Shown: positions 1 to 64,000 of the stretch, one piece after another
Layout: the number at the start of each line of letters is the position of its first letter
How positions within the stretch are numbered: position 1 is the first letter of the stretch
Source: an uncultured bacterium
GTDB lineage: Bacteria > Bacillota > Limnochordia > DTU080 > JAAYLA01
Reading direction: 5' to 3'
Assembly (NCBI GenBank): GCA_937983075.1
Contig: CALKAQ010000008.1
Coordinates: 554-64,553 of the forward strand
DNA length: 64,000 nt
The notes under the pieces: model-generated
Told to the model about the DNA's origin: nothing
The model's database searches: none
Seen by the model: the letters and a program-made list of their open reading frames with translations, nothing else
Program-made: the position numbers and the translations under genes

Positions 1-557
1 GTGAGTACGCTTACGCCGGGCGCGATTACGTCGTCAACCAAGTGCTCGACATTCTTGGCACCCAGGCGACGTTTGAAGTTCACAACCATCACAACTACGC
101 CTGGAAAGAAACGCACCACGGCCGCTCAGTCTGGGTTATCCGCAAAGGGTCGACGCCGTGCCATCCGGGTCAGCTGAGCTTCGTGGGCGGCAGCATGGCC
201 GACATTTCGGTGATCATCCGCGGCAAAGATACGCCCGCTGCCCGGGCAAGCCTGTACAGCACGGTGCACGGCGCCGGTCGCATCATGAGCCGGACGCAGG
301 CGGCCGGGAAATGGCGCCGCTCAGGTGGACGCCGAGTGCGGGTAGGCGGCCAGATCAGCCAAGAAGAAATGCTGCGCCAGGTGAAGGCGTACGGTGTCAC
401 GCTGCGTGGCGCCGGCACCGATGAAGCGCCCGGCGTCTACCGCCGCTTGCAGACGGTGTTGGACGCTCACGCCGATACCATCGAGATTTTGCACGTGCTC
501 AAGCCCATCGGAGTAGCCATGGCGCCTGCCGACGAGTACGATCCCTATAAGGACTAA
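1..557 (+). CDS. rtcB: RtcB RNA-splicing ligase, C-terminal fragment (5' end outside window)
   Basis: Open frame runs from the window edge. The HNHHNYAW motif and downstream GAGR..MSR region are typical of the RtcB C-terminus. Confidence 0.75.
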   Translation, partial: EYAYAGRDYVVNQVLDILGTQATFEVHNHHNYAWKETHHGRSVWVIRKGSTPCHPGQLSFVGGSMADISVIIRGKDTPAARASLYSTVHGAGRIMSRTQAAGKWRRSGGRRVRVGGQISQEEMLRQVKAYGVTLRGAGTDEAPGVYRRLQTVLDAHADTIEILHVLKPIGVAMAPADEYDPYKD

Positions 558-1294
558 CGATCTTTCGGTTCCTCCTGCTCAGCCCGAGCCGGAAATCGAT
601 CGAGCTCATCGAGGTTGAGTCGAAACGGGTTGAACGTCGTGTTGTAATCGTAGACGTCAACGCCGCTCACGCGTTTGAGAACGGTGACGACACCATAGGT
701 CAAAGGCGTCAACAACACTTCAACCCCGACTTTGATGACGTAGGCGACGGCCATGATTTCGAAGATCAACGACCACGACCACTCACCGGCATAGGCGACT
801 GGAAAGAAAATCAGCGTATCGACGCCTTGCCCGATCAAGCTCGAGCCGATGGTGCGCAGCCATAAAAAGCGACCTTTGGTCGCCACTTTGAGTTTGGAAA
901 GTACGTAGGCGTTGAGGAATTCGCCGACCGCGTAGGCAAGCAGACTGGCGATCGCAATGCGTGGGGCTAAGCCGAGCAGCAAATCCCAGGCTTGCTGGCC
1001 CCCCGCCGCGACCCATTCCGGCTCTCCCGGCAACAGGCCGACAAGCCACACCGCCGCACTCATGAGCAAGTTGGCGGTCAAGCCCGTCCAGATGACCAGC
1101 CTTGAGCGCGCAAAACCATATACTTCGGTCAGGACGTCCCCGAGCAAATAGCTCAACGGAAAAATCAGATCACCGCCGGTGAAGGCGACACCGACGATGA
1201 CGGGTTTGACGGCGGTCACCTGGCTGATCATCAATACGCCGACAAACAGCCCCGCCAGGATGGAATAGTAGCGCAACCCCCTTCCTCCTTTCAC
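554..1294 (-). CDS. yhhQ: Queuosine-precursor transporter, YhhQ/DUF165 family membrane protein
   Basis: 246-aa polytopic membrane protein with the TIGSSLIGQGVDTLIFFP motif characteristic of the YhhQ/Vut family. It starts 5 nt after the purC stop. Confidence 0.7.
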   Translation of the reverse strand: MKGGRGLRYYSILAGLFVGVLMISQVTAVKPVIVGVAFTGGDLIFPLSYLLGDVLTEVYGFARSRLVIWTGLTANLLMSAAVWLVGLLPGEPEWVAAGGQQAWDLLLGLAPRIAIASLLAYAVGEFLNAYVLSKLKVATKGRFLWLRTIGSSLIGQGVDTLIFFPVAYAGEWSWSLIFEIMAVAYVIKVGVEVLLTPLTYGVVTVLKRVSGVDVYDYNTTFNPFRLNLDELDRFPARAEQEEPKDR

Positions 1295-1299
1295 AAAGT

Positions 1300-1983
1300 T
1301 TAGGCCCGTTGACTGCCCAGCGTGTAGTTGACGAGCTCTTCGGGACTGATCGGCTTGCCGTCGCGAGTCACGCGCATATTGTCCGTCGAAACGTCATCGA
1401 TGATTGCCAGTTGGTCTCCTACCGTGCCGCATTCAAACTTAATGTCGATGAGTTCGAGGCCTTTGGACTGCAACTCACCGCGAATGACTTCCGCCGCTTT
1501 TTTCACAAGCGCCTTGGCCTCGCGTACTTCATCGATGCGCATGATGCCGAGCGCGTCGATAGCTTCGTCGACGATCAACGGATCACCGCGCTCGTCGTCC
1601 TTCAGTGTAATTTCAACAAGCCCGCCGAGCTCGGCCCCCTCCTTGACGTATCGCCCATAACGTCGTACAAAACTGCCGGCCGCCTTGAAACGCACGATAA
1701 ACTCGAGTCCGTTCCACGTCGCCCGCTTGACAATCAACGCCTGCTCATCGACGTCAGCCGCAACAAAGTGCGTCGGAACACCATGTGCGGTGAGAAGCTC
1801 GAAGAAGTAAGCCGACTGCCGGACCGCCGCCCTCCCCTTGCCGGCGACTTTTCCTACGACAAAGTTGCCGCCCGGATCCACGCCTTCTTCGGTACCGGTG
1901 ACGTCATCTTTAAACACCATCTTCAAATGGCCGTTTTCCAGCTCGTACAACGTTTTTGTTTTGCCATCGGCAAGCAGTTTCAT
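1300..1983 (-). CDS. purC: Phosphoribosylaminoimidazole-succinocarboxamide (SAICAR) synthase
   Basis: 227-aa protein starting MKLLADGKTKTLYE. Whole-length similarity to PurC. Confidence 0.9.
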   Translation of the reverse strand: MKLLADGKTKTLYELENGHLKMVFKDDVTGTEEGVDPGGNFVVGKVAGKGRAAVRQSAYFFELLTAHGVPTHFVAADVDEQALIVKRATWNGLEFIVRFKAAGSFVRRYGRYVKEGAELGGLVEITLKDDERGDPLIVDEAIDALGIMRIDEVREAKALVKKAAEVIRGELQSKGLELIDIKFECGTVGDQLAIIDDVSTDNMRVTRDGKPISPEELVNYTLGSQRA

Positions 1984-2155
1984 CCCATCATCCCGTCCTC
2001 ATCAACCGTCTTCGCAAAGAGGCTTAATAGCGCTTATGCCTCAGCGCGGATGCCTCCTGTTTTTCCTTCCGGCGTGTCCGGCACCTCGGTCCTTTCTTGA
2101 ATTCTACGCCATCGAGCAGGCTCGTGGCTCGGAACGCCACCGTTCCTTTTCGGGT

Positions 2156-2788
2156 TTAGTCATCCAACAATCCGGACAGCATCTGCACGACATTCTCCCG
2201 GGGTCCGATATGAGCCGACAGGAGCCGTTTCGGTTCCAACTCAATGAGTCGCTTGACAAAGGGAACGACGTCTTCCTTGGTGAGGCCAAAGAAAAGAGTC
2301 GGCCCTAGCGCCAGCTCACCGTCTTCACGCTGCGTAAGCAAGTCGCCGATGATGACCGTAGAACTGGCGGCGTGCCAATACGCAACTTCCGAAAACTTCC
2401 CCGCTTCAAAGAGCAGCACGCGCCAGCCGTTGAATTCATCGCCTTCGCCGACCACCTTGTCGGCCTTGGCACCAACTTCGGCCAACTCGGACGCTGCGGA
2501 CGACGGAGCGACGATCGGCACGTTAAACACATCCCGCCACTTCGCCGTGCCACGCACGTGCCAACCGCTTGTCAACACGATGGCTTCGGGCTCTCCGCAC
2601 GCCTTGATTTCTTCCACCGTCCCGGAAGTTGCGGGCGGATCGACCAGCAAGATGCCTTTTTCACCGGGAACGACATAGCCGACAATGGGAAAGCCTTGAT
2701 CGACATCGACTCCGTCCCACCGCCATATATTCGCCGATACATTGGTAAGTGCTGACATCCATATCACCTCTGCAACCGAATTCGTCAC
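2156..2788 (-). CDS. Metallo-beta-lactamase-fold hydrolase (function unknown)
   Basis: ~210-aa ORF on the same strand as purC with MBL-fold-like composition. Start codon uncertain. Confidence 0.45.
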   Translation of the reverse strand: MTNSVAEVIWMSALTNVSANIWRWDGVDVDQGFPIVGYVVPGEKGILLVDPPATSGTVEEIKACGEPEAIVLTSGWHVRGTAKWRDVFNVPIVAPSSAASELAEVGAKADKVVGEGDEFNGWRVLLFEAGKFSEVAYWHAASSTVIIGDLLTQREDGELALGPTLFFGLTKEDVVPFVKRLIELEPKRLLSAHIGPRENVVQMLSGLLDD

Positions 2789-3016
2789 CGTATCTCCAAG
2801 TTCTTCCCTCTCCTAAGATCTCCTTTTGCTCGAAAATAGCAAGAAGCTTCACGCTATCTTATCCGCTGTATTATGATCTTCCCAACAACACACCCCAGGT
2901 TGCCGGACGTGTCTGCAGCGCAGTTCATCCGGGAGCGAATCGGGCATACTTTACAAGGCCAAAAAAATCGGGGAGAAATGCGCTCAACTCCCCGCCCCAT
3001 CCCCGGAGGGATACGC

Positions 3017-4024
3017 ATGAAAACCGCCGTTTTCAGCACCCAGCCGTACGATCAGCAGTTTCTCTGTGCGGCGAACGAAAAATACGGCCACGACCTCGCC
3101 TTTTTCGAGGCACGTTTGACACGGCAGACCACTCCGCTCGCCTATGGGTATCCTGCGGTTTGCCTGTTCGTGAATGACCAAGGCGACGCCGATGTCCTCG
3201 CCGACCTGCATGCGAACGGCACTCGCCTCATCGCGCTGCGTTCAGCGGGGTTCAACCACATCGATTTGAGCGCCGCAGAGCGCCTCGGCATGACCGTCGT
3301 GCGCGTTCCCGCCTATTCGCCCCATGCCGTCGCCGAACATACCGTCGCCCTCATTTTAGGGCTCAACAGGAAAATACACCGCGCCTATGCCCGGGTTCGT
3401 GAAGGCAACTTTTCTTTGGACGGTCTGCTCGGCTTTGATCTGTACAAGCGCACCATCGGCATCGTCGGTACAGGGAAGATCGGTCTGTTGACGGCAAAAA
3501 TACTCGCAGGGTTCGGTTGCCGCATTTTGGCGTACGATCCGTTCCCTGCGCCTGAACTCGAGGCCATCGGCGGCACCTATCTTTCGCTGGAGGAGCTGCT
3601 TGCGGAATCCGACATCGTCAGTCTGCATTGCCCGCTGACTCCGCATACGTACCATTTGATCAACCGAGAAACGATTGAACTGATGAAGAATGGAGTGATG
3701 CTCATCAACACGAGCCGCGGTGCGTTGATCGACAGCCGAGCGGCGCTCGACGCCTTAAAGGCAGGCAAAATTGGCAGCATGGGGCTCGATGTTTACGAAG
3801 AAGAGGCCGATCTATTCTTTCAGGATCTTTCGAATCAAGTCATCCAAGACGATGTGTTTGCCCGTCTCATCACCTTGCCGAATGTGCTGATTACCGGCCA
3901 CCAAGGCTTTTTCACGTACGAAGCCTTGCAAAACATCGCCGAAACGACGCTGAGCAACATCAGCGCTTTTGAAGCCGGCCGGCTGTCCGGCAACGAAGTG
4001 CAGGCGTTGTCAGTGATGCGGTAA
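3017..4024 (+). CDS. ldhA: D-lactate dehydrogenase / D-isomer-specific 2-hydroxyacid dehydrogenase
   Basis: 336-aa protein starting [15 protein letters not shown]-binding GxGxIG (GIVGTGKIG) and the catalytic His region are present. The longer ORF from 2873 includes non-coding leader. Confidence 0.85.
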
Positions 4025-4122
4025 TGCGTCAGTACGCCACTTTGTCTACGACCCGTGCGGGAATGTCGGCACAGCACGCCTCGGGCCCTCTTGCCCACAT
4101 CAGCGCCCGCACGAACGCCGCA

Positions 4123-5049
4123 CTACATCGTTACTCTGGCGCTCTGGTCCGGCGTAATCGTCTGCGACGTCTTCAGCTGTTCTTGCAGCGATTCCGCATA
4201 CTCTCGTTCGGTCAGCATCACCAGCTCGTCGCCCGGCAAAATCACAAACGAACCTTTAGGCATGACAAACTCTTCGCCGCCTCGCTTGACCGACAAAACC
4301 ATGGTGCGCCACTCCTCGCGCAAATTGCTCTGGGACAAAGTGAGGTGTGCGACCGGTGCCCCCTCTTCGACCTTAGCCACAATGAGCAGACTGGCCTGTC
4401 CGATTTGCAGCACTTCATCGAAAGGCCGCTTTTCCAACGGGAGATCATAAGCGGCGCTGCGCAGCGACCGGTACGGTCGAGACAGAAACAAGCGTGTGAC
4501 GCTGCCGGTGATCAATCCGACAATCCAGCCGGCTATCAGGCCTAGAAACGTGCCTCCGCCGGATGAAGCAATTGCGCCGAGAATCTCCTGCACAATCGGC
4601 ATCGTTCCCACGACTTCCAACGCGACGAGACGCTCGAACAGCGCCAATCCCGACAAAACCGACACAAACGTGGAAATGGCATAGGGGGTGTTCACCGCCC
4701 AAACATATGCCAGCCCCGATGTCAACACGACACCCAATACGCGCGGCAGGCCGAATAGGCCGAAGATCCCGATTGCCGTGCCAACCACGATGCCTTTAAA
4801 CAATGTACTTGCGGTTGAAAGGACTCGTGGCCACAGAACGGTAAAGAAATTCTTCCATTCTTCAACGCGAACGAGAGGATGGGCGGATGCCACAATGAGG
4901 TCAAACGGAAGCAGAGCCGTGAATATTGCGACAAAAGATGAGGTGAGGCCCTTAATCGGTATGGCTGACACGTATGCAATTCCTACGGTGATGGCACGAG
5001 CTAATATAAGGAAAGCTTTTTCGTATTTGTCACGCTGCATGGGCGCCAC
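4123..5049 (-). CDS. Membrane transport-like protein with C-terminal TrkA-C (RCK_C) domain
   Basis: 308-aa protein with several N-terminal TM helices and a C-terminal ~80-aa region resembling RCK_C regulatory domains. Confidence 0.45.
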   Translation of the reverse strand: MAPMQRDKYEKAFLILARAITVGIAYVSAIPIKGLTSSFVAIFTALLPFDLIVASAHPLVRVEEWKNFFTVLWPRVLSTASTLFKGIVVGTAIGIFGLFGLPRVLGVVLTSGLAYVWAVNTPYAISTFVSVLSGLALFERLVALEVVGTMPIVQEILGAIASSGGGTFLGLIAGWIVGLITGSVTRLFLSRPYRSLRSAAYDLPLEKRPFDEVLQIGQASLLIVAKVEEGAPVAHLTLSQSNLREEWRTMVLSVKRGGEEFVMPKGSFVILPGDELVMLTEREYAESLQEQLKTSQTITPDQSARVTM

Positions 5050-5265
5050 ATGCTACCTCGCCTTGTGCTGAAAGATCAGTGGGCAGCCACAGCATACAAC
5101 ACGTCGAATATTCGGTCAAGAGTTACACAGAGTTGCCATTTGCATCAACTGCCGCCTCGGATTAGGGGTAAACCCCTATTGTCGGACGCATTCAATTCCG
5201 TTAAGTTTGAAGCGGAAAATGTAGGAAGCCACGCTGCAAGCCGCTTCCATGGAGGTTTATGTTTC

Positions 5266-6819
5266 GTGCACACACGTTTGCTAAGGCACAGGCAAGCCCT
5301 CTGCTTGCTTGCTTCGATCGTTTTCATCAGCTTCGTGCCTGCCGCAATGGCAAGCGGCGAAGTGCAAGAGATCATCTTGCTGCACACCAATGATCTCCAT
5401 GGCTATCTGCTCCCCTTCGTGGTGGACGGTGAAACACGTGGAGGGTTCGCTCGCTTGGCGAGCGTCGTCCGAGCATATCGTCATGAATATCCCGATCAAG
5501 TCCTTTGGCTTGATGCCGGCGATGCGTGGCACGGATCCAACCTCGCTAACTTCACGGTCGGCAGGTCCGTCGTCGATGTACTGAACGTCGCCGGTCTCGA
5601 CATCATGGTCTTGGGCAATCACGAATTCAATTTCACTCAACAAGACGTGCTGGACCGTGTTTCCGAAGCGGCCTTTACCGTATTGGCGGGCAATGTCGTC
5701 GTAGCGGAAACCGGCGAGACGTTTCTTCCCGCCACCACGCTCGTTGACGTCGGCGGCGTTGCCGTCGGCATCCTCGGGTTGGTGAGTCCGGACACGCCCA
5801 CTTTGAGCCACCCACGAAACTCGGAGGGTTTGGAGTTTCTCGATCCGATCGTCGCCGCTCGGTCATTGGCCGCGCAGCTGGCCAATGACGTGGACCTCGT
5901 CATCGCCGTCACACACATCGGCTTGGAATACGATCGCCTGTTGGCTGAAGCGGTGCCTGAAATCGACGTCATCGTATCCGGCCATTCACATACACAGCTC
6001 GATGAGCCTGAAGTTGTGGCCGGGACACTGATTGTGCAGGCGTTTGAGTGGGGCAAATATCTTGGCGTGCTTCACCTCGTTGTCGATGCCGAAGGCATTG
6101 TCGATTACGACGGCTACCTCGTCCCCATCACTGCCGAAATTCCGGAAGAACCTGCAGTTGCTGCAGCCATTGCCGAATGGCAAGCACATCTCGACGCTCG
6201 CCTCAACGCCGCTATCGGCGAAACGCTGGTGGATCTCGATGCCGACGCCGTGCGCATACGGGAGTCCAACTTGGGCAATGTGATGGCTGACCTCATGCGT
6301 GAGCATATCGGCGCAGACATAGCTTTCATCAACAGCGGTGCCATTCGCCGCTCCATACCGGCCGGCCCGATCACTTTCGGCGATATTTACGAAGTACATC
6401 CGTTTCACAACACGATTGTCGGGCTTGAACTCAAGGGAGAGCAAATCCTCGCGGCATTGGAAAACAGCGTGCTGCATTATCCAGAGACCAGCGGACGTTT
6501 CCTCCAAGTTTCGGGACTGAGTTATGCGTTCGATCCAAACAAACCGCCGGGTGAACGCGTCATCTCGGTGCGCATTCATTCGGCGACGGATCATCCTGAC
6601 GGCGAACCGCTGCGCCTCGACCGAGTGTACCGCGTGGCCCTTCCCGACTTCATCGCCGTAGGCGGCGACGACTATGACATGTTCGCCGACAGTCCGGTGT
6701 TCTTCGGTTCGCCCACCGAAGGGGGCGCCTACTTATGGGATATTCTTGCAAGTTATATCGAGTTGGCGTCGCCCATTAAGCCCGAAGTTGAAGGCCGAAT
6801 TCAAATCATCGCCGACTGA
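5266..6819 (+). CDS. Secreted bifunctional metallophosphatase / 5'-nucleotidase (UshA-like)
   Basis: GTG start at 5266 preceded by GGAGG, then a signal peptide (…AAMA|SG). Calcineurin-like metallophosphoesterase motifs (HTNDLHG, GNHEF) and a 5'-nucleotidase C-domain follow. The longer ORF from 5050 lacks a signal peptide at its N-terminus. Confidence 0.8.
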   Translation: MHTRLLRHRQALCLLASIVFISFVPAAMASGEVQEIILLHTNDLHGYLLPFVVDGETRGGFARLASVVRAYRHEYPDQVLWLDAGDAWHGSNLANFTVGRSVVDVLNVAGLDIMVLGNHEFNFTQQDVLDRVSEAAFTVLAGNVVVAETGETFLPATTLVDVGGVAVGILGLVSPDTPTLSHPRNSEGLEFLDPIVAARSLAAQLANDVDLVIAVTHIGLEYDRLLAEAVPEIDVIVSGHSHTQLDEPEVVAGTLIVQAFEWGKYLGVLHLVVDAEGIVDYDGYLVPITAEIPEEPAVAAAIAEWQAHLDARLNAAIGETLVDLDADAVRIRESNLGNVMADLMREHIGADIAFINSGAIRRSIPAGPITFGDIYEVHPFHNTIVGLELKGEQILAALENSVLHYPETSGRFLQVSGLSYAFDPNKPPGERVISVRIHSATDHPDGEPLRLDRVYRVALPDFIAVGGDDYDMFADSPVFFGSPTEGGAYLWDILASYIELASPIKPEVEGRIQIIAD

Positions 6820-6829
6820 GCATCGAAAT

Positions 6830-6860
6830 GGCATCTTCAGGCCGTCGGCCTGAAGATGCC
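6830..6860 (+). terminator. Perfect 14-bp inverted repeat (GGCATCTTCAGGCC-GTC-GGCCTGAAGATGCC) after the 5'-nucleotidase gene
   Basis: Hairpin seen directly in the sequence 11 nt past the stop codon. The U-tract is weak. Confidence 0.5.
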
Positions 6861-6937
6861 GATCGGCAAAAAGACCGCGGGATGCCCACCGACGATCAGC
6901 GTCGCATACTCGGCCGTGGCGGCGTATAGAATCTAGT

Positions 6938-7984
6938 ATGAAAAACGGCCGATTGTCTCCCTTTCGAGTGGCGAGTTTATATGTTGGGACCGTTGTCGGT
7001 GCCGGATTTGCATCTGGACAAGAAGTTCTCCAGTTTTTCGGTCACCATGGCATGTCCGGATTTTGGGGCCTTGCGATTGCAACGGTCCTTTTTGTTGTTT
7101 TTGGGGCGATGACTTTCGTGCTCGGTCACCGTCTGCGTGCGACATCCCACCTTGAAGTGGTGCAGCACGGCGGTGGGAGTTGGCTCGGCACCGTCATCGA
7201 TGCGATGATTACGTTTTTTCTGCTCGGATCTTTCAGCGCCATGGCAGCCGGCGCCGGTGCCGTATTTCACGAGCAGTTTGGTTTACCAGCAGTCTTGGGC
7301 AGCCTTGCCTTGTCCACCTTGAGTGTTCTCACGGTATTGATGGGGATTCAAGGGGTCGTGTCAGCGATCAGCTTTGTTGCGCCCTTTCTCATCGGTTCCG
7401 TTCTTCTGATCAGCGCCTTTTCCATCGCGCAAAATCCGATCGACTGGAACTGGTATCAGCCCCAAAGCGCATCCGTGCCGTTCTGGCCTCTCGCCGCCAT
7501 AATTTATGCGTCGTACAACATGGTTTTTGCCATCCCGATTTTGGCTCCGGCAGGAACCTTGAGTGATGAACATTCGTTAAAGAAGGGAGCCTTGTTCGGC
7601 GGCATCGGTCTCGGCTTGGCGGCGCTGATCATTCAGCTTGGCATGCTGTCGGCTATGCCCGAAGCGAGTCGGTACGACGTTCCCATGCTGCTCTTGGCAA
7701 GCCGAGTTTTCGGTGCATTCGCCCCGATATACAGCATCGTCCTGTTAGCCGAGGTGTACACCACGGCAATCGGCAGCTTGTATGGATTTGTCGCCCGAGT
7801 TACGGCTGGGAACAAGGCACTCTTCTCAGTCGCAACACTTGGCACCGGACTCGTCGGATTTACCGGCAGCCTGATTGGATTTTCGAACATTGTAGGCAAG
7901 GTGTATACGGCAATCGGCTATGCGGGTATTTGCCTTCTCATTCCACTGGTCGCAGCGTCGGTGAAAAGTCAAGGGAGCAGGTAA
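6938..7984 (+). CDS. YkvI-family polytopic membrane protein (amino-acid/germinant permease-like)
   Basis: 348-aa, ~10-TM protein. N-terminal LYVGTVVGAGFASGQE is characteristic of the YkvI family. Confidence 0.6.
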   Translation: MKNGRLSPFRVASLYVGTVVGAGFASGQEVLQFFGHHGMSGFWGLAIATVLFVVFGAMTFVLGHRLRATSHLEVVQHGGGSWLGTVIDAMITFFLLGSFSAMAAGAGAVFHEQFGLPAVLGSLALSTLSVLTVLMGIQGVVSAISFVAPFLIGSVLLISAFSIAQNPIDWNWYQPQSASVPFWPLAAIIYASYNMVFAIPILAPAGTLSDEHSLKKGALFGGIGLGLAALIIQLGMLSAMPEASRYDVPMLLLASRVFGAFAPIYSIVLLAEVYTTAIGSLYGFVARVTAGNKALFSVATLGTGLVGFTGSLIGFSNIVGKVYTAIGYAGICLLIPLVAASVKSQGSR

Positions 7985-8209
7985 TCTACACTTGCTTCAA
8001 GACAACCTTCACAATCATCCAAATTCACGACTTGCATGAAGGCACGTTGTGCACTTTGTGTGCGCAGAGAGGGCAGCCACTCCCCAACCATTGCAGCCGT
8101 ATCGATGGGCGCCATAACGCCCCGCAATTTGAGGATGCTGCCCGCTCCATGTAGCAATCTTCCATTTCCTCAAGCGTCAAAGAAAGCCAATCCTCCTGCG
8201 ACGCACATA

Positions 8210-8371
8210 TTATCGCCGCTTCGAGGTATTGTCCGGCGACGTGTTCATAGCAATGCGCCGAAGCAAATAGATCACATAGATCACTGCCGCAGGTATGGCA
8301 AGAGCAAGCACAACATTGATCAACGATAGAAGGAATAAGCCCAAATCCAAAGCGATGGACTTCTCGAACAT
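8210..8371 (-). CDS. Small hydrophobic protein (53 aa), unannotated sORF
   Basis: ATG at 8371 sits 6 nt after AAGGTG. It encodes MFEKSIALDLGLFLLSLINVVLALAIPAAVIYVIYLLRRIAMNTSPDNTSKRR, a single TM helix. Below the 60-aa cutoff of the ORF track. Confidence 0.35.
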   Translation of the reverse strand: MFEKSIALDLGLFLLSLINVVLALAIPAAVIYVIYLLRRIAMNTSPDNTSKRR

Positions 8372-8383
8372 CCGTTTCACCTT

Positions 8384-9049
8384 CTATAGGTACCGTCCGC
8401 AGCCAACATAGCGCGGCGATTGGCCAACTCCAAATGAAATCGTTACAAAAGTTGGAAACCCTTCGCCGCTCATCGCATCATAACACGCTTGTTCCTGAAT
8501 CGTCACCGTTATATCGAGTGGAGACAAAGGTTGCACGGTCCGGTATATTCTTGTCTTCGTGAAATAGTTGACCTGCATCGAGCCAATGGGTGTCTTAATT
8601 TCCGTCGCGCCATAATCCAGCGTCAATTCGATGCGCTCGTCGCCCCATATTACTAATATCCAGCCGGGTTCCTGTCCAATCGCCCGAAAGCTGGCACCTG
8701 CCCGCTTGGCTTTTTCCCACGGATCGATGGAAGGATCGACGACCCTCAGCGCATATGTTGCGCGATTGAACTCAAACACGGCTTCTTCGCCATCGTGCCA
8801 AAATGTTGTGGCGCCTGACGTATACTTCGCGCCGGAGGCTGCACTCACTCGGGGCAAAATCATCTCCGTTCCATCGGAGATGACAATCCGTACTTCTTCC
8901 TCACCGAAATATGCAGTCAACCGCATGTGGTCCGAAACAAACGTCACGCCGCTATCGTCGGCAATGGCACCGATGGAACAAGCGATGATGACGAGGCACA
9001 GCGTGAGCAGTCGCGTGATATATCTCCGAATCATGGACATTGCCCCCAA
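8384..9049 (-). CDS. Lipoprotein with MliC-like (lysozyme-inhibitor) and META/HslJ-like domains
   Basis: Lipobox LVIIAC|S follows a basic N-terminus. The YTSGATTFW segment resembles MliC. The C-terminal half has a two-Cys pattern reminiscent of the META/HslJ/DUF4377 family. Confidence 0.45.
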   Translation of the reverse strand: MGAMSMIRRYITRLLTLCLVIIACSIGAIADDSGVTFVSDHMRLTAYFGEEEVRIVISDGTEMILPRVSAASGAKYTSGATTFWHDGEEAVFEFNRATYALRVVDPSIDPWEKAKRAGASFRAIGQEPGWILVIWGDERIELTLDYGATEIKTPIGSMQVNYFTKTRIYRTVQPLSPLDITVTIQEQACYDAMSGEGFPTFVTISFGVGQSPRYVGCGRYL

Positions 9050-9289
9050 TGAGTACTCATGTCAAATGGGCGAGATGCGCTCTCACCGGGGCCGCACGCA
9101 CGCAAAGCCGCAATTTCTCCTTTTCTAAATCTTACCGGAGATGTTCCGTCTTATCAAGCTTGCGCTTGACCGAATGAGATCACGCCGGATCGAACCGAAA
9201 CGACGGAATGATCACCTCGAGACATTTCATACCATCTCTGTTTTATATGTTATAATTAACCGTATATTTTCTCGGGGAGGTCGTATGCA

Positions 9290-9838
9290 ATGATATGGAT
9301 TGTCGTTGGAATTGTTGCGCTGATCGCCATCATTTGGATTGCACAATACAACAGTCTCGTGAAGCTGAGCAATTGGGTGGAAGAAAGCTGGGCTCAAATT
9401 GGCGTCCAATTGAAGCGGCGCTATGACTTGATTCCGAATCTCGTCGAAACGGTCAAGGGTTATGCCAAACACGAACAAGAGACCTTGCAGCGCGTGATTG
9501 AAGCACGGAACAAATTGTTCACCGGCAATGCCTCGCGAGCGGAACAAATGGAAGCCAACGATGAACTGAGCGGGATGCTCAAAAACATCTTCGCTTTGTC
9601 CGAATCGTATCCGGAACTGAAAGCCCACGAAGGCTTTACAAAGCTGCAAGAACAACTCGAAGGCACCGAGAACAAAATTGCGGCGGCACGCCAGCTTTAC
9701 AACCGGACCGTCATGCAGTACAACACGAAAACGCAATCGTTTCCGAGCAACATCATCGCTTCCGTCCACGGTTTCACCCGGAAAGAAATGCTGCAGACAT
9801 CTGAGGCTGAGCAGCAAAACGTTCAAGTGAAGTTTTGA
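9290..9838 (+). CDS. lemA: LemA family membrane protein
   Basis: 182 aa with an N-terminal TM helix. The conserved LemA core (YNSL…QIGVQLKRRYDLIPNLV) is present. Confidence 0.85.
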   Translation: MIWIVVGIVALIAIIWIAQYNSLVKLSNWVEESWAQIGVQLKRRYDLIPNLVETVKGYAKHEQETLQRVIEARNKLFTGNASRAEQMEANDELSGMLKNIFALSESYPELKAHEGFTKLQEQLEGTENKIAAARQLYNRTVMQYNTKTQSFPSNIIASVHGFTRKEMLQTSEAEQQNVQVKF

Positions 9839-9849
9839 GGAGGAGCTTC

Positions 9850-10758
9850 ATGCTGCTGCACGCCCAGATTGAATCGAACAAGCGCAAAACGTGGCTGATT
9901 GCCGGAGGATTTCTGGTCTTTTTTGCGCTGGTTGGCGCCAGTGTCGGCTTGCTGTGGTTCGACAACCCCGTTGGCGGCATTGTTCTTGCCGTGATCTTCG
10001 GCGGCATCTACATTGCCATCATGATGGCCACGGGCACCAAAGTCGTCATGGCGATGAACAGCGCACGGGAAATTCGCTCGGAAGATGAAAACCCCTTCTT
10101 GTGGAACACCGTTGAGAGTCTGACCATCGCTGCCCGCTTGCCGATGCCGAAAATCTACATCATTGAAGATCCGAGCCCCAACGCATTTGCAGCCGGGATG
10201 TCACCCAAAAACGCCGCTGTCGCTGTCACAAGGGGTCTGCTTGACCGTTTGAACCGCCAAGAAATCGAAGCCGTGTTGGCTCACGAAGTGGCACATATCA
10301 AAAACTTCGACGTGCGCATTGCCACTACGGCCATTGCACTGGTTGCGGTCATCAGCGTTTTGAGCGACATGGTCATGCGCTCCATGTGGTACAGTTCCCT
10401 CGGACGGTCCCGCAACCGCAGAAACAGCAGACAGGATAACCATCCGGTCATGATGATCATCGCTTTGCTCGTTCTTGTCATCGCTCCGCTTGTCGCGGTG
10501 CTCATTCAGCTGGCGTTGTCACGCAACCGCGAATACTTGGCCGACGCAAGCGGTGCCGAGCTTTGCCGCAATCCTATGGCCTTGGCTTCGGCGCTGCGAA
10601 AAATCAGCGGCATCGACGAACCCGTACGTCGCATGGCACCATCGTGTGCTGCATTGTATTTCGCAGACCCGACCAAGAAAAAGCGCTCGAGAACAAACCT
10701 TTTCTCGACGCATCCCCCAGTCGAAGAAAGGATTCGGCGGCTCGAACAGATGATGTAA
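9850..10758 (+). CDS. htpX: Zinc metalloprotease HtpX (peptidase M48)
   Basis: HEVAHIKNFD (HExxH) motif and four TM segments. ATG at 9850 lies 5 nt after GGAGGA. The lemA–htpX pairing is common. Confidence 0.85.
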   Translation: MLLHAQIESNKRKTWLIAGGFLVFFALVGASVGLLWFDNPVGGIVLAVIFGGIYIAIMMATGTKVVMAMNSAREIRSEDENPFLWNTVESLTIAARLPMPKIYIIEDPSPNAFAAGMSPKNAAVAVTRGLLDRLNRQEIEAVLAHEVAHIKNFDVRIATTAIALVAVISVLSDMVMRSMWYSSLGRSRNRRNSRQDNHPVMMIIALLVLVIAPLVAVLIQLALSRNREYLADASGAELCRNPMALASALRKISGIDEPVRRMAPSCAALYFADPTKKKRSRTNLFSTHPPVEERIRRLEQMM

Positions 10759-10945
10759 TCCTCCGCAGCTGAAACCGCCACCGGCCCTCATGCCTTTTGC
10801 CTGGACAGTTGTCGCCAAGTTTTCCAACTGCCTCCGCGAATGACCGACTTCCTAAAGGGAACGAATAAAGGCGGAAACGTCAGTCAGCACATCCACTGTG
10901 TTCATCCCGGATGCAAGTGTCGCTGACGCAAGGGGAGGTTTTTCC

Positions 10946-11146
10946 ATGTCAACCGGTCTTTGGGTTGCACTGCTTGGTATCATTGTGTCGTACATCGGCT
11001 GGTCTGCGGTGCAGGGCGAGCTCGGTGCTGGAATCTTGGGTTTCGGTTTGGCGCACATTGTACTCGGGCTGTTGGATGCCGCCTTCAATCGTGCATCTAT
11101 CCATAACACCAATCGCAATGAAGTCAGCAACGAACATCACGAGTAA
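10946..11146 (+). CDS. Small two-TM membrane protein, function unknown
   Basis: 66 aa. AAGGGGAGG RBS sits 7 nt upstream of the ATG. Sequence is hydrophobic. Confidence 0.4.
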   Translation: MSTGLWVALLGIIVSYIGWSAVQGELGAGILGFGLAHIVLGLLDAAFNRASIHNTNRNEVSNEHHE

Positions 11147-11214
11147 AACAAAACCCCGGGGGTGCGCACTGCGTTTGGTTCCGCCAACCCTCGGGGATGA
11201 CTTGCGTCGAAACG

Positions 11215-12138
11215 TCAGCCGTTGTCCGCCTGGCTGTGAGCTGCGCCGACAAGCTGCTCGTACGGAATGCCTGTCTGCTCCACATATGCCTGCAGGCCCC
11301 GTACGACTTCCGGTGCAGCGTACGGCTGTGTGAAATTCGCCGTACCCACTGCAACCGCTTTCGCACCCGCCAGCACGAATTCAGCGGCGTCTTGCCATTG
11401 CATGATGCCGCCCATGCCTATGATAGGTACCGACACCGCCTCATACACTTGCCATACCATGCGCAAGGCGATGGGCTTAATCGCCGGGCCCGACAAACCG
11501 CCAAACGTATTGGCGAGCACCGGGCGCCGCCTGTGAATGTCGATCGCCATACCCAAAAACGTGTTGACAAGTGAAATGGCGTCAGCACCGGCTTCTTCCA
11601 CCGCCCGTGCCATTTCGGCGATATCGGTGACATTGGGCGACAGCTTTGGAATGACCGGACGGCTGCTCACTGCCTTCACGGCGGCCACAACTTCCGCCGC
11701 CGAGCGCGGATCGCTGCCGAACTGAATGCCGCCTTCTTTAATGTTCGGGCACGATATATTGATCTCGATCGCGTCGATGCCTTCGGCTTCTTCCAACCGC
11801 TGCGTCACACCGACATATTCTTCGATGCTGCGCCCGATGATGTTGACGAAGATGCGCGTATCATACTGACGCAAGAATGGCAAATCGTGCTTGAGGAAAT
11901 GATCGACGCCCGGGTTTTGCAAACCGATGGCGTTTAACATGCCTGCGTGGGTTTCAGCGATGCGCGGCACCGGGTTGCCTCGCCACGGTTCGAGCGATAC
12001 GCCCTTGACCATAATGCCGCCGATCAGCGAAAGATCGTAGAACTCACTGTATTCCCGCCCGTACCCAAACGTGCCCGAGGCGACGAGGACCGGATTGTTC
12101 AGCCGAATTCCGGCAAGCTCGATGGCGAGATCGCTCAT
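11215..12138 (-). CDS. pyrD: Dihydroorotate dehydrogenase (class 1B), catalytic subunit
   Basis: 308 aa from [28 protein letters not shown] active-site Cys motif. The start overlaps the pyrK stop. Confidence 0.9.
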
Positions 12139-12947
12139 CCGAAATATACCTCCTCCGCCGAAAAGACCGGCCCTTCCTTGCACACCCGCTGGTATTCGGT
12201 CGAACCGTCGCCGTTGCGAATGGGCACTACGCAGGACAGACATGCACCGACACCACAGCCCATCCATTCTTCCAATGCGAGTTGTGCCGGAACACCATAG
12301 CGTTTGGCCATCGAAGCAACCGCGGCAAGCATGGGATACGGTCCGCAGGCGTAAATGGCGTCGATTTCACCCGCTCGCAGCAAGGGCTCCAGTGCGTCCG
12401 TCACCAACCCTTGGCGCCCTAAACTGCCATCCACCGTAGTCACTTCCACCTGAATGCCGAGCTCCGCCATGTCGTTGTGGCAAATGGCCAGCCGTGCCTC
12501 GTTGAAACCGAGAATCGCCCGTACATCGCCATGATGGATGAGCACTTTTTGCGCCCAAAGAAACAGCGGAGGCACACCGACGCCGCCGCCGACCAATGCC
12601 GGGCGGCTGCCGGGCAGCAGCGAAAAACCTTTGCCCAAAGGTCCGATGATGTCGAGCTGATCGCCCTTCTGCAAACGAGAAAGGATGCGTGTTCCCCGGC
12701 CGACCGTCCGGTACAGCAAGCTGTACGATCCATCGGGAAACCGGCGATACAAGCTAAAAGGACGCCGCAGCAACGGATCGAAACGGTCCGCACCGGAGAC
12801 CGACACATTCATAAACTGGCCGGGCGCCGTCCGTTCAAAAACCGGATGCGGCTCCAAAATCAGTTCAAAATGTTCATCGGCGACAGCGTGCTGCGCTGCA
12901 ACGCGTACAACGAATTGTTCCGGCGGCAAGGCGCTCCCCTCCTTCAC
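12135..12947 (-). CDS. pyrK: Dihydroorotate dehydrogenase electron-transfer subunit (FAD/2Fe-2S)
   Basis: 270 aa. RRPFSL FAD motif and C-terminal CGVGACLSC cluster. The GTG start overlaps the carA TGA (GTGA). Confidence 0.9.
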
Positions 12948-14032
12948 GCGTCGACACCCGTTGCCGCGAGCTGCTGGAGAAAACGATCGAATAAGTAAGT
13001 GGAATCTTCAGGTCCCGGCGCCGCTTCCGGATGATATTGGACCGAAAACACGGGCAAGTGGCGATGGCGCATGCCTTCGACGGTTCCGTCATTGAGATTC
13101 TTGTGCGTGACGATGACATCCGCCAGACTCGCCTCGTCAAATTCAACGGCAAAGCCGTGATTTTGCGAAGTGATGTACGCTCTGCCCGTCTCGATTTCTT
13201 GCACCGGATGATTGGCACCGCGATGGCCGTGCTTGAGCTTGTACGACCGAGCGCCGCACGCAAGCGACAACAGCTGGTGGCCGAGACCAATTCCCATGAT
13301 CGGCGCTTCTTTCATTAACACCCGGGCGAGGTCGATGCCGTAAGTGCAACGCTGCGGGTCTCCGGGGCCGCTGGAAAACAGGATGCCGTCGGGCCGTTCC
13401 GCCAGAATGTCTTCCGGCTTCGACGTAGCCGGAACCACGCGCACCCGGCAGCCGCGCTGCGCCAACGCACGCAAAATGCCCTCTTTCACCCCGAAGTCGA
13501 TGACCACCACATCCGGTCCGTTTCCGTCAGCGTACACGTATGCCTTTTCCGTGGTCACCTGGCTCACGAGATCTTCATCGGAAGGCAACGGGGTTGAGCG
13601 GGCGCGTTCGGCGAGCTCCTCGACGGAAACCTCCACGGAACTGATGATGCCCCGCATCGTACCGTGCTCCCGTAAATGCCGGCTGAGTGCTCGCGTGTCG
13701 ACACCGGCAATGCCGCACACGTCGTTTTCGACCAAAAATGCGTTCAGCAAATCGCGGGAGCGCCAATTACTCGGCGAAAAGCACAATTCACGGACAACGA
13801 TTCCGCGGGCGTGGATCCCCCTCGATTGGAAGTCATCGGCGTTGATGCCATAATTGCCGATCAATGGGTATGTCATCGTAATGATTGCGCCACTGCTGGA
13901 CGGATCGGTCAAAATTTCCTGATATCCGGTCATGCTGGTGTTGAATACAACTTCACCGTGGACCTCGCCGCGTTTGCCGATTGCCGTTCCATAGTAAGCC
14001 GATCCATCTTCCAACACTAAAACCGCTTTCAT
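12944..14032 (-). CDS. carA: Carbamoyl-phosphate synthase small (glutaminase) subunit homologue; catalytic Cys replaced by Gly
   Basis: 362 aa with full-length CarA similarity. His and Glu of the triad are present (HGHRGANHP, YHPEA). The nucleophile motif reads GIGLGHQ instead of GICLGHQ (codon GGT at 13286–13288). Confidence 0.85.
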   Translation of the reverse strand: MKAVLVLEDGSAYYGTAIGKRGEVHGEVVFNTSMTGYQEILTDPSSSGAIITMTYPLIGNYGINADDFQSRGIHARGIVVRELCFSPSNWRSRDLLNAFLVENDVCGIAGVDTRALSRHLREHGTMRGIISSVEVSVEELAERARSTPLPSDEDLVSQVTTEKAYVYADGNGPDVVVIDFGVKEGILRALAQRGCRVRVVPATSKPEDILAERPDGILFSSGPGDPQRCTYGIDLARVLMKEAPIMGIGLGHQLLSLACGARSYKLKHGHRGANHPVQEIETGRAYITSQNHGFAVEFDEASLADVIVTHKNLNDGTVEGMRHRHLPVFSVQYHPEAAPGPEDSTYLFDRFLQQLAATGVDA

Positions 14033-14072
14033 TGTCGCTCCCCCTCTTTGGGACTGCCAAAACTTCTTTCGT

Positions 14073-14999
14073 TCAGTTGCCCGCCGGACTCCGGCCCGCC
14101 CTTTGCAACGCTTCGTTCAATTGATCGCGAGCGGTACGCGCCGCCGCTGCTTGCGCTTCCCGGTAGTCGGCTCCCTGCCAACCGGCGTCTCGATAGGCGA
14201 AGATGACTTGTCGGGACGAGTTGACGACAGCGCCTAATCCGTTCTCATCAAAGGCGCCGACTACATCGTCCGCTGTTCCGCCTTGCGCCCCAAAACCCGG
14301 CACGAGAAAGACGGCATGCGGCATTGCCGTGCGCAGCTGCCTGAGCTGCTCGGGATACGTCGCGCCGACCACCGCCCCAGCCGGTCCGTAGCCCGATTCG
14401 CCAACCGGTGTACTCCACTGCTCGACGGCGGCAGCAACATGCTCATAGATGGGACGTCCGTCGGCCACCAAATCTTGAAACTGCCCCGAAGACGGATTCG
14501 ATGTCTTTACCAACACAAAGATGCCTTTGCCGTGTTCCCGGGCCAGCGCTAAAAACGGTGCAACCCCGTCTTCGCCCAGATACGCATTGACCGTCACCGC
14601 ATCAGCCGCCAACGGGCTCTCTTCGCCGAGAAACGCCGCAGCGTACGCCTCAGCGGTTGAACCGATGTCGTTGCGCTTTCCGTCGGCGACAACGAGAAGT
14701 CCGGCTTCCCGTGCGGCAGCCACGATGGTCTCATATGCACGCAATCCGTACGAACCGTACGGTTCAAAGTAGGCCAGCTGGGGCTTAACCGCCACCGCAT
14801 ACGGGGCCACCGCCTCGACGATGTCGCAGCCGAAGCGCTTCAACGCACGTTCCGCAATTTCCAGGGAGCTGCCCCCGGCTTCTTCGGCCGCGCGCAAAAC
14901 CTCCGGCGGCAACCAGTCGAGCCGCGGATCGATGCCTACCATCAGCACACTGTTTTTCTCACGGATGGCCGCAGCAAGGCGATCGGCGAAAGACTTCAT
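14073..14999 (-). CDS. pyrF: Orotidine-5'-phosphate decarboxylase, type 2 (long form)
   Basis: 308 aa. DGKRNDIGST motif of type-2 OMP decarboxylases. Confidence 0.8.
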   Translation of the reverse strand: MKSFADRLAAAIREKNSVLMVGIDPRLDWLPPEVLRAAEEAGGSSLEIAERALKRFGCDIVEAVAPYAVAVKPQLAYFEPYGSYGLRAYETIVAAAREAGLLVVADGKRNDIGSTAEAYAAAFLGEESPLAADAVTVNAYLGEDGVAPFLALAREHGKGIFVLVKTSNPSSGQFQDLVADGRPIYEHVAAAVEQWSTPVGESGYGPAGAVVGATYPEQLRQLRTAMPHAVFLVPGFGAQGGTADDVVGAFDENGLGAVVNSSRQVIFAYRDAGWQGADYREAQAAAARTARDQLNEALQRAGRSPAGN

Positions 15000-15002
15000 G
15001 GT

Positions 15003-16286
15003 TCATCGCTCCTGCTCATAACGAATCGTTCCGTCGACCACCGTAGCCACAATGGCCGCCCGGACAGGCCGACCGATGTACGGATGATTGGCCGCCAAAG
15101 ACGCCTGCTGATCTTGCTCCAGCGTCCAAGGCCGGCCCGGTTGGAGAATTGTCAGATTCGCCGGCTCCCCGACGGCGACGCGCGGCTCCGGCAAGCCGAG
15201 CACACGAGCCGGTCCGGCGGTCAGCCGCTCGACCAGCGTTGCCGCCGGCATCCGCCCCGATTCGACGAGCTCCGTCCAAAGAGCCGGCACCGCCGTTTCA
15301 AGACCCGCCGCGCCAAACGGCGCCTGATCGAATTCAACCAGCTTTTCTTCCGTCGTAAACGGCGTATGGTCCGTTACCACCGCATCAATGACGCCCGTCG
15401 CCAAGCCCTCGATGAGTGCTTCCCGATCAGCTTCGGTGCCAAGCGGCGGCCACACTTTGTAAGACGTGTCATAGTCGCCCAACACTGCGTCGGTTTCCAC
15501 AAGATGCAGCCAACTCACCTCGGCGGTCACCGGAATGTCTGCTTCCTTGGCCCAACGCACCCATTCGACCCCTTGGCGCGTGCTGACATGCTGCAGGTGG
15601 GCTCGTCCACCCGTCAGACGAGCGAGAAGGATCTCCCGGACAAGTGCGCTCGCTTCGGCTTCGGCAGGCATGCAGCGCAAACCGTAGATCGTCGCGTGAA
15701 CGCTTTCCCAAGCGCTCGCCCCGCCGGCCAGGCTGAGATCCATGGCATCCAAAAACAATGGGGTTCCCCATCGCTGCAAATAAATGAGTGCACGTCGCAC
15801 CAAGCCGCTGTCCGCGACCGGTTTCCCGTCGCCTAACGCGATCGCTCCCGCTTCAACGAGCTCGCCCCATTCCGTGGGCTCTTGACCTTGTCGCTGGCGC
15901 GTGAGCGCACCGACCGGAAGAACGCAGCAGGCCAGTTCGCTGCCGCGGCTTCGCAGTGCCCGCACGGCATCGGCGGTGTCACGAGCCGGCTCAGTGTCGG
16001 GCATGACGACGACCTTGGTGAAACCTCCGCGGACCGCTGCTTGCGTCAATGTATCGAGCCGTTCCCGCCTTTCATGCCCCGGTTCCCCTACGTGCGCATG
16101 CAAATCAATGAAGCCAGGCAGCACCCACGCCCCCGCAGCATCGACAACGGCATCGGCAGCGACATCGTTCAGCTCGGGTTCGATGCGGACAATGCTTCCG
16201 GCGTCGCACAAAATGTCGACGCGGTGCCCTTCCGCATGCTCACCTGCGGGATCGATGATACGTCCGCCTTTAATGAGTAAGCGCAT
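15003..16286 (-). CDS. pyrC: Dihydroorotase (type I)
   Basis: 427 aa. DLHAHVGEPG (HxH), TDHTP and EEK motifs are present. Several canonical active-site positions deviate (see findings). Confidence 0.8.
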   Translation of the reverse strand: MRLLIKGGRIIDPAGEHAEGHRVDILCDAGSIVRIEPELNDVAADAVVDAAGAWVLPGFIDLHAHVGEPGHERRERLDTLTQAAVRGGFTKVVVMPDTEPARDTADAVRALRSRGSELACCVLPVGALTRQRQGQEPTEWGELVEAGAIALGDGKPVADSGLVRRALIYLQRWGTPLFLDAMDLSLAGGASAWESVHATIYGLRCMPAEAEASALVREILLARLTGGRAHLQHVSTRQGVEWVRWAKEADIPVTAEVSWLHLVETDAVLGDYDTSYKVWPPLGTEADREALIEGLATGVIDAVVTDHTPFTTEEKLVEFDQAPFGAAGLETAVPALWTELVESGRMPAATLVERLTAGPARVLGLPEPRVAVGEPANLTILQPGRPWTLEQDQQASLAANHPYIGRPVRAAIVATVVDGTIRYEQER

Positions 16287-17211
16287 CGCCTTGACCTCCC
16301 GACAGCAAATACAACATGGCCATGCGAACAGCGACCCCGTTCGACACTTGTTCCCGCACGGCGCAGCGTGGGTCTTCCATCACTTCGGGCGTGATCTCGA
16401 CGCCCAAGTTCGCCGGGCCGGGGTGCAAAATGAGCACGTCAGGCCGGGCAACGCGCTGCAGGCGTTCCCTCGTGATGCCGAACAGTCGCTGATACTCACG
16501 CAATGAAGGAAACAGTCCGGGTTTCTGGCGTTCCAGCTGAATGCGAAGCACGTTGACAACGTCGGCACCGTCCAACGCGGCATCGAGATCGGTGTACACT
16601 TCGACGCCCAATTGATCCAAACCGGGTGGGATTAAAGTGGCCGGACCCGCTACCCGCACCTTCGCGCCGAGCTTCTGCAGTCCCCATATGTTCGACCGGG
16701 CGACGCGGCTATGTAAAATGTCTCCGACAATCGTCACGGTGAGACCTTCGATGGTGCCTTTGCGTTCACGGATGGTAAACAAGTCGAGCAAAGCTTGGGA
16801 GGGATGCTCATGAATGCCGTCACCGGCGTTGATGACACGAGCTTGTGTGGTGCGAGCCAACAAATGCGGCGCCCCGGCGGATTGGTGGCGAATGACGATG
16901 ATGTCCGCGCCCAGCGCCTGCATAGTCAGTGCGGTGTCGGTGAAACTTTCGCCTTTCGTTACGCTGCTCGTTGAGACGGAAAAGTTCAATACATCGGCGC
17001 TCATCCATTTGCCTGCCATCTCGAAACTCGCCCGTGTGCGAGTCGACGGTTCGTAGAACAAGTTGACGACAACCCGCCCACGCATCGTCGGCAGCTTTTT
17101 GACCGAACGGCTGAAAATTTGCTTGCAAGGCTTCGCCGTATCCAAAATCGCTAAGATTTCTTCGCGCGACATATCCCGAAGCCCCAGAATGTCTTTCCGG
17201 GTGAATTCCAC
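16270..17211 (-). CDS. pyrB: Aspartate carbamoyltransferase catalytic subunit
   Basis: 313 aa. STRTR, HPSQ and HPGP motifs. GTG start with GGGGAGGG RBS. The 3' end overlaps the pyrC start. Confidence 0.9.
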   Translation of the reverse strand: MEFTRKDILGLRDMSREEILAILDTAKPCKQIFSRSVKKLPTMRGRVVVNLFYEPSTRTRASFEMAGKWMSADVLNFSVSTSSVTKGESFTDTALTMQALGADIIVIRHQSAGAPHLLARTTQARVINAGDGIHEHPSQALLDLFTIRERKGTIEGLTVTIVGDILHSRVARSNIWGLQKLGAKVRVAGPATLIPPGLDQLGVEVYTDLDAALDGADVVNVLRIQLERQKPGLFPSLREYQRLFGITRERLQRVARPDVLILHPGPANLGVEITPEVMEDPRCAVREQVSNGVAVRMAMLYLLSGGQGDALTH

Positions 17212-17282
17212 ACGTTTCCCTCCCCAGACACGGTCACGGCACTTCTGACACGCTTGCGTACGCCTGTTACAATCCGCTGCAT

Positions 17283-18925
<1,643 letters not shown>

Positions 18926-18936
<11 letters not shown>

Positions 18937-19450
18937 GCCCGCTCGCCCCTTCGGCTTCGATTTCCCCCTCGATCTGGCGATCGTTTGTATCACGGGACGA
19001 AGGCGAAGGATCAAAAAGGGTCGTCCAAATGAGCAGTATGACGCCGAGCGTGATCGCTACATCTGCGATGTTGAAGACTGGAAACATCCGAAAGTCAAAA
19101 AAGTCGACAACATATCCGGTGCGCACACGATCGATCAAGTTGCCCATTGCACCGGCTATGCCTATGGTCACGGCCCATTGAAAGAGGCGGGATTCTTGCT
19201 GGATGCGCTTGCGGTAGACAATGGCGAGGCCGATCATCAAGACTGCTACAGCAATGAACAGCGGCCGTTGATAAGCAAAAAGCCCAAACGCAGCGCCCGG
19301 GTTTTGCACGTAGGTGATGTGGAACACGCCCGGTATGACAGGAATGGTCTCGTGCAGATGGAGCGAACTTGCAACCGTCCATTTGCTGAGCTGGTCGGCG
19401 ATGACAATCGCCAAAAAGATGAGCGCTTGACCCACGAAGAAGCCCCCCAT
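18926..19450 (-). CDS. lspA: Lipoprotein signal peptidase II
   Basis: 174-aa, 4-TM protein. Conserved NPGAAFG and FNIADVAI motifs. Confidence 0.9.
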
Positions 19451-19611
19451 GAACCGTGCCTACGTGGTATGCTGAAACGGCCTCATCGTATCATATGGCC
19501 TGCGGTTGAACAAGTGAAGGAGCGGGCAGCCGCGCCAGACGACCCGGCGGGATTCTGCGAACTCCGTATAAGTAAGCATTTAGGCGGCCTGATGGCCGCC
19601 ACCTGCATCCC

Positions 19612-19836
19612 TTAAACACTCTCCATCCCAATCACCAGCATCATGACCAGCGGCAACAGGATCAAGAAAATAGAGATGGCAAAGGGGAGCCATTCGCGGG
19701 ACCGCGCAGCAAAAAAGGCAGCGAAGACGAACGCAACCAAGTGTGCCGGCGAAATGACGAGGGACAAAAGCACCCCAACGATGATATAAATCCACGGGTT
19801 GCGCCAATCGAGCTGTTGTGCGCCCTCAGGCTTCAT
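19612..19836 (-). CDS. Small membrane protein (74 aa), unknown
   Basis: Two predicted TM helices. Lies between lspA and the low-GC insertion. No recognisable family. Confidence 0.35.
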   Translation of the reverse strand: MKPEGAQQLDWRNPWIYIIVGVLLSLVISPAHLVAFVFAAFFAARSREWLPFAISIFLILLPLVMMLVIGMESV

Positions 19837-19966
19837 AGCAGAACACCTCTGTCAAAAGCACTTTCTGGTACCAGCTTGGCGAATCTGTCAGTTAGTTTAG
19901 CTCAACTACAACAGAAATGAAACCTTGCATTACGGAAACATATTATAATGCCGGCCTGCCAACTCA

Positions 19967-20461
19967 TCATATCTCTCTTTTTACTTCCCGTGTCATTCCA
20001 AGTAGCCACTTCACTTGACTACCAACTTGTGGACAACGTCTTTTTCTGATTGCTAAAAAATAGCAACGTATCACAACGACCACCCATATTGCCTCAGCTG
20101 TTTCAATGGGCGTTGTTGAAGACGGAATTTTCAACCTTGGGATCCGTTTCGACAGTTTGCCAGAATATCCGCTACGACCGTTATTCAAACAAAGAGCCAC
20201 TCCACAGGCATTACACAAAAACCCATTAGCTTTAACAGTGACGACATGACCAAATGACAAGGTCCGGACGTGTATGCCGTTCCATTGCGCACCACCTTCC
20301 GCGCTAACGCCCGCGGTGAATGCATTTGCAGACTCAATGCGGAAACGAATATACGCATCCCCACTGAGTTGCGGGAATTTTTTCGGTACACCCGACAGCT
20401 GATCTATAGAAACGTTGTAACGTGAATTATTCCAGAGTATATTTCCTCTGTTTCCGCCCAA
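19967..20461 (-). pseudogene. Possible orphan gene fragment in low-GC DNA (beta-rich ORF, no start context)
   Basis: 164-aa frame within AT-rich sequence. The upstream end runs into the IS remnant. No RBS or start identified. Confidence 0.25.
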
Positions 20462-20880
20462 ATAAGCAGGCCGAGCGTTTCATTGTATTCAAAAAGAGAT
20501 TGATAACTAACTCTCGCTATGTCTTTGCCGTCGAGCTTGATCATCCGTTCTTCCCGTACTGTAATCGCCGGGCAGAACCCAATCCAATTCGCCTCATGTA
20601 CACCCCTCCACCTTTGTGAAGCCATTACGGGCGTCGGTTATGCGTATGGCTATCTCAAACTCACGCCATTTGCGTCGAGAGTATGGCCTCATCATCAACA
20701 AGAAAAAAGTCTATCGCTTATGCCATGAGCTGGGCATCTTAAGGCCTCAGCGCAGTCTAAAACCAAAATGTCGTCGCAGAATCGCTAGGAATCGGATCAT
20801 TATAGGCCCAAACCAGCTGTTTGAAACAGACATCAAGTCTGGGTACATTCATGGCAAAAGGTAAGTCAAGCCGAAAATAT
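20404..20880 (+). mobile_element. IS3-family transposase remnant (OrfB N-terminus only, truncated before DDE domain)
   Basis: …INKKKVYRLCHELGILRPQR…PNQLFETDIKSGYIHG matches the start of IS3/IS150 OrfB and then stops. GC is much lower than the flanking DNA. No inverted repeats or complete orfA were found. Confidence 0.65.
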
Positions 20881-20924
20881 GAGATCCAGCATAAACGTTA
20901 GGCAAAACGACCACGACTCAAGAC

Positions 20925-22181
20925 TTACCCAAAAATTTCACGATCGCATCCTGCCCCATCGAACCAGAATATGACGCCTGTACCGTGGGTACGCCAGTAA
21001 TAGACTGGAAGAACACTCCCGAGTCCTGCCTCAACTTTCGCAAGGCCGTTTCGTGCCAGCTCCAGCGTGACATTTCCGGTTATTCGCCCCGACCAGTCAT
21101 CAATGAGTTCATTGCTGACGTATGCGTATGCCAGGCTTGTAGGATTCGCAGTGGGATCAAACGGATCAGGTCCGCCTTGAACATAAAAGGTTTCAGACAT
21201 ACGCCACTCGTCCGCCAGGTAAGTGATCTCACCACCGGCATGGTCAAACATGAACGTATTGTCCGAGTAGATGCGAAAAACCGCATACGGCTGCCACGAA
21301 GCAAGGTGTTCCGCTCCGGATGTGACTCTGATTTCCGGGCCTCTGCATATCTGGAGATCGTACGGTCCGTGGTCGATGGTTTGACCTTCCAACCGATTGG
21401 CTCGTTGCCTCATTATCCGCTGCCTCATTTCGTCGACGGACTCAACGCCTGGGGTGACGACTTGCGAGATGTGCACTTGTTCTATGAGCAATGAACCGAC
21501 ATGACCGTCGACGTCTTCCACCCATAATTTACCTACATATGCACTTCCCGGATCAACGGATATCACACATGAAATGTCGGCACGGTGTATGTTGCAAAAC
21601 CCGGCATCGCTATGCACACTTGAAATTTCCACATCAAATTGAAATGCGAACTCGAAAGTCGTTTGATCGTGCTTATAAACGATGACCCTGTCAACCAATT
21701 GCGGGGCCAGCGCGACAGCAAGAACGCCGCTGCCAATTTCCGACGAGTTGCCCAGCGAATCCCAAACCGTCAACGTCCATTCCCATATGTTGTCGTGAAG
21801 GTCTGAATCAATGGAGTAAGCAGATTCCGCAAGCCCGGTCTTCACCACTTTGCGCTTCTCCAGATCATCATCGGAGACCATAAGCGGCAGGAATTCGATT
21901 TGCCATTTCGCTTGGGGCGAACCGATGGGACTGTGGTAATCCCATACAAATGTGACATTGGCTCCGCGAGCATAGCCTGTTTGATCGACGCCGATGACTT
22001 CAACCACACCCGTCGGAGCCGTTGCGTCCCGTTCGGCATCGGCGTTCTCCGTTATAAAGCGAGTAGAGCGCACTTCGTCGAACGAGAAGACCGCAGAGTT
22101 ATTCGCATCCGCTTCTGCGCTGATGATGGTTCCCGCGCAGACAATCAGAATCCCTAATGCCACGAACCCCAATCGCCTCAT
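20925..22181 (-). CDS. Secreted protein of unknown function (signal peptide; ~52–55% GC)
   Basis: Start MRRLGFVALGILIVCAGTIISAEA gives a signal peptide. 419 aa, beta-rich, with no recognisable catalytic motif. Confidence 0.6.
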   Translation of the reverse strand: MRRLGFVALGILIVCAGTIISAEADANNSAVFSFDEVRSTRFITENADAERDATAPTGVVEVIGVDQTGYARGANVTFVWDYHSPIGSPQAKWQIEFLPLMVSDDDLEKRKVVKTGLAESAYSIDSDLHDNIWEWTLTVWDSLGNSSEIGSGVLAVALAPQLVDRVIVYKHDQTTFEFAFQFDVEISSVHSDAGFCNIHRADISCVISVDPGSAYVGKLWVEDVDGHVGSLLIEQVHISQVVTPGVESVDEMRQRIMRQRANRLEGQTIDHGPYDLQICRGPEIRVTSGAEHLASWQPYAVFRIYSDNTFMFDHAGGEITYLADEWRMSETFYVQGGPDPFDPTANPTSLAYAYVSNELIDDWSGRITGNVTLELARNGLAKVEAGLGSVLPVYYWRTHGTGVIFWFDGAGCDREIFG

Positions 22182-22395
22182 GCCCTGAACCTCCCGGCGA
22201 AACTTTTGCCCTGCTCCCGCGGGAATCCATCCCATTGTGTCTAATATCCATTATCACCAAAAGTTGCCGATTCCACTTTCATACGTTCGAAAAGTTCATG
22301 CATTATCCTCCCTGTTTTTATGATATTGTATATAAAATTGTCATTCAGCCATTCAAAACAGAGGTGACATGCCACACAGCAGCCGCCCATCTTCA

Positions 22396-22968
22396 TCAGC
22401 CGTTGCCCTTTTCTTCATCATCGTCGTCCGGATCAAACTCCTCCGGCGCGTCTTGTGGCGAATTGGCCGTCCCGTGCCGAGCGACAATTTCCCACGCATC
22501 ATCCCCGTCCATTTGATAATCTTCTTCGCCGAGGTCATCGGACGCGCTGAACGGAAAAGGGTTAGCCTCTTCTTCAATCGGGCGCATGGGACGTTCCACC
22601 TGTCCGGTCATTTCTTCGCTGCAGTCGACACACATGGTCGTATAAGGAATGGCCTCCAAGCGAGCTTCGGGAATCGGCCTGCCACAACGCTCACAAATCC
22701 CGTAGGTGCCGGCGTCCATCCGCTCAAGCGCGTGATTACACGCCGACAAAACGTAGTCCGCTTGAGCAAGCAGCCCCAAATCTTTCGATCGTTCCATCGT
22801 CTCGTTTCCCAAGTCCGAAGTGTGTTGATCCAAGCTGGAAAGTTCACCGACCGATTCCGACAAGCTCCGTTCAAACGCCGTTTCCCACAGCGAGTCCCGC
22901 AGTTCCCGGCGCTCCTGCATGACCTCGAAAATGCGCTGACGAAATCGCTCCAATTGCTGCTGCCGCAT
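22396..22968 (-). CDS. DksA/TraR-family C4 zinc-finger protein (YteA/YlyA-like) with acidic C-terminal tail
   Basis: C-terminal CERCGRPIPEARLEAIPYTTMCVDC Cys4 finger. Start MRQQQLERF at 22968. The longer ORF to 23367 is upstream read-through. Confidence 0.75.
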   Translation of the reverse strand: MRQQQLERFRQRIFEVMQERRELRDSLWETAFERSLSESVGELSSLDQHTSDLGNETMERSKDLGLLAQADYVLSACNHALERMDAGTYGICERCGRPIPEARLEAIPYTTMCVDCSEEMTGQVERPMRPIEEEANPFPFSASDDLGEEDYQMDGDDAWEIVARHGTANSPQDAPEEFDPDDDDEEKGNG

Positions 22969-23174
22969 CGACCACCACTCCCACCGAAAGAAATCGAATC
23001 TGGAACTTCGTGCATTTCGGCTGATCCCACACAAAGTGAAACAGAACCGTATACGAAATAACCGACGGGCCTTCCCCCTCCCACACGCAACGAAACAGAG
23101 CGGTATCCGCTGCTCAATCACCTGCATCGGCGCAAAAGACGTCGCATCGCTCCTGTCTCCGAGCTGACGGTAGG

Positions 23175-23489
23175 TTACGGTACAGCCTTCATTTCGCTGG
23201 CGACAATTTTCGCTATGCTGGCGAAAAACTCGCCAATGACAGGCAAGTTCAGCTGCGCCAGGCGGATCATCAATGCCACAAAAAGCGTTGTCACCAGTGT
23301 CAAGCCGATGGCGATACCGAATCCTCGCGCCACCCCGGAGAGGAAGTTTAGGTAAAGCATGCGCCAAGGGCGGTTGTACAACTCAATGAATTCGGCCAAA
23401 CTTGCTTTCTCAAATGCTTCCACCGCCTCTTGCAGCCGTCGGATCAAGGTCGCCGCAACTCCGTGGCGCAATTCTTTGTTATGGTTCAC
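23175..23489 (-). CDS. DUF5665-like small membrane protein
   Basis: LYLNFLSGVARGFGIAIGLTLVTTLFV…NLPVIGEFF matches the conserved core as I recall it for DUF5665. Start is probably GTG at 23489 (AGGGG upstream). Confidence 0.45.
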   Translation of the reverse strand: MNHNKELRHGVAATLIRRLQEAVEAFEKASLAEFIELYNRPWRMLYLNFLSGVARGFGIAIGLTLVTTLFVALMIRLAQLNLPVIGEFFASIAKIVASEMKAVP

Positions 23490-24189
23490 CCACTGAACAC
23501 CCCTGGCCTCAAAGATCCTTCCACCGTGATACTCTCTCCTCAGCGGTGAGTCAGTATAAGCCGAACAAGGGAAATCAGATGGGCCAAAGGGAAGCACGGT
23601 ATACAAAAAACGAGGCGACTCCTCCAAGCCGCCCCGGACCAATCCGTTATTCCCTCCTCTTGAGCCGTCTCGATCGGAAACTCAGCTATAGGTAATCAAT
23701 CAACTCACAACCATCTCCGTCAATTCTGTACCGCATGTATGTGCTGTACGGCCTAAAAAATCCTGTAACAAGTTCGGACCCGGTGATGAACAGCTCCCAT
23801 TCATACAAACCGTCGTTAGTAAGCGTTATGCTTGCGGATTGGCTCCAATCATTTCCTTCAAGAATTGTCCAATCACCGCTAAAACGCAAGTCAGCGATCT
23901 CAGCCCTGGAAATAGGCTCCAGTCAGAACTTCGGCAGCAGCCGGCTCCCCAACGAGTCCGATCATGCCCATCGCGATCATTAGCGGCAACCATCTACCCA
24001 CTTAAAACATTTCCCACCTTACGTATTTTTCGAAACTCAATGAACTACAATTAACCGTTTCCCCCACAAATACCTTCTTTACCCGCCCCACACGGAGCGA
24101 AACAGAACTGTATCCTCAAAATTCGCTTGGCTGCAGGTGATAAGCGGAGTAGAGTAGAAGGCGGAACACCGAATGGAGGCCAATTGCAC

Positions 24190-25515
24190 ATGGAATGGAA
24201 GACAGATCGATCCCGCGAACTTTATGCTGAGGCAAAGCGCCATATCGTCGGCGGCGTCAACAGCCCGTCACGCGCTTTTGGTGCTGTCGGACGTCCCTAT
24301 CCCATCGTGATCGACCGAGGTCAAGACGCCTATCTATGGGATGTCGACGGCAATCACTACATCGACTACTTGTGCGCTTACGGTGCCATGCTGCTCGGAC
24401 ATGCGCATCCTCATATCGTCGAAGCCGTGCAGCGAGCTGCAGCCCGCGGTACGGTCTACGGTACGTTGACGGAGCTTGAAATCGCCCTGGCCATTCGGCT
24501 GAAAGAAGCACTGCCTTTTGTCGATCAGTTTCGCTTTAACGTATCGGGAACCGAAGCGGTCATGAGCGCCATACGCGTAGCACGCGGCTACACCGGGCGC
24601 GATAAACTGCTGAAGTTCGACGGCTGCTATCACGGTCATACCGATCCGATGCTCGTCGCGGCCGGCAGCGGAACGTCGACGCTCGGGATTGATGAAAGTG
24701 TCGGCGTCCCCAAAGGGATTACCCAAGATGTCATTTCGATTCCGTACAACGACGTGGAAACCTTCACCCGCGTCATGGAGGAACAAGGCGAGCAAATTGC
24801 CGCTGTCTTGGTCGAGCCGATCGTCGGCAATTTTGGCATCGTGACACCCGCCCCCGGATTCCTCGAAACCATCAGCCGCCTCGCAAAAGAAGCCGGTGCG
24901 CTGACCATTTGGGACGAAGTGGTCACGGCTTTCCGCTTCCGCCCCGGTTCGGTGCAGGCGTATTTTGACTGCACACCCGACATCGTCGTTCTGGGCAAGC
25001 TGATTGGCGGTGGCCTGCCCATCGGAGCTTACGGCAGCCGGGCCGAAATCATGGAAGTCGTCGCCCCAGTCGGGCGCGTTTATCAAGCAGGCACCTTAGC
25101 CGGCAACCCCGTTTCCACAGCTGCGGGTTTGGCGTTTCTCGAAGCGATCGAAAGCGATCCGACGTTATACGAACGCACCGCACGCTACGCTAGAATATTG
25201 GCCGATACAATTGAAGACGCCGGAAAACGCCATGGCATCCCCGTTTCCGTGGGACTCTTCGGCGGAGCCCTTTCACCGTACTTCACTGATCAGCCGGTCA
25301 CCGACTTTGCCGGCTGCGAAGCTTCCGACTCCGCACGTTTTGCCCAGTTCTTCGGCTACATGCTCGAACAAGGCATATGTTTTGCACCTTCCAAATTCGA
25401 GGCGCTGTTCGTTTCCGCCGCCCACAGCGAATCCGATATCGACTACACAATTGAGGCGATTGAACGCGCTTTCGCGCGCATGGCGCGTGAAGAACCGCCT
25501 GTTTTGGATTCGTGA
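24190..25515 (+). CDS. hemL: Glutamate-1-semialdehyde 2,1-aminomutase
   Basis: 441 aa from MEWKTDRSRELYAEAKRHIVGGVNSPSRAF. PLP-Lys motif region GKLIGGGLP. Confidence 0.9.
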   Translation: MEWKTDRSRELYAEAKRHIVGGVNSPSRAFGAVGRPYPIVIDRGQDAYLWDVDGNHYIDYLCAYGAMLLGHAHPHIVEAVQRAAARGTVYGTLTELEIALAIRLKEALPFVDQFRFNVSGTEAVMSAIRVARGYTGRDKLLKFDGCYHGHTDPMLVAAGSGTSTLGIDESVGVPKGITQDVISIPYNDVETFTRVMEEQGEQIAAVLVEPIVGNFGIVTPAPGFLETISRLAKEAGALTIWDEVVTAFRFRPGSVQAYFDCTPDIVVLGKLIGGGLPIGAYGSRAEIMEVVAPVGRVYQAGTLAGNPVSTAAGLAFLEAIESDPTLYERTARYARILADTIEDAGKRHGIPVSVGLFGGALSPYFTDQPVTDFAGCEASDSARFAQFFGYMLEQGICFAPSKFEALFVSAAHSESDIDYTIEAIERAFARMAREEPPVLDS

Positions 25516-25609
25516 CTCTAAAAAAATAAGGGGTCGACTGCCGATTCGTTCGGCAAGCGACCCCTTCACATCGACCTTTGTGGAGGTAAAGCACCTCCAG
25601 TCAACCGCC

Positions 25610-28429
25610 TCAGTTTTCCCCGCCGGTTTCAGCCATCTTGCTCAAGACCTTCGAGCACCGTTCACACAGCGCATCTGCATCTTCTTCCGCTTCCGCCGCT
25701 GCGGGCTCAACCACGTGGCGCCAGCAGCGCGGGCATTTCTTGTGCGCCGTTCGCTCCACGGCCACCGTCAAACCGCTGTCCGTCACCGTGACGACATCAG
25801 CGGTCGGCGGCTGCGAACCGACGGCCTCTACCTTCACGTGAGCTGCAATAAACAGCTCGGCCAGCTTGTCTTTCAACGCGTCCAACGTGTTGAAGACCGC
25901 CTCATCCTGCGGATACAGCGTGATGTCGGCCTCCTGGGACGAGTTCATGACTTTCCGGTTCCGCGCCTCTTCCAGCGTTCGCGTGACCACGCGCCGCAAT
26001 GTAAGGAAGCGCTCCCAGCGGGCTGCGAGCTCATCATCGAGCACAAACTGCTCGATACGCGGCCAGCGTGCCAGATGAACCGAAGGCTGCGTGCGTGTCG
26101 ACGGATGAATGTATTCCCAAATTTCATCCGCCGTAAAGGCCAAAATCGGTGCAATGGCGTGGACGAGCAAGATCAAAATTTCATGCAGCGCCGTCTGGCA
26201 CGAACGCCGCCACCAATCGTTCGTCCCTTCGCAATACAGCCGATCTTTGCGCACGTCGAGATAAAAGCCGCCCAAATCGACCGCGCAGAAGTGGTGCACG
26301 GCGTGATAGACCGTGTGGAATTCGTACTTGCGGTACGCATTGACCACCCGGACAAACATGCGGCGTGCCCGATCGATCGCCCACCGATCCAGTTCGTCCA
26401 TCGCCGCCGTGGGAACGGCGTGTTCCACGGGATTAAAGTCGCGCAAGTTGCCCAGCAAGAAGCGGCAGGTGTTGCGAATGCGGCGATACACTTCGGCCAC
26501 CTGATCGAGCAGCTCCTCGGAAATCCGCACGTCACCGCGATAGTCCGCCGAAGCTGCCCACAAACGAACAATGTCGGCACCGTACTTGTCGATCAATTGC
26601 TGCGGAGCAATGACATTGCCCAGCGACTTGGACATCTTGCGGCCTTCCCCGTCGACGGTAAACCCGTGCGTAAGCACCGAACGGTAAGGTGGACGCCCCG
26701 TCGTCGCCACCGAAGTCAAAAGCGACGACTGGAACCAGCCGCGATGCTGGTCGCTTCCTTCGAGATACAAGTCCGCCGGTCGCTGCAGCATCGGATGCTG
26801 GACGAGTACGGCTTCATGGCTCGAGCCGGAATCGAACCAAACATCCATGGTGTCTTGTTCTTTTTCGAAGCTTTCACAGCCGCATTCCGGGCAGCTCGTT
26901 CCTGCCGGAAGAATTTCGGCTGCCGTGCGGGTGAACCAAGAATCGGAGCCTTCTGCGGCGAAAACATTGGCAATGGCATCGATCGTCGATTCATTGATCA
27001 ACGGATGGCGGCAATCCGTGCAGTAGAAGATCGGAATCGGCACACCCCACACCCGCTGGCGGCTGATGCACCAGTCGCCCCGATCGGCAACCATACCGCG
27101 AATGCGTTCCTTCCCCCAGGCGGGAATCCATTCCACTTCGTCGATGCTCCGCAGAGCTTCCTCACGAAAGCCTTCCACCGAGGCAAACCACTGCTCGGTT
27201 GCTCGGAAGATAATCGGGTTGTGGCAACGCCAGCAGTGCGGATAGCTGTGGTCGACCTTGCCGTGGCCGAGCAAGTCGCCTGCCTGGCGCAGATCATCGA
27301 TGATGCGCTCGTTGGCGGCAAACACCTGCAAACCTTCGTACTTGCCGGCTTCGGCTGTAAAGCGGCCCGTTCCGTCCACCGGGGCGAGCACGTCGAGACC
27401 GTACTGCAGACCGACCTCGTAGTCTTCAAGACCGTGGCCAGGAGCGATATGTACGCATCCGGTACCTTGTTCGAGCGTGACGTAATCGGCCAAAATGACG
27501 ACGGAATCACGGTCGATGAACGGATGTCGGCACACTACGCCCTCGAGTTCGGCACCTTCAAAACGGGCGACGACTTCGTGTTCCATCCAGCCGACGTGCT
27601 TGGCTACTGACGAAACGAGTTCCTCGGCCACGATGTACCGGGCGCCGTTCGCTTCAACCAAGGCGTACCGATATTGTGGATGCAGCGCAATGGCCAAGTT
27701 GGCCGGCAAGGTCCACGGCGTCGTGGTCCAGATGATGACGTATGTATTTTCACCGTCCAACTTGCCTTTGCCGTCAACTACCGGAAAGCGAACGAAAATC
27801 GAATCCGACCGGTGATCGTCATACTCAATTTCAGCTTCCGCCAGAGCCGTTTCACAATGTGCGCACCAGTAGACGGGCTTGAGCCCCTTATAAATGTAGC
27901 CCCGCCGATACATCTCGCCGAAAACACGAATTTGCGCGGCTTCGTACTCGGGATGAAGCGTCAGATACGGATTGTCCCAATCGGCCCAGACGCCGAGCCG
28001 TTCGAAGTCCTTGCGCTGAATGTCAACGAAGCGAAGCGCATATTCGCGGCAGCGCTTGCGGAACTCCAGCGGGGACAGTTCATGGCGGTTGACTCCGGAT
28101 TCTTTAATGACTTGCTGCTCAATGGGCAAGCCGTGCGTATCCCAGCCCGGAACATAAGGCACCCAGTAGCCGTCTTGGGAACGGGAACGCACGACAAAGT
28201 CTTTCAAGATTTTGTTCAACGCCGTCCCCATATGGATGTGCCCGTTGGCATACGGCGGGCCATCGTGCAAAACGAAGCGCGGTCGGCCGTCCAAGCGGCT
28301 GTTTTCCTGCAGCTTCTGATAATATTTTCCTTCTTGCCAACCTGCCAACCGCTCCGGTTCCCGCTGAGCCAAATTCGCCTTCATGGGGAAATCGGTGTTT
28401 GGCAAATTGAGTGTCTTGCGATAATCCAT
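25610..28429 (-). CDS. ileS: Isoleucyl-tRNA synthetase
   Basis: 940 aa from [22 protein letters not shown] ([11 protein letters not shown]) and KMSKS motifs. C-terminal zinc-binding Cys cluster. Confidence 0.95.
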
Positions 28430-28504
28430 TCCACGATCCTCCTCTTCCAAACAACAGGAAGCGTTCCTTGTTTTGGCAGGGTGGCCCAAAATACAAACGA
28501 TCGC

Positions 28505-28866
28505 CATATAAAACAAAAAACCTTCCGCCCTCAGCAACTACAGATGAGGACGAAAGGATCACCTTCCGCGGTACCACCTCAGTTGGAGACGAACATTTCG
28601 CTCCCTCTTAGGAACGCCCGATATCGGGGGCCACCGGCCCGGTCTACTGCCGGCCTGATTGCCGGGTTCGGCGGGCAGCTCGGGGGCGATGGTCGATAGC
28701 GGCGTACGGGACTGGGCTCCCACCTTCCCCCAGCTCTCTGCACCCGCAAGACCGCCGACGGTCCCCTTCATCGCTCACTGACGGCCCGCTTCGGTGGTGG
28801 CCGTCATTCTATGGCAAATCTTGATGACCAGCTCTCATGCTGTGCCTGCCGCATCAGCATGCACGT
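28505..28866 (-). promoter_or_regulatory. T-box riboswitch leader of ileS
   Basis: Minus-strand AGGUGGUACCGCGG T-box sequence (28566–28579). Terminator hairpin CCUUUCGUCCUCA…UGAGGGCGGAAGG followed by UUUUUUG. Stem-I AGAGA element and AUC specifier candidate. Confidence 0.8.
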
Positions 28867-28873
28867 TGCTACT

Positions 28874-28903
28874 ATTTTAGCGAATGGCAGAGAAAGGCGT
28901 CAA
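28874..28903 (-). promoter_or_regulatory. SigA-type promoter of ileS leader (TTGACG-18-TAAAAT)
   Basis: Reverse complement TTGACGcctttctctgccattcgcTAAAAT. The -35 overlaps the stop of the upstream gene. Confidence 0.55.
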
Positions 28904-29721
28904 CCCGTGCCGGAAGCCATGGCCTTGGGTATGTGCTGTCGCAGCGTATCGCCCCGCAGCCCTTGGCGCATCGCTTCAAGTGAAATGACGTCTTGAGGCT
29001 GAATATTCCCCAAGTTCACGTTCGGGCCGAAACGCAGCAGCCACTCTTGCTGCTGCTTCACCTGAGGAGCTTCCCAAATCAGTCGATCAGGTTGATCGAC
29101 CTCAGCAACGATGGTCTCAAACAGTTCGCTGCGTGCTCGACCGGCTTCGTCGTACACGCCTACGCCTACGCCCGAATCGCGTCCCTCAATGATGACCCAT
29201 TCCGCTCCGTGTTCCAAATCCATACGCACGAGGCGAGGAACGTCCTTCACATTGAGATCTCTCGCCGAATCCTTTTTTCCCAGCTCGCTGAGCACTCGCA
29301 GTCCACGGCGTGACGCTTCCGAAATCAACCGTTGCCGATCCCTGGGGTCCAAGTCAATGGTGCCTTCGGAAACCTCGATTGCCGTGAATCCGAGATCAGC
29401 CGCCCGGGCAATAAATTCGCTGCCCTTCCCCTGCCAAAAGGCGATCTCCAGCAAGGTTCCACCCGGGTAAATATCAATCTGATGCTCTTTGACGATGCGT
29501 ATTTTCCGCAGCAGTTCCCGTTTCGAGTACACCAGGGGTGTCCCGAAGCCGAGCTTCCAAAAGTCAATATGGTCGGCGGCCATGCGAAGCAAATCGCGGG
29601 TCGCCTCGACACCAAGGCCTTTGTCGATCACCATGGTGATGCCTTGCTTTCTCGGTTTGAATGTTCGACTCACTTCTGGAGAGGCAACAACCCCAGCGAA
29701 AAGTGACGGAAACGTTCGCAT
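28900..29721 (-). CDS. (2R)-phospho-3-sulfolactate synthase (ComA/YitD family)
   Basis: 273 aa. N-terminal KPRKQGITMVIDKGLG and overall ComA-family similarity. Confidence 0.65.
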   Translation of the reverse strand: MRTFPSLFAGVVASPEVSRTFKPRKQGITMVIDKGLGVEATRDLLRMAADHIDFWKLGFGTPLVYSKRELLRKIRIVKEHQIDIYPGGTLLEIAFWQGKGSEFIARAADLGFTAIEVSEGTIDLDPRDRQRLISEASRRGLRVLSELGKKDSARDLNVKDVPRLVRMDLEHGAEWVIIEGRDSGVGVGVYDEAGRARSELFETIVAEVDQPDRLIWEAPQVKQQQEWLLRFGPNVNLGNIQPQDVISLEAMRQGLRGDTLRQHIPKAMASGTG

Positions 29722-29880
29722 ACCTCGGCCCCCTTTGATACGACCGGAAGATTCCTCAGCTTATGCAACAACGACACGGAGCGTGAAAATGCCGCTCCTC
29801 CCGAATTCAAGCAGGACCTTTCGAGGTCCGAAGGTGAACTCGTAGATGGGGGTCGATATGCAAACGGAGGCGATTGTCGT

Positions 29881-31458
29881 TTGTCACCAAGGCATCGTGC
29901 TGTCAGTGCAAGCCATTCTCCGCTGAAGCGCCATACCCATCGGCCCATCGTCACCTTCGCTCTGATGCTGGGCATGTTTCTCGCCGCCGTGGAGGGCACC
30001 ATTGTGGCTACCGCCATGCCTTCCATCGTTACGGCTTTGGGAGGTTTTTCACACTACAGCTGGGTGTTCTCGATTTACTTATTGACCGAAGCCATCACCA
30101 TCCCGATTTACGGCAAGTTCGCCGACTTGTTCGGCCGCAAACCGGTTTTCATTTTCGGAACCACACTCTTTCTGGTCGGCACAGCGCTTTGCGGGCTTTC
30201 CAACACCATGCTGCAATTGATAGTTTTCCGCGGACTGCAGGGGCTCGGTTCAGGTGCGATCATTCCGCTGGCGTCCACGATGGTCGGCGATTTGTACAGC
30301 ATCAAGGAACGCCCCAGGGTACAAGGCGCCATGAGCAGCGTTTGGGCTGTCGCGTCGGTGATCGGTCCTGCCCTTGGCGGCTTTATTGTGGCGCATCTTG
30401 ACTGGCACTGGATTTTCTACATCAACATTCCGTTTGGCATTGCCGCGATTGCGGTGCTCACTTGGTTTTTTCACGAAGATGTGCAGCGGGCGAGCCGGAC
30501 ACCCCAAATTGACTACGCCGGCACCTTCTTGCTCATCACTGGTGTCGGGACACTCATGCTGATGCTCGTGCAAGGAGGCACGGCGTGGCCTTGGACTTCG
30601 GCGCCGATTGTTCTGCTCGCGGCCATCACCGTCATCGCGCTGACATTGTTTGTGCTGCAAGAACGGCGCGCGGCAGAACCGCTTCTGCCTCTTGATCTGC
30701 TGCGTGACCGCACCATCTTGCTCTGCAACGTCGGCTCGCTGTTTGGCGGTGGACTCATTTTCGGACTCACATCATTTATCCCGACGTTTGCTCAAGGCGT
30801 GCTCGGCGTCGGCGCCATTCAAGCAGGCGCCTTGCTGACGTTGATGTCGATCGGCTGGCCGTTGGCGAGCAACCTTACCGGTTGGGCGTGGCGAAGCATC
30901 GGACACCGGGGAACCGCGATGCTCGGAACGTTCCTCACTTTTCTCAGCGGCAGCCTTCTTGTCACCGTGGGCCCGAATTCTCCGGCTTGGCTGCTCGGCG
31001 CCGGCAGCTTCATTATGGGCATGGGACTCGGGTTCTCGCAGACGACTTACATCGTCACGGTTCAGTCCCGCGTGGCATGGAACCGACGCGGCGCAGCGAC
31101 AAGTTCGAACATGTTCAACCGCATTTTGGGCAGCACCGTTTGGGTTGCATTCCTCGGCGGGATTCTCAATCAACGCCTGCAAAGAACGTTGGCAGGCATA
31201 GACGAGATGCCCGGCGACTTGCTTGCCCAAAGCGGCGCCGCGACCGACGCCGGGCTCGACGTCGTCAGCTTGTTGCTCGATCCCGGGATACGCGAGACAA
31301 TTTCGCCTCCGCTGCTCACGCAGCTTCAAGAAGCCTTGGCGCACGGAATTCACGGCGTTTTCGTAGCCGTGTTCATCACAGGGGCAGCGGCTTTCATACT
31401 GACTTGCAACTTGCCGCGCCAAGCCCTTCTCGGTGATGCGATGGGCCCGAAGAGGTAA
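29881..31458 (+). CDS. MFS transporter, DHA2 (14-TMS drug:H+ antiporter) family
   Basis: 525 aa, 14 TM. MFS motif A region GKFADLFGRKP. Confidence 0.8.
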   Translation: MSPRHRAVSASHSPLKRHTHRPIVTFALMLGMFLAAVEGTIVATAMPSIVTALGGFSHYSWVFSIYLLTEAITIPIYGKFADLFGRKPVFIFGTTLFLVGTALCGLSNTMLQLIVFRGLQGLGSGAIIPLASTMVGDLYSIKERPRVQGAMSSVWAVASVIGPALGGFIVAHLDWHWIFYINIPFGIAAIAVLTWFFHEDVQRASRTPQIDYAGTFLLITGVGTLMLMLVQGGTAWPWTSAPIVLLAAITVIALTLFVLQERRAAEPLLPLDLLRDRTILLCNVGSLFGGGLIFGLTSFIPTFAQGVLGVGAIQAGALLTLMSIGWPLASNLTGWAWRSIGHRGTAMLGTFLTFLSGSLLVTVGPNSPAWLLGAGSFIMGMGLGFSQTTYIVTVQSRVAWNRRGAATSSNMFNRILGSTVWVAFLGGILNQRLQRTLAGIDEMPGDLLAQSGAATDAGLDVVSLLLDPGIRETISPPLLTQLQEALAHGIHGVFVAVFITGAAAFILTCNLPRQALLGDAMGPKR

Positions 31459-31556
31459 ACGAGCCGCTTCACGGCGAACATAGAACATATCCGACAGGGC
31501 GGCAATGACATCAGTCGCTTTGCCTACCCCGCCCCAATGAGAACGAAAGGAGTCGA

Positions 31557-31826
31557 TTGGTTTCCATGGCCATCCAGTCCGCTGTGATTGATCGCATCGT
31601 CGACGGTACGCATGCGGTGCTGCTCGTCGGTCCCGACGAAGTGGAACGGGTTGTCCCTCGGCGCGAACTGCCTGCGGACGCCCGAGAAGGCACCTGGTTG
31701 AAAGTCCGCTTTCACGGCGACTGCCTCATCGACGCCGTGGTCGACAAAGAAGCTACCGAAGCAGCCGCTCGACGCATCCACGCGAAGATGGAACTGCTGC
31801 GTCAGCGCGGTCGAATGTTAAGCTAG
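31557..31826 (+). CDS. DUF3006 domain protein
   Basis: TTG start with AAAGGAG RBS. AVIDRIVDG…VLLVGPDE…LP…EG core of DUF3006. Confidence 0.6.
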   Translation: MVSMAIQSAVIDRIVDGTHAVLLVGPDEVERVVPRRELPADAREGTWLKVRFHGDCLIDAVVDKEATEAAARRIHAKMELLRQRGRMLS

Positions 31827-32199
31827 CTGGACCACGAGCGCGCAGCACAGCGATTTTGGCTTCCATGCGATCGTAAATTTCCCGTGTTTTTGCGTAATCA
31901 GCGGCAAACATGGGTGGATCGCATGGCTGTCGGTTGCATTCTATAATTTCCAGGTGACCCCACAGTCCTTCCACTTCGTGCTCCAACATCGCACCGACAT
32001 TCTGTAAACTTGATACGGGCAAAATCCATTCTTGCTCGTCGGAACCGACCAGGAAAACAACCCATTGGCGATCAACCATCCGATCGATCACGGCGCTCGG
32101 CGGCTGGGAACGGCCTTGTATTTCGAAGATCCATCCGCAGGTGATCAGCAGCGTCACCAAGACATACACGAAATGAAGTTGAATTCGACCTCTGATCAT
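31753..32199 (-). CDS. DUF3006-like protein with N-terminal TM helix (paralogue of 31557..31826)
   Basis: AVIDRMVDRQWVVFLVGSDEQEWILP plus a shared C-terminal …MEAKIAVLRARG versus …KMELLRQRG motif. Its 3' end overlaps the convergent paralogue by 74 nt. Confidence 0.5.
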   Translation of the reverse strand: MIRGRIQLHFVYVLVTLLITCGWIFEIQGRSQPPSAVIDRMVDRQWVVFLVGSDEQEWILPVSSLQNVGAMLEHEVEGLWGHLEIIECNRQPCDPPMFAADYAKTREIYDRMEAKIAVLRARGPASLTFDRADAAVPSSRGCVERLLR

Positions 32200-32273
32200 G
32201 TGCTTATACTTAGCGATTCAAATTCAAACTCCTTTTCTGCATTATGTAAATTGATTCTGCAATTGATCGACAT

Positions 32274-33413
32274 ATGAACAGAACAAGGACGGGATACTCG
32301 AACATGCATCATCGCAACATGTACCGTACAACCACAATCGGCACCGCTGCACTCATCGCTGTTGCCCTGGCGCTGATTGCCGTCATGGCTCCACACGGCT
32401 CGACCAACGCGTTCTCGCCCACGCTGACGGTTTACTTTTTCGATGTGGATCAAGGAGATGCCATCCTCTTCCAAGCAGATGATTTCACCATGCTCATCGA
32501 CGCCGGGCGCCACGATCGCAACGACGTCGTGCCGTATTTGCGCTCCGTCGGTGTCGAAAAGATCGATTTGTTCGTCGGCACTCACCCTCACTCCGACCAC
32601 ATCGGCCAGTGTGAGCAAGTGATGAAATCGTTCCCGGTGCGAGAAGTTTGGCTGTCGGGCGATGTACACACCACACGGACGTTTGAGCGTTGCATCGATG
32701 CCATTTTAGCTTCCGATGCGGGCTATCACGAGCCGCGTGCAGGGGAAACGTTTGAATTGGGTTCAGCACGCATTGAAATTTTGCACCCCAGCGAAGTGAC
32801 GGGTGACTTCAACAACGGCTCGATCAGCATGCGGGTGATCTACGGCGACGTCGTCTTCATGCTCACCGGCGACGCCGAAGCCGAAGCGGAGATGGCCATG
32901 CTCAACCGCAATCTGCCTCTGGACGCGCACATCTTGAAACTCGGCCATCACGGTTCCCGTACGTCTTCTACGACAGCTTTTCTTGCCGCCGTGGATCCCG
33001 AGGTAGCGATCTATTCGGCCGGAGTTGACAATTCATACGGGCATCCGCATTCGGAAGTCGTGCAACGCGTGGCTGCGTTGGGCATCGCCTTGTACGGCAC
33101 CGATACGCACGGGACCATACGCATCGTCACCGACGGCAAGGCATACCGCGTTTTGACCGAGCGCGACAACCCGGTCGGCTTCGAGGCTCCCGGCATTCCG
33201 AACTTGTGCGCTCCGGGGCAAATCAACATTAATGCCGCTTCGATCAGCGAGCTGACACAAATCATGCATATCGGCCCCGTCATTGCCGAACGGATTGCAG
33301 CCGACAGGCCGTTCTTGTCATTGGACGATCTCACCCGTGTCAGCGGCCTGGGTGCGAGCCGTGTCCGAGACATTCAAGCTCAGGGACTTGCGTGCATCGG
33401 TCCTCTGCAGTGA
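32274..33413 (+). CDS. Membrane-anchored MBL-fold (ComEC C-terminal-like) protein with C-terminal ComEA helix-hairpin-helix DNA-binding domain
   Basis: HPHSDH, LTGD and KLGHHGS MBL motifs. C-terminal INAASISELTQIMHIGPVIAERI HhH motif. N-terminal TM segment. Confidence 0.75.
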   Translation: MNRTRTGYSNMHHRNMYRTTTIGTAALIAVALALIAVMAPHGSTNAFSPTLTVYFFDVDQGDAILFQADDFTMLIDAGRHDRNDVVPYLRSVGVEKIDLFVGTHPHSDHIGQCEQVMKSFPVREVWLSGDVHTTRTFERCIDAILASDAGYHEPRAGETFELGSARIEILHPSEVTGDFNNGSISMRVIYGDVVFMLTGDAEAEAEMAMLNRNLPLDAHILKLGHHGSRTSSTTAFLAAVDPEVAIYSAGVDNSYGHPHSEVVQRVAALGIALYGTDTHGTIRIVTDGKAYRVLTERDNPVGFEAPGIPNLCAPGQININAASISELTQIMHIGPVIAERIAADRPFLSLDDLTRVSGLGASRVRDIQAQGLACIGPLQ

Positions 33414-33570
33414 TGAAGCAGCATGCCGGCAAGCGGAGGGGCGGCCCCGTTGTCGAGGCCGCCCCTCTGATCGTCGAACCGTCGACACCATGCGTGGTTC
33501 CTCAAACGAAAAGAAAGCGCCCGCCTCGGCTCGCGTCAGCCATGGCGGGCGCCTGCGATGTTCAATGACT

Positions 33571-34893
33571 CTATAGGAATATATAACGCAAGATGAACAG
33601 CACGGCTAAAATCCACATGATCGGGTGAACCGTGCGGCCCTTTCCCGCAATGAGTTTGACCAGCGGATAAGCGATAAACGCGAGAGAAATCCCTTCTGCA
33701 ATGCTGTATGCCAGCGGCATCATAATCATCGCCGTGAAGGCCGGGAGCGCTTCGGAGAACTCTTCCCATTGGATACTGGCAACCGGCCGCAGCATCAACA
33801 CACCAACTGCAAAAAGAGCCGGTGCGGTAATCGCCAGGTTGTCGGCAAAGGTGACGATCAGCGGGCTGAAAAACGGCGCCACCAAAAAGGCTCCTGCAAC
33901 GACAAGGCTCGTCAAGCCGGTACGCCCACCCACTGCGACGCCGCTTGCAGATTCCACGTAAGCCGTCACCGTAGGCGTACCCACAAAGGCGCCAGCCATA
34001 GTACCGACCGCATCGGAAAGCAGTGCGCGTTCGGCCCGCGGCAAGCGTCCTTCTTGATCCAAGAAGTTTCCTTGCTTGGCAACGCCAATGAGCGTGCCCA
34101 TGGTGTCGAAAAAGTCGACGAAAAGAAACGCAAAGACAATCGTAAAGAGCCCGAGATCAAAAGCACCTTTGATATCCAGCTGGCCTAAGATTTCGCCCCA
34201 AGCGCCGAAGTTGGGCCAACTCACGATCGCTGCAGGCATTTCCATGATCCCAAAACCGATTCCCACAAAAGCGGTCAAAATAATCCCGATCAAAATGGCG
34301 CCCTTGACACCGAGTGCCATCAATCCACCGGTAATGAGAATCCCAATCAGCGCCACAAGCGTCTCCGGGTTTGAAAAATCGCCAAGTGACACGATGGTCG
34401 CATCACTCGGTACAATGATCTTCGCGTTCTGCAAACCGATGAAGGCGATAAACAGGCCGATACCCGCACCGATTGCGCTTTTGAGTGTGTCAGGTACCGC
34501 ATCAATGACCACCGACCGCAAACGGGTCACGGTCAATAAGAGAAAAAGCACGCCTGAAATAAAGACGGCTCCGAGCGCTGTTTGCCACTCAACGCCCATA
34601 CCCAAAACGACGGTATACGTGAAATAGGCATTTAAGCCCATCCCCGGCGCCAGAGCAAACGGGTAGTTTGCGAGGAAACTCATCAGCAGCGTTGCAAACG
34701 CGGCCGACACCGCCGTCGCGAGGACAACGCCTTCAAGCGGCATACCGGTGAGTCCAACGATGGCCGGGTTTACGACGATGATATAAGCCATCGTCATGAA
34801 TGTTGTAATACCGGCGACAACCTCAGTTCTTACTGACGTTCCGTTCTCCCTTAAACGGAACCAGCGTTCAAGTACCCCATCTTGACGTGCCAA
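33571..34893 (-). CDS. NCS2-family purine permease (AzgA/PbuG-like guanine/hypoxanthine permease)
   Basis: 440 aa, ~13 TM. N-terminal VRTEVVAGITTFMTMAYIIVVNP signature. TTG start with GGAGGAG RBS. Confidence 0.8.
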   Translation of the reverse strand: MARQDGVLERWFRLRENGTSVRTEVVAGITTFMTMAYIIVVNPAIVGLTGMPLEGVVLATAVSAAFATLLMSFLANYPFALAPGMGLNAYFTYTVVLGMGVEWQTALGAVFISGVLFLLLTVTRLRSVVIDAVPDTLKSAIGAGIGLFIAFIGLQNAKIIVPSDATIVSLGDFSNPETLVALIGILITGGLMALGVKGAILIGIILTAFVGIGFGIMEMPAAIVSWPNFGAWGEILGQLDIKGAFDLGLFTIVFAFLFVDFFDTMGTLIGVAKQGNFLDQEGRLPRAERALLSDAVGTMAGAFVGTPTVTAYVESASGVAVGGRTGLTSLVVAGAFLVAPFFSPLIVTFADNLAITAPALFAVGVLMLRPVASIQWEEFSEALPAFTAMIMMPLAYSIAEGISLAFIAYPLVKLIAGKGRTVHPIMWILAVLFILRYIFL

Positions 34894-35147
34894 TCATTAC
34901 TCCTCCTACTGTCACGCAACATGACATGAAATGTGCTGTTAAGGGATCTCCGTCAGATTCGATGACAGAACTGTCTATCCTTCTTATGTGCCTAGACTTT
35001 AGCGTGGATAATGTTCCTTGGAAATAAGAAAGGTATAAGGGATCAAACGCGCCGACGCTTGGTTTGGCGATTCCACAGTCAACTCGAAGGTCTCGCAATC
35101 CCAGGGATAGTGATGTTGAACAGGCGCAAAACTCCACGAAAATCGGC

Positions 35148-35175
35148 TTGACATCTTCCACATTTGCTCTATATT
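35148..35175 (+). promoter_or_regulatory. groESL SigA promoter (TTGACA-16-TATATT)
   Basis: Direct read of the sequence upstream of the CIRCE element. Confidence 0.6.
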
Positions 35176-35184
35176 AGTATCTGG

Positions 35185-35210
35185 TAGCACTCGACGTCAT
35201 TGAGTGCTAA
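35185..35210 (+). promoter_or_regulatory. CIRCE operator (HrcA site) TAGCACTC-N9-GAGTGCTAA
   Basis: Perfect match to the CIRCE inverted repeat immediately upstream of groES. Confidence 0.9.
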
Positions 35211-35242
35211 CATCACCAACGCCCATCTGAGGAGGGAACTAC

Positions 35243-37188
<1,946 letters not shown>

Positions 37189-37268
37189 ACTCGGCGACTC
37201 ATGTAGAGGAGACATGAAGTCTCCTCTCGCTTTTTATACTCAGCCATTTGAAAGGAGTTCGTTGTCCT

Positions 37269-37502
37269 ATGGCTTTCGTCATTACTGAGCCCTGCATTGG
37301 CACCAAAGACGCCGCATGCGTCGAAGTTTGCCCCGTCGACTGCATTCATGAAGGTGAAGATCAATACTACATCGATCCCGATGAATGCATCGACTGCGGA
37401 GCTTGCGAACCGGAATGCCCGGTCGAAGCCATTTTCCCCGAAGATGAAGTTCCCGAAAAGTGGGCTTCCTTCATCGAAAAGAACGCGAACTTTTTCGCCT
37501 GA
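37269..37502 (+). CDS. fdx: Ferredoxin (4Fe-4S)
   Basis: 77 aa. [14 protein letters not shown] and [12 protein letters not shown] cysteine motifs. Confidence 0.85.
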
Positions 37503-37526
37503 GTTCAACCGCACGCCACATATCCG

Positions 37527-37565
37527 AAAGACGCTCGTGACTCCAAGCGAGCGTCTTTCACTTTA
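37527..37565 (+). terminator. Terminator hairpin after ferredoxin gene (AAGACGCTCG…CGAGCGTCTT + T-rich)
   Basis: Direct inspection of the sequence. Confidence 0.55.
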
Positions 37566-37575
37566 TATCCCGAAG

Positions 37576-37614
37576 GCAAAAAAAGACTGTCGCAAGCTTC
37601 GGCTTGCGACAGTC
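37576..37614 (-). terminator. Terminator for the convergent minus-strand gene (GACTGTCGCAAGC-TTCG-GCTTGCGACAGTC followed by T8 on the minus strand)
   Basis: 13-bp perfect stem. The A8 tract on the plus strand is a U-tract on the minus strand. Confidence 0.65.
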
Positions 37615-37800
37615 TATTGGCTTCACGTTGGTGCGGGCGAAAGGATTTGAACCTTCACGACCATAAGGTCACTAGCCCCTCAAGCTAGCGCGTCTGCCGA
37701 TTCCGCCACGCCCGCAGATGATTGAGCGAATATGCGATTCATCCTGTGACATCACTCATTATAACGCCTCCGAAGCGCTCTGTCAAGGCATGTTTCAAAA

Positions 37801-38553
37801 TCACGAAATCGCTGCGGTCACACGATCATCTTCACGAACCACGAGCCGCACTTCGCCCGCAGCTTGGGCAGGCAGCATCAATTGCACTCGGTCGGGAGCA
37901 AAGATGAACGCTTCCCATGCGACCGCTTTCTCAGCGACGACGATAACATGGCTCCACTGCAAAAGCGACTTGCCGGGTTCAATGCCGAAGGAAGCCGCCA
38001 AATCTGAATCCGCTTGACAAAGTTCGAGGATTGGCGGTCTGCATTGCGCTCCTCCTTCCCCAAAGCTCAGAGCACGCCGCAAAGGCTGCCCGCTTTCCAC
38101 TTCATGCGGATTCAGCGTCACATGATAGGGCGTCATGAGCCGATTGAGAAACAAAGGCTCCTCACCGACGAACGTCCAGCGTTCTACGGAAAGAAGCGCT
38201 GTCTCCGAGTCGGTTTGCAGCCGCGACGCAATCAGTTGATCGAGGCGTCGGTGGAACACCATCGTACCGTGCTTCACGTGCTCACCTTGAAGCTGAAGCG
38301 CCAAAGCGGGATGGAATCCGTCGCACACGGTTTTCGTTCCGCCGGAATCCGATGCACGTACGTGTTTGGCGTATGTCTTGCGCAACGCCGCCAGCGAAAT
38401 GCCTGCTTCGGACAAGATGGTACGCACATACTTTGGCGTGGTTGAAACTACAGCGGCAATTTCAGCCACGGTCAAAAACGGATCTTGCTGCGCAACCTGC
38501 AAAACTTGCTGCTTTTTTGTTTCGCTTCGGCCCTGCCGACGAATGCCAGGCAT
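37801..38553 (-). CDS. Putative transcriptional regulator: N-terminal HTH plus ~180-aa C-terminal domain of unknown type
   Basis: QVLQVAQQDPFLTVAEIAAVVSTTPKYVRTILSEAGIS looks like an HTH. The rest matches no family I recognise. Confidence 0.4.
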   Translation of the reverse strand: MPGIRRQGRSETKKQQVLQVAQQDPFLTVAEIAAVVSTTPKYVRTILSEAGISLAALRKTYAKHVRASDSGGTKTVCDGFHPALALQLQGEHVKHGTMVFHRRLDQLIASRLQTDSETALLSVERWTFVGEEPLFLNRLMTPYHVTLNPHEVESGQPLRRALSFGEGGAQCRPPILELCQADSDLAASFGIEPGKSLLQWSHVIVVAEKAVAWEAFIFAPDRVQLMLPAQAAGEVRLVVREDDRVTAAIS

Positions 38554-38603
38554 CGTTGGCCGCCCTCCCGCCCTGTTCCTTCGTACCGCTTCTGGTCCAC
38601 GAC

Positions 38604-39236
38604 TTACCTGTAGTTCAACAAGTCCTGAATCTTAAGGGCATCCCAAGAGAAACCTTCTTCGGCGAACTCCGGATGGATCATGCGATAAACTTCGACGGTC
38701 GAAAGCACTTTTTGCACGTACGCACGTGTTTCCGGAAACGGGATGTTCATCAAGTCGTCAACCTGTCCCGACCAAATTTCCTCTCGCAACCACCGTTGAA
38801 CATTCCCAAGACCACCGTTGTACGCAGCGAGAGCTGCAATCGTGTTGTCGTCAAACAAGTTTTTTAGATAAGCAAAATACCAAGCGCCGATCTGTATGTT
38901 AGTTTCCGGATCCTCGAGACGCGATACGTCGAAGTCGGACATGCCAAGCTGCTCAGCAACCCAAGCTCCCGTGCTCGGCATCACTTGCATCAAGCCTTTG
39001 GCCCCCTTGGGCGACTCCGCATGAGGATTAAACGAGCTTTCCACCCTCATGATGGCCACCAGGAGCAACGGCTCGGTGCCTGTTTCCTCTGCAGCCCGCA
39101 AAATCACCTCTGCAAACGGAATAGGAAATGCCTGCTTGAGCAAAGGCCTGCCGTACACCAAAATGCCAATCGCCAGAGCCAAGGCGAGATACACAAGGAA
39201 CCAACGCCAAGAACGTCGCCGCAACGTCATCACCAT
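38604..39236 (-). CDS. Membrane-anchored lytic transglycosylase (SLT domain)
   Basis: ESSFNPHAESPKGAKGLMQVMPSTG matches the SLT catalytic motif (ES…GLMQ). N-terminal TM helix. Confidence 0.8.
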   Translation of the reverse strand: MVMTLRRRSWRWFLVYLALALAIGILVYGRPLLKQAFPIPFAEVILRAAEETGTEPLLLVAIMRVESSFNPHAESPKGAKGLMQVMPSTGAWVAEQLGMSDFDVSRLEDPETNIQIGAWYFAYLKNLFDDNTIAALAAYNGGLGNVQRWLREEIWSGQVDDLMNIPFPETRAYVQKVLSTVEVYRMIHPEFAEEGFSWDALKIQDLLNYR

Positions 39237-39296
39237 CCAACTTGATCCCTACGTTGGCGGGCTTGATCGGTATTCTCAGCCCGCCGCCGGGGCGAA

Positions 39297-39680
39297 TTAG
39301 GCCGGATGACATTGCTTTGCGACGAGCGTCTGAATGATCAGATCGGCAGTCGCGTAGTTGGTTGCCAGCGGCACGTTGTGAACGTCGCACACACGCAATA
39401 GCGCCGTGATGTCCGGTTCATGGGGCTGAGCCGTCAACGGATCGCGAAAGAATAAAACCGCGTCAATCGTTCCGTTGGCCACTTGAGCTCCAATTTGCTG
39501 ATCGCCGCCGTACGGACCCGACAGCATGCGTTCAACTTGCAGACCGGTTTCCTCTTGGATCAGTTTGCCCGTCGTGCCGGTAGCCACTAGGGTGCATTGT
39601 GAAAGTCTTTCATAGTGCCGTTTGCAAAACTCAATGATCGTCGGCTTTTTTTGATCATGAGCAATGAGTGCAATCCGCAT
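39297..39680 (-). CDS. mgsA: Methylglyoxal synthase
   Basis: [12 protein letters not shown]…ATGTTG…GGDQQ…PHEPD aligns with MgsA throughout. Start taken at MRIALIAHD, which overlaps the coaE 3' end by 26 nt. Confidence 0.85.
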
Positions 39681-40287
39681 CCCGATTCCATTCCTCCCAA
39701 AGTCTTCGTACCTGCTTTTCCGTTTCACTCAACGAGCCCGAGTTGTCTATTACATAATCGGCACGACGCAGCTTTTCTTCGAGTGACATCTGGCTGGCGA
39801 TCCTCCGTTCAGCCTCAGCCGCATCCACATTGTTGCGCGCCATAAGGCGGGCCTTCTGAACACTCGGTTCCGCATACACGACCAGAGTTTCATCCGCCAA
39901 GCGCAATGTATATCCCGATTCAAAAAGCAAAGGGACATCCAAAATGACGACCGGACCTCGGGCGGATGCCAATGCTTTTTGCGTTGCTTCCTGCATTTGG
40001 ACGAAGACTCTGGGGTGCATGATTTCGTCTACTTTTTGACGTATTTCCGGGTCGGCAAAAATGATTTCTCCAAGTCGGGCTCGGTCCAGGCTGCCATCGG
40101 GCTTCAGGATCTGCGGGCCCAGAAGGTCGACAAGCTCCTGAAGCGCTTCACTTCCCTTTGCTACTACCCGCCGTGCGATGAGGTCGGCATCGACCACGGG
40201 AGCGCCAAGCTCACGAAAAAGCCGGGATACCGTGCTCTTTCCCGTTGCAATGCCGCCAGTCAATCCGATGACGCGCTTTCGGCCCAT
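39655..40287 (-). CDS. coaE: Dephospho-CoA kinase
   Basis: 210 aa. P-loop [12 protein letters not shown]. Confidence 0.9.
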
Positions 40288-40316
40288 GGTTTGATCACCT
40301 CGGCATCATCCGCCGA

Positions 40317-41132
40317 TCAGCGCTGACACTGAGGGCAAAAAGTCGTTCCGCGCCCACCGACAGCGATTTTCTGTAGTTTTGTGCCACAGCGCTTGCAAGG
40401 CTCGCCTTGGCGGCCGTACACAGCAAGACGTGCGGCGTAATCACCTTCTTTACCTTCCCCTTGAACAAAATTACGGATGGTGGTTCCACCGTGTTCCAGA
40501 GCTGCACGCAAACACGTTTCGATCGCTTGATGCAATCTTGCGATTTCTGCTTCACTGAGCGTATGCAGTCGCCGTTCTGGATGGATGCCCGCTGCAAACA
40601 GGGCTTCGTCGGCATAAATGTTGCCGAGTCCGGCAATCCGGCGCTGATCGAGCAAAGCGGATTTGATCCGTGCTCGACCGGTCAAAGTGCTTTTCAGTGC
40701 CGACACGGTAAACTCCTTTTTTAACGGTTCAATCCCCAACCGAAACAAGCTCAGCAGACTCGAGCGATCCGGCGCAAATGCTGCTCGTGCGAACTTGCGG
40801 ATGTCAATGAACTGAATCACCAACCCGGTGTGGGTGACGATCGCCATGCGCAAATGAGGCGACATCGGCTTGCGCTCGTGCGTCACAATGAGCTGACCCG
40901 TCATTCGCAAATGGGCCATCCAGTAAGCGCCCGATTCAAAACGAAACGCCAAGTATTTGCCGTAGCGTTCGATATCCGCAAACGTCTGCCCGATCATGCG
41001 GCGTCGAAACGCCTCGGGATCGAGCCCCATAACCATCCCTGGATGTTGGATTTCCACGTCGACGATCTTGAGGCCAAGGACGTGAGCCGCCAACGACCGC
41101 CGCACCGTTTCGACTTCAGGAAGCTCCGGCAT
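40317..41132 (-). CDS. mutM: Formamidopyrimidine-DNA glycosylase
   Basis: MPELPEVETVRR N-terminus (catalytic Pro2) and C-terminal zinc finger CKRCGTKLQKIAVGGRGTTFCPQCQ. Confidence 0.9.
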   Translation of the reverse strand: MPELPEVETVRRSLAAHVLGLKIVDVEIQHPGMVMGLDPEAFRRRMIGQTFADIERYGKYLAFRFESGAYWMAHLRMTGQLIVTHERKPMSPHLRMAIVTHTGLVIQFIDIRKFARAAFAPDRSSLLSLFRLGIEPLKKEFTVSALKSTLTGRARIKSALLDQRRIAGLGNIYADEALFAAGIHPERRLHTLSEAEIARLHQAIETCLRAALEHGGTTIRNFVQGEGKEGDYAARLAVYGRQGEPCKRCGTKLQKIAVGGRGTTFCPQCQR

Positions 41133-43878
41133 CGACGACAAGCTCCTCCATGTCGAGCCAATTCGGGCCGACTTTGACGTCGACGACGAGCGGCACGGCG
41201 AGCTTCATCACGTTTTCCATTTCCTCCTTGACAGCTTTGCCGACATGCTCGACATCGTCCTTGTGCACCTCAAACACCAATTCGTCGTGCACTTGCAGCA
41301 GCATCACCGCTCGCAGGTCGTCTTGTTTCAACCGCTGATGCACGCGCACCATGGCCCGCTTGATGATATCCGCCGCACTGCCTTGAATCGGCGTATTCAT
41401 GGCAGCCCGCTCGGCAAAGCTGCGACGAGCCCAATTGCGGCTGGTCAGCTCGGGAATCCAGCGGCGGCGCCCGGAAATCGTCTCCGCCCAGCCGTTTTCC
41501 TTGGCGGCGTCCACGCGCTCCTTCATGTACCGCGCGACGGCGGGATAACGTTCAAAGTACGCATCGATATAAGACTGGGCCTCTTGCCGCGTGAAACCGG
41601 TGTCACGAGCCAGTCCGAAGCTGCTGATGCCGTACACGATGCCAAAGTTTACCGCCTTGGCCGCTTCACGCATCTCACGCGTCACCGCTGATTCCGGAAC
41701 GCCGAAAATTTCCGCCGCGGTTGCCACGTGAATGTCCTTGCCTTCGCGAAAGGCGGCGATAAAGGCTTCGTCCCCCGACATGTGGGCCAGGACGCGCAGC
41801 TCAATTTGGGAGTAGTCCGCCGTCAACAGCAAATACTCGGAACTCCCGGGCACAAATGCCTGACGAATTTTGCGTCCCGCCTCGGTACGTATCGGGATGT
41901 TTTGCAAATTCGGGTGCACGCTCGAAAGGCGACCGGTTGCCGTGACGGCTTGATTAAACGTGGTATGCAGCCTTCCCGTACGTTTGTTGACGAGCAGCGG
42001 CAGCGCATCAACATAGGTGCTTTTCAGCTTTGCAAACTGCCGGTATTCCAGCAGTTTCGCCACGACCTCATGCTTGTCGGCCAGCTCTTCGAGCACTTCA
42101 GCGTTGGTCGACGGCCCGGTTTTGGTTCGCTTGATGACCGGCAGCCCCAGGCGGTTAAACAAAACGTCGGCCAACTGCTTGGGCGAATTAATGTTGAACT
42201 CCGTTCCGGCCGCTTTGTAGATGCTTTCGGTCAGCTGCTCCAGATCAGACGCCATGCTTTCCGACATTCGCTTCAACACATCGGTATCGATTGCAACGCC
42301 GTGCCATTCCATATCCGCCAAAACATCGACCAAAGGCAGCTCGTAATCCCGGTATACCGACTCAACCCGCTCTTCCTCCATGCGCCTTTGAATGCGCGGC
42401 CAAGCCGCCCGGAGCGCAGCGCTCAACTCGCCGACGGCATCTTTCACCTCATCCCAAGGCACGCTCGCACCTTTTTGCATCAGCACAATGTCGTCGAGCT
42501 TGACGTCCGCGTATTTCAGCGCCACGTCAGCCGGGGAATGGGTGCCTTGTCCGGGACTGAGCACATACGAGGCGAGCATGAGGTCATCCGCAACGTGAGG
42601 CACCGGCAGGGCAGCGAGATGCAAAATGAGGCGCAAACTCTTGGCATCATGCGCAATCCAACCGATGCCGTCGAGCGCGGCGATCCGCTCCCAGGCGGTG
42701 CCGATGCTGCTTTCCATTTGGGCACCGCCTTCGAGAATCGGCACGATGTCCACCACCACATCCGACGCACCGCTTTCGCCGCCGTCGCCTCCCCAGACGA
42801 GGACCATCGCGGCTCGGCCGGAAGACAAAGGCGACTCGCCGTCAAACAGCGGCCAAACGAGTGCCGTCCCTTTCCTACCCTGCCACTCGGCAGCCCAAGC
42901 TTCAGCTTCCTTCTCGCCTATCACCCGCACGGCGATTTGCTGCGCCCCGGAATGTTCAGACGGTTCGGACGACGGGTCAGGCTGGTTGTCCGGCAAGCCG
43001 TAGCGTTTTTTCGCGTCGTCGATCAAGCGCGCCATTTCGAGACGGCGAAACAGCGCAAGCACGTCTTCGTTCACCGGGACCGAAAAGCGGGCTTGTTCCC
43101 AATCGAGCTCGATTGGCGCAGCCGTTTCAATGCGCGCCAACGCTTTGGACAACTGCAAGGTTTCCTTGTTGGCTTCCAACTGTTCCCGATTTTTTCCTTT
43201 AACCTCGTCCAGACGTTCAAGCAGCGTTTCCACCGTCGAAAATTCCGCCAACAGGCGCGCCGCCGTTTTGGGACCGATGCCGGGTACGCCGGGAATGTTG
43301 TCCGACGGGTCACCGACCAAAGCCTTCCAATCTACAATCTGCTCGGGCTCGACGCCTATTTTTTCTTTCACCATGGCCCGGTCGTAGCGGTCGATCAACG
43401 TAATGCCGCGCCGGGTCAACAGCACTTCGACGGAATCGCCGACCAATTGGAGAGTGTCTTTGTCACCGGTCAAAATGACGGCCTTCTTGCCCGCATGCTT
43501 CGCTTGCGTGGCGAGCGTTCCCAACACGTCGTCGGCTTCATAGCCCTCAAGTTCGTAAACCGGCAGCCCCATCGCTTCCACAAGCTCACGGAGAATGGGT
43601 ATTTGCGCTCGCAGGTCATCCGGCATTTCCGGGCGGTTTGCTTTATACTCCGCATAAGCCTGATGACGGAAGGTCGGACCGGGAGCATCAAAAGCGACCG
43701 CTGCGTAATCCGGCGCCTCTTCGTCAAGAAAGCGCAACAGCATGGAAGCAACACCGAATACCGCACCCGTCGGCTGCCCGCTTGACGTGGTGAAGCCCGG
43801 CAGCGCGTGGAAAGCCCGGTAAAACAAGCTGAATGCGTCAATCAGAAGGAGTTTTTCCGCCTTTGTGTTTGAAGACAC
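41116..43878 (-). CDS. polA: DNA polymerase I
   Basis: 920 aa. 5'-3' exonuclease N-terminus and C-terminal family-A polymerase motifs (…RRRAKAVNFGIVYG…, QVHDELVFE). Confidence 0.95.
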   Translation of the reverse strand: MSSNTKAEKLLLIDAFSLFYRAFHALPGFTTSSGQPTGAVFGVASMLLRFLDEEAPDYAAVAFDAPGPTFRHQAYAEYKANRPEMPDDLRAQIPILRELVEAMGLPVYELEGYEADDVLGTLATQAKHAGKKAVILTGDKDTLQLVGDSVEVLLTRRGITLIDRYDRAMVKEKIGVEPEQIVDWKALVGDPSDNIPGVPGIGPKTAARLLAEFSTVETLLERLDEVKGKNREQLEANKETLQLSKALARIETAAPIELDWEQARFSVPVNEDVLALFRRLEMARLIDDAKKRYGLPDNQPDPSSEPSEHSGAQQIAVRVIGEKEAEAWAAEWQGRKGTALVWPLFDGESPLSSGRAAMVLVWGGDGGESGASDVVVDIVPILEGGAQMESSIGTAWERIAALDGIGWIAHDAKSLRLILHLAALPVPHVADDLMLASYVLSPGQGTHSPADVALKYADVKLDDIVLMQKGASVPWDEVKDAVGELSAALRAAWPRIQRRMEEERVESVYRDYELPLVDVLADMEWHGVAIDTDVLKRMSESMASDLEQLTESIYKAAGTEFNINSPKQLADVLFNRLGLPVIKRTKTGPSTNAEVLEELADKHEVVAKLLEYRQFAKLKSTYVDALPLLVNKRTGRLHTTFNQAVTATGRLSSVHPNLQNIPIRTEAGRKIRQAFVPGSSEYLLLTADYSQIELRVLAHMSGDEAFIAAFREGKDIHVATAAEIFGVPESAVTREMREAAKAVNFGIVYGISSFGLARDTGFTRQEAQSYIDAYFERYPAVARYMKERVDAAKENGWAETISGRRRWIPELTSRNWARRSFAERAAMNTPIQGSAADIIKRAMVRVHQRLKQDDLRAVMLLQVHDELVFEVHKDDVEHVGKAVKEEMENVMKLAVPLVVDVKVGPNWLDMEELVVDAGAS

Positions 43879-44031
43879 TCACTACCCTCTCCTTAAGTTG
43901 CTGCTGCAGGGATGGTCGGCCAAGTTTGACGGACATTACCGAAAGGATGTTCCCCCTCGCCGCAGAATCGAAGCAACGAGGATGGTTATCTTGGGCAATG
44001 TCTTACGGCGCTTGAACAGAGAAAGGAGCAT

Positions 44032-45264
44032 GTGAACCCTATGGCCCGACCCAACAAGCTGATTGCCTGGGCCTTGTCCCTGACTCTGCTGATGATGAAC
44101 GTTCCCCTCAGCCCTGCCGTTGAGGCTGCGTTCACGGACATTGCGGGGAATTGGGCCAGAGATTCGATTGAAGCTTTGGCCGCGCGCGGCATCATCGGCG
44201 GATATCCCGACAACACGTTTCGGCCGGACGCCCCGGTAACGCGTGGGGAGTTTGCATCTTTGCTGGCAACGGCATTCCCGACTCCGGCAACCGGCGAAAC
44301 CACATTTTCGGACATCGACAACCACTGGGCCCGTGGCGCCATTCAGGCTTTGGCGGATGCCGGATACTTTGAAGGATATCCCGACGGCCGATTCCGCCCG
44401 AACCAGGCGATCACTCGCGCCGAAAGTGCCGTCGCGTTGATTCGGGCGCTGGGTCTAGGTGGTGTTGAAGGTTTCGCCACCGAGGAGGCGGCTACCTTCT
44501 CAGACGTCTCGGTGTCCCACTGGGGTGCAAATGAAATTGAATTGGCCGCTTATTTGTCCCTCTTTCCGCCGTATTTGCGCGATGAACTCGGGCCGGAAGA
44601 AACGTTGACCCGGGCTGAAGCGGCCTGGATGCTGCATAACGCGCTGCGCATCGGCCGCACCGCGGGCACGATAACAATGCACGATGAAACGACCGGTATC
44701 GTTGCGGTACGCACCCACGACGGCCGCGTACGCGATTTTCGCACCGCCGAGCGGGCGACGATTTTGCGCAACTCCGAAATGGCTGATGTGGAACAGCTGC
44801 GCGAGGGCGACGAAGTCTTTGTCGTTTCCGATCGCTTCGGCAATCCCCGCTTGATTGTTGCGGCAGGCAGCGAGCCGCGAACCGACATTGGCTACAAGCT
44901 GCTCAACGTCGTCCAAGGCTTGTTTACTCCTGAAGATTTGCGTGCGATGGCATCCGGCAACTGGAACGTAATTCGGGAACGCACCCGGGAAGCCTTGTAC
45001 ACGTATTTGGTGGAAGAAGCCGACATCGAACCTTATGAGGCGGAAGCGTTGCTGGCGCAGGATTGGGACACGTTGGGTGAAGCGGCCCGGGAACGTCTGA
45101 TCGGCGCGGTATCCGACTACTTCAACGTCGCGCCTGAACTGACAAGAGCTCTATTGGCTCAAGATTGGAAAACCGCGCGTGAACAAGCGCAGCTGGAGCT
45201 GTCACAGCAAGTACTCAATTATTTGTTGCAGCAAATGGAATCAGCGCAAAGCAGAGCCGGCTGA
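44032..45264 (+). CDS. S-layer-homology (SLH) domain protein, secreted
   Basis: Signal peptide followed by three SLH repeats (FTDIAGNWARDSIEALAARGIIGGYPDNTFRPDAPVTRGEFA and two more). Confidence 0.8.
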   Translation: MNPMARPNKLIAWALSLTLLMMNVPLSPAVEAAFTDIAGNWARDSIEALAARGIIGGYPDNTFRPDAPVTRGEFASLLATAFPTPATGETTFSDIDNHWARGAIQALADAGYFEGYPDGRFRPNQAITRAESAVALIRALGLGGVEGFATEEAATFSDVSVSHWGANEIELAAYLSLFPPYLRDELGPEETLTRAEAAWMLHNALRIGRTAGTITMHDETTGIVAVRTHDGRVRDFRTAERATILRNSEMADVEQLREGDEVFVVSDRFGNPRLIVAAGSEPRTDIGYKLLNVVQGLFTPEDLRAMASGNWNVIRERTREALYTYLVEEADIEPYEAEALLAQDWDTLGEAARERLIGAVSDYFNVAPELTRALLAQDWKTAREQAQLELSQQVLNYLLQQMESAQSRAG

Positions 45265-45293
45265 CCAGACGCTTTGGAGCCGAAAACCGAGCG

Positions 45294-45329
45294 GAGGCAC
45301 GACGCTCCCTTCCGGAGCGCCGTGCCTCT
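45294..45329. terminator. Bidirectional terminator hairpin between convergent genes (15-bp stem GAGGCACGACGCTCC/GGAGCGCCGTGCCTC)
   Basis: Direct inspection of the sequence. Confidence 0.55.
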
Positions 45330-45333
45330 GGGC

Positions 45334-46986
45334 TCAATCAATATATACGATGTCACCTTCCACTCGCCAGTTCGCCTGCCCACCCCAAAGCTCGGCGAGG
45401 TAATTTAAAGCTGTGTACACCCGATCACCGCGCACCACTCCCGGAAAAGCGCGCCCTTCAATATAGACAAGTGAAGCAAGCGGATCCCAACCAAAGAGAA
45501 GGCCACGCGCCTCAGCAAAAAAGCGAACAGGAACGTACAGCTCGCCGTCGACCCAAAAGGCGTCCGCACTTTCATCGCCGGCGACGATCTTCGGCACGGT
45601 GATTTCCCCTACCGCGTCGCCCGGACTCCAGTGAATGGTTACGCCGAGCAGCGCGGCCAGCCGATCGTGCGGCATGTAAGCCCGATCAAAAATGATTCGG
45701 CCGCCAAAAAGCGGACGACCGTCCCACACCGCCGCCCCGAGTTCCGGATCCCATTTCAAATCGACGCCGAACTCAGCAGCGAATTCCTTCACGGGCAGCA
45801 GCAGCTGATCCCGGTCGATGAACCCGCGCAACGGCAAATATTCTCCGTCGCGAACAACTCTTGCTGCGTAAAACGCTTCAGATTCGCTGCTTCCGGGAGC
45901 TGCCGGTCGATGTACGAGGCCGAGTGCGGCCGCCGCTGCCGCGGGAGGTGCATACGGCTTTCCGGAAACGACGACGGCGCCGCTGACGATGCGGCCATGA
46001 ACGACCACGTCATTTCCTTGCCGACGCCACGGCAGCTCTTCGCCGAGTGCGTTGCTGAGGGCCAAAAGTGACACCAAATCACGCGTGCCTAATTTGTAGC
46101 CTGCATCCGCCAAGTCCAAGTCGTTTAAAGAAACGGCAAGGCGCAGCGGAATGGGCTGGGGTTGGCCCGATGCTTCATTCAACAGCATCTCGAGTGCGGC
46201 CATGTCGAGGTCGGGTACGTGCAGGCCTTGTTCCGCAAAAACACGCTGGGCATTTTCGACCGTATTGGTGCCGAGCTGGTAAAGATCCGGCACCACTTTC
46301 ATGTAGGGCCGCCGCGTGATCGGATCGACCCAAGCCGTGATGGTTTCGTAAATAAATGTGACAGGGGTACCGATGCTGACATATTCCGCCAATTCTTCGA
46401 CGTCTTCGTTGTACATGCGTATACAACCGGCTGATGCCGCCGTGCCAATGGATTCGGGGCGATTGGTGCCGTGGATGCCGTAGCCCGGCCAGCCGAGGCC
46501 CAGCCAACGAGTCCCCACGGGATTGTCGGGTCCGGGGGGAATCGGGCTCAAACCCCTGCTGTACCAATCGGGCGGATAATATGTGGGATGCGCCACACGG
46601 TTGATGATTTCGGTCCGCCCGAGGCGGGATGGCGAAACGACGTTGCCTATCCCGATAGGATATTCCTTAAACGGGAGGCCATATCGATAGAGATACAGCT
46701 TCATTTCCGGCAAATTGATAATGATTTCGAAACCATTGGGGTCAGCCACAGGGGGCAAGGCTCCTGACACTTGCCCGGATTGCAGTTGTGCCAGCGCGCT
46801 CCCGTTTGGCAGGAAAAACAGCAGCAAAAAACCGAAAACAAAGCTAGTTGGAATCAGACGCCACGAATTTTTCAGAGAAAACGCACCCCCTAGACGTTTT
46901 CCAAGTAACAATGGCAATATTAGCAAAGAAATTCGTTCCAATTTCCCTGAAACCTTCTGCCGGCGTCTTTCACGCATAAAACGCAC
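45334..46986 (-). CDS. L,D-transpeptidase (YkuD domain) with copper-amine-oxidase-N-like stalk repeats
   Basis: GYGIHGTNRPESIGTAASAGCIRM catalytic motif (His…Cys). C-terminal repeats resemble Cu-amine-oxidase N-domain-like cell-wall modules. N-terminal start position is uncertain. Confidence 0.7.
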   Translation of the reverse strand: MRFMRERRRQKVSGKLERISLLILPLLLGKRLGGAFSLKNSWRLIPTSFVFGFLLLFFLPNGSALAQLQSGQVSGALPPVADPNGFEIIINLPEMKLYLYRYGLPFKEYPIGIGNVVSPSRLGRTEIINRVAHPTYYPPDWYSRGLSPIPPGPDNPVGTRWLGLGWPGYGIHGTNRPESIGTAASAGCIRMYNEDVEELAEYVSIGTPVTFIYETITAWVDPITRRPYMKVVPDLYQLGTNTVENAQRVFAEQGLHVPDLDMAALEMLLNEASGQPQPIPLRLAVSLNDLDLADAGYKLGTRDLVSLLALSNALGEELPWRRQGNDVVVHGRIVSGAVVVSGKPYAPPAAAAAALGLVHRPAAPGSSESEAFYAARVVRDGEYLPLRGFIDRDQLLLPVKEFAAEFGVDLKWDPELGAAVWDGRPLFGGRIIFDRAYMPHDRLAALLGVTIHWSPGDAVGEITVPKIVAGDESADAFWVDGELYVPVRFFAEARGLLFGWDPLASLVYIEGRAFPGVVRGDRVYTALNYLAELWGGQANWRVEGDIVYID

Positions 46987-47044
46987 TTAAGCCTTGCCAC
47001 ATCAGACGTGATGTGCTAATATAAAGGAGTCGAACGGGTTCCGC

Positions 47045-47131
47045 GCCGGAGTGGCGGAACTGGCAGACGCGACGGACTCAAAATCCGTTGGGGGCAACCC
47101 CATGTGGGTTCGATTCCCACCTCCGGCACCA
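47045..47131 (+). tRNA. tRNA-Leu (anticodon CAA)
   Basis: Cloverleaf folded by hand. GCCGGAG acceptor stem, CUCAAAA anticodon loop, long variable arm, 3' CCA encoded. A TTGCCA-17-TAATAT promoter lies at 46994–47022. Confidence 0.9.
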
Positions 47132-47135
47132 AAAA

Positions 47136-47166
47136 GGCAACCTCAAAAACGAGGTTGCCTTTTTGC
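47136..47166 (+). terminator. Rho-independent terminator after tRNA-Leu (GGCAACCTC-AAAAAC-GAGGTTGCC + TTTTTG)
   Basis: Direct inspection of the sequence. Confidence 0.8.
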
Positions 47167-47213
47167 TTTGTTCAAAAAAGGGCTGCTCATCGGCAGCCCC
47201 TTGCTTGTTGATC

Positions 47214-48515
47214 TTAGAAGAGAACCGACAAGCCGTGCATGACGAGCTCGATCTCTTCCTGCGTCAACGCCTTGTCAAAAACAGCGATTTCGTCGAGGAG
47301 ACCGTCCCACCAGTCGCCGATCGGCACGCCGGGAGCCTTGGTACCGATGTACAAGCCGACGTTCTGCGGGGAACCGACGTTGCTGCCGATCTTGCTGCCG
47401 CCGGCGCTTTCCTCTGCATACAATTGGCCGTTCAGGTACAGCTTGAGCGAGTCGCCGGAGTAAACCGCTGCGACGTGCTGCCACTGTCCGGGTACGATGG
47501 CGTCAGCCTGATCACGGGCGATGACTTCGTTCGGGTGTGCCTGGAACTTGAATTCGCCGTACTCAAAGAGCAAACGGAAATGGTCGTCAGCCATACCGTA
47601 AACGCCGCCGCCCACCGTACCCGCCTGAATGACACGACGGTTCGGGAATTCCTGCGACGTGTCGGGCAGATCGTCGAGGTAGAACCAAACCGTGATCGTC
47701 ATCTCGGTATCGAGCTGATCAAAGCCGTTCATGGTCGGCACGTGGATGTAATTTTCACCCGGAATGATTTTAGCTGCGCAGTTGAAGCGGCCTTCCGCCC
47801 AAGCCGGCTTGACGAATTGACCATGGTTTCCGTGCATGGAGAAGTCACGAATCGTATCGCCGTTGCATTCGGTCATCAACCATGCAGCGATAACGTGCCC
47901 GGTAAGCGGATGCGGCGTTGCGTCGACTACTTCGGACTTGAGCTCTTCACCCGATGCGCTGACGGCCGACACGATGTAGAAGTATTCCTTGCCATCGACT
48001 AACCCTTCGTCGACAAAGTTCGTGTCGGTGGTGCTGCCCACCTCGACAAAGGGACCGGCAGGCTGTTCGCTGCGGTAAACACGGTATTCAGCAGCTCCGA
48101 ATACGCCGTTCCATCCAAGAAGCACACGCTCTTTCACTCCGTACGCACCGACGCCCGACGGTGCCTCAAGCGGCGGCGTGGTAAACGAGTTGATTTCGCC
48201 TTCCGTTACGTTGCCGCTCCAATCGCTGAGGACAATGCGATAGAAGTAGGTAGTGTTCGGTTCCAACCCGAAAAGGACGTGTCGATGCGTGGTATCGAGC
48301 GAAACGTATTCGGGCGTTGCGTTGCCGAGGCTTTCATCTTTGCCCCACTCGACTCGGCTCATACCGGGGCCGTTGGTCCGGAATACAAATTCCCAGCCAA
48401 GCCGGTCATTCAGTCCCGAACTGACGTCGCCGACAAACTGCGGAGCCGCACTTGCCAGCGCAGCGCTGAGCAAAAGAATGACGAAGGTTAGCGAAAGCTG
48501 AGTCAAACGTTTCAT
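47214..48515 (-). CDS. Secreted protein with two fibronectin type-III domains and a LamG/concanavalin-like lectin domain
   Basis: Start taken at MKRLTQLSLTFVILLLSAALASA (signal peptide). Two FN3-like repeats (…TTYFYRIV…, …EYFYIVSAV…). C-terminal LamG-like region (…LKLYLNGQL…). Confidence 0.65.
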   Translation of the reverse strand: MKRLTQLSLTFVILLLSAALASAAPQFVGDVSSGLNDRLGWEFVFRTNGPGMSRVEWGKDESLGNATPEYVSLDTTHRHVLFGLEPNTTYFYRIVLSDWSGNVTEGEINSFTTPPLEAPSGVGAYGVKERVLLGWNGVFGAAEYRVYRSEQPAGPFVEVGSTTDTNFVDEGLVDGKEYFYIVSAVSASGEELKSEVVDATPHPLTGHVIAAWLMTECNGDTIRDFSMHGNHGQFVKPAWAEGRFNCAAKIIPGENYIHVPTMNGFDQLDTEMTITVWFYLDDLPDTSQEFPNRRVIQAGTVGGGVYGMADDHFRLLFEYGEFKFQAHPNEVIARDQADAIVPGQWQHVAAVYSGDSLKLYLNGQLYAEESAGGSKIGSNVGSPQNVGLYIGTKAPGVPIGDWWDGLLDEIAVFDKALTQEEIELVMHGLSVLF

Positions 48516-48749
48516 TTGAAGTGGTAAGCCTCCCCTTTTTACTGGAACAATCTCATATCCGTTCATGCCCTTGCGACGAGAACGAAAAACAAAAACGGCT
48601 ACGACCAGATGAGTCGCTTTGAGCCCGTTTTTAGAGTCATTCCCCCCTTTTCGAAGTCCAGGGCTCACCGCAGCCTTGCCGGCACCTGGTGAACCCGGCA
48701 GTTATTTTCGGGACAAATGTCACTTCGGCAATTTTCTTTTGATTCCTGT

Positions 48750-48780
48750 TAAAAACAACCCGTTCGTCAAAACGAACGGG
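48750..48780 (-). terminator. Terminator after fxsA (CCCGTTCG-TTTTGA-CGAACGGG + TTGTTTTT on minus strand)
   Basis: Direct inspection of the sequence. Confidence 0.65.
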
Positions 48781-48807
48781 TCACGAATCATAACATCAGT
48801 CGTTGTA

Positions 48808-49203
48808 CTAGCGAAAATAAAGGTGGATCGTGCCTCTTTCGATCCATTGATCGAACTTCCGCCGCAGCCACGCTTTCAGCCGTCGTCTGATGGGCGGTAT
48901 CAAGAGCAGAATTCCGGCGGTGTCGGTGACAAAGCCCGGCACGATCAAAAGGATGCCGCCGAGTAAAATGAATATGCCATCGAGGAGTCCCTCTTCCGGC
49001 ACCCGACCCGCTGCAAGTGACTGACGTATGCGATCAATGACGCCGAGGCCCTGTGCTCGGGCTGCCGCTGCCCCACCAACACCGGTGATGAAGACGAGCG
49101 CAATGACAAACCAACCGTTCCCAAGCCAAATGCCTGCCTGAATGAGCAGATACAGCTCGAGCACCGGGATAAGAAGAAAGAAGAGAGCCAGCCTGCCGAG
49201 CAC
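48808..49203 (-). CDS. fxsA: FxsA cytoplasmic membrane protein
   Basis: LALFFLLIPVLELYLLIQAGIWLG… matches the FxsA family. Start is probably GTG right after the pyk stop. Confidence 0.7.
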   Translation of the reverse strand: MLGRLALFFLLIPVLELYLLIQAGIWLGNGWFVIALVFITGVGGAAAARAQGLGVIDRIRQSLAAGRVPEEGLLDGIFILLGGILLIVPGFVTDTAGILLLIPPIRRRLKAWLRRKFDQWIERGTIHLYFR

Positions 49204-49204
49204 G

Positions 49205-50674
49205 TCAGGATTCCTCCCCGACACGTTGCTGCGGGTCTTCCCAAGGCTCCTCTCCATCTTCCTCAGTGACGATATGCACCTGCAGCAGATTCGTTGAGCC
49301 CGGCACACCCGTCCTCACGCCGGCGGCGATCGCGACCGTGTCGCCGGTTTCAATAATGCCGTTTTTGCGGGCGACGTAAATGGCCGCATCGATGATGTCG
49401 TCGATGTTGCCCAGCGGCGGCACGATAAATGGATGCACTCCCCATGACAGCATCAGTTGCCGCGCGACGTGCTCGTAAGGCGTCAAAGCGACGATGGGCA
49501 CTTTTGGCCGATATTTTGACAGCAGCCGAGCCGTGGCACCCGATTGGGTGGAACACAATATCGCCCGCACGCGCAAATCTTGCACGAGCTCCGACGTCGC
49601 CCGGGCGATGGCTTCGGCAATTGAACCGCCGCTCGCGTGACGCGCTCGATCCAAAAACAGCGGAAAGTCCATGGCCGTTTCGGCGCGCCGCGCGATTTTG
49701 TCCATGACCTCGACGACGCGAACCGGATAGCGTCCGACGGCGGTTTCGCCTGAAAGCATGACGGCGTCCGTGCCGTCGAAAATGGCATTTGCCACATCCG
49801 TTGCTTCCGCTCGGGTTGGACGCGGGCTCCGGACCATGGAATCGAGCATCTGAGTCGCGGTGATCACGGGTTTGCCCGCCTCATTGCACTTTTTGATGAT
49901 GCGCTTTTGCACGATCGGAACGTCTTCGGGCGGGAGCTCGACCCCCATGTCGCCGCGTGCGACCATAATCGCATCGGCGGCGTCGATAATCTCATCCATA
50001 TTTTCAATGCCTTCAGCATTTTCTATTTTTGCGACGACCCGCTGCGTGCCGCCGAATTGCCGGATGATGTCTGCCACGGCTCTGACATGTTCCGCTTTGC
50101 GTACAAATGAGGCGGCAAAAAAATCGACCCCTTGTTCTACGCCGAAACGGATGTGTTCGATGTCACTCTCAGTCAAAGCCGGCAAATCCACCTTGACGCC
50201 CGGCAGCGTTACACCTTTACGCCCTTTGAGAAGACCGCCGGTGACGACACGGCAAAACGCACGGTCGGTTTCCACCCGTTCAACGACAACCTCGATCAAT
50301 CCGTCATCCAAGAATATCGTGGAGCCCTTCTGAATATCATTCAGCAGGTTGTCATAAGCAATATGAATGCAGCCGTCCTTGACCTTTTCCGGGTCGGGAG
50401 AAAAAGCGAGAAGCTCGCCTTCTTCTACTTCTCTCGTGCCTTCGGGCAACAACCCTGTCCGAATTTTCGGACCTTGGATATCGAGCAAAATGCTGACCAT
50501 TTTGTTTTGCTCCGCGCTGGTTGCCCTGATGTTGCGTATACGATTGCGATGTTCTTCCAAAGTGCCGTGCGACAGGTTCAGCCGCGCAATGTTCATTCCC
50601 CGCTGCACCAGTTTGGCAATGACGGTAGGCGATTCAGATGCGGGTCCGATGGTACATACGATCTTCGTTTGGCG
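49205..50674 (-). CDS. pyk: Pyruvate kinase
   Basis: VRQTKIVCTIGPAS N-terminus with GTG start 8 nt after GGGGGA. Full-length PK similarity. Confidence 0.9.
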   Translation of the reverse strand, partial: RQTKIVCTIGPASESPTVIAKLVQRGMNIARLNLSHGTLEEHRNRIRNIRATSAEQNKMVSILLDIQGPKIRTGLLPEGTREVEEGELLAFSPDPEKVKDGCIHIAYDNLLNDIQKGSTIFLDDGLIEVVVERVETDRAFCRVVTGGLLKGRKGVTLPGVKVDLPALTESDIEHIRFGVEQGVDFFAASFVRKAEHVRAVADIIRQFGGTQRVVAKIENAEGIENMDEIIDAADAIMVARGDMGVELPPEDVPIVQKRIIKKCNEAGKPVITATQMLDSMVRSPRPTRAEATDVANAIFDGTDAVMLSGETAVGRYPVRVVEVMDKIARRAETAMDFPLFLDRARHASGGSIAEAIARATSELVQDLRVRAILCSTQSGATARLLSKYRPKVPIVALTPYEHVARQLMLSWGVHPFIVPPLGNIDDIIDAAIYVARKNGIIETGDTVAIAAGVRTGVPGSTNLLQVHIVTEEDGEEPWEDPQQRVGEES

Positions 50675-50757
50675 CACGCTTCGTTTCCCCCATCTCAATA
50701 AAGAGAAGTCATTCGGCACGTTCCGTCGTTGCCGAATGACTTCCGTTTCGTTCAACC

Positions 50758-51768
50758 TCACATATCCGCCAAAAGGTCGGCGAGCGTATACAGTTCCCGG
50801 TCGATTTGTTTCTCGCCCTCGAGCGCTTCCTGGAAGGTCAGGTTGACGATTTTATCGTTTTGGATCCCGACCATGCGCCCCGATTCTCCCTGCAGCAGAA
50901 GCTCGACGGCGGCGCATCCCAAACGGCTCGCTAAAATGCGGTCGGCCGCCGTGGGACTTCCACCGCGCTGCAAGTGACCTAAGACGGTCACCCGGGTTTC
51001 ATACGACGTCAGGCGCGTAATGCGCTCGGCGATTCGGAAAGCGATGGACGCTCCGCTGTTGTCGTCCTCCAATCCGGGTACATCGTGAACTCCCTCGGCG
51101 ACAATGACAATGCTGTGGGCTTTGCCAATTTCATAGGCCCGCTGCAAGCGGCGGCTCAAAGCGGTCATGTCGACAGGCATTTCAGGAATGAGAATTGCCT
51201 CGGCTCCTGCCGCCAAGCCTGAATTGAGTGCAATGTATCCGGCACGACGCCCCATGACCTCTACGACGGAAATACGCTCGTGGCTGGAGGCGGTGTCCCT
51301 GATTTTGTTCACCGCTTCGACGACCGTATTCACCGCCGTGTCGAAGCCGATGGAATAATCGGTGCCGGCAATGTCATTGTCGATGGTTCCGGGAATGCCG
51401 ATAACGGGAATTCCCAAGCGATGCAAATGCTGTGCACCTTGAAAAGAGCCGTCGCCTCCGATGACGATGACGCCATCGATGCCCGCTTTTTGAATTTGTT
51501 CGACCGCCTTTTGCCGCCCTTCGGGGGTCCGGAACTCGTCGGACCGGGCGCTCTTAAGAATGGTGCCGCCACGATGCACCATGACGTCTACGTCGTGGAC
51601 GTTAAACGTGACAAAGCTTCCATAAATCAAGCCGTGGTAGCCGCGTTCCACGCCTACCACTTCGCAACCTTTGGACGCTGCACAGCGCATGGCTGCTCGA
51701 ATGGCCGGATTCATTCCCGGCGCGTCGCCACCGCTGGTAAGGATGGCGACCTTCTTGATTTTCGTCAA
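50758..51768 (-). CDS. pfkA: ATP-dependent 6-phosphofructokinase
   Basis: MTKIKKVAILTSGGDAPGMN, GDGS and MGR motifs. Confidence 0.95.
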   Translation of the reverse strand: MTKIKKVAILTSGGDAPGMNPAIRAAMRCAASKGCEVVGVERGYHGLIYGSFVTFNVHDVDVMVHRGGTILKSARSDEFRTPEGRQKAVEQIQKAGIDGVIVIGGDGSFQGAQHLHRLGIPVIGIPGTIDNDIAGTDYSIGFDTAVNTVVEAVNKIRDTASSHERISVVEVMGRRAGYIALNSGLAAGAEAILIPEMPVDMTALSRRLQRAYEIGKAHSIVIVAEGVHDVPGLEDDNSGASIAFRIAERITRLTSYETRVTVLGHLQRGGSPTAADRILASRLGCAAVELLLQGESGRMVGIQNDKIVNLTFQEALEGEKQIDRELYTLADLLADM

Positions 51769-52826
51769 ACCGGCCCCTCCCCTTCTGTTGCCGTTTGTTC
51801 AATTTTCTCAGGCGTTTCAGTGGGGCCCGGATTGTCGTCAGCGGCGTTGGACAACAACCCATTCTCGACCTGGACTTCAAATGCACCGATGCGGCGATAA
51901 CGTTGGTTCCGCAGTTCGCACAATGTATCAACATCGATGGCATCGAGCTCAGCCAGATGTCTCAAAATTGCTTGCTTCATGCGAGCGGCTACCGCCTTGG
52001 GGTCGCGCTGAGCCCCACCTAACGGTTCTTCAATGATTTCATCTACAATGCCAAAGCCCTTTAAATCTTGGGCGGTAAGTTTGAGTTGTTCCGCTGCCTC
52101 AGGTGCCCGGCTTGAATCGCGCCACAAAATTTGTGCGCACATTTCAGGCGAAATAACGGAGTACCATGCGTTTTCCAGCATGAGCACGCGGTCGCCCACA
52201 CCAATGGCCAGCGCGCCGCCGCTGCCTCCTTCGCCGGTGATGATGCAGATAATGGGCACACGCAATGCAGACATACAGCGGATGGCCTCGGCGATAAGTA
52301 CCCCCTGACCGCGTTCCTCTGCTTCGATGCCCGGATACGCTCCCACAACGTCAATGAGCGAAATAATCGGCCGGCGAAACCGTTCAGCCTGGCGCATAAG
52401 CCGCATCGCTTTGCGATATCCTTCAGGATGAGGCAAGCCGAAGTTGCGGCGTATGTTTTCTTTGGTATCACGCCCTTTTTGAGGGCCGATCACGGTGACG
52501 GGCCGCCCCTCCAAAAGCGCAATTCCGCCGACCAGTGCCGGATCTTCTCGCACTGCGCGGTCCCCATGCAGCTCCAAAAAATCATCAAAGATCATTTCAA
52601 TGTAATCGAGCGTCGTGGGGCGCAGTTTGTGGCGTGCAATTTGCACGCGCTGCCAAGGACTGAGATTGGCGTAAATTTGCTTTCTCAGTCGCTCGGCCTT
52701 TTCCTGCAGGGTCGCAATTTCAGCCGAAAGGTCGATCCCCTCGCTTTCGGTAAACGAACTGAGTTCGGCAATCCGCCGTTCCAGTTCAACGAGGGGCTTT
52801 TCCCATTCGAAAACTCCGTTTACCAA
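51765..52826 (-). CDS. accA: Acetyl-CoA carboxylase carboxyltransferase subunit alpha
   Basis: 353 aa. AccA CT-alpha domain (…GEGGSGGALAIGV…) with an acidic ~30-aa C-terminal extension. Confidence 0.9.
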   Translation of the reverse strand: MVNGVFEWEKPLVELERRIAELSSFTESEGIDLSAEIATLQEKAERLRKQIYANLSPWQRVQIARHKLRPTTLDYIEMIFDDFLELHGDRAVREDPALVGGIALLEGRPVTVIGPQKGRDTKENIRRNFGLPHPEGYRKAMRLMRQAERFRRPIISLIDVVGAYPGIEAEERGQGVLIAEAIRCMSALRVPIICIITGEGGSGGALAIGVGDRVLMLENAWYSVISPEMCAQILWRDSSRAPEAAEQLKLTAQDLKGFGIVDEIIEEPLGGAQRDPKAVAARMKQAILRHLAELDAIDVDTLCELRNQRYRRIGAFEVQVENGLLSNAADDNPGPTETPEKIEQTATEGEGPV

Positions 52827-52848
52827 ACAAGGTCACCTCAATTGGAGC

Positions 52849-53058
52849 CTATGGGCCGATAACACCGCTCAAGACATCGGTCGCTTCTTCGAGCTCGGAT
52901 TCGGGTACAAGCACCTCAAAGCTGCCGCGCTCTTGAAACGCCGGAATTTCTTTGCCGCCGAGAGGGCGGAGTGTCGCCAAAATACCTTCTCCATGAAGAA
53001 TGTCTCGAAGCCTCTCGGCAACCGAACGGTTGGGTGCAATGTACACCACTTTCCACAT
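52849..53058 (-). CDS. DUF2007-like small protein (putative signal-transducing, PII-like fold)
   Basis: 69 aa. MWKVVYIAPNRSVAERLRDILHGEGI…EVLVPESELEEATDVL fits the DUF2007 pattern. Confidence 0.5.
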   Translation of the reverse strand: MWKVVYIAPNRSVAERLRDILHGEGILATLRPLGGKEIPAFQERGSFEVLVPESELEEATDVLSGVIGP

Positions 53059-53218
53059 ACAAAGGGGTCTCCTTTATCGCCACGGGCTCACAAGGTTTGG
53101 CATGCCACAACCATCAAACATTATACCACATGGTGGATACTTACCAGGTTACATCCATGGTTCCTGCCCGCTTGCCACATTTGGCATGTTTCACCCGACG
53201 CCCGCGAAAATGATGGTT

Positions 53219-53443
53219 TCACGTCCGGCCGGACTGAACTTGGCCGTGCCGCGTGTAAATCTCCGCTTTGCCGCGGATCTTCATAGCTGAAGTGTGTTCC
53301 GTAAACTGAGCTATCATCACTTCACCGCGATCCAATTTTTCGGTGTGATGGAATCGGGTGTCTTGTCCACGCGTCAGACCGATAATCGTCACTCCGTCCT
53401 CCAAAGCTTTCACGACAATAAAATCGTTTTGCACGTCCAAGGT
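53219..53443 (-). CDS. Small conserved-looking hypothetical protein (74 aa)
   Basis: TTG start 8 nt downstream of a strong AGGAGG. No family recognised. Confidence 0.4.
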
Positions 53444-53594
53444 TGAAACCTCCTACCCATTGACGCGGACCAAGCGCATAAGGCGCATAGACCGTTCATC
53501 TCGCCACGTTTTCTGGACGTTTGCGCTTCCTTCCTTCTCGAATAATTCCGCCGCTTCAATCGTACGTTGAAGTAAATGCATTTAGGAGGGAACG

Positions 53595-53921
53595 ATGACG
53601 GCTGCCTTCGGGGGAGATTTGCTGCTCGCTTTTTTCACTGCATTCGGAGTCGTTATCGGCGGAGCCGTGATCGGATCGCTCGCCACACTTCTGACGACCG
53701 GCTCCCCTCTGCACACCATGTATACGCTGGCGCAGTCCGTAAAAGTATGGGCCGTTGTGGTGGCGATGGGAGGAACGTTTCCCGCCATTCGGGCGCTTGA
53801 GTCCGGGTTGGGCGGAGAATTTCTTGTATTGGCCAGACAAGTAGGAACCATTTTAGCCGGCTTTTCCGGCGCATATTGCGGCTATTGGATTATCACGCTG
53901 ATCGCCGGAGGAGGCGAGTGA
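53595..53921 (+). CDS. ytrH: Sporulation membrane protein YtrH-like
   Basis: 108 aa, 3 TM. Resembles B. subtilis YtrH and lies immediately upstream of the ytrI-like gene, as in B. subtilis. Confidence 0.55.
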   Translation: MTAAFGGDLLLAFFTAFGVVIGGAVIGSLATLLTTGSPLHTMYTLAQSVKVWAVVVAMGGTFPAIRALESGLGGEFLVLARQVGTILAGFSGAYCGYWIITLIAGGGE

Positions 53922-54394
53922 ACTTGTTCACCGCCTACACGCGCCGGGATATCGCGTCCCGGTTTGCGCTCGTCGCCCTCGGTGCGGTTTTGGGAGCGAG
54001 CTTGAGCGTAATGCTGCTCAGCCACGAGACCGATCGCCTTACGTTGGAAAACGCCGATCTCATGGACCAAATCGAATATTTGACGAATCGGGTGGCGCTG
54101 CTGTCCAACCGCGGGCCGGGTTCACATCCTTACGTTGAAGCCGTGGAGATTATTGCATCCGGTGTCAACGACCGGACCCGTTCATCCGTGGAGCAAAACC
54201 TCAAAGAAGTGCTGCGCCATCTTATCGGTGAGGAAATTCACCGCGTGAATCCCGGTACCATCCACCAGGCCATTGAAGGCCCAATACGAATTGATGGCCA
54301 GGAGTACGCGGTGGAGGTCGATACGATTTACGTCGCTCCCACGGTGAGGGTTCACGTCCGCGTGCGGTCCCGCGGTACGAGTACGTCGGAATAG
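53918..54394 (+). CDS. ytrI: Sporulation membrane protein YtrI-like
   Basis: GTG start overlapping the ytrH stop (GTGA). Single N-terminal TM helix then a soluble domain, ~158 aa as for YtrI. Confidence 0.5.
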   Translation: MNLFTAYTRRDIASRFALVALGAVLGASLSVMLLSHETDRLTLENADLMDQIEYLTNRVALLSNRGPGSHPYVEAVEIIASGVNDRTRSSVEQNLKEVLRHLIGEEIHRVNPGTIHQAIEGPIRIDGQEYAVEVDTIYVAPTVRVHVRVRSRGTSTSE

Positions 54395-54413
54395 CACAGT
54401 CTCCCCATCATTT

Positions 54414-55724
54414 TTACAACGCGACATCCGCTTCACGCAGCAGCGTAAAATCAACTCGGTCGGCCGTTCCGTCATCAATACGCTGAATGTCAGCGCCGAG
54501 AAGCCTTAATTTTTGGTCGAAATTTTCGTAGCCGCGGTCAATGATTTCGACGTTGTTGACCTCGGTTTCGCCGTAAGCCGTTAAACCGGCAATGACCAAA
54601 GCCGCTCCGGCCCGCAAATCGGTCACTTCGACCGGTGCGCCCGTCAGCCGATGAACGCCCCGCACGATGGCCGTATCCCTTTCAACTTTAATATCGGCAC
54701 CAAGCCGACGCAACTCGTCAACGTAGCGGAAACGACCGTCAAAAACGGTTTCCCGCACGACGCTCGTTCCGTCGGCTACGCTTAACATGGCGACAAAAGG
54801 CTGCTGCAAATCCGTAGGAAAGCCCGGATAAACCGCCGTTTCAATGTCGACCGCCAGCGGTCGGCCATCTTGGCGGATGCGAATTTGGTTGTCGTTTTCG
54901 ATGATTTCGGCCCCGGCTTCGTAAAGTTTCATCAGTGGCGAACGCAAGTGTTCAGCCATCACGTTGTGCAGCGTCACATCGCCGCCGACGGCACCGACAG
55001 CAATAGCCAACGTCCCGGCCTCCACGCGATCCGGAATGATCGCATGCCGCACTCCTTTAAGAGACGCCACGCCCTCGACGCGGATGACGTCGGTGCCGGC
55101 TCCCCGCACCTTGGCCCCCATGGCATTAAGGAAGATGCTGAGATCAACGACTTCCGGCTCCTTCGCCGCATTTTCCAAAATCGTATAGCCTTCTGCCGTT
55201 GAGGCCGCCAGCAGAAGGTTAATGGTTGTGCCGACGCTGGCACGGTTAATGAAATGCCTGGCACCGTGCAAGCGTTTGGCCCGAGCCTTCATGAAGCCGT
55301 GTTCAATTTCCACTTGGGCTCCCATGCGCTGGAAACCTTTGATATGGAAGTCAACGGGGCGTGAGCCGATGGAGCATCCACCGGGCAGCGGAACTTCGGC
55401 TCTGCCGAGCCGGGCGAGAAGCACTCCGGCAACGTAAAATGAAGCCCGCATTCTGCGGACCAGTTCATACGGCGCTTTTACCCGAGAAATGCCGACGCCG
55501 TTAATGTGCAGGCGGTCCGCGGCGTCAAACCATACTTCCGCCCCCAGGGAGCGCAAAATCATGGCCATGGTCCAAACGTCGCTCTGCTTGGGAACGTTTT
55601 CGAGGATGCACTCGCCGTTGGCCAACGTTGCCGCCGCCATGATGGCCAGAGCGCTGTTCTTGGACCCTCCAATGGTCAGTGAGCCATGCAGCGGTTGTCC
55701 ACCGCGAATGATGAACCGGGACAT
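54414..55724 (-). CDS. murA: UDP-N-acetylglucosamine 1-carboxyvinyltransferase
   Basis: 436 aa. Active-site Cys in GGCSIGSRPVD. Full-length MurA similarity. Confidence 0.95.
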   Translation of the reverse strand: MSRFIIRGGQPLHGSLTIGGSKNSALAIMAAATLANGECILENVPKQSDVWTMAMILRSLGAEVWFDAADRLHINGVGISRVKAPYELVRRMRASFYVAGVLLARLGRAEVPLPGGCSIGSRPVDFHIKGFQRMGAQVEIEHGFMKARAKRLHGARHFINRASVGTTINLLLAASTAEGYTILENAAKEPEVVDLSIFLNAMGAKVRGAGTDVIRVEGVASLKGVRHAIIPDRVEAGTLAIAVGAVGGDVTLHNVMAEHLRSPLMKLYEAGAEIIENDNQIRIRQDGRPLAVDIETAVYPGFPTDLQQPFVAMLSVADGTSVVRETVFDGRFRYVDELRRLGADIKVERDTAIVRGVHRLTGAPVEVTDLRAGAALVIAGLTAYGETEVNNVEIIDRGYENFDQKLRLLGADIQRIDDGTADRVDFTLLREADVAL

Positions 55725-55886
55725 GCATTAAACCTCCAGTGAGCCGACGTCGTTTCAAAGGTTTCATTTGCCCCGGCGCTTGCAACCCGGGCTGATAGAA
55801 AAAGACATTGATGCATGTCATCCGACCAGTGGTCACCGCATTCTCTCGAATACAGCAGCTTGCACCGACCGCTCGGAATTGATCTG

Positions 55887-56105
55887 ATGACGCGCACCAT
55901 CAACATTTGTGTCGACGACCGGTTCGCCGAGCGAAAATCCGCAGGCGACTGGCCGCTTTTCCATGGGCTTTCCATGGGCCCGATGTGCGTCCGCACAGGG
56001 GCTATCATTGAATGGACCGACGATTTTCCGCCGCCGGATGGGATTTCCATAAAGGTCTCGATCTATCTCCATTCCATCCGGCGGGGAAAATTCCTTCCTT
56101 TCTAA
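55887..56105 (+). CDS. Hypothetical small protein (72 aa)
   Basis: ATG-initiated ORF in the murA–CBM-like gene gap. No family recognised. Confidence 0.2.
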   Translation: MTRTINICVDDRFAERKSAGDWPLFHGLSMGPMCVRTGAIIEWTDDFPPPDGISIKVSIYLHSIRRGKFLPF

Positions 56106-56134
56106 TTGTATCCAGCGGCTTGCCAGTCTACTCA

Positions 56135-56515
56135 TCAGCCTTCGATAAAGGGGAATGTCCAATTCCTTTCATAGTTATTGTCCCACTCCCCGCGGTCATT
56201 CCGGAAACAGAGGTGAAGTTGGCCCGGTTCATCGTCAAGTTCAATGATCGCAGTGCAAACTCCATCCGAGCGGCGATGCATCAAGCGCTCCTCAATCCGG
56301 CGCCACGGGCCGTCTCCGGAACTGGTGCCGTAGTGAACGTAAATCGGTTCATCACGGCTGCACAAATAACCGGAGTACCGCACCTCAACCTGTTCACCGG
56401 TATAAAGCTCCGATGGAAGCACTTCAACCACTTGCTGAACAGCAATCTCGCCAACTTCCTGGTCGTCGTCGATCTCTCCCCGCAGAAGCGACTGGATACG
56501 CTTCCAGAACGACAA
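56135..56515 (-). CDS. Small cytoplasmic protein with carbohydrate-binding-module-like (starch/glycogen-binding CBM25/26-like) fold
   Basis: 126 aa. The …PIYVHYGT…W…GEWDNNYERNW pattern is reminiscent of starch-binding modules. Tentative. Confidence 0.35.
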   Translation of the reverse strand: MSFWKRIQSLLRGEIDDDQEVGEIAVQQVVEVLPSELYTGEQVEVRYSGYLCSRDEPIYVHYGTSSGDGPWRRIEERLMHRRSDGVCTAIIELDDEPGQLHLCFRNDRGEWDNNYERNWTFPFIEG

Positions 56516-56765
56516 ACGAATCTCCCCCTTTCGCCGCGGCTATCTTTCCCCGCTGACGAGGCGGTGAATCAAACATTCCGCTGCCATCCCACCATCATTC
56601 TTCCTCAACACCTCAGCCCGGCAAATACGCAATCGTGCTCATAGACTTTCCTACCGCTTCGTGGTTTTATGCATGCCTCGGATGTCGTGGCATAAAAACA
56701 ACAACCCCGAGAAGTACCGATGTACTTCTCGGGGTTGTTGCTGGTGGGCGCTGATTGCGCCGATG

Positions 56766-56841
56766 TGGTACCCCCACGGGGATTCGAACCCCGGTCTCAT
56801 GGCTGAGAACCATGCATCCTAGGCCTCTAGACGATGGGGGC
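56766..56841 (-). tRNA. tRNA-Glu (anticodon CUC)
   Basis: Hand-folded. GCCCCCA acceptor stem, GUCUAGAGGCCUAGGA D-arm typical of tRNA-Glu, CAUGG/CCAUG anticodon stem with loop UUCUCAG, T-arm GGGGUUCGAAUCCCC, CCA encoded. Confidence 0.85.
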
Positions 56842-56957
56842 AAGCACATATATGACTATACCACGCAATGCAGTAGTTGTCAACACGTTGAGCGTTTCGT
56901 TGAACTTATGCGTAGACAGCGAGAAAGGATACCCGTTTGGGTATCCTTTCTCGCTCA

Positions 56958-57031
56958 TGGCTGGGGAATCTGGATTCGAACCAGAACTAATTGGTCCAGA
57001 GCCAATCGGGCTACCATTACCCCATTCCCCA
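56958..57031 (-). tRNA. tRNA-Gln (anticodon CUG)
   Basis: Hand-folded. U1:A72 acceptor stem (UGGGGAA/UUCCCCA), anticodon loop CUCUGGA, T-arm UCUGGUUCGAAUCCAGA, CCA encoded. A promoter TTGTAA-17-TAAACT lies at ~57058–57089 on the minus strand. Confidence 0.85.
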
Positions 57032-57188
57032 ACGCTTGTATGGGCTGAACTCACTTTCGTAGTTTACCACACCGTATCGGATTTTACAACCCCTGCGGCC
57101 CTTTTTTTTTGGCAAAAGCTGTGCCGGATGAGCCGATCTTCGGGTTGTGATTCCCGAAGACAGGCTCCACTCCGGCGAAAATAGACTT

Positions 57189-58661
57189 TTACGCGCCTTC
57201 TTGTTCGCTGGAATTTTGTTTTCGCTGCTTGACCATCGCCGCGGCCGAGCGAATGCGCTCGCACGTCTTCGCCCGTCCCAAAAGCTCAAGCGTATCGTAC
57301 ATCGGCGGGCTCACCGTAGAGCCTGTCACGGCCACACGCACCGGCTGGATGACGTCGCCCAGCGACAGCCCGAACGTTTCACGCGCCCGTTCAAATGCCG
57401 CTTCAATGTTCTCGGCCGAGAACGGCTCCATGTCAATAAAAGCTTCCAGCAGCTGACTGTACAAGTCCAAGACATAAGGCCGATCCAAAAACTTTTTAAC
57501 CGCTTTCGGGTCAAACTCGATTTCGTCATTAAAGAAATAACTCACTTGCTGCTTCAGTTCTTGCAGCGTACGTACGCGCACCTGCAGCAGAGCTAAAATC
57601 TTTTTCAGCTTTTCATGCCCGTCGGGCGACAAATCTTCAGGAATCGCCCGCGCCTGTTTCAAATAGGCCGATGCGCGCTCAAAAAAGTCTTCCGGAGACA
57701 GTTCGCGAATATAAACGCTGTTCATCCAGATAAACTTTTTATAATCAAAGACGGCCGAATGCTTGCTGACGCCTTCAAGCGTAAAATATTGCTCCAGTTC
57801 TTCCAGTGTAAAAAACTCCGTTTTGTCATCGAGCGCCCAACCGAGCAGTGCCAAATAGTTGATGATCGCTTCCGGCAGATAACCTTCCTCGCGGAATTGC
57901 CCTACCCACACCGCACCATGCCGCTTGCTCAATTTGCTGCGGTCGGGTGCGAGAATCAGAGGAATATGTGCAAATTGCGGCGGCTCAAGCCCCAACGCGT
58001 GGTAGAGCTGAAGCTGCTTGGGCGTGTTCGACAGGTGTTCTTCTCCGCGAATGACGTGCGTGATTTTCATCAAAGCGTCATCGACCACGACCGCGAGCTG
58101 GTACGTCGGCATCCCGTTCGATTTCCAAATGACGAAATCGTCGACGACGTCATTTTGAAAACGCACATCGCCGCGTATCAGATCACGCACGACCAGTTCA
58201 CCCGTATCCTCGGCTCGAAAGCGAATGACATGGGGTGTATTCGCTTCTTCTTTGGCGCGCCGTTCTTCTTCGCTCATGTGCAGACAGCGGCGGTTGTAGC
58301 GTGGCGGCATGCCTTTTGCGCGTGCTTCCGCCCGCATTTGTTCGAGTTCCTCAGGCGTGCAATAGCAGCGATAGGCACGCCCCGACGCCAACAGCAGATC
58401 GACCTGGTCGCGATAAATCTCGACTCGCTGGCTTTGGAAGAACGGGCCTTCATCCCATTCCAGCCCCAACCATTCGAGCGCATCCAAAATACCTTCGAGC
58501 GATTCTTCGGTGTTGCGCTCCAAATCGGTGTCTTCGATCCGCAGAATAAACTCTCCGCCGTGATGGCGAGCAAAAAGATAATTAAACAGGGCTGTGCGAG
58601 CCCCGCCAACGTGAAGATGCCCCGTCGGACTAGGGGCAAATCTCGTTCGGACTTTGCTCAT
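57189..58661 (-). CDS. gltX: Glutamyl-tRNA synthetase
   Basis: 490 aa. HIGH (SPTGHLHVGG) and KLSKR (KMSKS-type) motifs. Confidence 0.95.
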   Translation of the reverse strand: MSKVRTRFAPSPTGHLHVGGARTALFNYLFARHHGGEFILRIEDTDLERNTEESLEGILDALEWLGLEWDEGPFFQSQRVEIYRDQVDLLLASGRAYRCYCTPEELEQMRAEARAKGMPPRYNRRCLHMSEEERRAKEEANTPHVIRFRAEDTGELVVRDLIRGDVRFQNDVVDDFVIWKSNGMPTYQLAVVVDDALMKITHVIRGEEHLSNTPKQLQLYHALGLEPPQFAHIPLILAPDRSKLSKRHGAVWVGQFREEGYLPEAIINYLALLGWALDDKTEFFTLEELEQYFTLEGVSKHSAVFDYKKFIWMNSVYIRELSPEDFFERASAYLKQARAIPEDLSPDGHEKLKKILALLQVRVRTLQELKQQVSYFFNDEIEFDPKAVKKFLDRPYVLDLYSQLLEAFIDMEPFSAENIEAAFERARETFGLSLGDVIQPVRVAVTGSTVSPPMYDTLELLGRAKTCERIRSAAAMVKQRKQNSSEQEGA

Positions 58662-58712
58662 GGATGATCGACTCCTCTGACCCGACTTGCAGGGGATCCG
58701 GGTGTCCCCCGA

Positions 58713-58916
58713 TCACGTCACAATGCTGTAGTACGCGCTGATTTCGTCGTCGGATGCTTGCGTCAAATGCTCACGCAGCTCGTCGACAATCGAGCTGGAT
58801 ACTTGTTCCAGCTCAGAGTCAATGGCACGCCTGCAGACGGCCAAACTCGCATACGAATGCGGATGCTCTTTGACGAAACTGCAAATGGTCTCGATTTCGT
58901 GCGAGCGTCGGGACAA
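58713..58916 (-). CDS. Hypothetical small protein (67 aa)
   Basis: ORF only. Lies upstream of gltX on the same strand. Confidence 0.2.
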   Translation of the reverse strand: MSRRSHEIETICSFVKEHPHSYASLAVCRRAIDSELEQVSSSIVDELREHLTQASDDEISAYYSIVT

Positions 58917-59032
58917 AGGCGTTACCTCCTTGGCAAGACCAGTTTCCCCATAACATCTCGCACTGTACTCCGGTTATGCGTTCCAACCGGCGGAATTTCA
59001 GCATTTGGCGCCCTTCAGCGGCAAAACCTTCT

Positions 59033-60529
59033 TTATTCGTAGCCTGTCCACTCAGCATAGGAATCGGGCAGACGTCTCACCAAGCGATACGGCGGTCTCC
59101 ATTCAAGAGCAGGGCCACGCACCGCCCAGACGTCTTCGGCTACGTATTCAAACACCATGGCGGTATCTTCCCACAAGATGCGTTGAATTTCCTGCACCTT
59201 GGTGAGACGTTCTTCAATCGACTGGGCCTGATCGACTTGGACGAGCAACCGATCGACAAGCGGATTGGAGTATCCACCATAATTCGCCGATCCGCCCGTG
59301 GCCACCTTCGCCCAAAGCACACCGCCCGGATCTTGGGATGTGTTGTCCCATTCGCCCGTCCACATCAACCGTTCGCCTTCACGCAGCGCGGCTCGCAACG
59401 CGGTCCAGTTCGGCCACTCACGCAAGTGGACGCCAATGCCGACTTCCGCCAGCATGTCCGCATAAATGCGGGCGATTTCAGCTCGATGCGGCAGATAATC
59501 GAATTCCACCTGAAAGCCGTACGGGTATCCCGCCTCGGCAAGCAGCCGCTTGGCTTCCGCCGGATCGTATCCGTAAGGCTCCAAATCGGCATACCCGTAC
59601 GTAGCAGGTGAAACGATGGTGCCAATGGGATATCCGACACCCGAATGGGCTTCCCACAGCGCTGCCGGAACGTTGATGGCCAAGGCAACAGCGCGCCGCA
59701 CGCGCGGATCGTTGAAAGGCGGCCGCGTGGTGTTAAATTCGATGAAAAACGTTTGAGTGCTCGGCGTAAGCAACAGCTGCACGTCAGGCTGCGATCGCAA
59801 GCTGACAATTTGGCTTGGTGCTACATTGGTCATCACATGGATGCGGCCCGAGCGAAACGCATCGAGACGAGCGCTGCTGCTCGGAATAACTTCAAACGTA
59901 AGGCGATAAAACGGCTCGGACTTTGGGTCGCGAGCGACGAGATGAACCCGGTTTCCTCGCTCCCAACTTTCGATACGATAGGAACCCGTTCCCAACAAAT
60001 TGCCGGATGAGTCGGGTATCGCGAGCCATTCGCGTGCGAGCAGCGTCGGAAGGTTCGGACTTGCTGCTCTCAGATCGATCCCGAGACGGTTCGCAGCGAT
60101 CGGTTCGACATCAGCGATTGAGCCGAGTCGTTCGTTGGCAGGCAAAACCGCTCCGCCAACCGACGGGTCGACAAGACGCCGCAAAGCTGCGGCCAAATGT
60201 TCCGCCGTCACTTCCGCCCCGGTGTCGAGATAGTGCTCCGGCACAATGTCAAACTCCCAGCGGCGCGAGGTCGGACGCACACCACCTGCAGCGAGCACAG
60301 GCACATAGTCGCCGTTCATTCCTGGAAACGGAGCGAAAAACGACTCGTAGACGTAGCTCAATATCAAATCGGTGACGTGATGCCGGACCGCCCGTGCGGG
60401 GTCGTCGGAGAGGAGGTCTGCCTCGACACCGATCACAATGGCATCTGCGCGAACGATCCCACCCAAAACTCCGGAACCGACAATGGCAATCAGGGCCAAT
60501 GCCCAAACCGTTGCCCGCCGAAATTGCAT
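59033..60529 (-). CDS. ABC-transporter substrate-binding protein, family 5 (peptide/nickel/oligosaccharide-type), orphan
   Basis: 498 aa with a signal peptide. SBP_bac_5-like length and composition. No permease or ATPase genes are adjacent. Confidence 0.65.
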   Translation of the reverse strand: MQFRRATVWALALIAIVGSGVLGGIVRADAIVIGVEADLLSDDPARAVRHHVTDLILSYVYESFFAPFPGMNGDYVPVLAAGGVRPTSRRWEFDIVPEHYLDTGAEVTAEHLAAALRRLVDPSVGGAVLPANERLGSIADVEPIAANRLGIDLRAASPNLPTLLAREWLAIPDSSGNLLGTGSYRIESWERGNRVHLVARDPKSEPFYRLTFEVIPSSSARLDAFRSGRIHVMTNVAPSQIVSLRSQPDVQLLLTPSTQTFFIEFNTTRPPFNDPRVRRAVALAINVPAALWEAHSGVGYPIGTIVSPATYGYADLEPYGYDPAEAKRLLAEAGYPYGFQVEFDYLPHRAEIARIYADMLAEVGIGVHLREWPNWTALRAALREGERLMWTGEWDNTSQDPGGVLWAKVATGGSANYGGYSNPLVDRLLVQVDQAQSIEERLTKVQEIQRILWEDTAMVFEYVAEDVWAVRGPALEWRPPYRLVRRLPDSYAEWTGYE

Positions 60530-60662
60530 GCCACCGTTCGCCCCCGATCACATGGCTGCGCATTTCGGTTTGCCGACACGCCGCCAGGGGTTTTAATGGT
60601 AATGCAAAAAGGGCCTGCATGCAGGCGAGTCATGAAGTTGCCAACAAGCAGGCCCCCCGGGC

Positions 60663-62108
60663 TTACTGCCCTTGGCTAAGTGAAAACGCAGGCTTGCCGT
60701 CGAATTCGTACAAGTTTTCCAATCGGACCCATTCAAGTCCGGCCGCCTCAATTCGACTCAGCAGTGCACGAATGTTTTCTTGGCTGACGTTCGCGTTGTC
60801 AGCTCCCATAAATCGGCACCACCACTGGTCGGAGCAAAACGTCTCCGGGAACCCTCCGGGATAGACGAGGATCCCGCGATTGCTGATCATCTCGAGCACG
60901 AATTCCGGTCCTGCGATCTCCTCGAGCTGCTTCCCCAATTGCTCCGGCGTATGTGTAGTGTTGTACAGGAACACGTCGACGCCCTTGAGGTCCCGCTTCA
61001 CTTCCGGGCGCGAAATTTCCACCGGCTTCTGCGGCTTCTCCACTTGCTTTGGTGCAGCGTAGCGAACCGGCTCCATTTCCTGCGGTTCTTGTCCAAGGCG
61101 CTCGACAACCGCCTGTGCGAATTCTTTGGTGCCGACGCTCGGCCGGTCCTTGGCGATATCGTACGTGTAAATGCCGTCTTCCAGCGTACGTATCCAGGCG
61201 TTATGAATGCGCTCGGCGACTTCGTGCTGGCCAATGTGGTTCAGCATCATGATCGCACCGTGCAAAAGCCCCGACGGATTCGCCAGATTTTGTCCGGCCC
61301 GCCGCGGTGCGCTGCCGTGGATCGCCTCGAACATGGCGGCATGGTCGCCGATGTTGGCCGATCCGGCAATACCGACGCTGCCGGCAATTTGCGCGGCAAT
61401 GTCCGAAGCGATATCGCCGTACAAATTGGCCATCACAATGACATCGAAATTGGTCGGCGTATCCGCCATCTTCGCCATGCCGATGTCGACGATCCAGTGT
61501 TCGCTCTCGATATCCGGATATTCCTTGGCCACTTCATCGAAAATGCGGTGGAAAAGGCCGTCCGTCAGCTTCAAAATGTTGTCTTTGGAGAAACATGTGA
61601 CCTTTTTGCGCCCGTGGTTGCGCGCGTATTCAAACGCAAACCGGATGATCTTTTCCGTTCCCGGCCGCGAGATCAGCTTCATCGCGTGTACGACGTCAGG
61701 CGTTTGTTGATGCTCGATCCCGGCATACAGATCTTCTTCGTTTTCGCGGATGATGACGATATTCATTCCGGGATACTTGGTCGGGATATGGGGATGGTAT
61801 GCGATACACGGACGCACATTGGCATAAAGCCCCAGCGTTTTGCGTGTCGTTACGTTCAGGCTCTTGTAACCGCCGCCTTGCGGCGTCGTGATCGGAGCTT
61901 TTAGAAAGACTTTCGTGCGCCGAAGTGATTCCCAGGCTTCGGGCGAAATGCCGGTTGTGTTGCCCGCGAGATACACCTTCTCGCCGATCTCGATGAACTC
62001 GGGCTCGATTTGGGCACCGGCTTCAAAGAGAATATGTAGCGTTGCATCCATGATTTCCGGACCAATACCGTCGCCTTTGGCAACGGTAATCGGCGTTTTG
62101 CCGGCCAT
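60663..62108 (-). CDS. icd: Isocitrate dehydrogenase-family enzyme (isocitrate/isopropylmalate dehydrogenase fold) with ~140-aa C-terminal extension
   Basis: N-terminal MAGKTPITVAKGDGIGPEI, NLYGDIASD and GSAP motifs of beta-decarboxylating dehydrogenases. It is longer than the canonical 416–423-aa Icd. Confidence 0.75.
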   Translation of the reverse strand: MAGKTPITVAKGDGIGPEIMDATLHILFEAGAQIEPEFIEIGEKVYLAGNTTGISPEAWESLRRTKVFLKAPITTPQGGGYKSLNVTTRKTLGLYANVRPCIAYHPHIPTKYPGMNIVIIRENEEDLYAGIEHQQTPDVVHAMKLISRPGTEKIIRFAFEYARNHGRKKVTCFSKDNILKLTDGLFHRIFDEVAKEYPDIESEHWIVDIGMAKMADTPTNFDVIVMANLYGDIASDIAAQIAGSVGIAGSANIGDHAAMFEAIHGSAPRRAGQNLANPSGLLHGAIMMLNHIGQHEVAERIHNAWIRTLEDGIYTYDIAKDRPSVGTKEFAQAVVERLGQEPQEMEPVRYAAPKQVEKPQKPVEISRPEVKRDLKGVDVFLYNTTHTPEQLGKQLEEIAGPEFVLEMISNRGILVYPGGFPETFCSDQWWCRFMGADNANVSQENIRALLSRIEAAGLEWVRLENLYEFDGKPAFSLSQGQ

Positions 62109-62139
62109 ATGACATCGCTCCATTCCGTTGGATGATAAA

Positions 62140-62588
62140 CTAAAGATCGACCGGACTGTCGCCTCCGTGTCTGTCGGCGAGTCCTTTTCTTAAAGCCTCC
62201 CAAGCGAGGAGTGCGCACTTGATGCGCACGGGAAACTTCGCCACGCCTTGCAGCGCTTCCAAATCTCCCATGGGCACATCAGCGTGCGGTTGTCCTTCAC
62301 CGCGCATCATGCCCTTGAAATTTTCCACGAGCTTGAGGATGTCTTCCTCGGACATGTTCTTGACGGCCTCAGTCATCATCGAGGCGGAAGCCTGACTAAT
62401 CGAGCAGCCTTGCCCCTCCCAAAGAACGTCTTTGACGACGTCGCCTTCGAGCAGCAAATGCAGCGTGATTTCATCTCCGCAGAGCGGATTGTTTAACGCC
62501 ATCTCAACCGAAGGGGATTCCATCTTGCCGCGGTTGCGCGGCCGCTTATAGTGATCCATGATCAGTTCGCGATACAGGTCATCAAGCA

Positions 62589-62589
<1 letters not shown>
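62140..62589 (-). CDS. sufU: Fe-S cluster assembly scaffold SufU (NifU-like)
   Basis: 149 aa. NPLCGDE, GCSIS and KCALLAWEAL motifs. Confidence 0.9.

Positions 62590-64000
<1,411 letters not shown>

Follow-up and report, generated by a model that had tools for sequence, protein, structure and literature searches.

The small subunit of carbamoyl-phosphate synthetase (CPSase), CarA, encoded in the pyrimidine (pyr) operon of the analyzed stretch of DNA (64,000 nt in length, from an uncultured Bacillota bacterium, below called the window), has Gly instead of the catalytic Cys in its glutaminase site, and this residue, Gly249, is real and old. The explanation that we favor, with a probability of about 0.6, is that the protein is a pseudo-glutaminase that would still partner the large subunit CarB, the two making up a bacterial CPSase that depends on ammonia, analogous to vertebrate CPS I. 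An earlier note on this DNA offered three readings of the Gly codon, and the first of them, a dead glutaminase retained as a partner of a carB encoded elsewhere or in an ammonia-dependent CPSase, is the best fit to the presence of Gly at depth, purifying selection, relaxation confined to the active site and pairing with CarB in other lineages.

The carA gene and its operon

The carA product matches the small-subunit profile TIGR01368 over residues 3-355 (PF00988 and PF00117 are also on record) and consists of the N-terminal CPSase_sm_chain domain followed by the class I GATase domain. In this two-domain architecture, in length and in sequence (about 48% identity to E. coli CarA, E = 1.7e-102 against the E. 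coli CarA structures) it resembles canonical CarA/PyrAA, as it does in its setting, a pyr operon with candidate PyrR regulation, and in the presence of the His, the Glu and most residues of the glutamine site. It differs in having Gly for Cys and in changes at E. coli positions 48, 51 and 240 (Table 1). The substituted residues Ser46 and Ala49 adjoin the glutamine-site residue Ser45 (E. coli Ser47), and Ser221 directly precedes the Gly of the oxyanion hole (E. coli Gly241). The retained His, Glu and most of the glutamine-binding residues are also consistent with kept ligand binding.

The nucleophile motif is M-G-I-G-L-G-H-Q, with a GGT codon one substitution away from TGT, as had been noticed from the sequence; this codon aligns with E. 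coli Cys269, and the His and Glu described as intact are indeed present (His334 and Glu336, in YHPEA). The Cys269-His353-Glu355 triad is therefore incomplete, with Gly at the Cys. The protein might still be a glutaminase, with another residue or a water-based mechanism replacing the thiol, given that His334, Glu336, Gln253, Asn291 and His292 are all kept, but we consider this highly improbable. Class I amidotransferases depend on a thioester formed by Cys, and in E. coli neither Cys269 nor His353 is dispensable (PMC6245113), while the nucleophile elbow of the window CarA contains no compensating Cys or Ser. Moreover, the triad His or Glu is missing in many other CarAs with Gly in this position (below, Gly-type CarAs); in particular, the His is replaced by Arg in P0003, and both His and Glu are lost in P0027, a pattern expected of a catalytically idle site.

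Table 1. Features of the pyr operon and of carA in the window (residues of the window CarA, E. coli CarA numbering in parentheses)
Feature	Positions	Strand	Evidence or remark
Promoter-like site	18018-17990	-	promoter scan
Leader RNA resembling the PyrR binding site, candidate	17827..17949	-	RF00515, 44.5 bits, gathering threshold 54
pyrR, regulator/UPRTase	17283..17846	-	259.7 bits, cut-off 138
pyrB, aspartate carbamoyltransferase, consumer of carbamoyl phosphate	16270..17211	-	398 bits, cut-off 263
pyrC, dihydroorotase	15003..16286	-	NCBIfam
pyrF, OMP decarboxylase, long type TIGR02127, between pyrC and carA	14073..14999	-	NCBIfam
carA, CPSase small subunit, 362 aa	12944..14032	-	TIGR01368, 473.2 bits, cut-off 307.35
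Ser46 (Tyr48) codon	13895-13897, within 13886..13897	-	departs from Cys-type consensus
Ala49 (Gln51) codon	13886-13888, within 13886..13897	-	departs from Cys-type consensus
Ser221 (Asn240) codon	13370..13372	-	departs from Cys-type consensus
Gly249 (Cys269) codon, GGT	13286..13288	-	alignment to E. coli CarA
His334-Pro335-Glu336 (His353, Glu355), YHPEA, intact	13025..13033	-	alignment
pyrK, dihydroorotate dehydrogenase electron-transfer subunit	12135..12929	-	family match, 211 bits
pyrD, dihydroorotate dehydrogenase 1B catalytic subunit, last gene of the operon	11215..12138	-	NCBIfam

The gene order pyrR-pyrB-pyrC-pyrF-carA-pyrK-pyrD, read previously from the open reading frames, is borne out by NCBIfam profiles, with six of the seven genes above the curated family cut-offs; the exception is PyrK, whose score is below the equivalog cut-off of 314. 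The start of pyrK, formerly placed at the GTGA in positions 12944-12947, overlapping the carA stop, is probably the TTG at 12929, at a distance of 14 nt from the carA stop; this TTG is preceded by AAGGAGG, which overlaps the stop, and is conserved as a start in relatives without the carA-pyrK overlap. The conclusion that there is no room for carB between the two genes holds with the gap of 14 nt as well. No PyrR element was found at the Rfam gathering threshold, the candidate leader being a sub-threshold match (E = 1.7e-4 in a local 1.4-kb search).

Unlike the Bacillus-type operon (pyrR-pyrP-pyrB-pyrC-pyrAA-pyrAB-pyrK-pyrD-pyrF-pyrE), the one in the window has no carB after carA and does not end with pyrF-pyrE. 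The reported lack of carB and pyrE is confirmed across the whole 64 kb, where neither gene nor any remnant of it was detected by tblastn searches with six CarB and two PyrE sequences (no match better than E = 0.005); the large open reading frames of the window encode IleRS, PolA, pyruvate kinase, GltX and IDH. Carbamoyl phosphate is still required, as pyrB, pyrC, pyrD and pyrF are intact.

The same gene order without adjacent carB, plus a terminal pyrE, is observed in sister genomes with Cys-type CarA (L092, L093), and hence the arrangement without carB already existed in the ancestor of the clade, and the linkage to carB was lost earlier than Cys was replaced by Gly. Outside Bacillus-type operons it is not true that carA is always followed by carB: among the matches listed, 31 of the 72 assessable species loci have no carB within 10 kb, the background here being distant Cys-type CarA loci from a conserved peptide pattern scan of genome contigs. 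A causal tie between Gly and the missing carB, suggested by the earlier note, is ruled out both by the Cys-type sisters, which also lack an adjacent carB, and by the Gly-type CarAs of other lineages, which adjoin it.

Age of the substitution and selection on carA

The 1089-nt carA sequence does not differ between six assemblies, each made from its own run or sample; the encoded protein has entries in 65 collection blocks, on 44 contigs. Alignment with CarA relatives shows Gly, not Cys, in those at 87% and 65% identity (codons GGT and GGC), as well as at 57% and 53% identity; GGA, two steps from TGY, is the Gly codon in two lineages besides the 87% and 65% relatives. Thus, a sequencing or assembly error turning TGT into GGT, the third of the earlier readings, has a negligible probability: a single substitution would suffice for it, but the six identical independent assemblies and the differing Gly codons of the relatives rule it out.

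Purifying selection acts on carA. In comparison with the relative at 87% identity, dN/dS is 0.08 at dS 0.85 (0.05 for the GATase half alone, 0.13 for the N-terminal one), and the reading frame is unbroken in lineages down to 65% identity. These values, together with the synonymous change at the Gly codon itself, contradict the second of the earlier readings, an operon in decay with a recently inactivated carA becoming a pseudogene. Such decay could be suspected from the operon lacking carB and pyrE and from the single-nucleotide change that would inactivate the enzyme, but the carB-less order is shared with the Cys-type sisters, and all operon genes except pyrK, a family match below the equivalog level, pass the curated cut-offs, which makes this reading scarcely credible.

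Gly-type CarAs in other lineages and relaxation of the glutaminase site

The catalytic Cys, formerly called universal, is replaced by Gly in 5 of the 120 nearest 90%-identity clusters and in 20 of the 150 nearest 50%-identity cluster representatives; among the matches listed, all 80 sampled GTDB species loci have Cys. Gly accounts for 20 of the 23 non-Cys cases. Judging by the sequences compared, the Cys-to-Gly change is recurrent in Bacillota CarA. NJ trees are poorly resolved and are not used to number the independent Cys-to-Gly events; a stronger argument for several origins comes from the differing settings of Gly-type carA (a pyr operon with carB, an arg operon with carB, or a pyr operon without it). 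No natural bacterial CarA without the Cys was found in a literature search that covered few subscription journals.

All five Gly-type CarAs examined outside the clade are encoded 1-59 nt upstream of full-length carB (1050-1075 aa), in pyr operons of Desulfonispora thiosulfatigenes DSM 11270 (WP_084053652.1), L100 and L103, and in arg operons of L101 and L102. These CarBs keep 93-98% of 319 conserved columns, and they keep the Cys232/Ala251/Ala314 gate.

This coupling bears on the possibility that the window CarA is an alternative small subunit, the genome also encoding a Cys-type CarA (e.g. beside carB in an arginine cluster), with which the PyrR-controlled Gly-type protein would compete for CarB. 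Many Bacillota do possess two CPSases, one serving pyrimidine and the other arginine synthesis (PMC6245113), and both contexts, pyr-type and arg-type, are found among Gly-type CarAs. In addition, the window carA is unlinked from carB and located behind a candidate PyrR-type leader, and the His, Glu and most glutamine-binding residues are kept. Still, we regard this as unlikely, since in the five other lineages it is the Gly-type CarA itself that is coupled to carB, which suggests the main partner of CarB and not an accessory protein competing for it. Of similarly low likelihood are the roles that such a subunit might have, namely switching between glutamine and ammonia or tuning the CPSase to pyrimidine demand.

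In Gly-type CarAs, constraint is relaxed only at the glutaminase site. Retention in 24 Gly-type CarAs was scored for 72 columns with a conservation of 90% or more among 131 Cys-type CarAs. The least retained columns are Cys269, His353, Tyr48, Asn240, Ser47, Glu355, Asp362, Asp244, Gly359 and Pro360, while the columns of the N-domain show 91% retention. The window CarA departs from the consensus in only 4 of the 72 columns, 269, 48, 51 and 240 (Tyr48Ser, Gln51Ala and Asn240Ser for the last three). Columns 48, 51 and 240 rank 3rd, 11th and 6th, respectively, of 71 for relaxation in the other Gly-type CarAs (rank-sum p = 0.002), and the window CarA shows no departure in the other 59 columns.

In E. 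coli CPS, the N-terminal domain of CarA contacts CarB, and in the window CarA all 28 highly conserved columns of this domain are kept, except two near the active site. This conservation, as well as the coupling of other Gly-type CarAs to carB, makes it very unlikely that the protein has a CarB-independent role as a scaffold or sensor, for instance in a PyrB/PyrC complex or as a glutamine-binding regulator. The location of carA among pyrB, pyrC, pyrF, pyrK and pyrD without carB would agree with such a role, but the Cys-type sisters have carA in the same position, which is thus uninformative on a new role. A precedent from the same pathway, where a dead homologue is kept because it is structurally needed, is given by the inactive dihydroorotase subunits of class A aspartate carbamoyltransferase (PMC6022934), although they belong to another protein family and have another partner.

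Proposed function and comparison with known systems

If the window CarA is a pseudo-glutaminase, then, having no thiol to form the glutamyl-thioester, it would release no ammonia from glutamine, and its glutaminase activity is predicted to be lost. Strong selection keeps the protein, most likely through continued binding of CarB, as the sister lineages and the other Gly-type CarAs suggest; CarB would probably be encoded at another site of the genome, which is the arrangement in the Cys-type sisters. CarA would stabilize or activate CarB and may be part of the ammonia entry path. The CPSase of the window organism would then use ammonia, supplying PyrB with carbamoyl phosphate made from free ammonia and not from glutamine. 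The E. coli CPSase needs very high, probably unphysiological concentrations of ammonia (PMC6245113), and so an ammonia-dependent enzyme would require adaptations of CarB or an ammonia-rich cell.

The same position has been altered in engineered E. coli CarA, C269S and C269G (PDB 1C30, 1C3O), and the top PDB match of the window CarA is 1C30 chain B (GISLGHQ). These are laboratory mutants, whereas the Gly in the window is a natural variant selected over long evolutionary time. In the work of Rubino et al. (1986), the E. coli holoenzymes with C269G and C269S reportedly lost the glutamine-dependent activity but retained the NH3-dependent one.

Vertebrate CPS I (PDB 5DOT/5DOU) has a folded inactive glutaminase-like domain with the Cys substituted, and the window CarA matches this domain with E = 1.6e-64. 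In human CPS1, the replacement of the catalytic Cys by Ser294 precludes the use of glutamine, and ammonia is taken from solution (PMC4655335). As in CPS I, the Cys is substituted in a module that is retained (Gly249 at dN/dS of 0.08). The differences are that CPS I is a single polypeptide of 1500 residues, requires N-acetylglutamate and acts in the urea cycle, while the window protein is a separate 362-aa subunit, has Gly, occurs in the pyrimidine context and is of independent origin; Gly-type CarAs elsewhere are also separate from carB and not fused to it. Among bacterial systems, CarB alone is an ammonium-dependent CPS, and the orphan synthetase CarB2 of Bacteroides thetaiotaomicron has been proposed as one, providing an ammonia-dependent route to carbamoyl phosphate (PMC8121099). 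CarB2 has no small subunit, while in the window the small subunit is kept, with its glutaminase predicted to be dead.

A broader view, for which we see about even chances, is that these proteins represent a recurrent, unrecognized class. In Bacillota lineages, and in both pyrimidine- and arginine-type CPSases, the glutaminase site would have been killed independently, always by Gly, with the subunit retained because CarB requires it for structure or for ammonia entry, and the upstream portion of the ammonia tunnel, including CarB Asp258 and Tyr261, remodeled alongside; the window organism, with 4 of 72 positions changed, would be at an early stage of this process.

According to reviews and recent papers, every bacterial CPSase takes its nitrogen from glutamine (PMC6245113, PMC4655335, PMC8121099); as an exception, only the orphan Bacteroides CarB2 has been proposed. 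With Gly in place of Cys, the database label "glutamine-hydrolysing" (e.g. that of WP_084053652.1) presumably cannot hold, and the "glutamine-hydrolyzing" annotation of Gly-type CarAs would give a wrong picture of nitrogen flow when the metabolism of anaerobic Bacillota is reconstructed. That Gly is so strongly preferred among the non-Cys cases informs on what a retired nucleophile elbow of class I amidotransferases tolerates. One of the carriers, D. thiosulfatigenes DSM 11270, is cultured, and the proposal is thus directly testable. If true, it would mean that bacteria have a second, independent way of making carbamoyl phosphate from ammonia, convergent with the transition from CPS II to CPS I in animals.

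Operon composition and the nucleophile position of CarA

NCBIfam assignments bear out the operon composition proposed in the earlier note, with the gene order pyrR, pyrB, pyrC, pyrF (of the long type), carA, pyrK, pyrD, all on the minus strand. Six of the seven genes pass the curated cut-offs, and PyrK matches its family with 211 bits, below the equivalog cut-off of 314. CarA matches the curated model of the carbamoyl phosphate synthetase (CPSase) small subunit, TIGR01368, over its whole length (473 bits, cut-off 307). Its nucleophile elbow is M-G-I-G-L-G-H-Q, and when CarA is aligned with its E. coli counterparts in solved CPS structures (E about 1e-102), Gly249 falls on Cys269, which confirms Gly at the catalytic Cys codon; the top-scoring PDB sequence is 1C30, the engineered C269S mutant. 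The rest of the triad is intact, as had been claimed, with His334 and Glu336 corresponding to E. coli His353 and Glu355. Below, CarA proteins with Gly or Cys at the Cys269 position are called Gly-type and Cys-type.

A GTGA overlap with the carA stop had been taken as the pyrK start. However, the start is most likely the TTG listed in the table rather than the GTG at 12947, as this TTG and its Shine-Dalgarno sequence are conserved in two relatives' loci, L094 and L007, that lack the overlap. The longest pyrD ORF (11215-12267, minus strand, 350 aa from the ATG at 12267) overextends the gene. Other large ORFs of the window encode IleRS, PolA, pyruvate kinase, GltX and IDH; an ORF at 35548-37215 (minus strand, 555 aa, no Pfam match) is wholly overlapped by one at 35575-37188 (plus strand, 537 aa). 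At the gathering threshold, Rfam matches nothing in the window except four tRNA genes.

Features of the window and of two Cys-type sister loci (L092, L093)
Feature	Position	Strand	Remarks
carA (CPSase small subunit)	12944-14032	minus	362 aa; TIGR01368
Gly249 codon, GGT	13288-13286	minus	nucleophile elbow of CarA
pyrK start, TTG (most likely)	12929	minus	14 nt past carA stop; AAGGAGG Shine-Dalgarno overlaps carA stop
pyrD	11215-12138	minus	307 aa; start from gene calls in six assemblies and 4-nt overlap with pyrK stop
PyrR-binding-site-like leader	17827-17949	minus	RF00515, 44.5 bits, below gathering score 54; overlaps annotated pyrR start
sigma-70-like promoter, TTGACC-17-TAGAAT	17990-18018	minus	just upstream of leader
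small ORF	10946-11146	plus	66 aa; post-pyrD position; HtpX-like and LemA genes next
tRNA gene	37632-37715	minus	Rfam
tRNA gene	47045-47128	plus	Rfam
tRNA gene	56769-56841	minus	Rfam
tRNA gene	56961-57031	minus	Rfam
pyrE (TIGR01367 type) and purE	L092 12937-13530		after pyrD
pyrE (TIGR01367 type) and purE	L093 12938-13522		after pyrD

The Gly is real, being neither an artefact nor a product of decay. A single-base sequencing error, one of the three readings offered earlier, is rejected, since the 1089-nt carA is identical in six assemblies, each from a different run, and relatives also have Gly, in part with other codons. The exact protein is indexed in 44 contigs and 65 collection blocks (NCBI, ENA and Logan assemblies); GIGLGHQ is also present in the homologues P0002 (87% identity, codon GGT) and P0003 (65%, GGC), while the more distant P0027 and P0107 have GGA, two substitutions away from TGY. 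The second reading, an operon in decay, is rejected given the largely above-cut-off operon genes and a carA dN/dS of 0.08 against the 87% relative (dN = 0.07, dS = 0.85), with 0.05 in the GATase half and 0.13 in the N-terminal half.

Absence of carB and pyrE

As had been noted, carB and pyrE are absent from the operon, and tblastn with six CarB and two PyrE queries found no trace of them in the whole 64 kb. Among the closest Cys-type homologues are P0010 (GCA_041686855.1) and P0007, whose loci match the window in synteny (ileS, aminotransferase, DUF5665, dksA-like, lspA, rluD, then pyr genes) and carry pyrR, pyrB, pyrC, pyrF, carA(Cys), pyrK, pyrD, pyrE, purE, with no carB between. The same carB-less order in these sisters makes the operon ancestral to the whole clade and older than the Cys-to-Gly change. 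Since their intact triad would be useful only with CarB, carB must lie elsewhere in the sister genomes and, by parsimony, presumably in the window genome as well. Separation of carA from carB is nothing unusual: among the matches listed in the GTDB genome collection, our background set of 80 species loci (72 assessable for linkage), carB lies directly downstream of carA in 39, and 31 have no carB within 10 kb. Judging by the sister loci, the lack of carB characterises the lineage and has nothing to do with Gly. The observation in the earlier note stands, but the Cys is not strictly universal, as Gly-type homologues exist, and the missing carB is not tied to Gly.

Only one feature is specific to the window lineage, P0003 included: the operon no longer ends with pyrE, which in the Gly lineage was lost from, or moved out of, the post-pyrD position. 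As pyrF is intact, pyrE would be expected elsewhere in the window genome.

Frequency and genomic settings of Gly-type CarA

All 80 species loci of the GTDB background set, among the matches listed, have Cys, and Gly occurs in 5 of the 120 nearest 90%-identity clusters. The best 150 representatives of 50%-identity clusters comprise 127 Cys, 20 Gly, and one each of Phe, Asp and Ser, and most of the Gly-type ones lack His353 and/or Glu355 as well. Gly thus accounts for 20 of 23 non-Cys cases, though Ser, Arg, Tyr and Phe are likewise one step from TGY. This bias points to selection acting on the strained nucleophile elbow, and a disadvantage of residues that would trap glutamine may also contribute. 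Separately, four Cys-type proteins among the 120 nearest clusters (P0045, P0063, P0097, P0118) have Leu, Tyr or Gln in the GHQ motif in place of its His (E. coli His272).

Gly-type sequences are interspersed with Cys-type ones in distance trees, but these are poorly resolved, and the genomic settings, of which there are three, are more telling. The first is the pyrF-carA-pyrK order of the window clade (loci L001-L011, L094-L097). In the second, carA(Gly) is followed by carB within a classical pyr operon, as in Desulfonispora thiosulfatigenes DSM 11270 (whose Gly-type WP_084053652.1 is annotated as 'glutamine-hydrolyzing'), L100 and L103. Arginine operons make up the third, with the order argC-argB...argD-carA(Gly)-carB-argF in L101 and argJ-argD-carA(Gly)-carB...argF-argG-argH in L102. 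In all five cases examined outside the window clade a full-length carB lies 1-59 nt downstream, encoding 1050-1075 aa with 50-63% full-length identity to Thermoactinomyces CarB. In the NCBI assembly of Desulfonispora (L098 4821-5755), two ORFs of 153 and 111 aa stand in place of a whole pyrB, probably owing to an assembly frameshift, as the gene is intact (353 aa) in a Logan assembly (L099 4064-5125).

Relaxed constraint and proposed function

Consensus retention in 24 Gly-type proteins was scored at the 72 columns at least 90% conserved in 131 Cys-type CarAs. The ten least-kept columns are Cys269 (0%), His353 (33%), Tyr48 (42%), Asn240 (46%), Ser47, Glu355 and Asp362 (50% each), and Asp244, Gly359 and Pro360 (54% each), that is, residues of the catalytic and glutamine sites and of the first part of the ammonia tunnel, while conserved N-domain columns show 91% retention. 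The window CarA departs from the consensus at only four of the 72 columns: 269, 48 (Ser), 51 (Ala) and 240 (Ser). The latter three rank 3, 11 and 6 of 71 for relaxation in other Gly-type CarAs, the window clade excluded (rank-sum permutation, p = 0.002). There are no departures in the other 59 columns, outside a 12-column set within which at least three departures occur in just 2.3% of Cys-type proteins. Hence the window CarA looks like an early stage of a trajectory taken further by other Gly-type lineages.

The five CarBs coupled to Gly-type CarA (L098, L100, L101, L102, L103) keep 93-98% of 319 conserved columns, including the Cys232/Ala251/Ala314 gate (PMC8674909), which is important with both nitrogen sources (PMC4655335). 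Asp258 is changed in three of the five and Tyr261 in four, both being at least 95% conserved among 22 canonical CarBs. The helix with these residues also includes Arg265, which helps to line the tunnel where the two subunits meet. These changes may be a co-adaptation of the tunnel entrance, a lead from a small sample (n=5).

Glutamine hydrolysis by class I amidotransferases proceeds via a Cys thioester, and E. coli CarA cannot do without Cys269 and His353 (PMC6245113); lacking the thiol, the window CarA is predicted to be unable to deliver glutamine-derived ammonia. The most economical reading is that Gly-type CarA would remain the structural partner of CarB, in a holoenzyme that would draw on free ammonia, since the subunit is preserved and, in several lineages, tightly linked to intact CarB, with drift only at the active site. 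A dead but retained glutaminase is the best supported of the three initial readings. Similarly, human CPS1 has Ser294 for Cys, retains the glutaminase-like domain and receives ammonia via an alternative path (PMC4655335). In bacteria, CarB is able to use ammonium on its own, and Bacteroides CarB2 is a proposed ammonium-dependent CPS (PMC8121099). The E. coli CPSase needs very high ammonia concentrations (PMC6245113). Adaptations of CarB or an ammonia-rich physiology would thus be required. Desulfonispora ferments taurine and releases ammonia.

A literature search of incomplete coverage found no publication on a natural bacterial Gly-type CarA, and the pattern seen in Bacillota, in which a pseudo-glutaminase subunit with a recurrent and selected Cys-to-Gly change accompanies intact CarB, appears to have gone unrecognised so far. 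With this pattern, ammonia-dependent CPSases in bacteria become a directly testable question.

Follow-up and report, generated by a model that had tools for sequence, protein, structure and literature searches.

The gene ylyA belongs to a classical Bacillus neighbourhood, ileS-ylyA-lspA-ylyB-pyrR, and in Bacillus the YlyA protein binds RNA polymerase and adjusts the expression of forespore and germination genes. Described short DNA elements with which the one reported below can be compared include the WalR operator, a direct repeat of the form TGTWAH-N5-TGTWAH, and parS, the Spo0J site, which reads TGTTNCACGTGAAACA. The adjacency of ileS and ylyA is stated in PMC5282499, and ylyA has been described as needed for normal spore germination and its product as an RNA-polymerase-binding protein. 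The sigma-F consensus of B. subtilis is given as GYATA and GGnnAnAHTR with a spacer of 14-15 nt (PMC11599450).

The locus considered here lies in a stretch of 64,000 nucleotides from an uncultured bacterium, which was analysed as a whole and is termed the window. The nearest named relatives of its YlyA protein are from metagenome-assembled genomes labelled Limnochordia or Firmicutes. The neighbourhood is conserved, in the order ileS ... ylyA-lspA-rluD-pyrR-pyrB, with lspA, rluD, pyrR, pyrB and pyrC found downstream of ylyA, whose ATG is preceded by the ribosome-binding sequence GGTGGGAGTGG. Around ylyA and the adjacent DUF5665 gene are three copies of a motif, which is a real, selectively conserved DNA element of about 30 bases. 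All genes adjoining these copies are on the minus strand with the exception of the hemL-like gene, which is divergent from the minus-strand units (Table 1).

Table 1. Position, strand and description of the motif copies and of the genes and signals around them; positions are those of the window.
Feature	Position	Strand	Description
ylyA-like DksA/TraR C4 zinc-finger gene	22396..22968	-	190 aa; Pfam PF01258, 2.3e-14; synteny
Motif w1	23024..23054	-	GTATACGGTTCTGTTTCACTTTGTGTGGGAT; ylyA-proximal, 55-86 nt 5' of ylyA ATG
Motif copy 1, 28-nt form	23027-23054	+	CCACACAAAGTGAAACAGAACCGTATAC
Motif w2	23078..23108	-	GGATACCGCTCTGTTTCGTTGCGTGTGGGAG; 110-140 nt 5' of ylyA ATG
Motif copy 2, 28-nt form	23081-23108	+	CCACACGCAACGAAACAGAGCGGTATCC
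DUF5665 gene	23175..23489	-	104 aa from GTG start; Pfam PF18910, 1.5e-17
Sigma-F-type promoter of DUF5665	23530..23559	-	TTATA-N15-GGAGAGAGTA; separate from motif
Intrinsic terminator	23603..23636	-	11-bp stem then TTTTTT; closes w3-headed unit
Insertion of ~510 bp relative to L010	23618..24127	-	Approximate boundaries; pairwise alignment with L010
Small ORFs, different frames	23686..24001	-	67 aa (23686-23889); 33 aa, signal-peptide-like (23900-24001)
Motif w3	24085..24115	-	GGATACAGTTCTGTTTCGCTCCGTGTGGGGC; hemL-proximal edge of species-specific insertion
Motif copy 3, 28-nt form	24088-24115	+	CCACACGGAGCGAAACAGAACTGTATCC
hemL-like glutamate-1-semialdehyde aminotransferase gene	24190..25515	+	441 aa; Pfam PF00202, 2.1e-67
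ileS	25610-28537	-	Gene map

The motif had been reported in the initial annotation as three 28-nt copies in a single orientation on the plus strand, and its coordinates are exact. Also right are the 26-nt separation of copies 1 and 2, their distances of 59-86 and 113-140 nt from the ATG of the ylyA-like gene (22968) and the distance of copy 3 from that of hemL (24190). The conserved core, put there at about 20 of the 28 positions, comprises 21 positions that are invariant across the three copies, and the motif is indeed not a palindrome. The assertion that this degree of repetition is beyond chance holds too: with up to three mismatches allowed, no fourth match is found on either strand of the window, and 100 dinucleotide shuffles yield 0. 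Conservation runs 3 nt past the 28 nt, to ...GTGTGGG on the minus strand, and we accordingly describe 31-nt minus-strand forms, w1, w2 and w3. Their core is ATAC-N-GY-TCTGTTTC-RYTNN-GTGTGGG and the fuller unit is G-N-ATAC-N-G-Y-TCTGTTTC-R-Y-T-N-N-GTGTGGG. These comprise three conserved blocks: the central 8-nt block is invariant, the 3' block is G-rich and not AT-rich, and some copies have a mini-dyad, ACAG-TT-CTGT.

The strand, the target gene and the cassette idea of the earlier reading are in need of correction. Read on the minus strand, every copy has a unit of that strand downstream of it, ylyA in the case of w2 and w1 and the small ORFs in that of w3, which is 84 nt upstream of the small-ORF GTG (24001) and ends 74 nt before the hemL ATG. 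Start to start, w2 is 54 nt upstream of w1, and the spacing between w2 and w3 is 1007 nt. A position weight matrix was built from five instances, namely w1, w2, w3 and one copy from each of the two related species described below. It scores the true copies at 46-48 bits, with nothing else reaching 8 bits in the 64-kb window and no inverted partner copy detected there. Outside the motif, the roughly 40 nt around the five instances are devoid of any other conservation. In public data, the exact pattern has one match among the GTDB representatives (185,579 species genomes), in a coding region of an Acetatifactor metagenome-assembled genome, against about two matches expected by chance on our own estimate; a scan of JGI metagenomes gave one match, in low-complexity eukaryote-like DNA, and a scan of IMG/VR viral sequences gave zero. 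A MITE or dispersed repeat, one of the earlier proposals, finds no support in a non-palindromic motif that has no other copy in the 64 kb and whose matches in public scans are at chance level or absent.

The exact YlyA protein is encoded on many Logan contigs at least 99.6% identical to the window, all of which have the three copies; runs SRR32187463 and SRR22013516 are among the sources. Nine such same-species contigs show zero variants in any copy, which is uninformative. Beyond the species, the initial annotation had named a lack of conservation in relatives, along with a lack of further genomic copies, as refuting; the motif passes this test in part, for two sister species do keep it upstream of ylyA. 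The first, with a YlyA protein 89% identical (contigs L017, L023, L024, L025 and L027), has one copy, CCATACAGTTCTGTTTCGTTGCGTGTGGGAT, 76 nt 5' of the ylyA ATG. In the second, contig L010 with 79% YlyA identity, the single copy GCATACGGTTCTGTTTCGCTCCGTGTGGGAT is 33 nt 5' of the ATG, the ribosome-binding sequence being within those 33 nt. In both, 27-29 of the 31 motif positions are retained. The spacer between DUF5665 and ylyA measures 206 nt in the window, 170 nt in the 89% species and 92 nt in L010, and is unalignable outside the motif. Thus, the motif is kept in orthologous upstream regions while the flanks diverge, as is typical of a cis-regulatory site, and its conservation amid otherwise unalignable spacers indicates that approximately 27 nt of it are under purifying selection.

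The position of w1 makes it the counterpart of the single copy in L010 and the L017 group, and the variable 5-nt block does not decide the matter: it exists in just three versions, ACTTT in w1, GTTGC in both w2 and L017, and GCTCC in both w3 and L010. By our own reading, a second, decayed copy may also be present in L017: GTTCTATATCTGTTTATGTGG, which lies about 55 nt downstream of the intact one. This distance would match the 54 nt that separate w2 from w1 in the window.

In more distant relatives the motif is absent. Those with YlyA identities of 52-62% (L013, L014/L015, L016 and L018-L020) have a motif-free gap of 14-30 nt between DUF5665 and ylyA, and two with 55% identity have a motif-free spacer of 126 nt (L011 91-216 and L012 10-135), which may represent another, independent way of expressing ylyA separately. 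Given these motif-free relatives, the element is new to one small clade of uncultured Firmicutes related to Limnochordia, its ancestral site being the DUF5665-ylyA spacer.

The DUF5665 gene is directly upstream of ylyA in every relative for which that flank was recovered, inclusive of the distant motif-free ones. Since it is beside ylyA even where the motif is lacking, synteny identifies DUF5665 as ancestral and not as the cargo of a cassette. Its promoter fits the sigma-F consensus quoted above, and six relatives, with YlyA identities as low as 52%, keep it as YATA-N15-GGAGAnAKTA; the pattern occurs just once in the window. This conserved promoter suggests that DUF5665, probably together with ylyA, was ancestrally a forespore-expressed operon in the lineage. 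No terminator was found between DUF5665 and ylyA, and hence read-through alone could express ylyA.

The motif was compared with a range of described elements. Among operators the closest is that of WalR: the motif has TGTTTC-N6-TGTGGG, an asymmetric TGT...TGT direct repeat with the halves about one helical turn apart. This is a resemblance only, as the halves are spaced by 12 nt where WalR has 11, the second half-site agrees at 3 of 6 positions and there is an extra ATAC block. The parS half-site TGTTTCAC is present exactly in w1, but it has no palindromic partner, and the other copies read TGTTTCGC or TGTTTCGT. With sigma-F and sigma-G promoters the motif shares its length of about 30 nt, its location 30-110 nt upstream of the sporulation-associated ylyA, and an NNATAC that resembles the GYATA/GHATR -35 element. 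Yet L017 begins CCATAC, the bases 15 nt after the motif's NNATA are NNGTGTGGGA (positions 21-30), with no -10 element, and an invariant 8-mer stands where a spacer would be; the spacing rules out membership of the sigma-F class, and the genuine sigma-F-type site is 400 nt away, before DUF5665. The superficial likeness to sigma-W/ECF promoters (TGAAAC-N16-CGTA), from GAAAC on the plus strand and in copy 1 also CGTATA, was rightly set aside in the initial annotation: GAAAC and CGTA are 5-6 nt apart and not 16-17, each copy has different bases 16-17 nt downstream of GAAAC, and in the relatives no gene lies in the direction of the plus strand. A scan of 22300-24300 for the sigma-A consensus (TTGACA, 16-18 nt, TATAAT) revealed no site overlapping any copy. 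Compared by eye, promoters of sigma-B, -E/K, -G, -H and -54 fail on spacing or hexamers, and the sites of LexA, CcpA (cre), Spo0A, SinR and AbrB, the PurR box, GerE, SpoIIID, the DnaA box, dif, Tn7 ends and T7-type promoters do not agree with the motif in spacing or in key bases.

The repeats have some likeness to CRISPR or att arrangements, being 28-nt units, two of them separated by a 26-nt spacer, and direct repeats that flank about 1 kb. In contrast to either, the copies are approximately 75% identical and a single copy is kept at the same place in other species. A CRISPR array is rejected in view of the 21 of 28 shared positions, the spacings of 54 and 1007 nt and the lack of cas domains in the 47 larger ORFs. 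The idea of att-like repeats bracketing a DUF5665 cassette likewise fails: DUF5665 is beside ylyA in relatives with or without the motif, and Pfam searches of the 47 larger window ORFs found no integrase, recombinase or transposase. Of the segment between the copies, the presence or absence of which was to be compared in relatives, just the w3-headed part of about 510 bp is variable.

This insertion is confined to the window species and separates the DUF5665 promoter from the conserved 5' region of hemL. Its minus-strand order is w3, a ribosome-binding sequence, the small ORFs and a strong terminator, the last of these just before DUF5665's own promoter. No Pfam family was detected in the small ORFs, the 67-aa ORF has zero homologues in the protein database, and a 531-bp segment of the insertion is unmatched in phage and plasmid collections. 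The two ORFs together may be a frameshifted gene for a small secreted protein; a single-base indel would join them into a protein of about 100 aa, and their frame state is the same in all covering contigs of the species. In the 89% relative (L025 1-177, L026 2-448) the gene upstream of DUF5665 is not hemL and encodes ...YWATEDPLFFEEISKPILSCVDYVFTV..., and homology with the window starts only at about 23598. This different gene and the break in homology mark the spacer upstream of the DUF5665 promoter as a rearrangement hot spot.

Among the explanations originally offered, a regulatory binding site is the best class. Within it, we tentatively favor, with a probability of roughly 40%, a lineage-specific, self-contained minus-strand promoter, or such a promoter with an overlapping operator. 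An alternative sigma factor or regulator would read the motif as a leftward signal for transcription initiation, which would have arisen in the spacer opened between DUF5665 and ylyA in one small clade, and would provide ylyA with its own point of initiation or control besides the read-through that starts at the sigma-F-type promoter of DUF5665. Two elements would serve ylyA in the window species, where the third would head a new insertion next to hemL made up of motif, small ORF and terminator. Starts would be expected 5-12 nt downstream of GTGTGGGA at the three copies.

This proposal draws on the common orientation of the copies towards minus-strand units, on the retention of the motif upstream of ylyA in the sister species and on the failure of the RNA-structure alternatives, as well as on three further points. 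First, the gap between the motif and the ribosome-binding sequence in L010 has no room for another promoter; with nothing conserved nearby and just 33 nt before the ATG, any start-site specificity near the motif must be inside it. Second, w3 has no gene or promoter of the minus strand upstream of it, where the 5' region of hemL lies on the opposite strand, so a self-contained promoter alone covers all instances by one mechanism. Third, the w3 unit is directly followed by a terminator, ahead of the DUF5665 promoter, which is sensible only if that unit is transcribed. Against the promoter, the motif fits no promoter consensus compared by eye, its G-rich 3' block is unusual for a -10 element, and its invariant central 8-nt block is unusual as a promoter spacer. 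A wider regulon would be hypothetical, with further copies absent from the 64 kb. A more ambitious form of the promoter proposal would see in the ~30-nt block an entire, uninterrupted promoter, read by an undescribed sigma factor or regulator in a Limnochordia-related spore-former lineage, controlling YlyA and portable with a small ORF and a terminator as a mobile promoter cassette; this we hold to be distinctly improbable. As a separate observation, position 1 of the Logan contig L004 (17.9 kb) corresponds to window position 23014 on the minus strand, and the contig therefore ends 10 nt downstream of w1; this may reflect the 5' end of a transcript, provided that the run, SRR24044326, is RNA-derived, or may be coincidental, and is a weak hint.

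The G-rich 3' block and the invariant 8-mer, both unusual, and the absence of a terminator behind DUF5665 keep alive the alternative that the motif is an operator without promoter activity, an unlikely reading though one to be taken seriously. It would be bound by a DNA-binding regulator, e.g. of the forespore SpoVT/AbrB or the response-regulator type. This protein would form a roadblock, or exert modulation, within the DUF5665-ylyA transcript; in the window species it would do so next to the hemL promoter as well. Three blocks with an invariant centre and a mini-dyad resemble a protein-binding site more than a -35/-10 pair, sigma-F-type read-through is present for modulation, and w3 ends 13-20 nt from a putative hemL -35 element by our own reading of the sequence. 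However, an operator leaves w3 without a consistent role, since the L010 hemL spacer is motif-free, and does not explain the motif-ORF-terminator layout of the insertion; nor is the motif matched by the operator consensuses considered, of which the closest, that of WalR, fails in spacing and second half-site.

It is improbable that the copies are non-functional remnants, i.e. scars of duplication or recombination, decayed ends of a mobile element or a site-specific recombination site. All copies are inside 1.1 kb, at or beside lineage-specific insertions and rearrangements; w3 is at one edge of the insertion, and near the other we recognize a 12-nt look-alike in the same orientation, GTATACCGTGCT (23593-23604); the versions of the variable block are common to different species, w2 sharing its version with L017 and w3 with L010. 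The shared variable blocks, the decayed L017 copy and the look-alike suggest, without being decisive, that the element has undergone duplication and turnover. Nevertheless, an identity of 27 of 31 nt at 79% YlyA identity, amid unalignable spacers, is unexpected without selection. Moreover, duplication does not extend to the flanks of w1 and w2, Pfam searches of the 47 larger window ORFs revealed neither a recombinase nor a transposase, no copy has an inverted partner, the DUF5665 gene between the copies is ancestral, and the insertion lacks a homologue in the phage and plasmid collections.

An element acting at the RNA level appears highly doubtful. It would be a weak hairpin, GUUUCRY / GUGGGAU, in the 5' leader or between cistrons, serving as a site for protein or sRNA binding or for processing. 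Two candidate helices were examined with RNAalifold, by folding single sequences and their shuffles, by counting pairs and by computing hairpin energies. The 7-bp hairpin is paired in 97% of cells, in minus-strand RNA only, and all four variable stem positions preserve pairing (A-U to G-U, C-G to U-G). But there are zero double compensatory changes and the shuffle control is uninformative; the hairpin energies of -5.1, +1.3, -5.3, -4.7 and +0.3 kcal/mol make it unstable in two of five copies; z-scores of single-sequence folds against shuffles range from -1.07 to +0.87; and the alternative helix between blocks 1 and 3 is without covariation. Such an element would leave the conserved 5' block unexplained and w3 still in need of an upstream promoter. 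No relevant Rfam family was matched at the gathering threshold or even at E<=10, and no double-sided helix changes were seen. A role as terminator was also rejected: the T-rich block follows a hairpin in L010 and w2 only, and this is not general.

Finally, the original suggestion of a site co-regulating hemL and ylyA, here taken as a plus-strand site of a shared heme or stress regulon and favored by the closeness of w3 to hemL and of w1 and w2 to the divergently placed ylyA, is scarcely tenable: in L010 hemL adjoins DUF5665 across a motif-free spacer, in the 89% species that other gene precedes DUF5665 and the spacer is motif-free on the recovered contigs, the conserved ancestral site of the motif is the DUF5665-ylyA spacer only, and copy 3 is part of a species-specific insertion with its own minus-strand unit and terminator, which makes its closeness to hemL an incidental by-product.

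The motif is matched by none of the searched libraries and is restricted to a very narrow clade; in kind, as a cis-regulatory site, it is ordinary. If it is a promoter or an operator, it would mark the uncoupling, in one clade, of ylyA from an ancestral DUF5665 operon of the sigma-F type, and with a full genome it would offer a sequence handle for the rest of the regulon. The main practical value of the analysis is in the corrected strand, target genes and cassette idea; otherwise, this is a routine, narrow regulatory site.

Some further features of the window were observed. Upstream of ileS is a T-box leader (28543-28780, minus strand; 83 bits, E=1.5e-18), which the default Rfam scan missed because its score is below the gathering cut-off of 93. 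The 89% relative (L023) lacks a segment of about 2.7 kb between ylyA and the lspA region (~19518-22257). In the window this segment has the gene for a 436-aa protein (20925-22235, minus strand) with a signal-peptide-like N-terminus and without a Pfam match, called at 418 or 436 aa on contigs of the same species. At 6938-7984 on the plus strand is a weak match to Spore_permease (GerAB-like); taken with ylyA and the sigma-F-type promoter, it would fit an organism that forms endospores.
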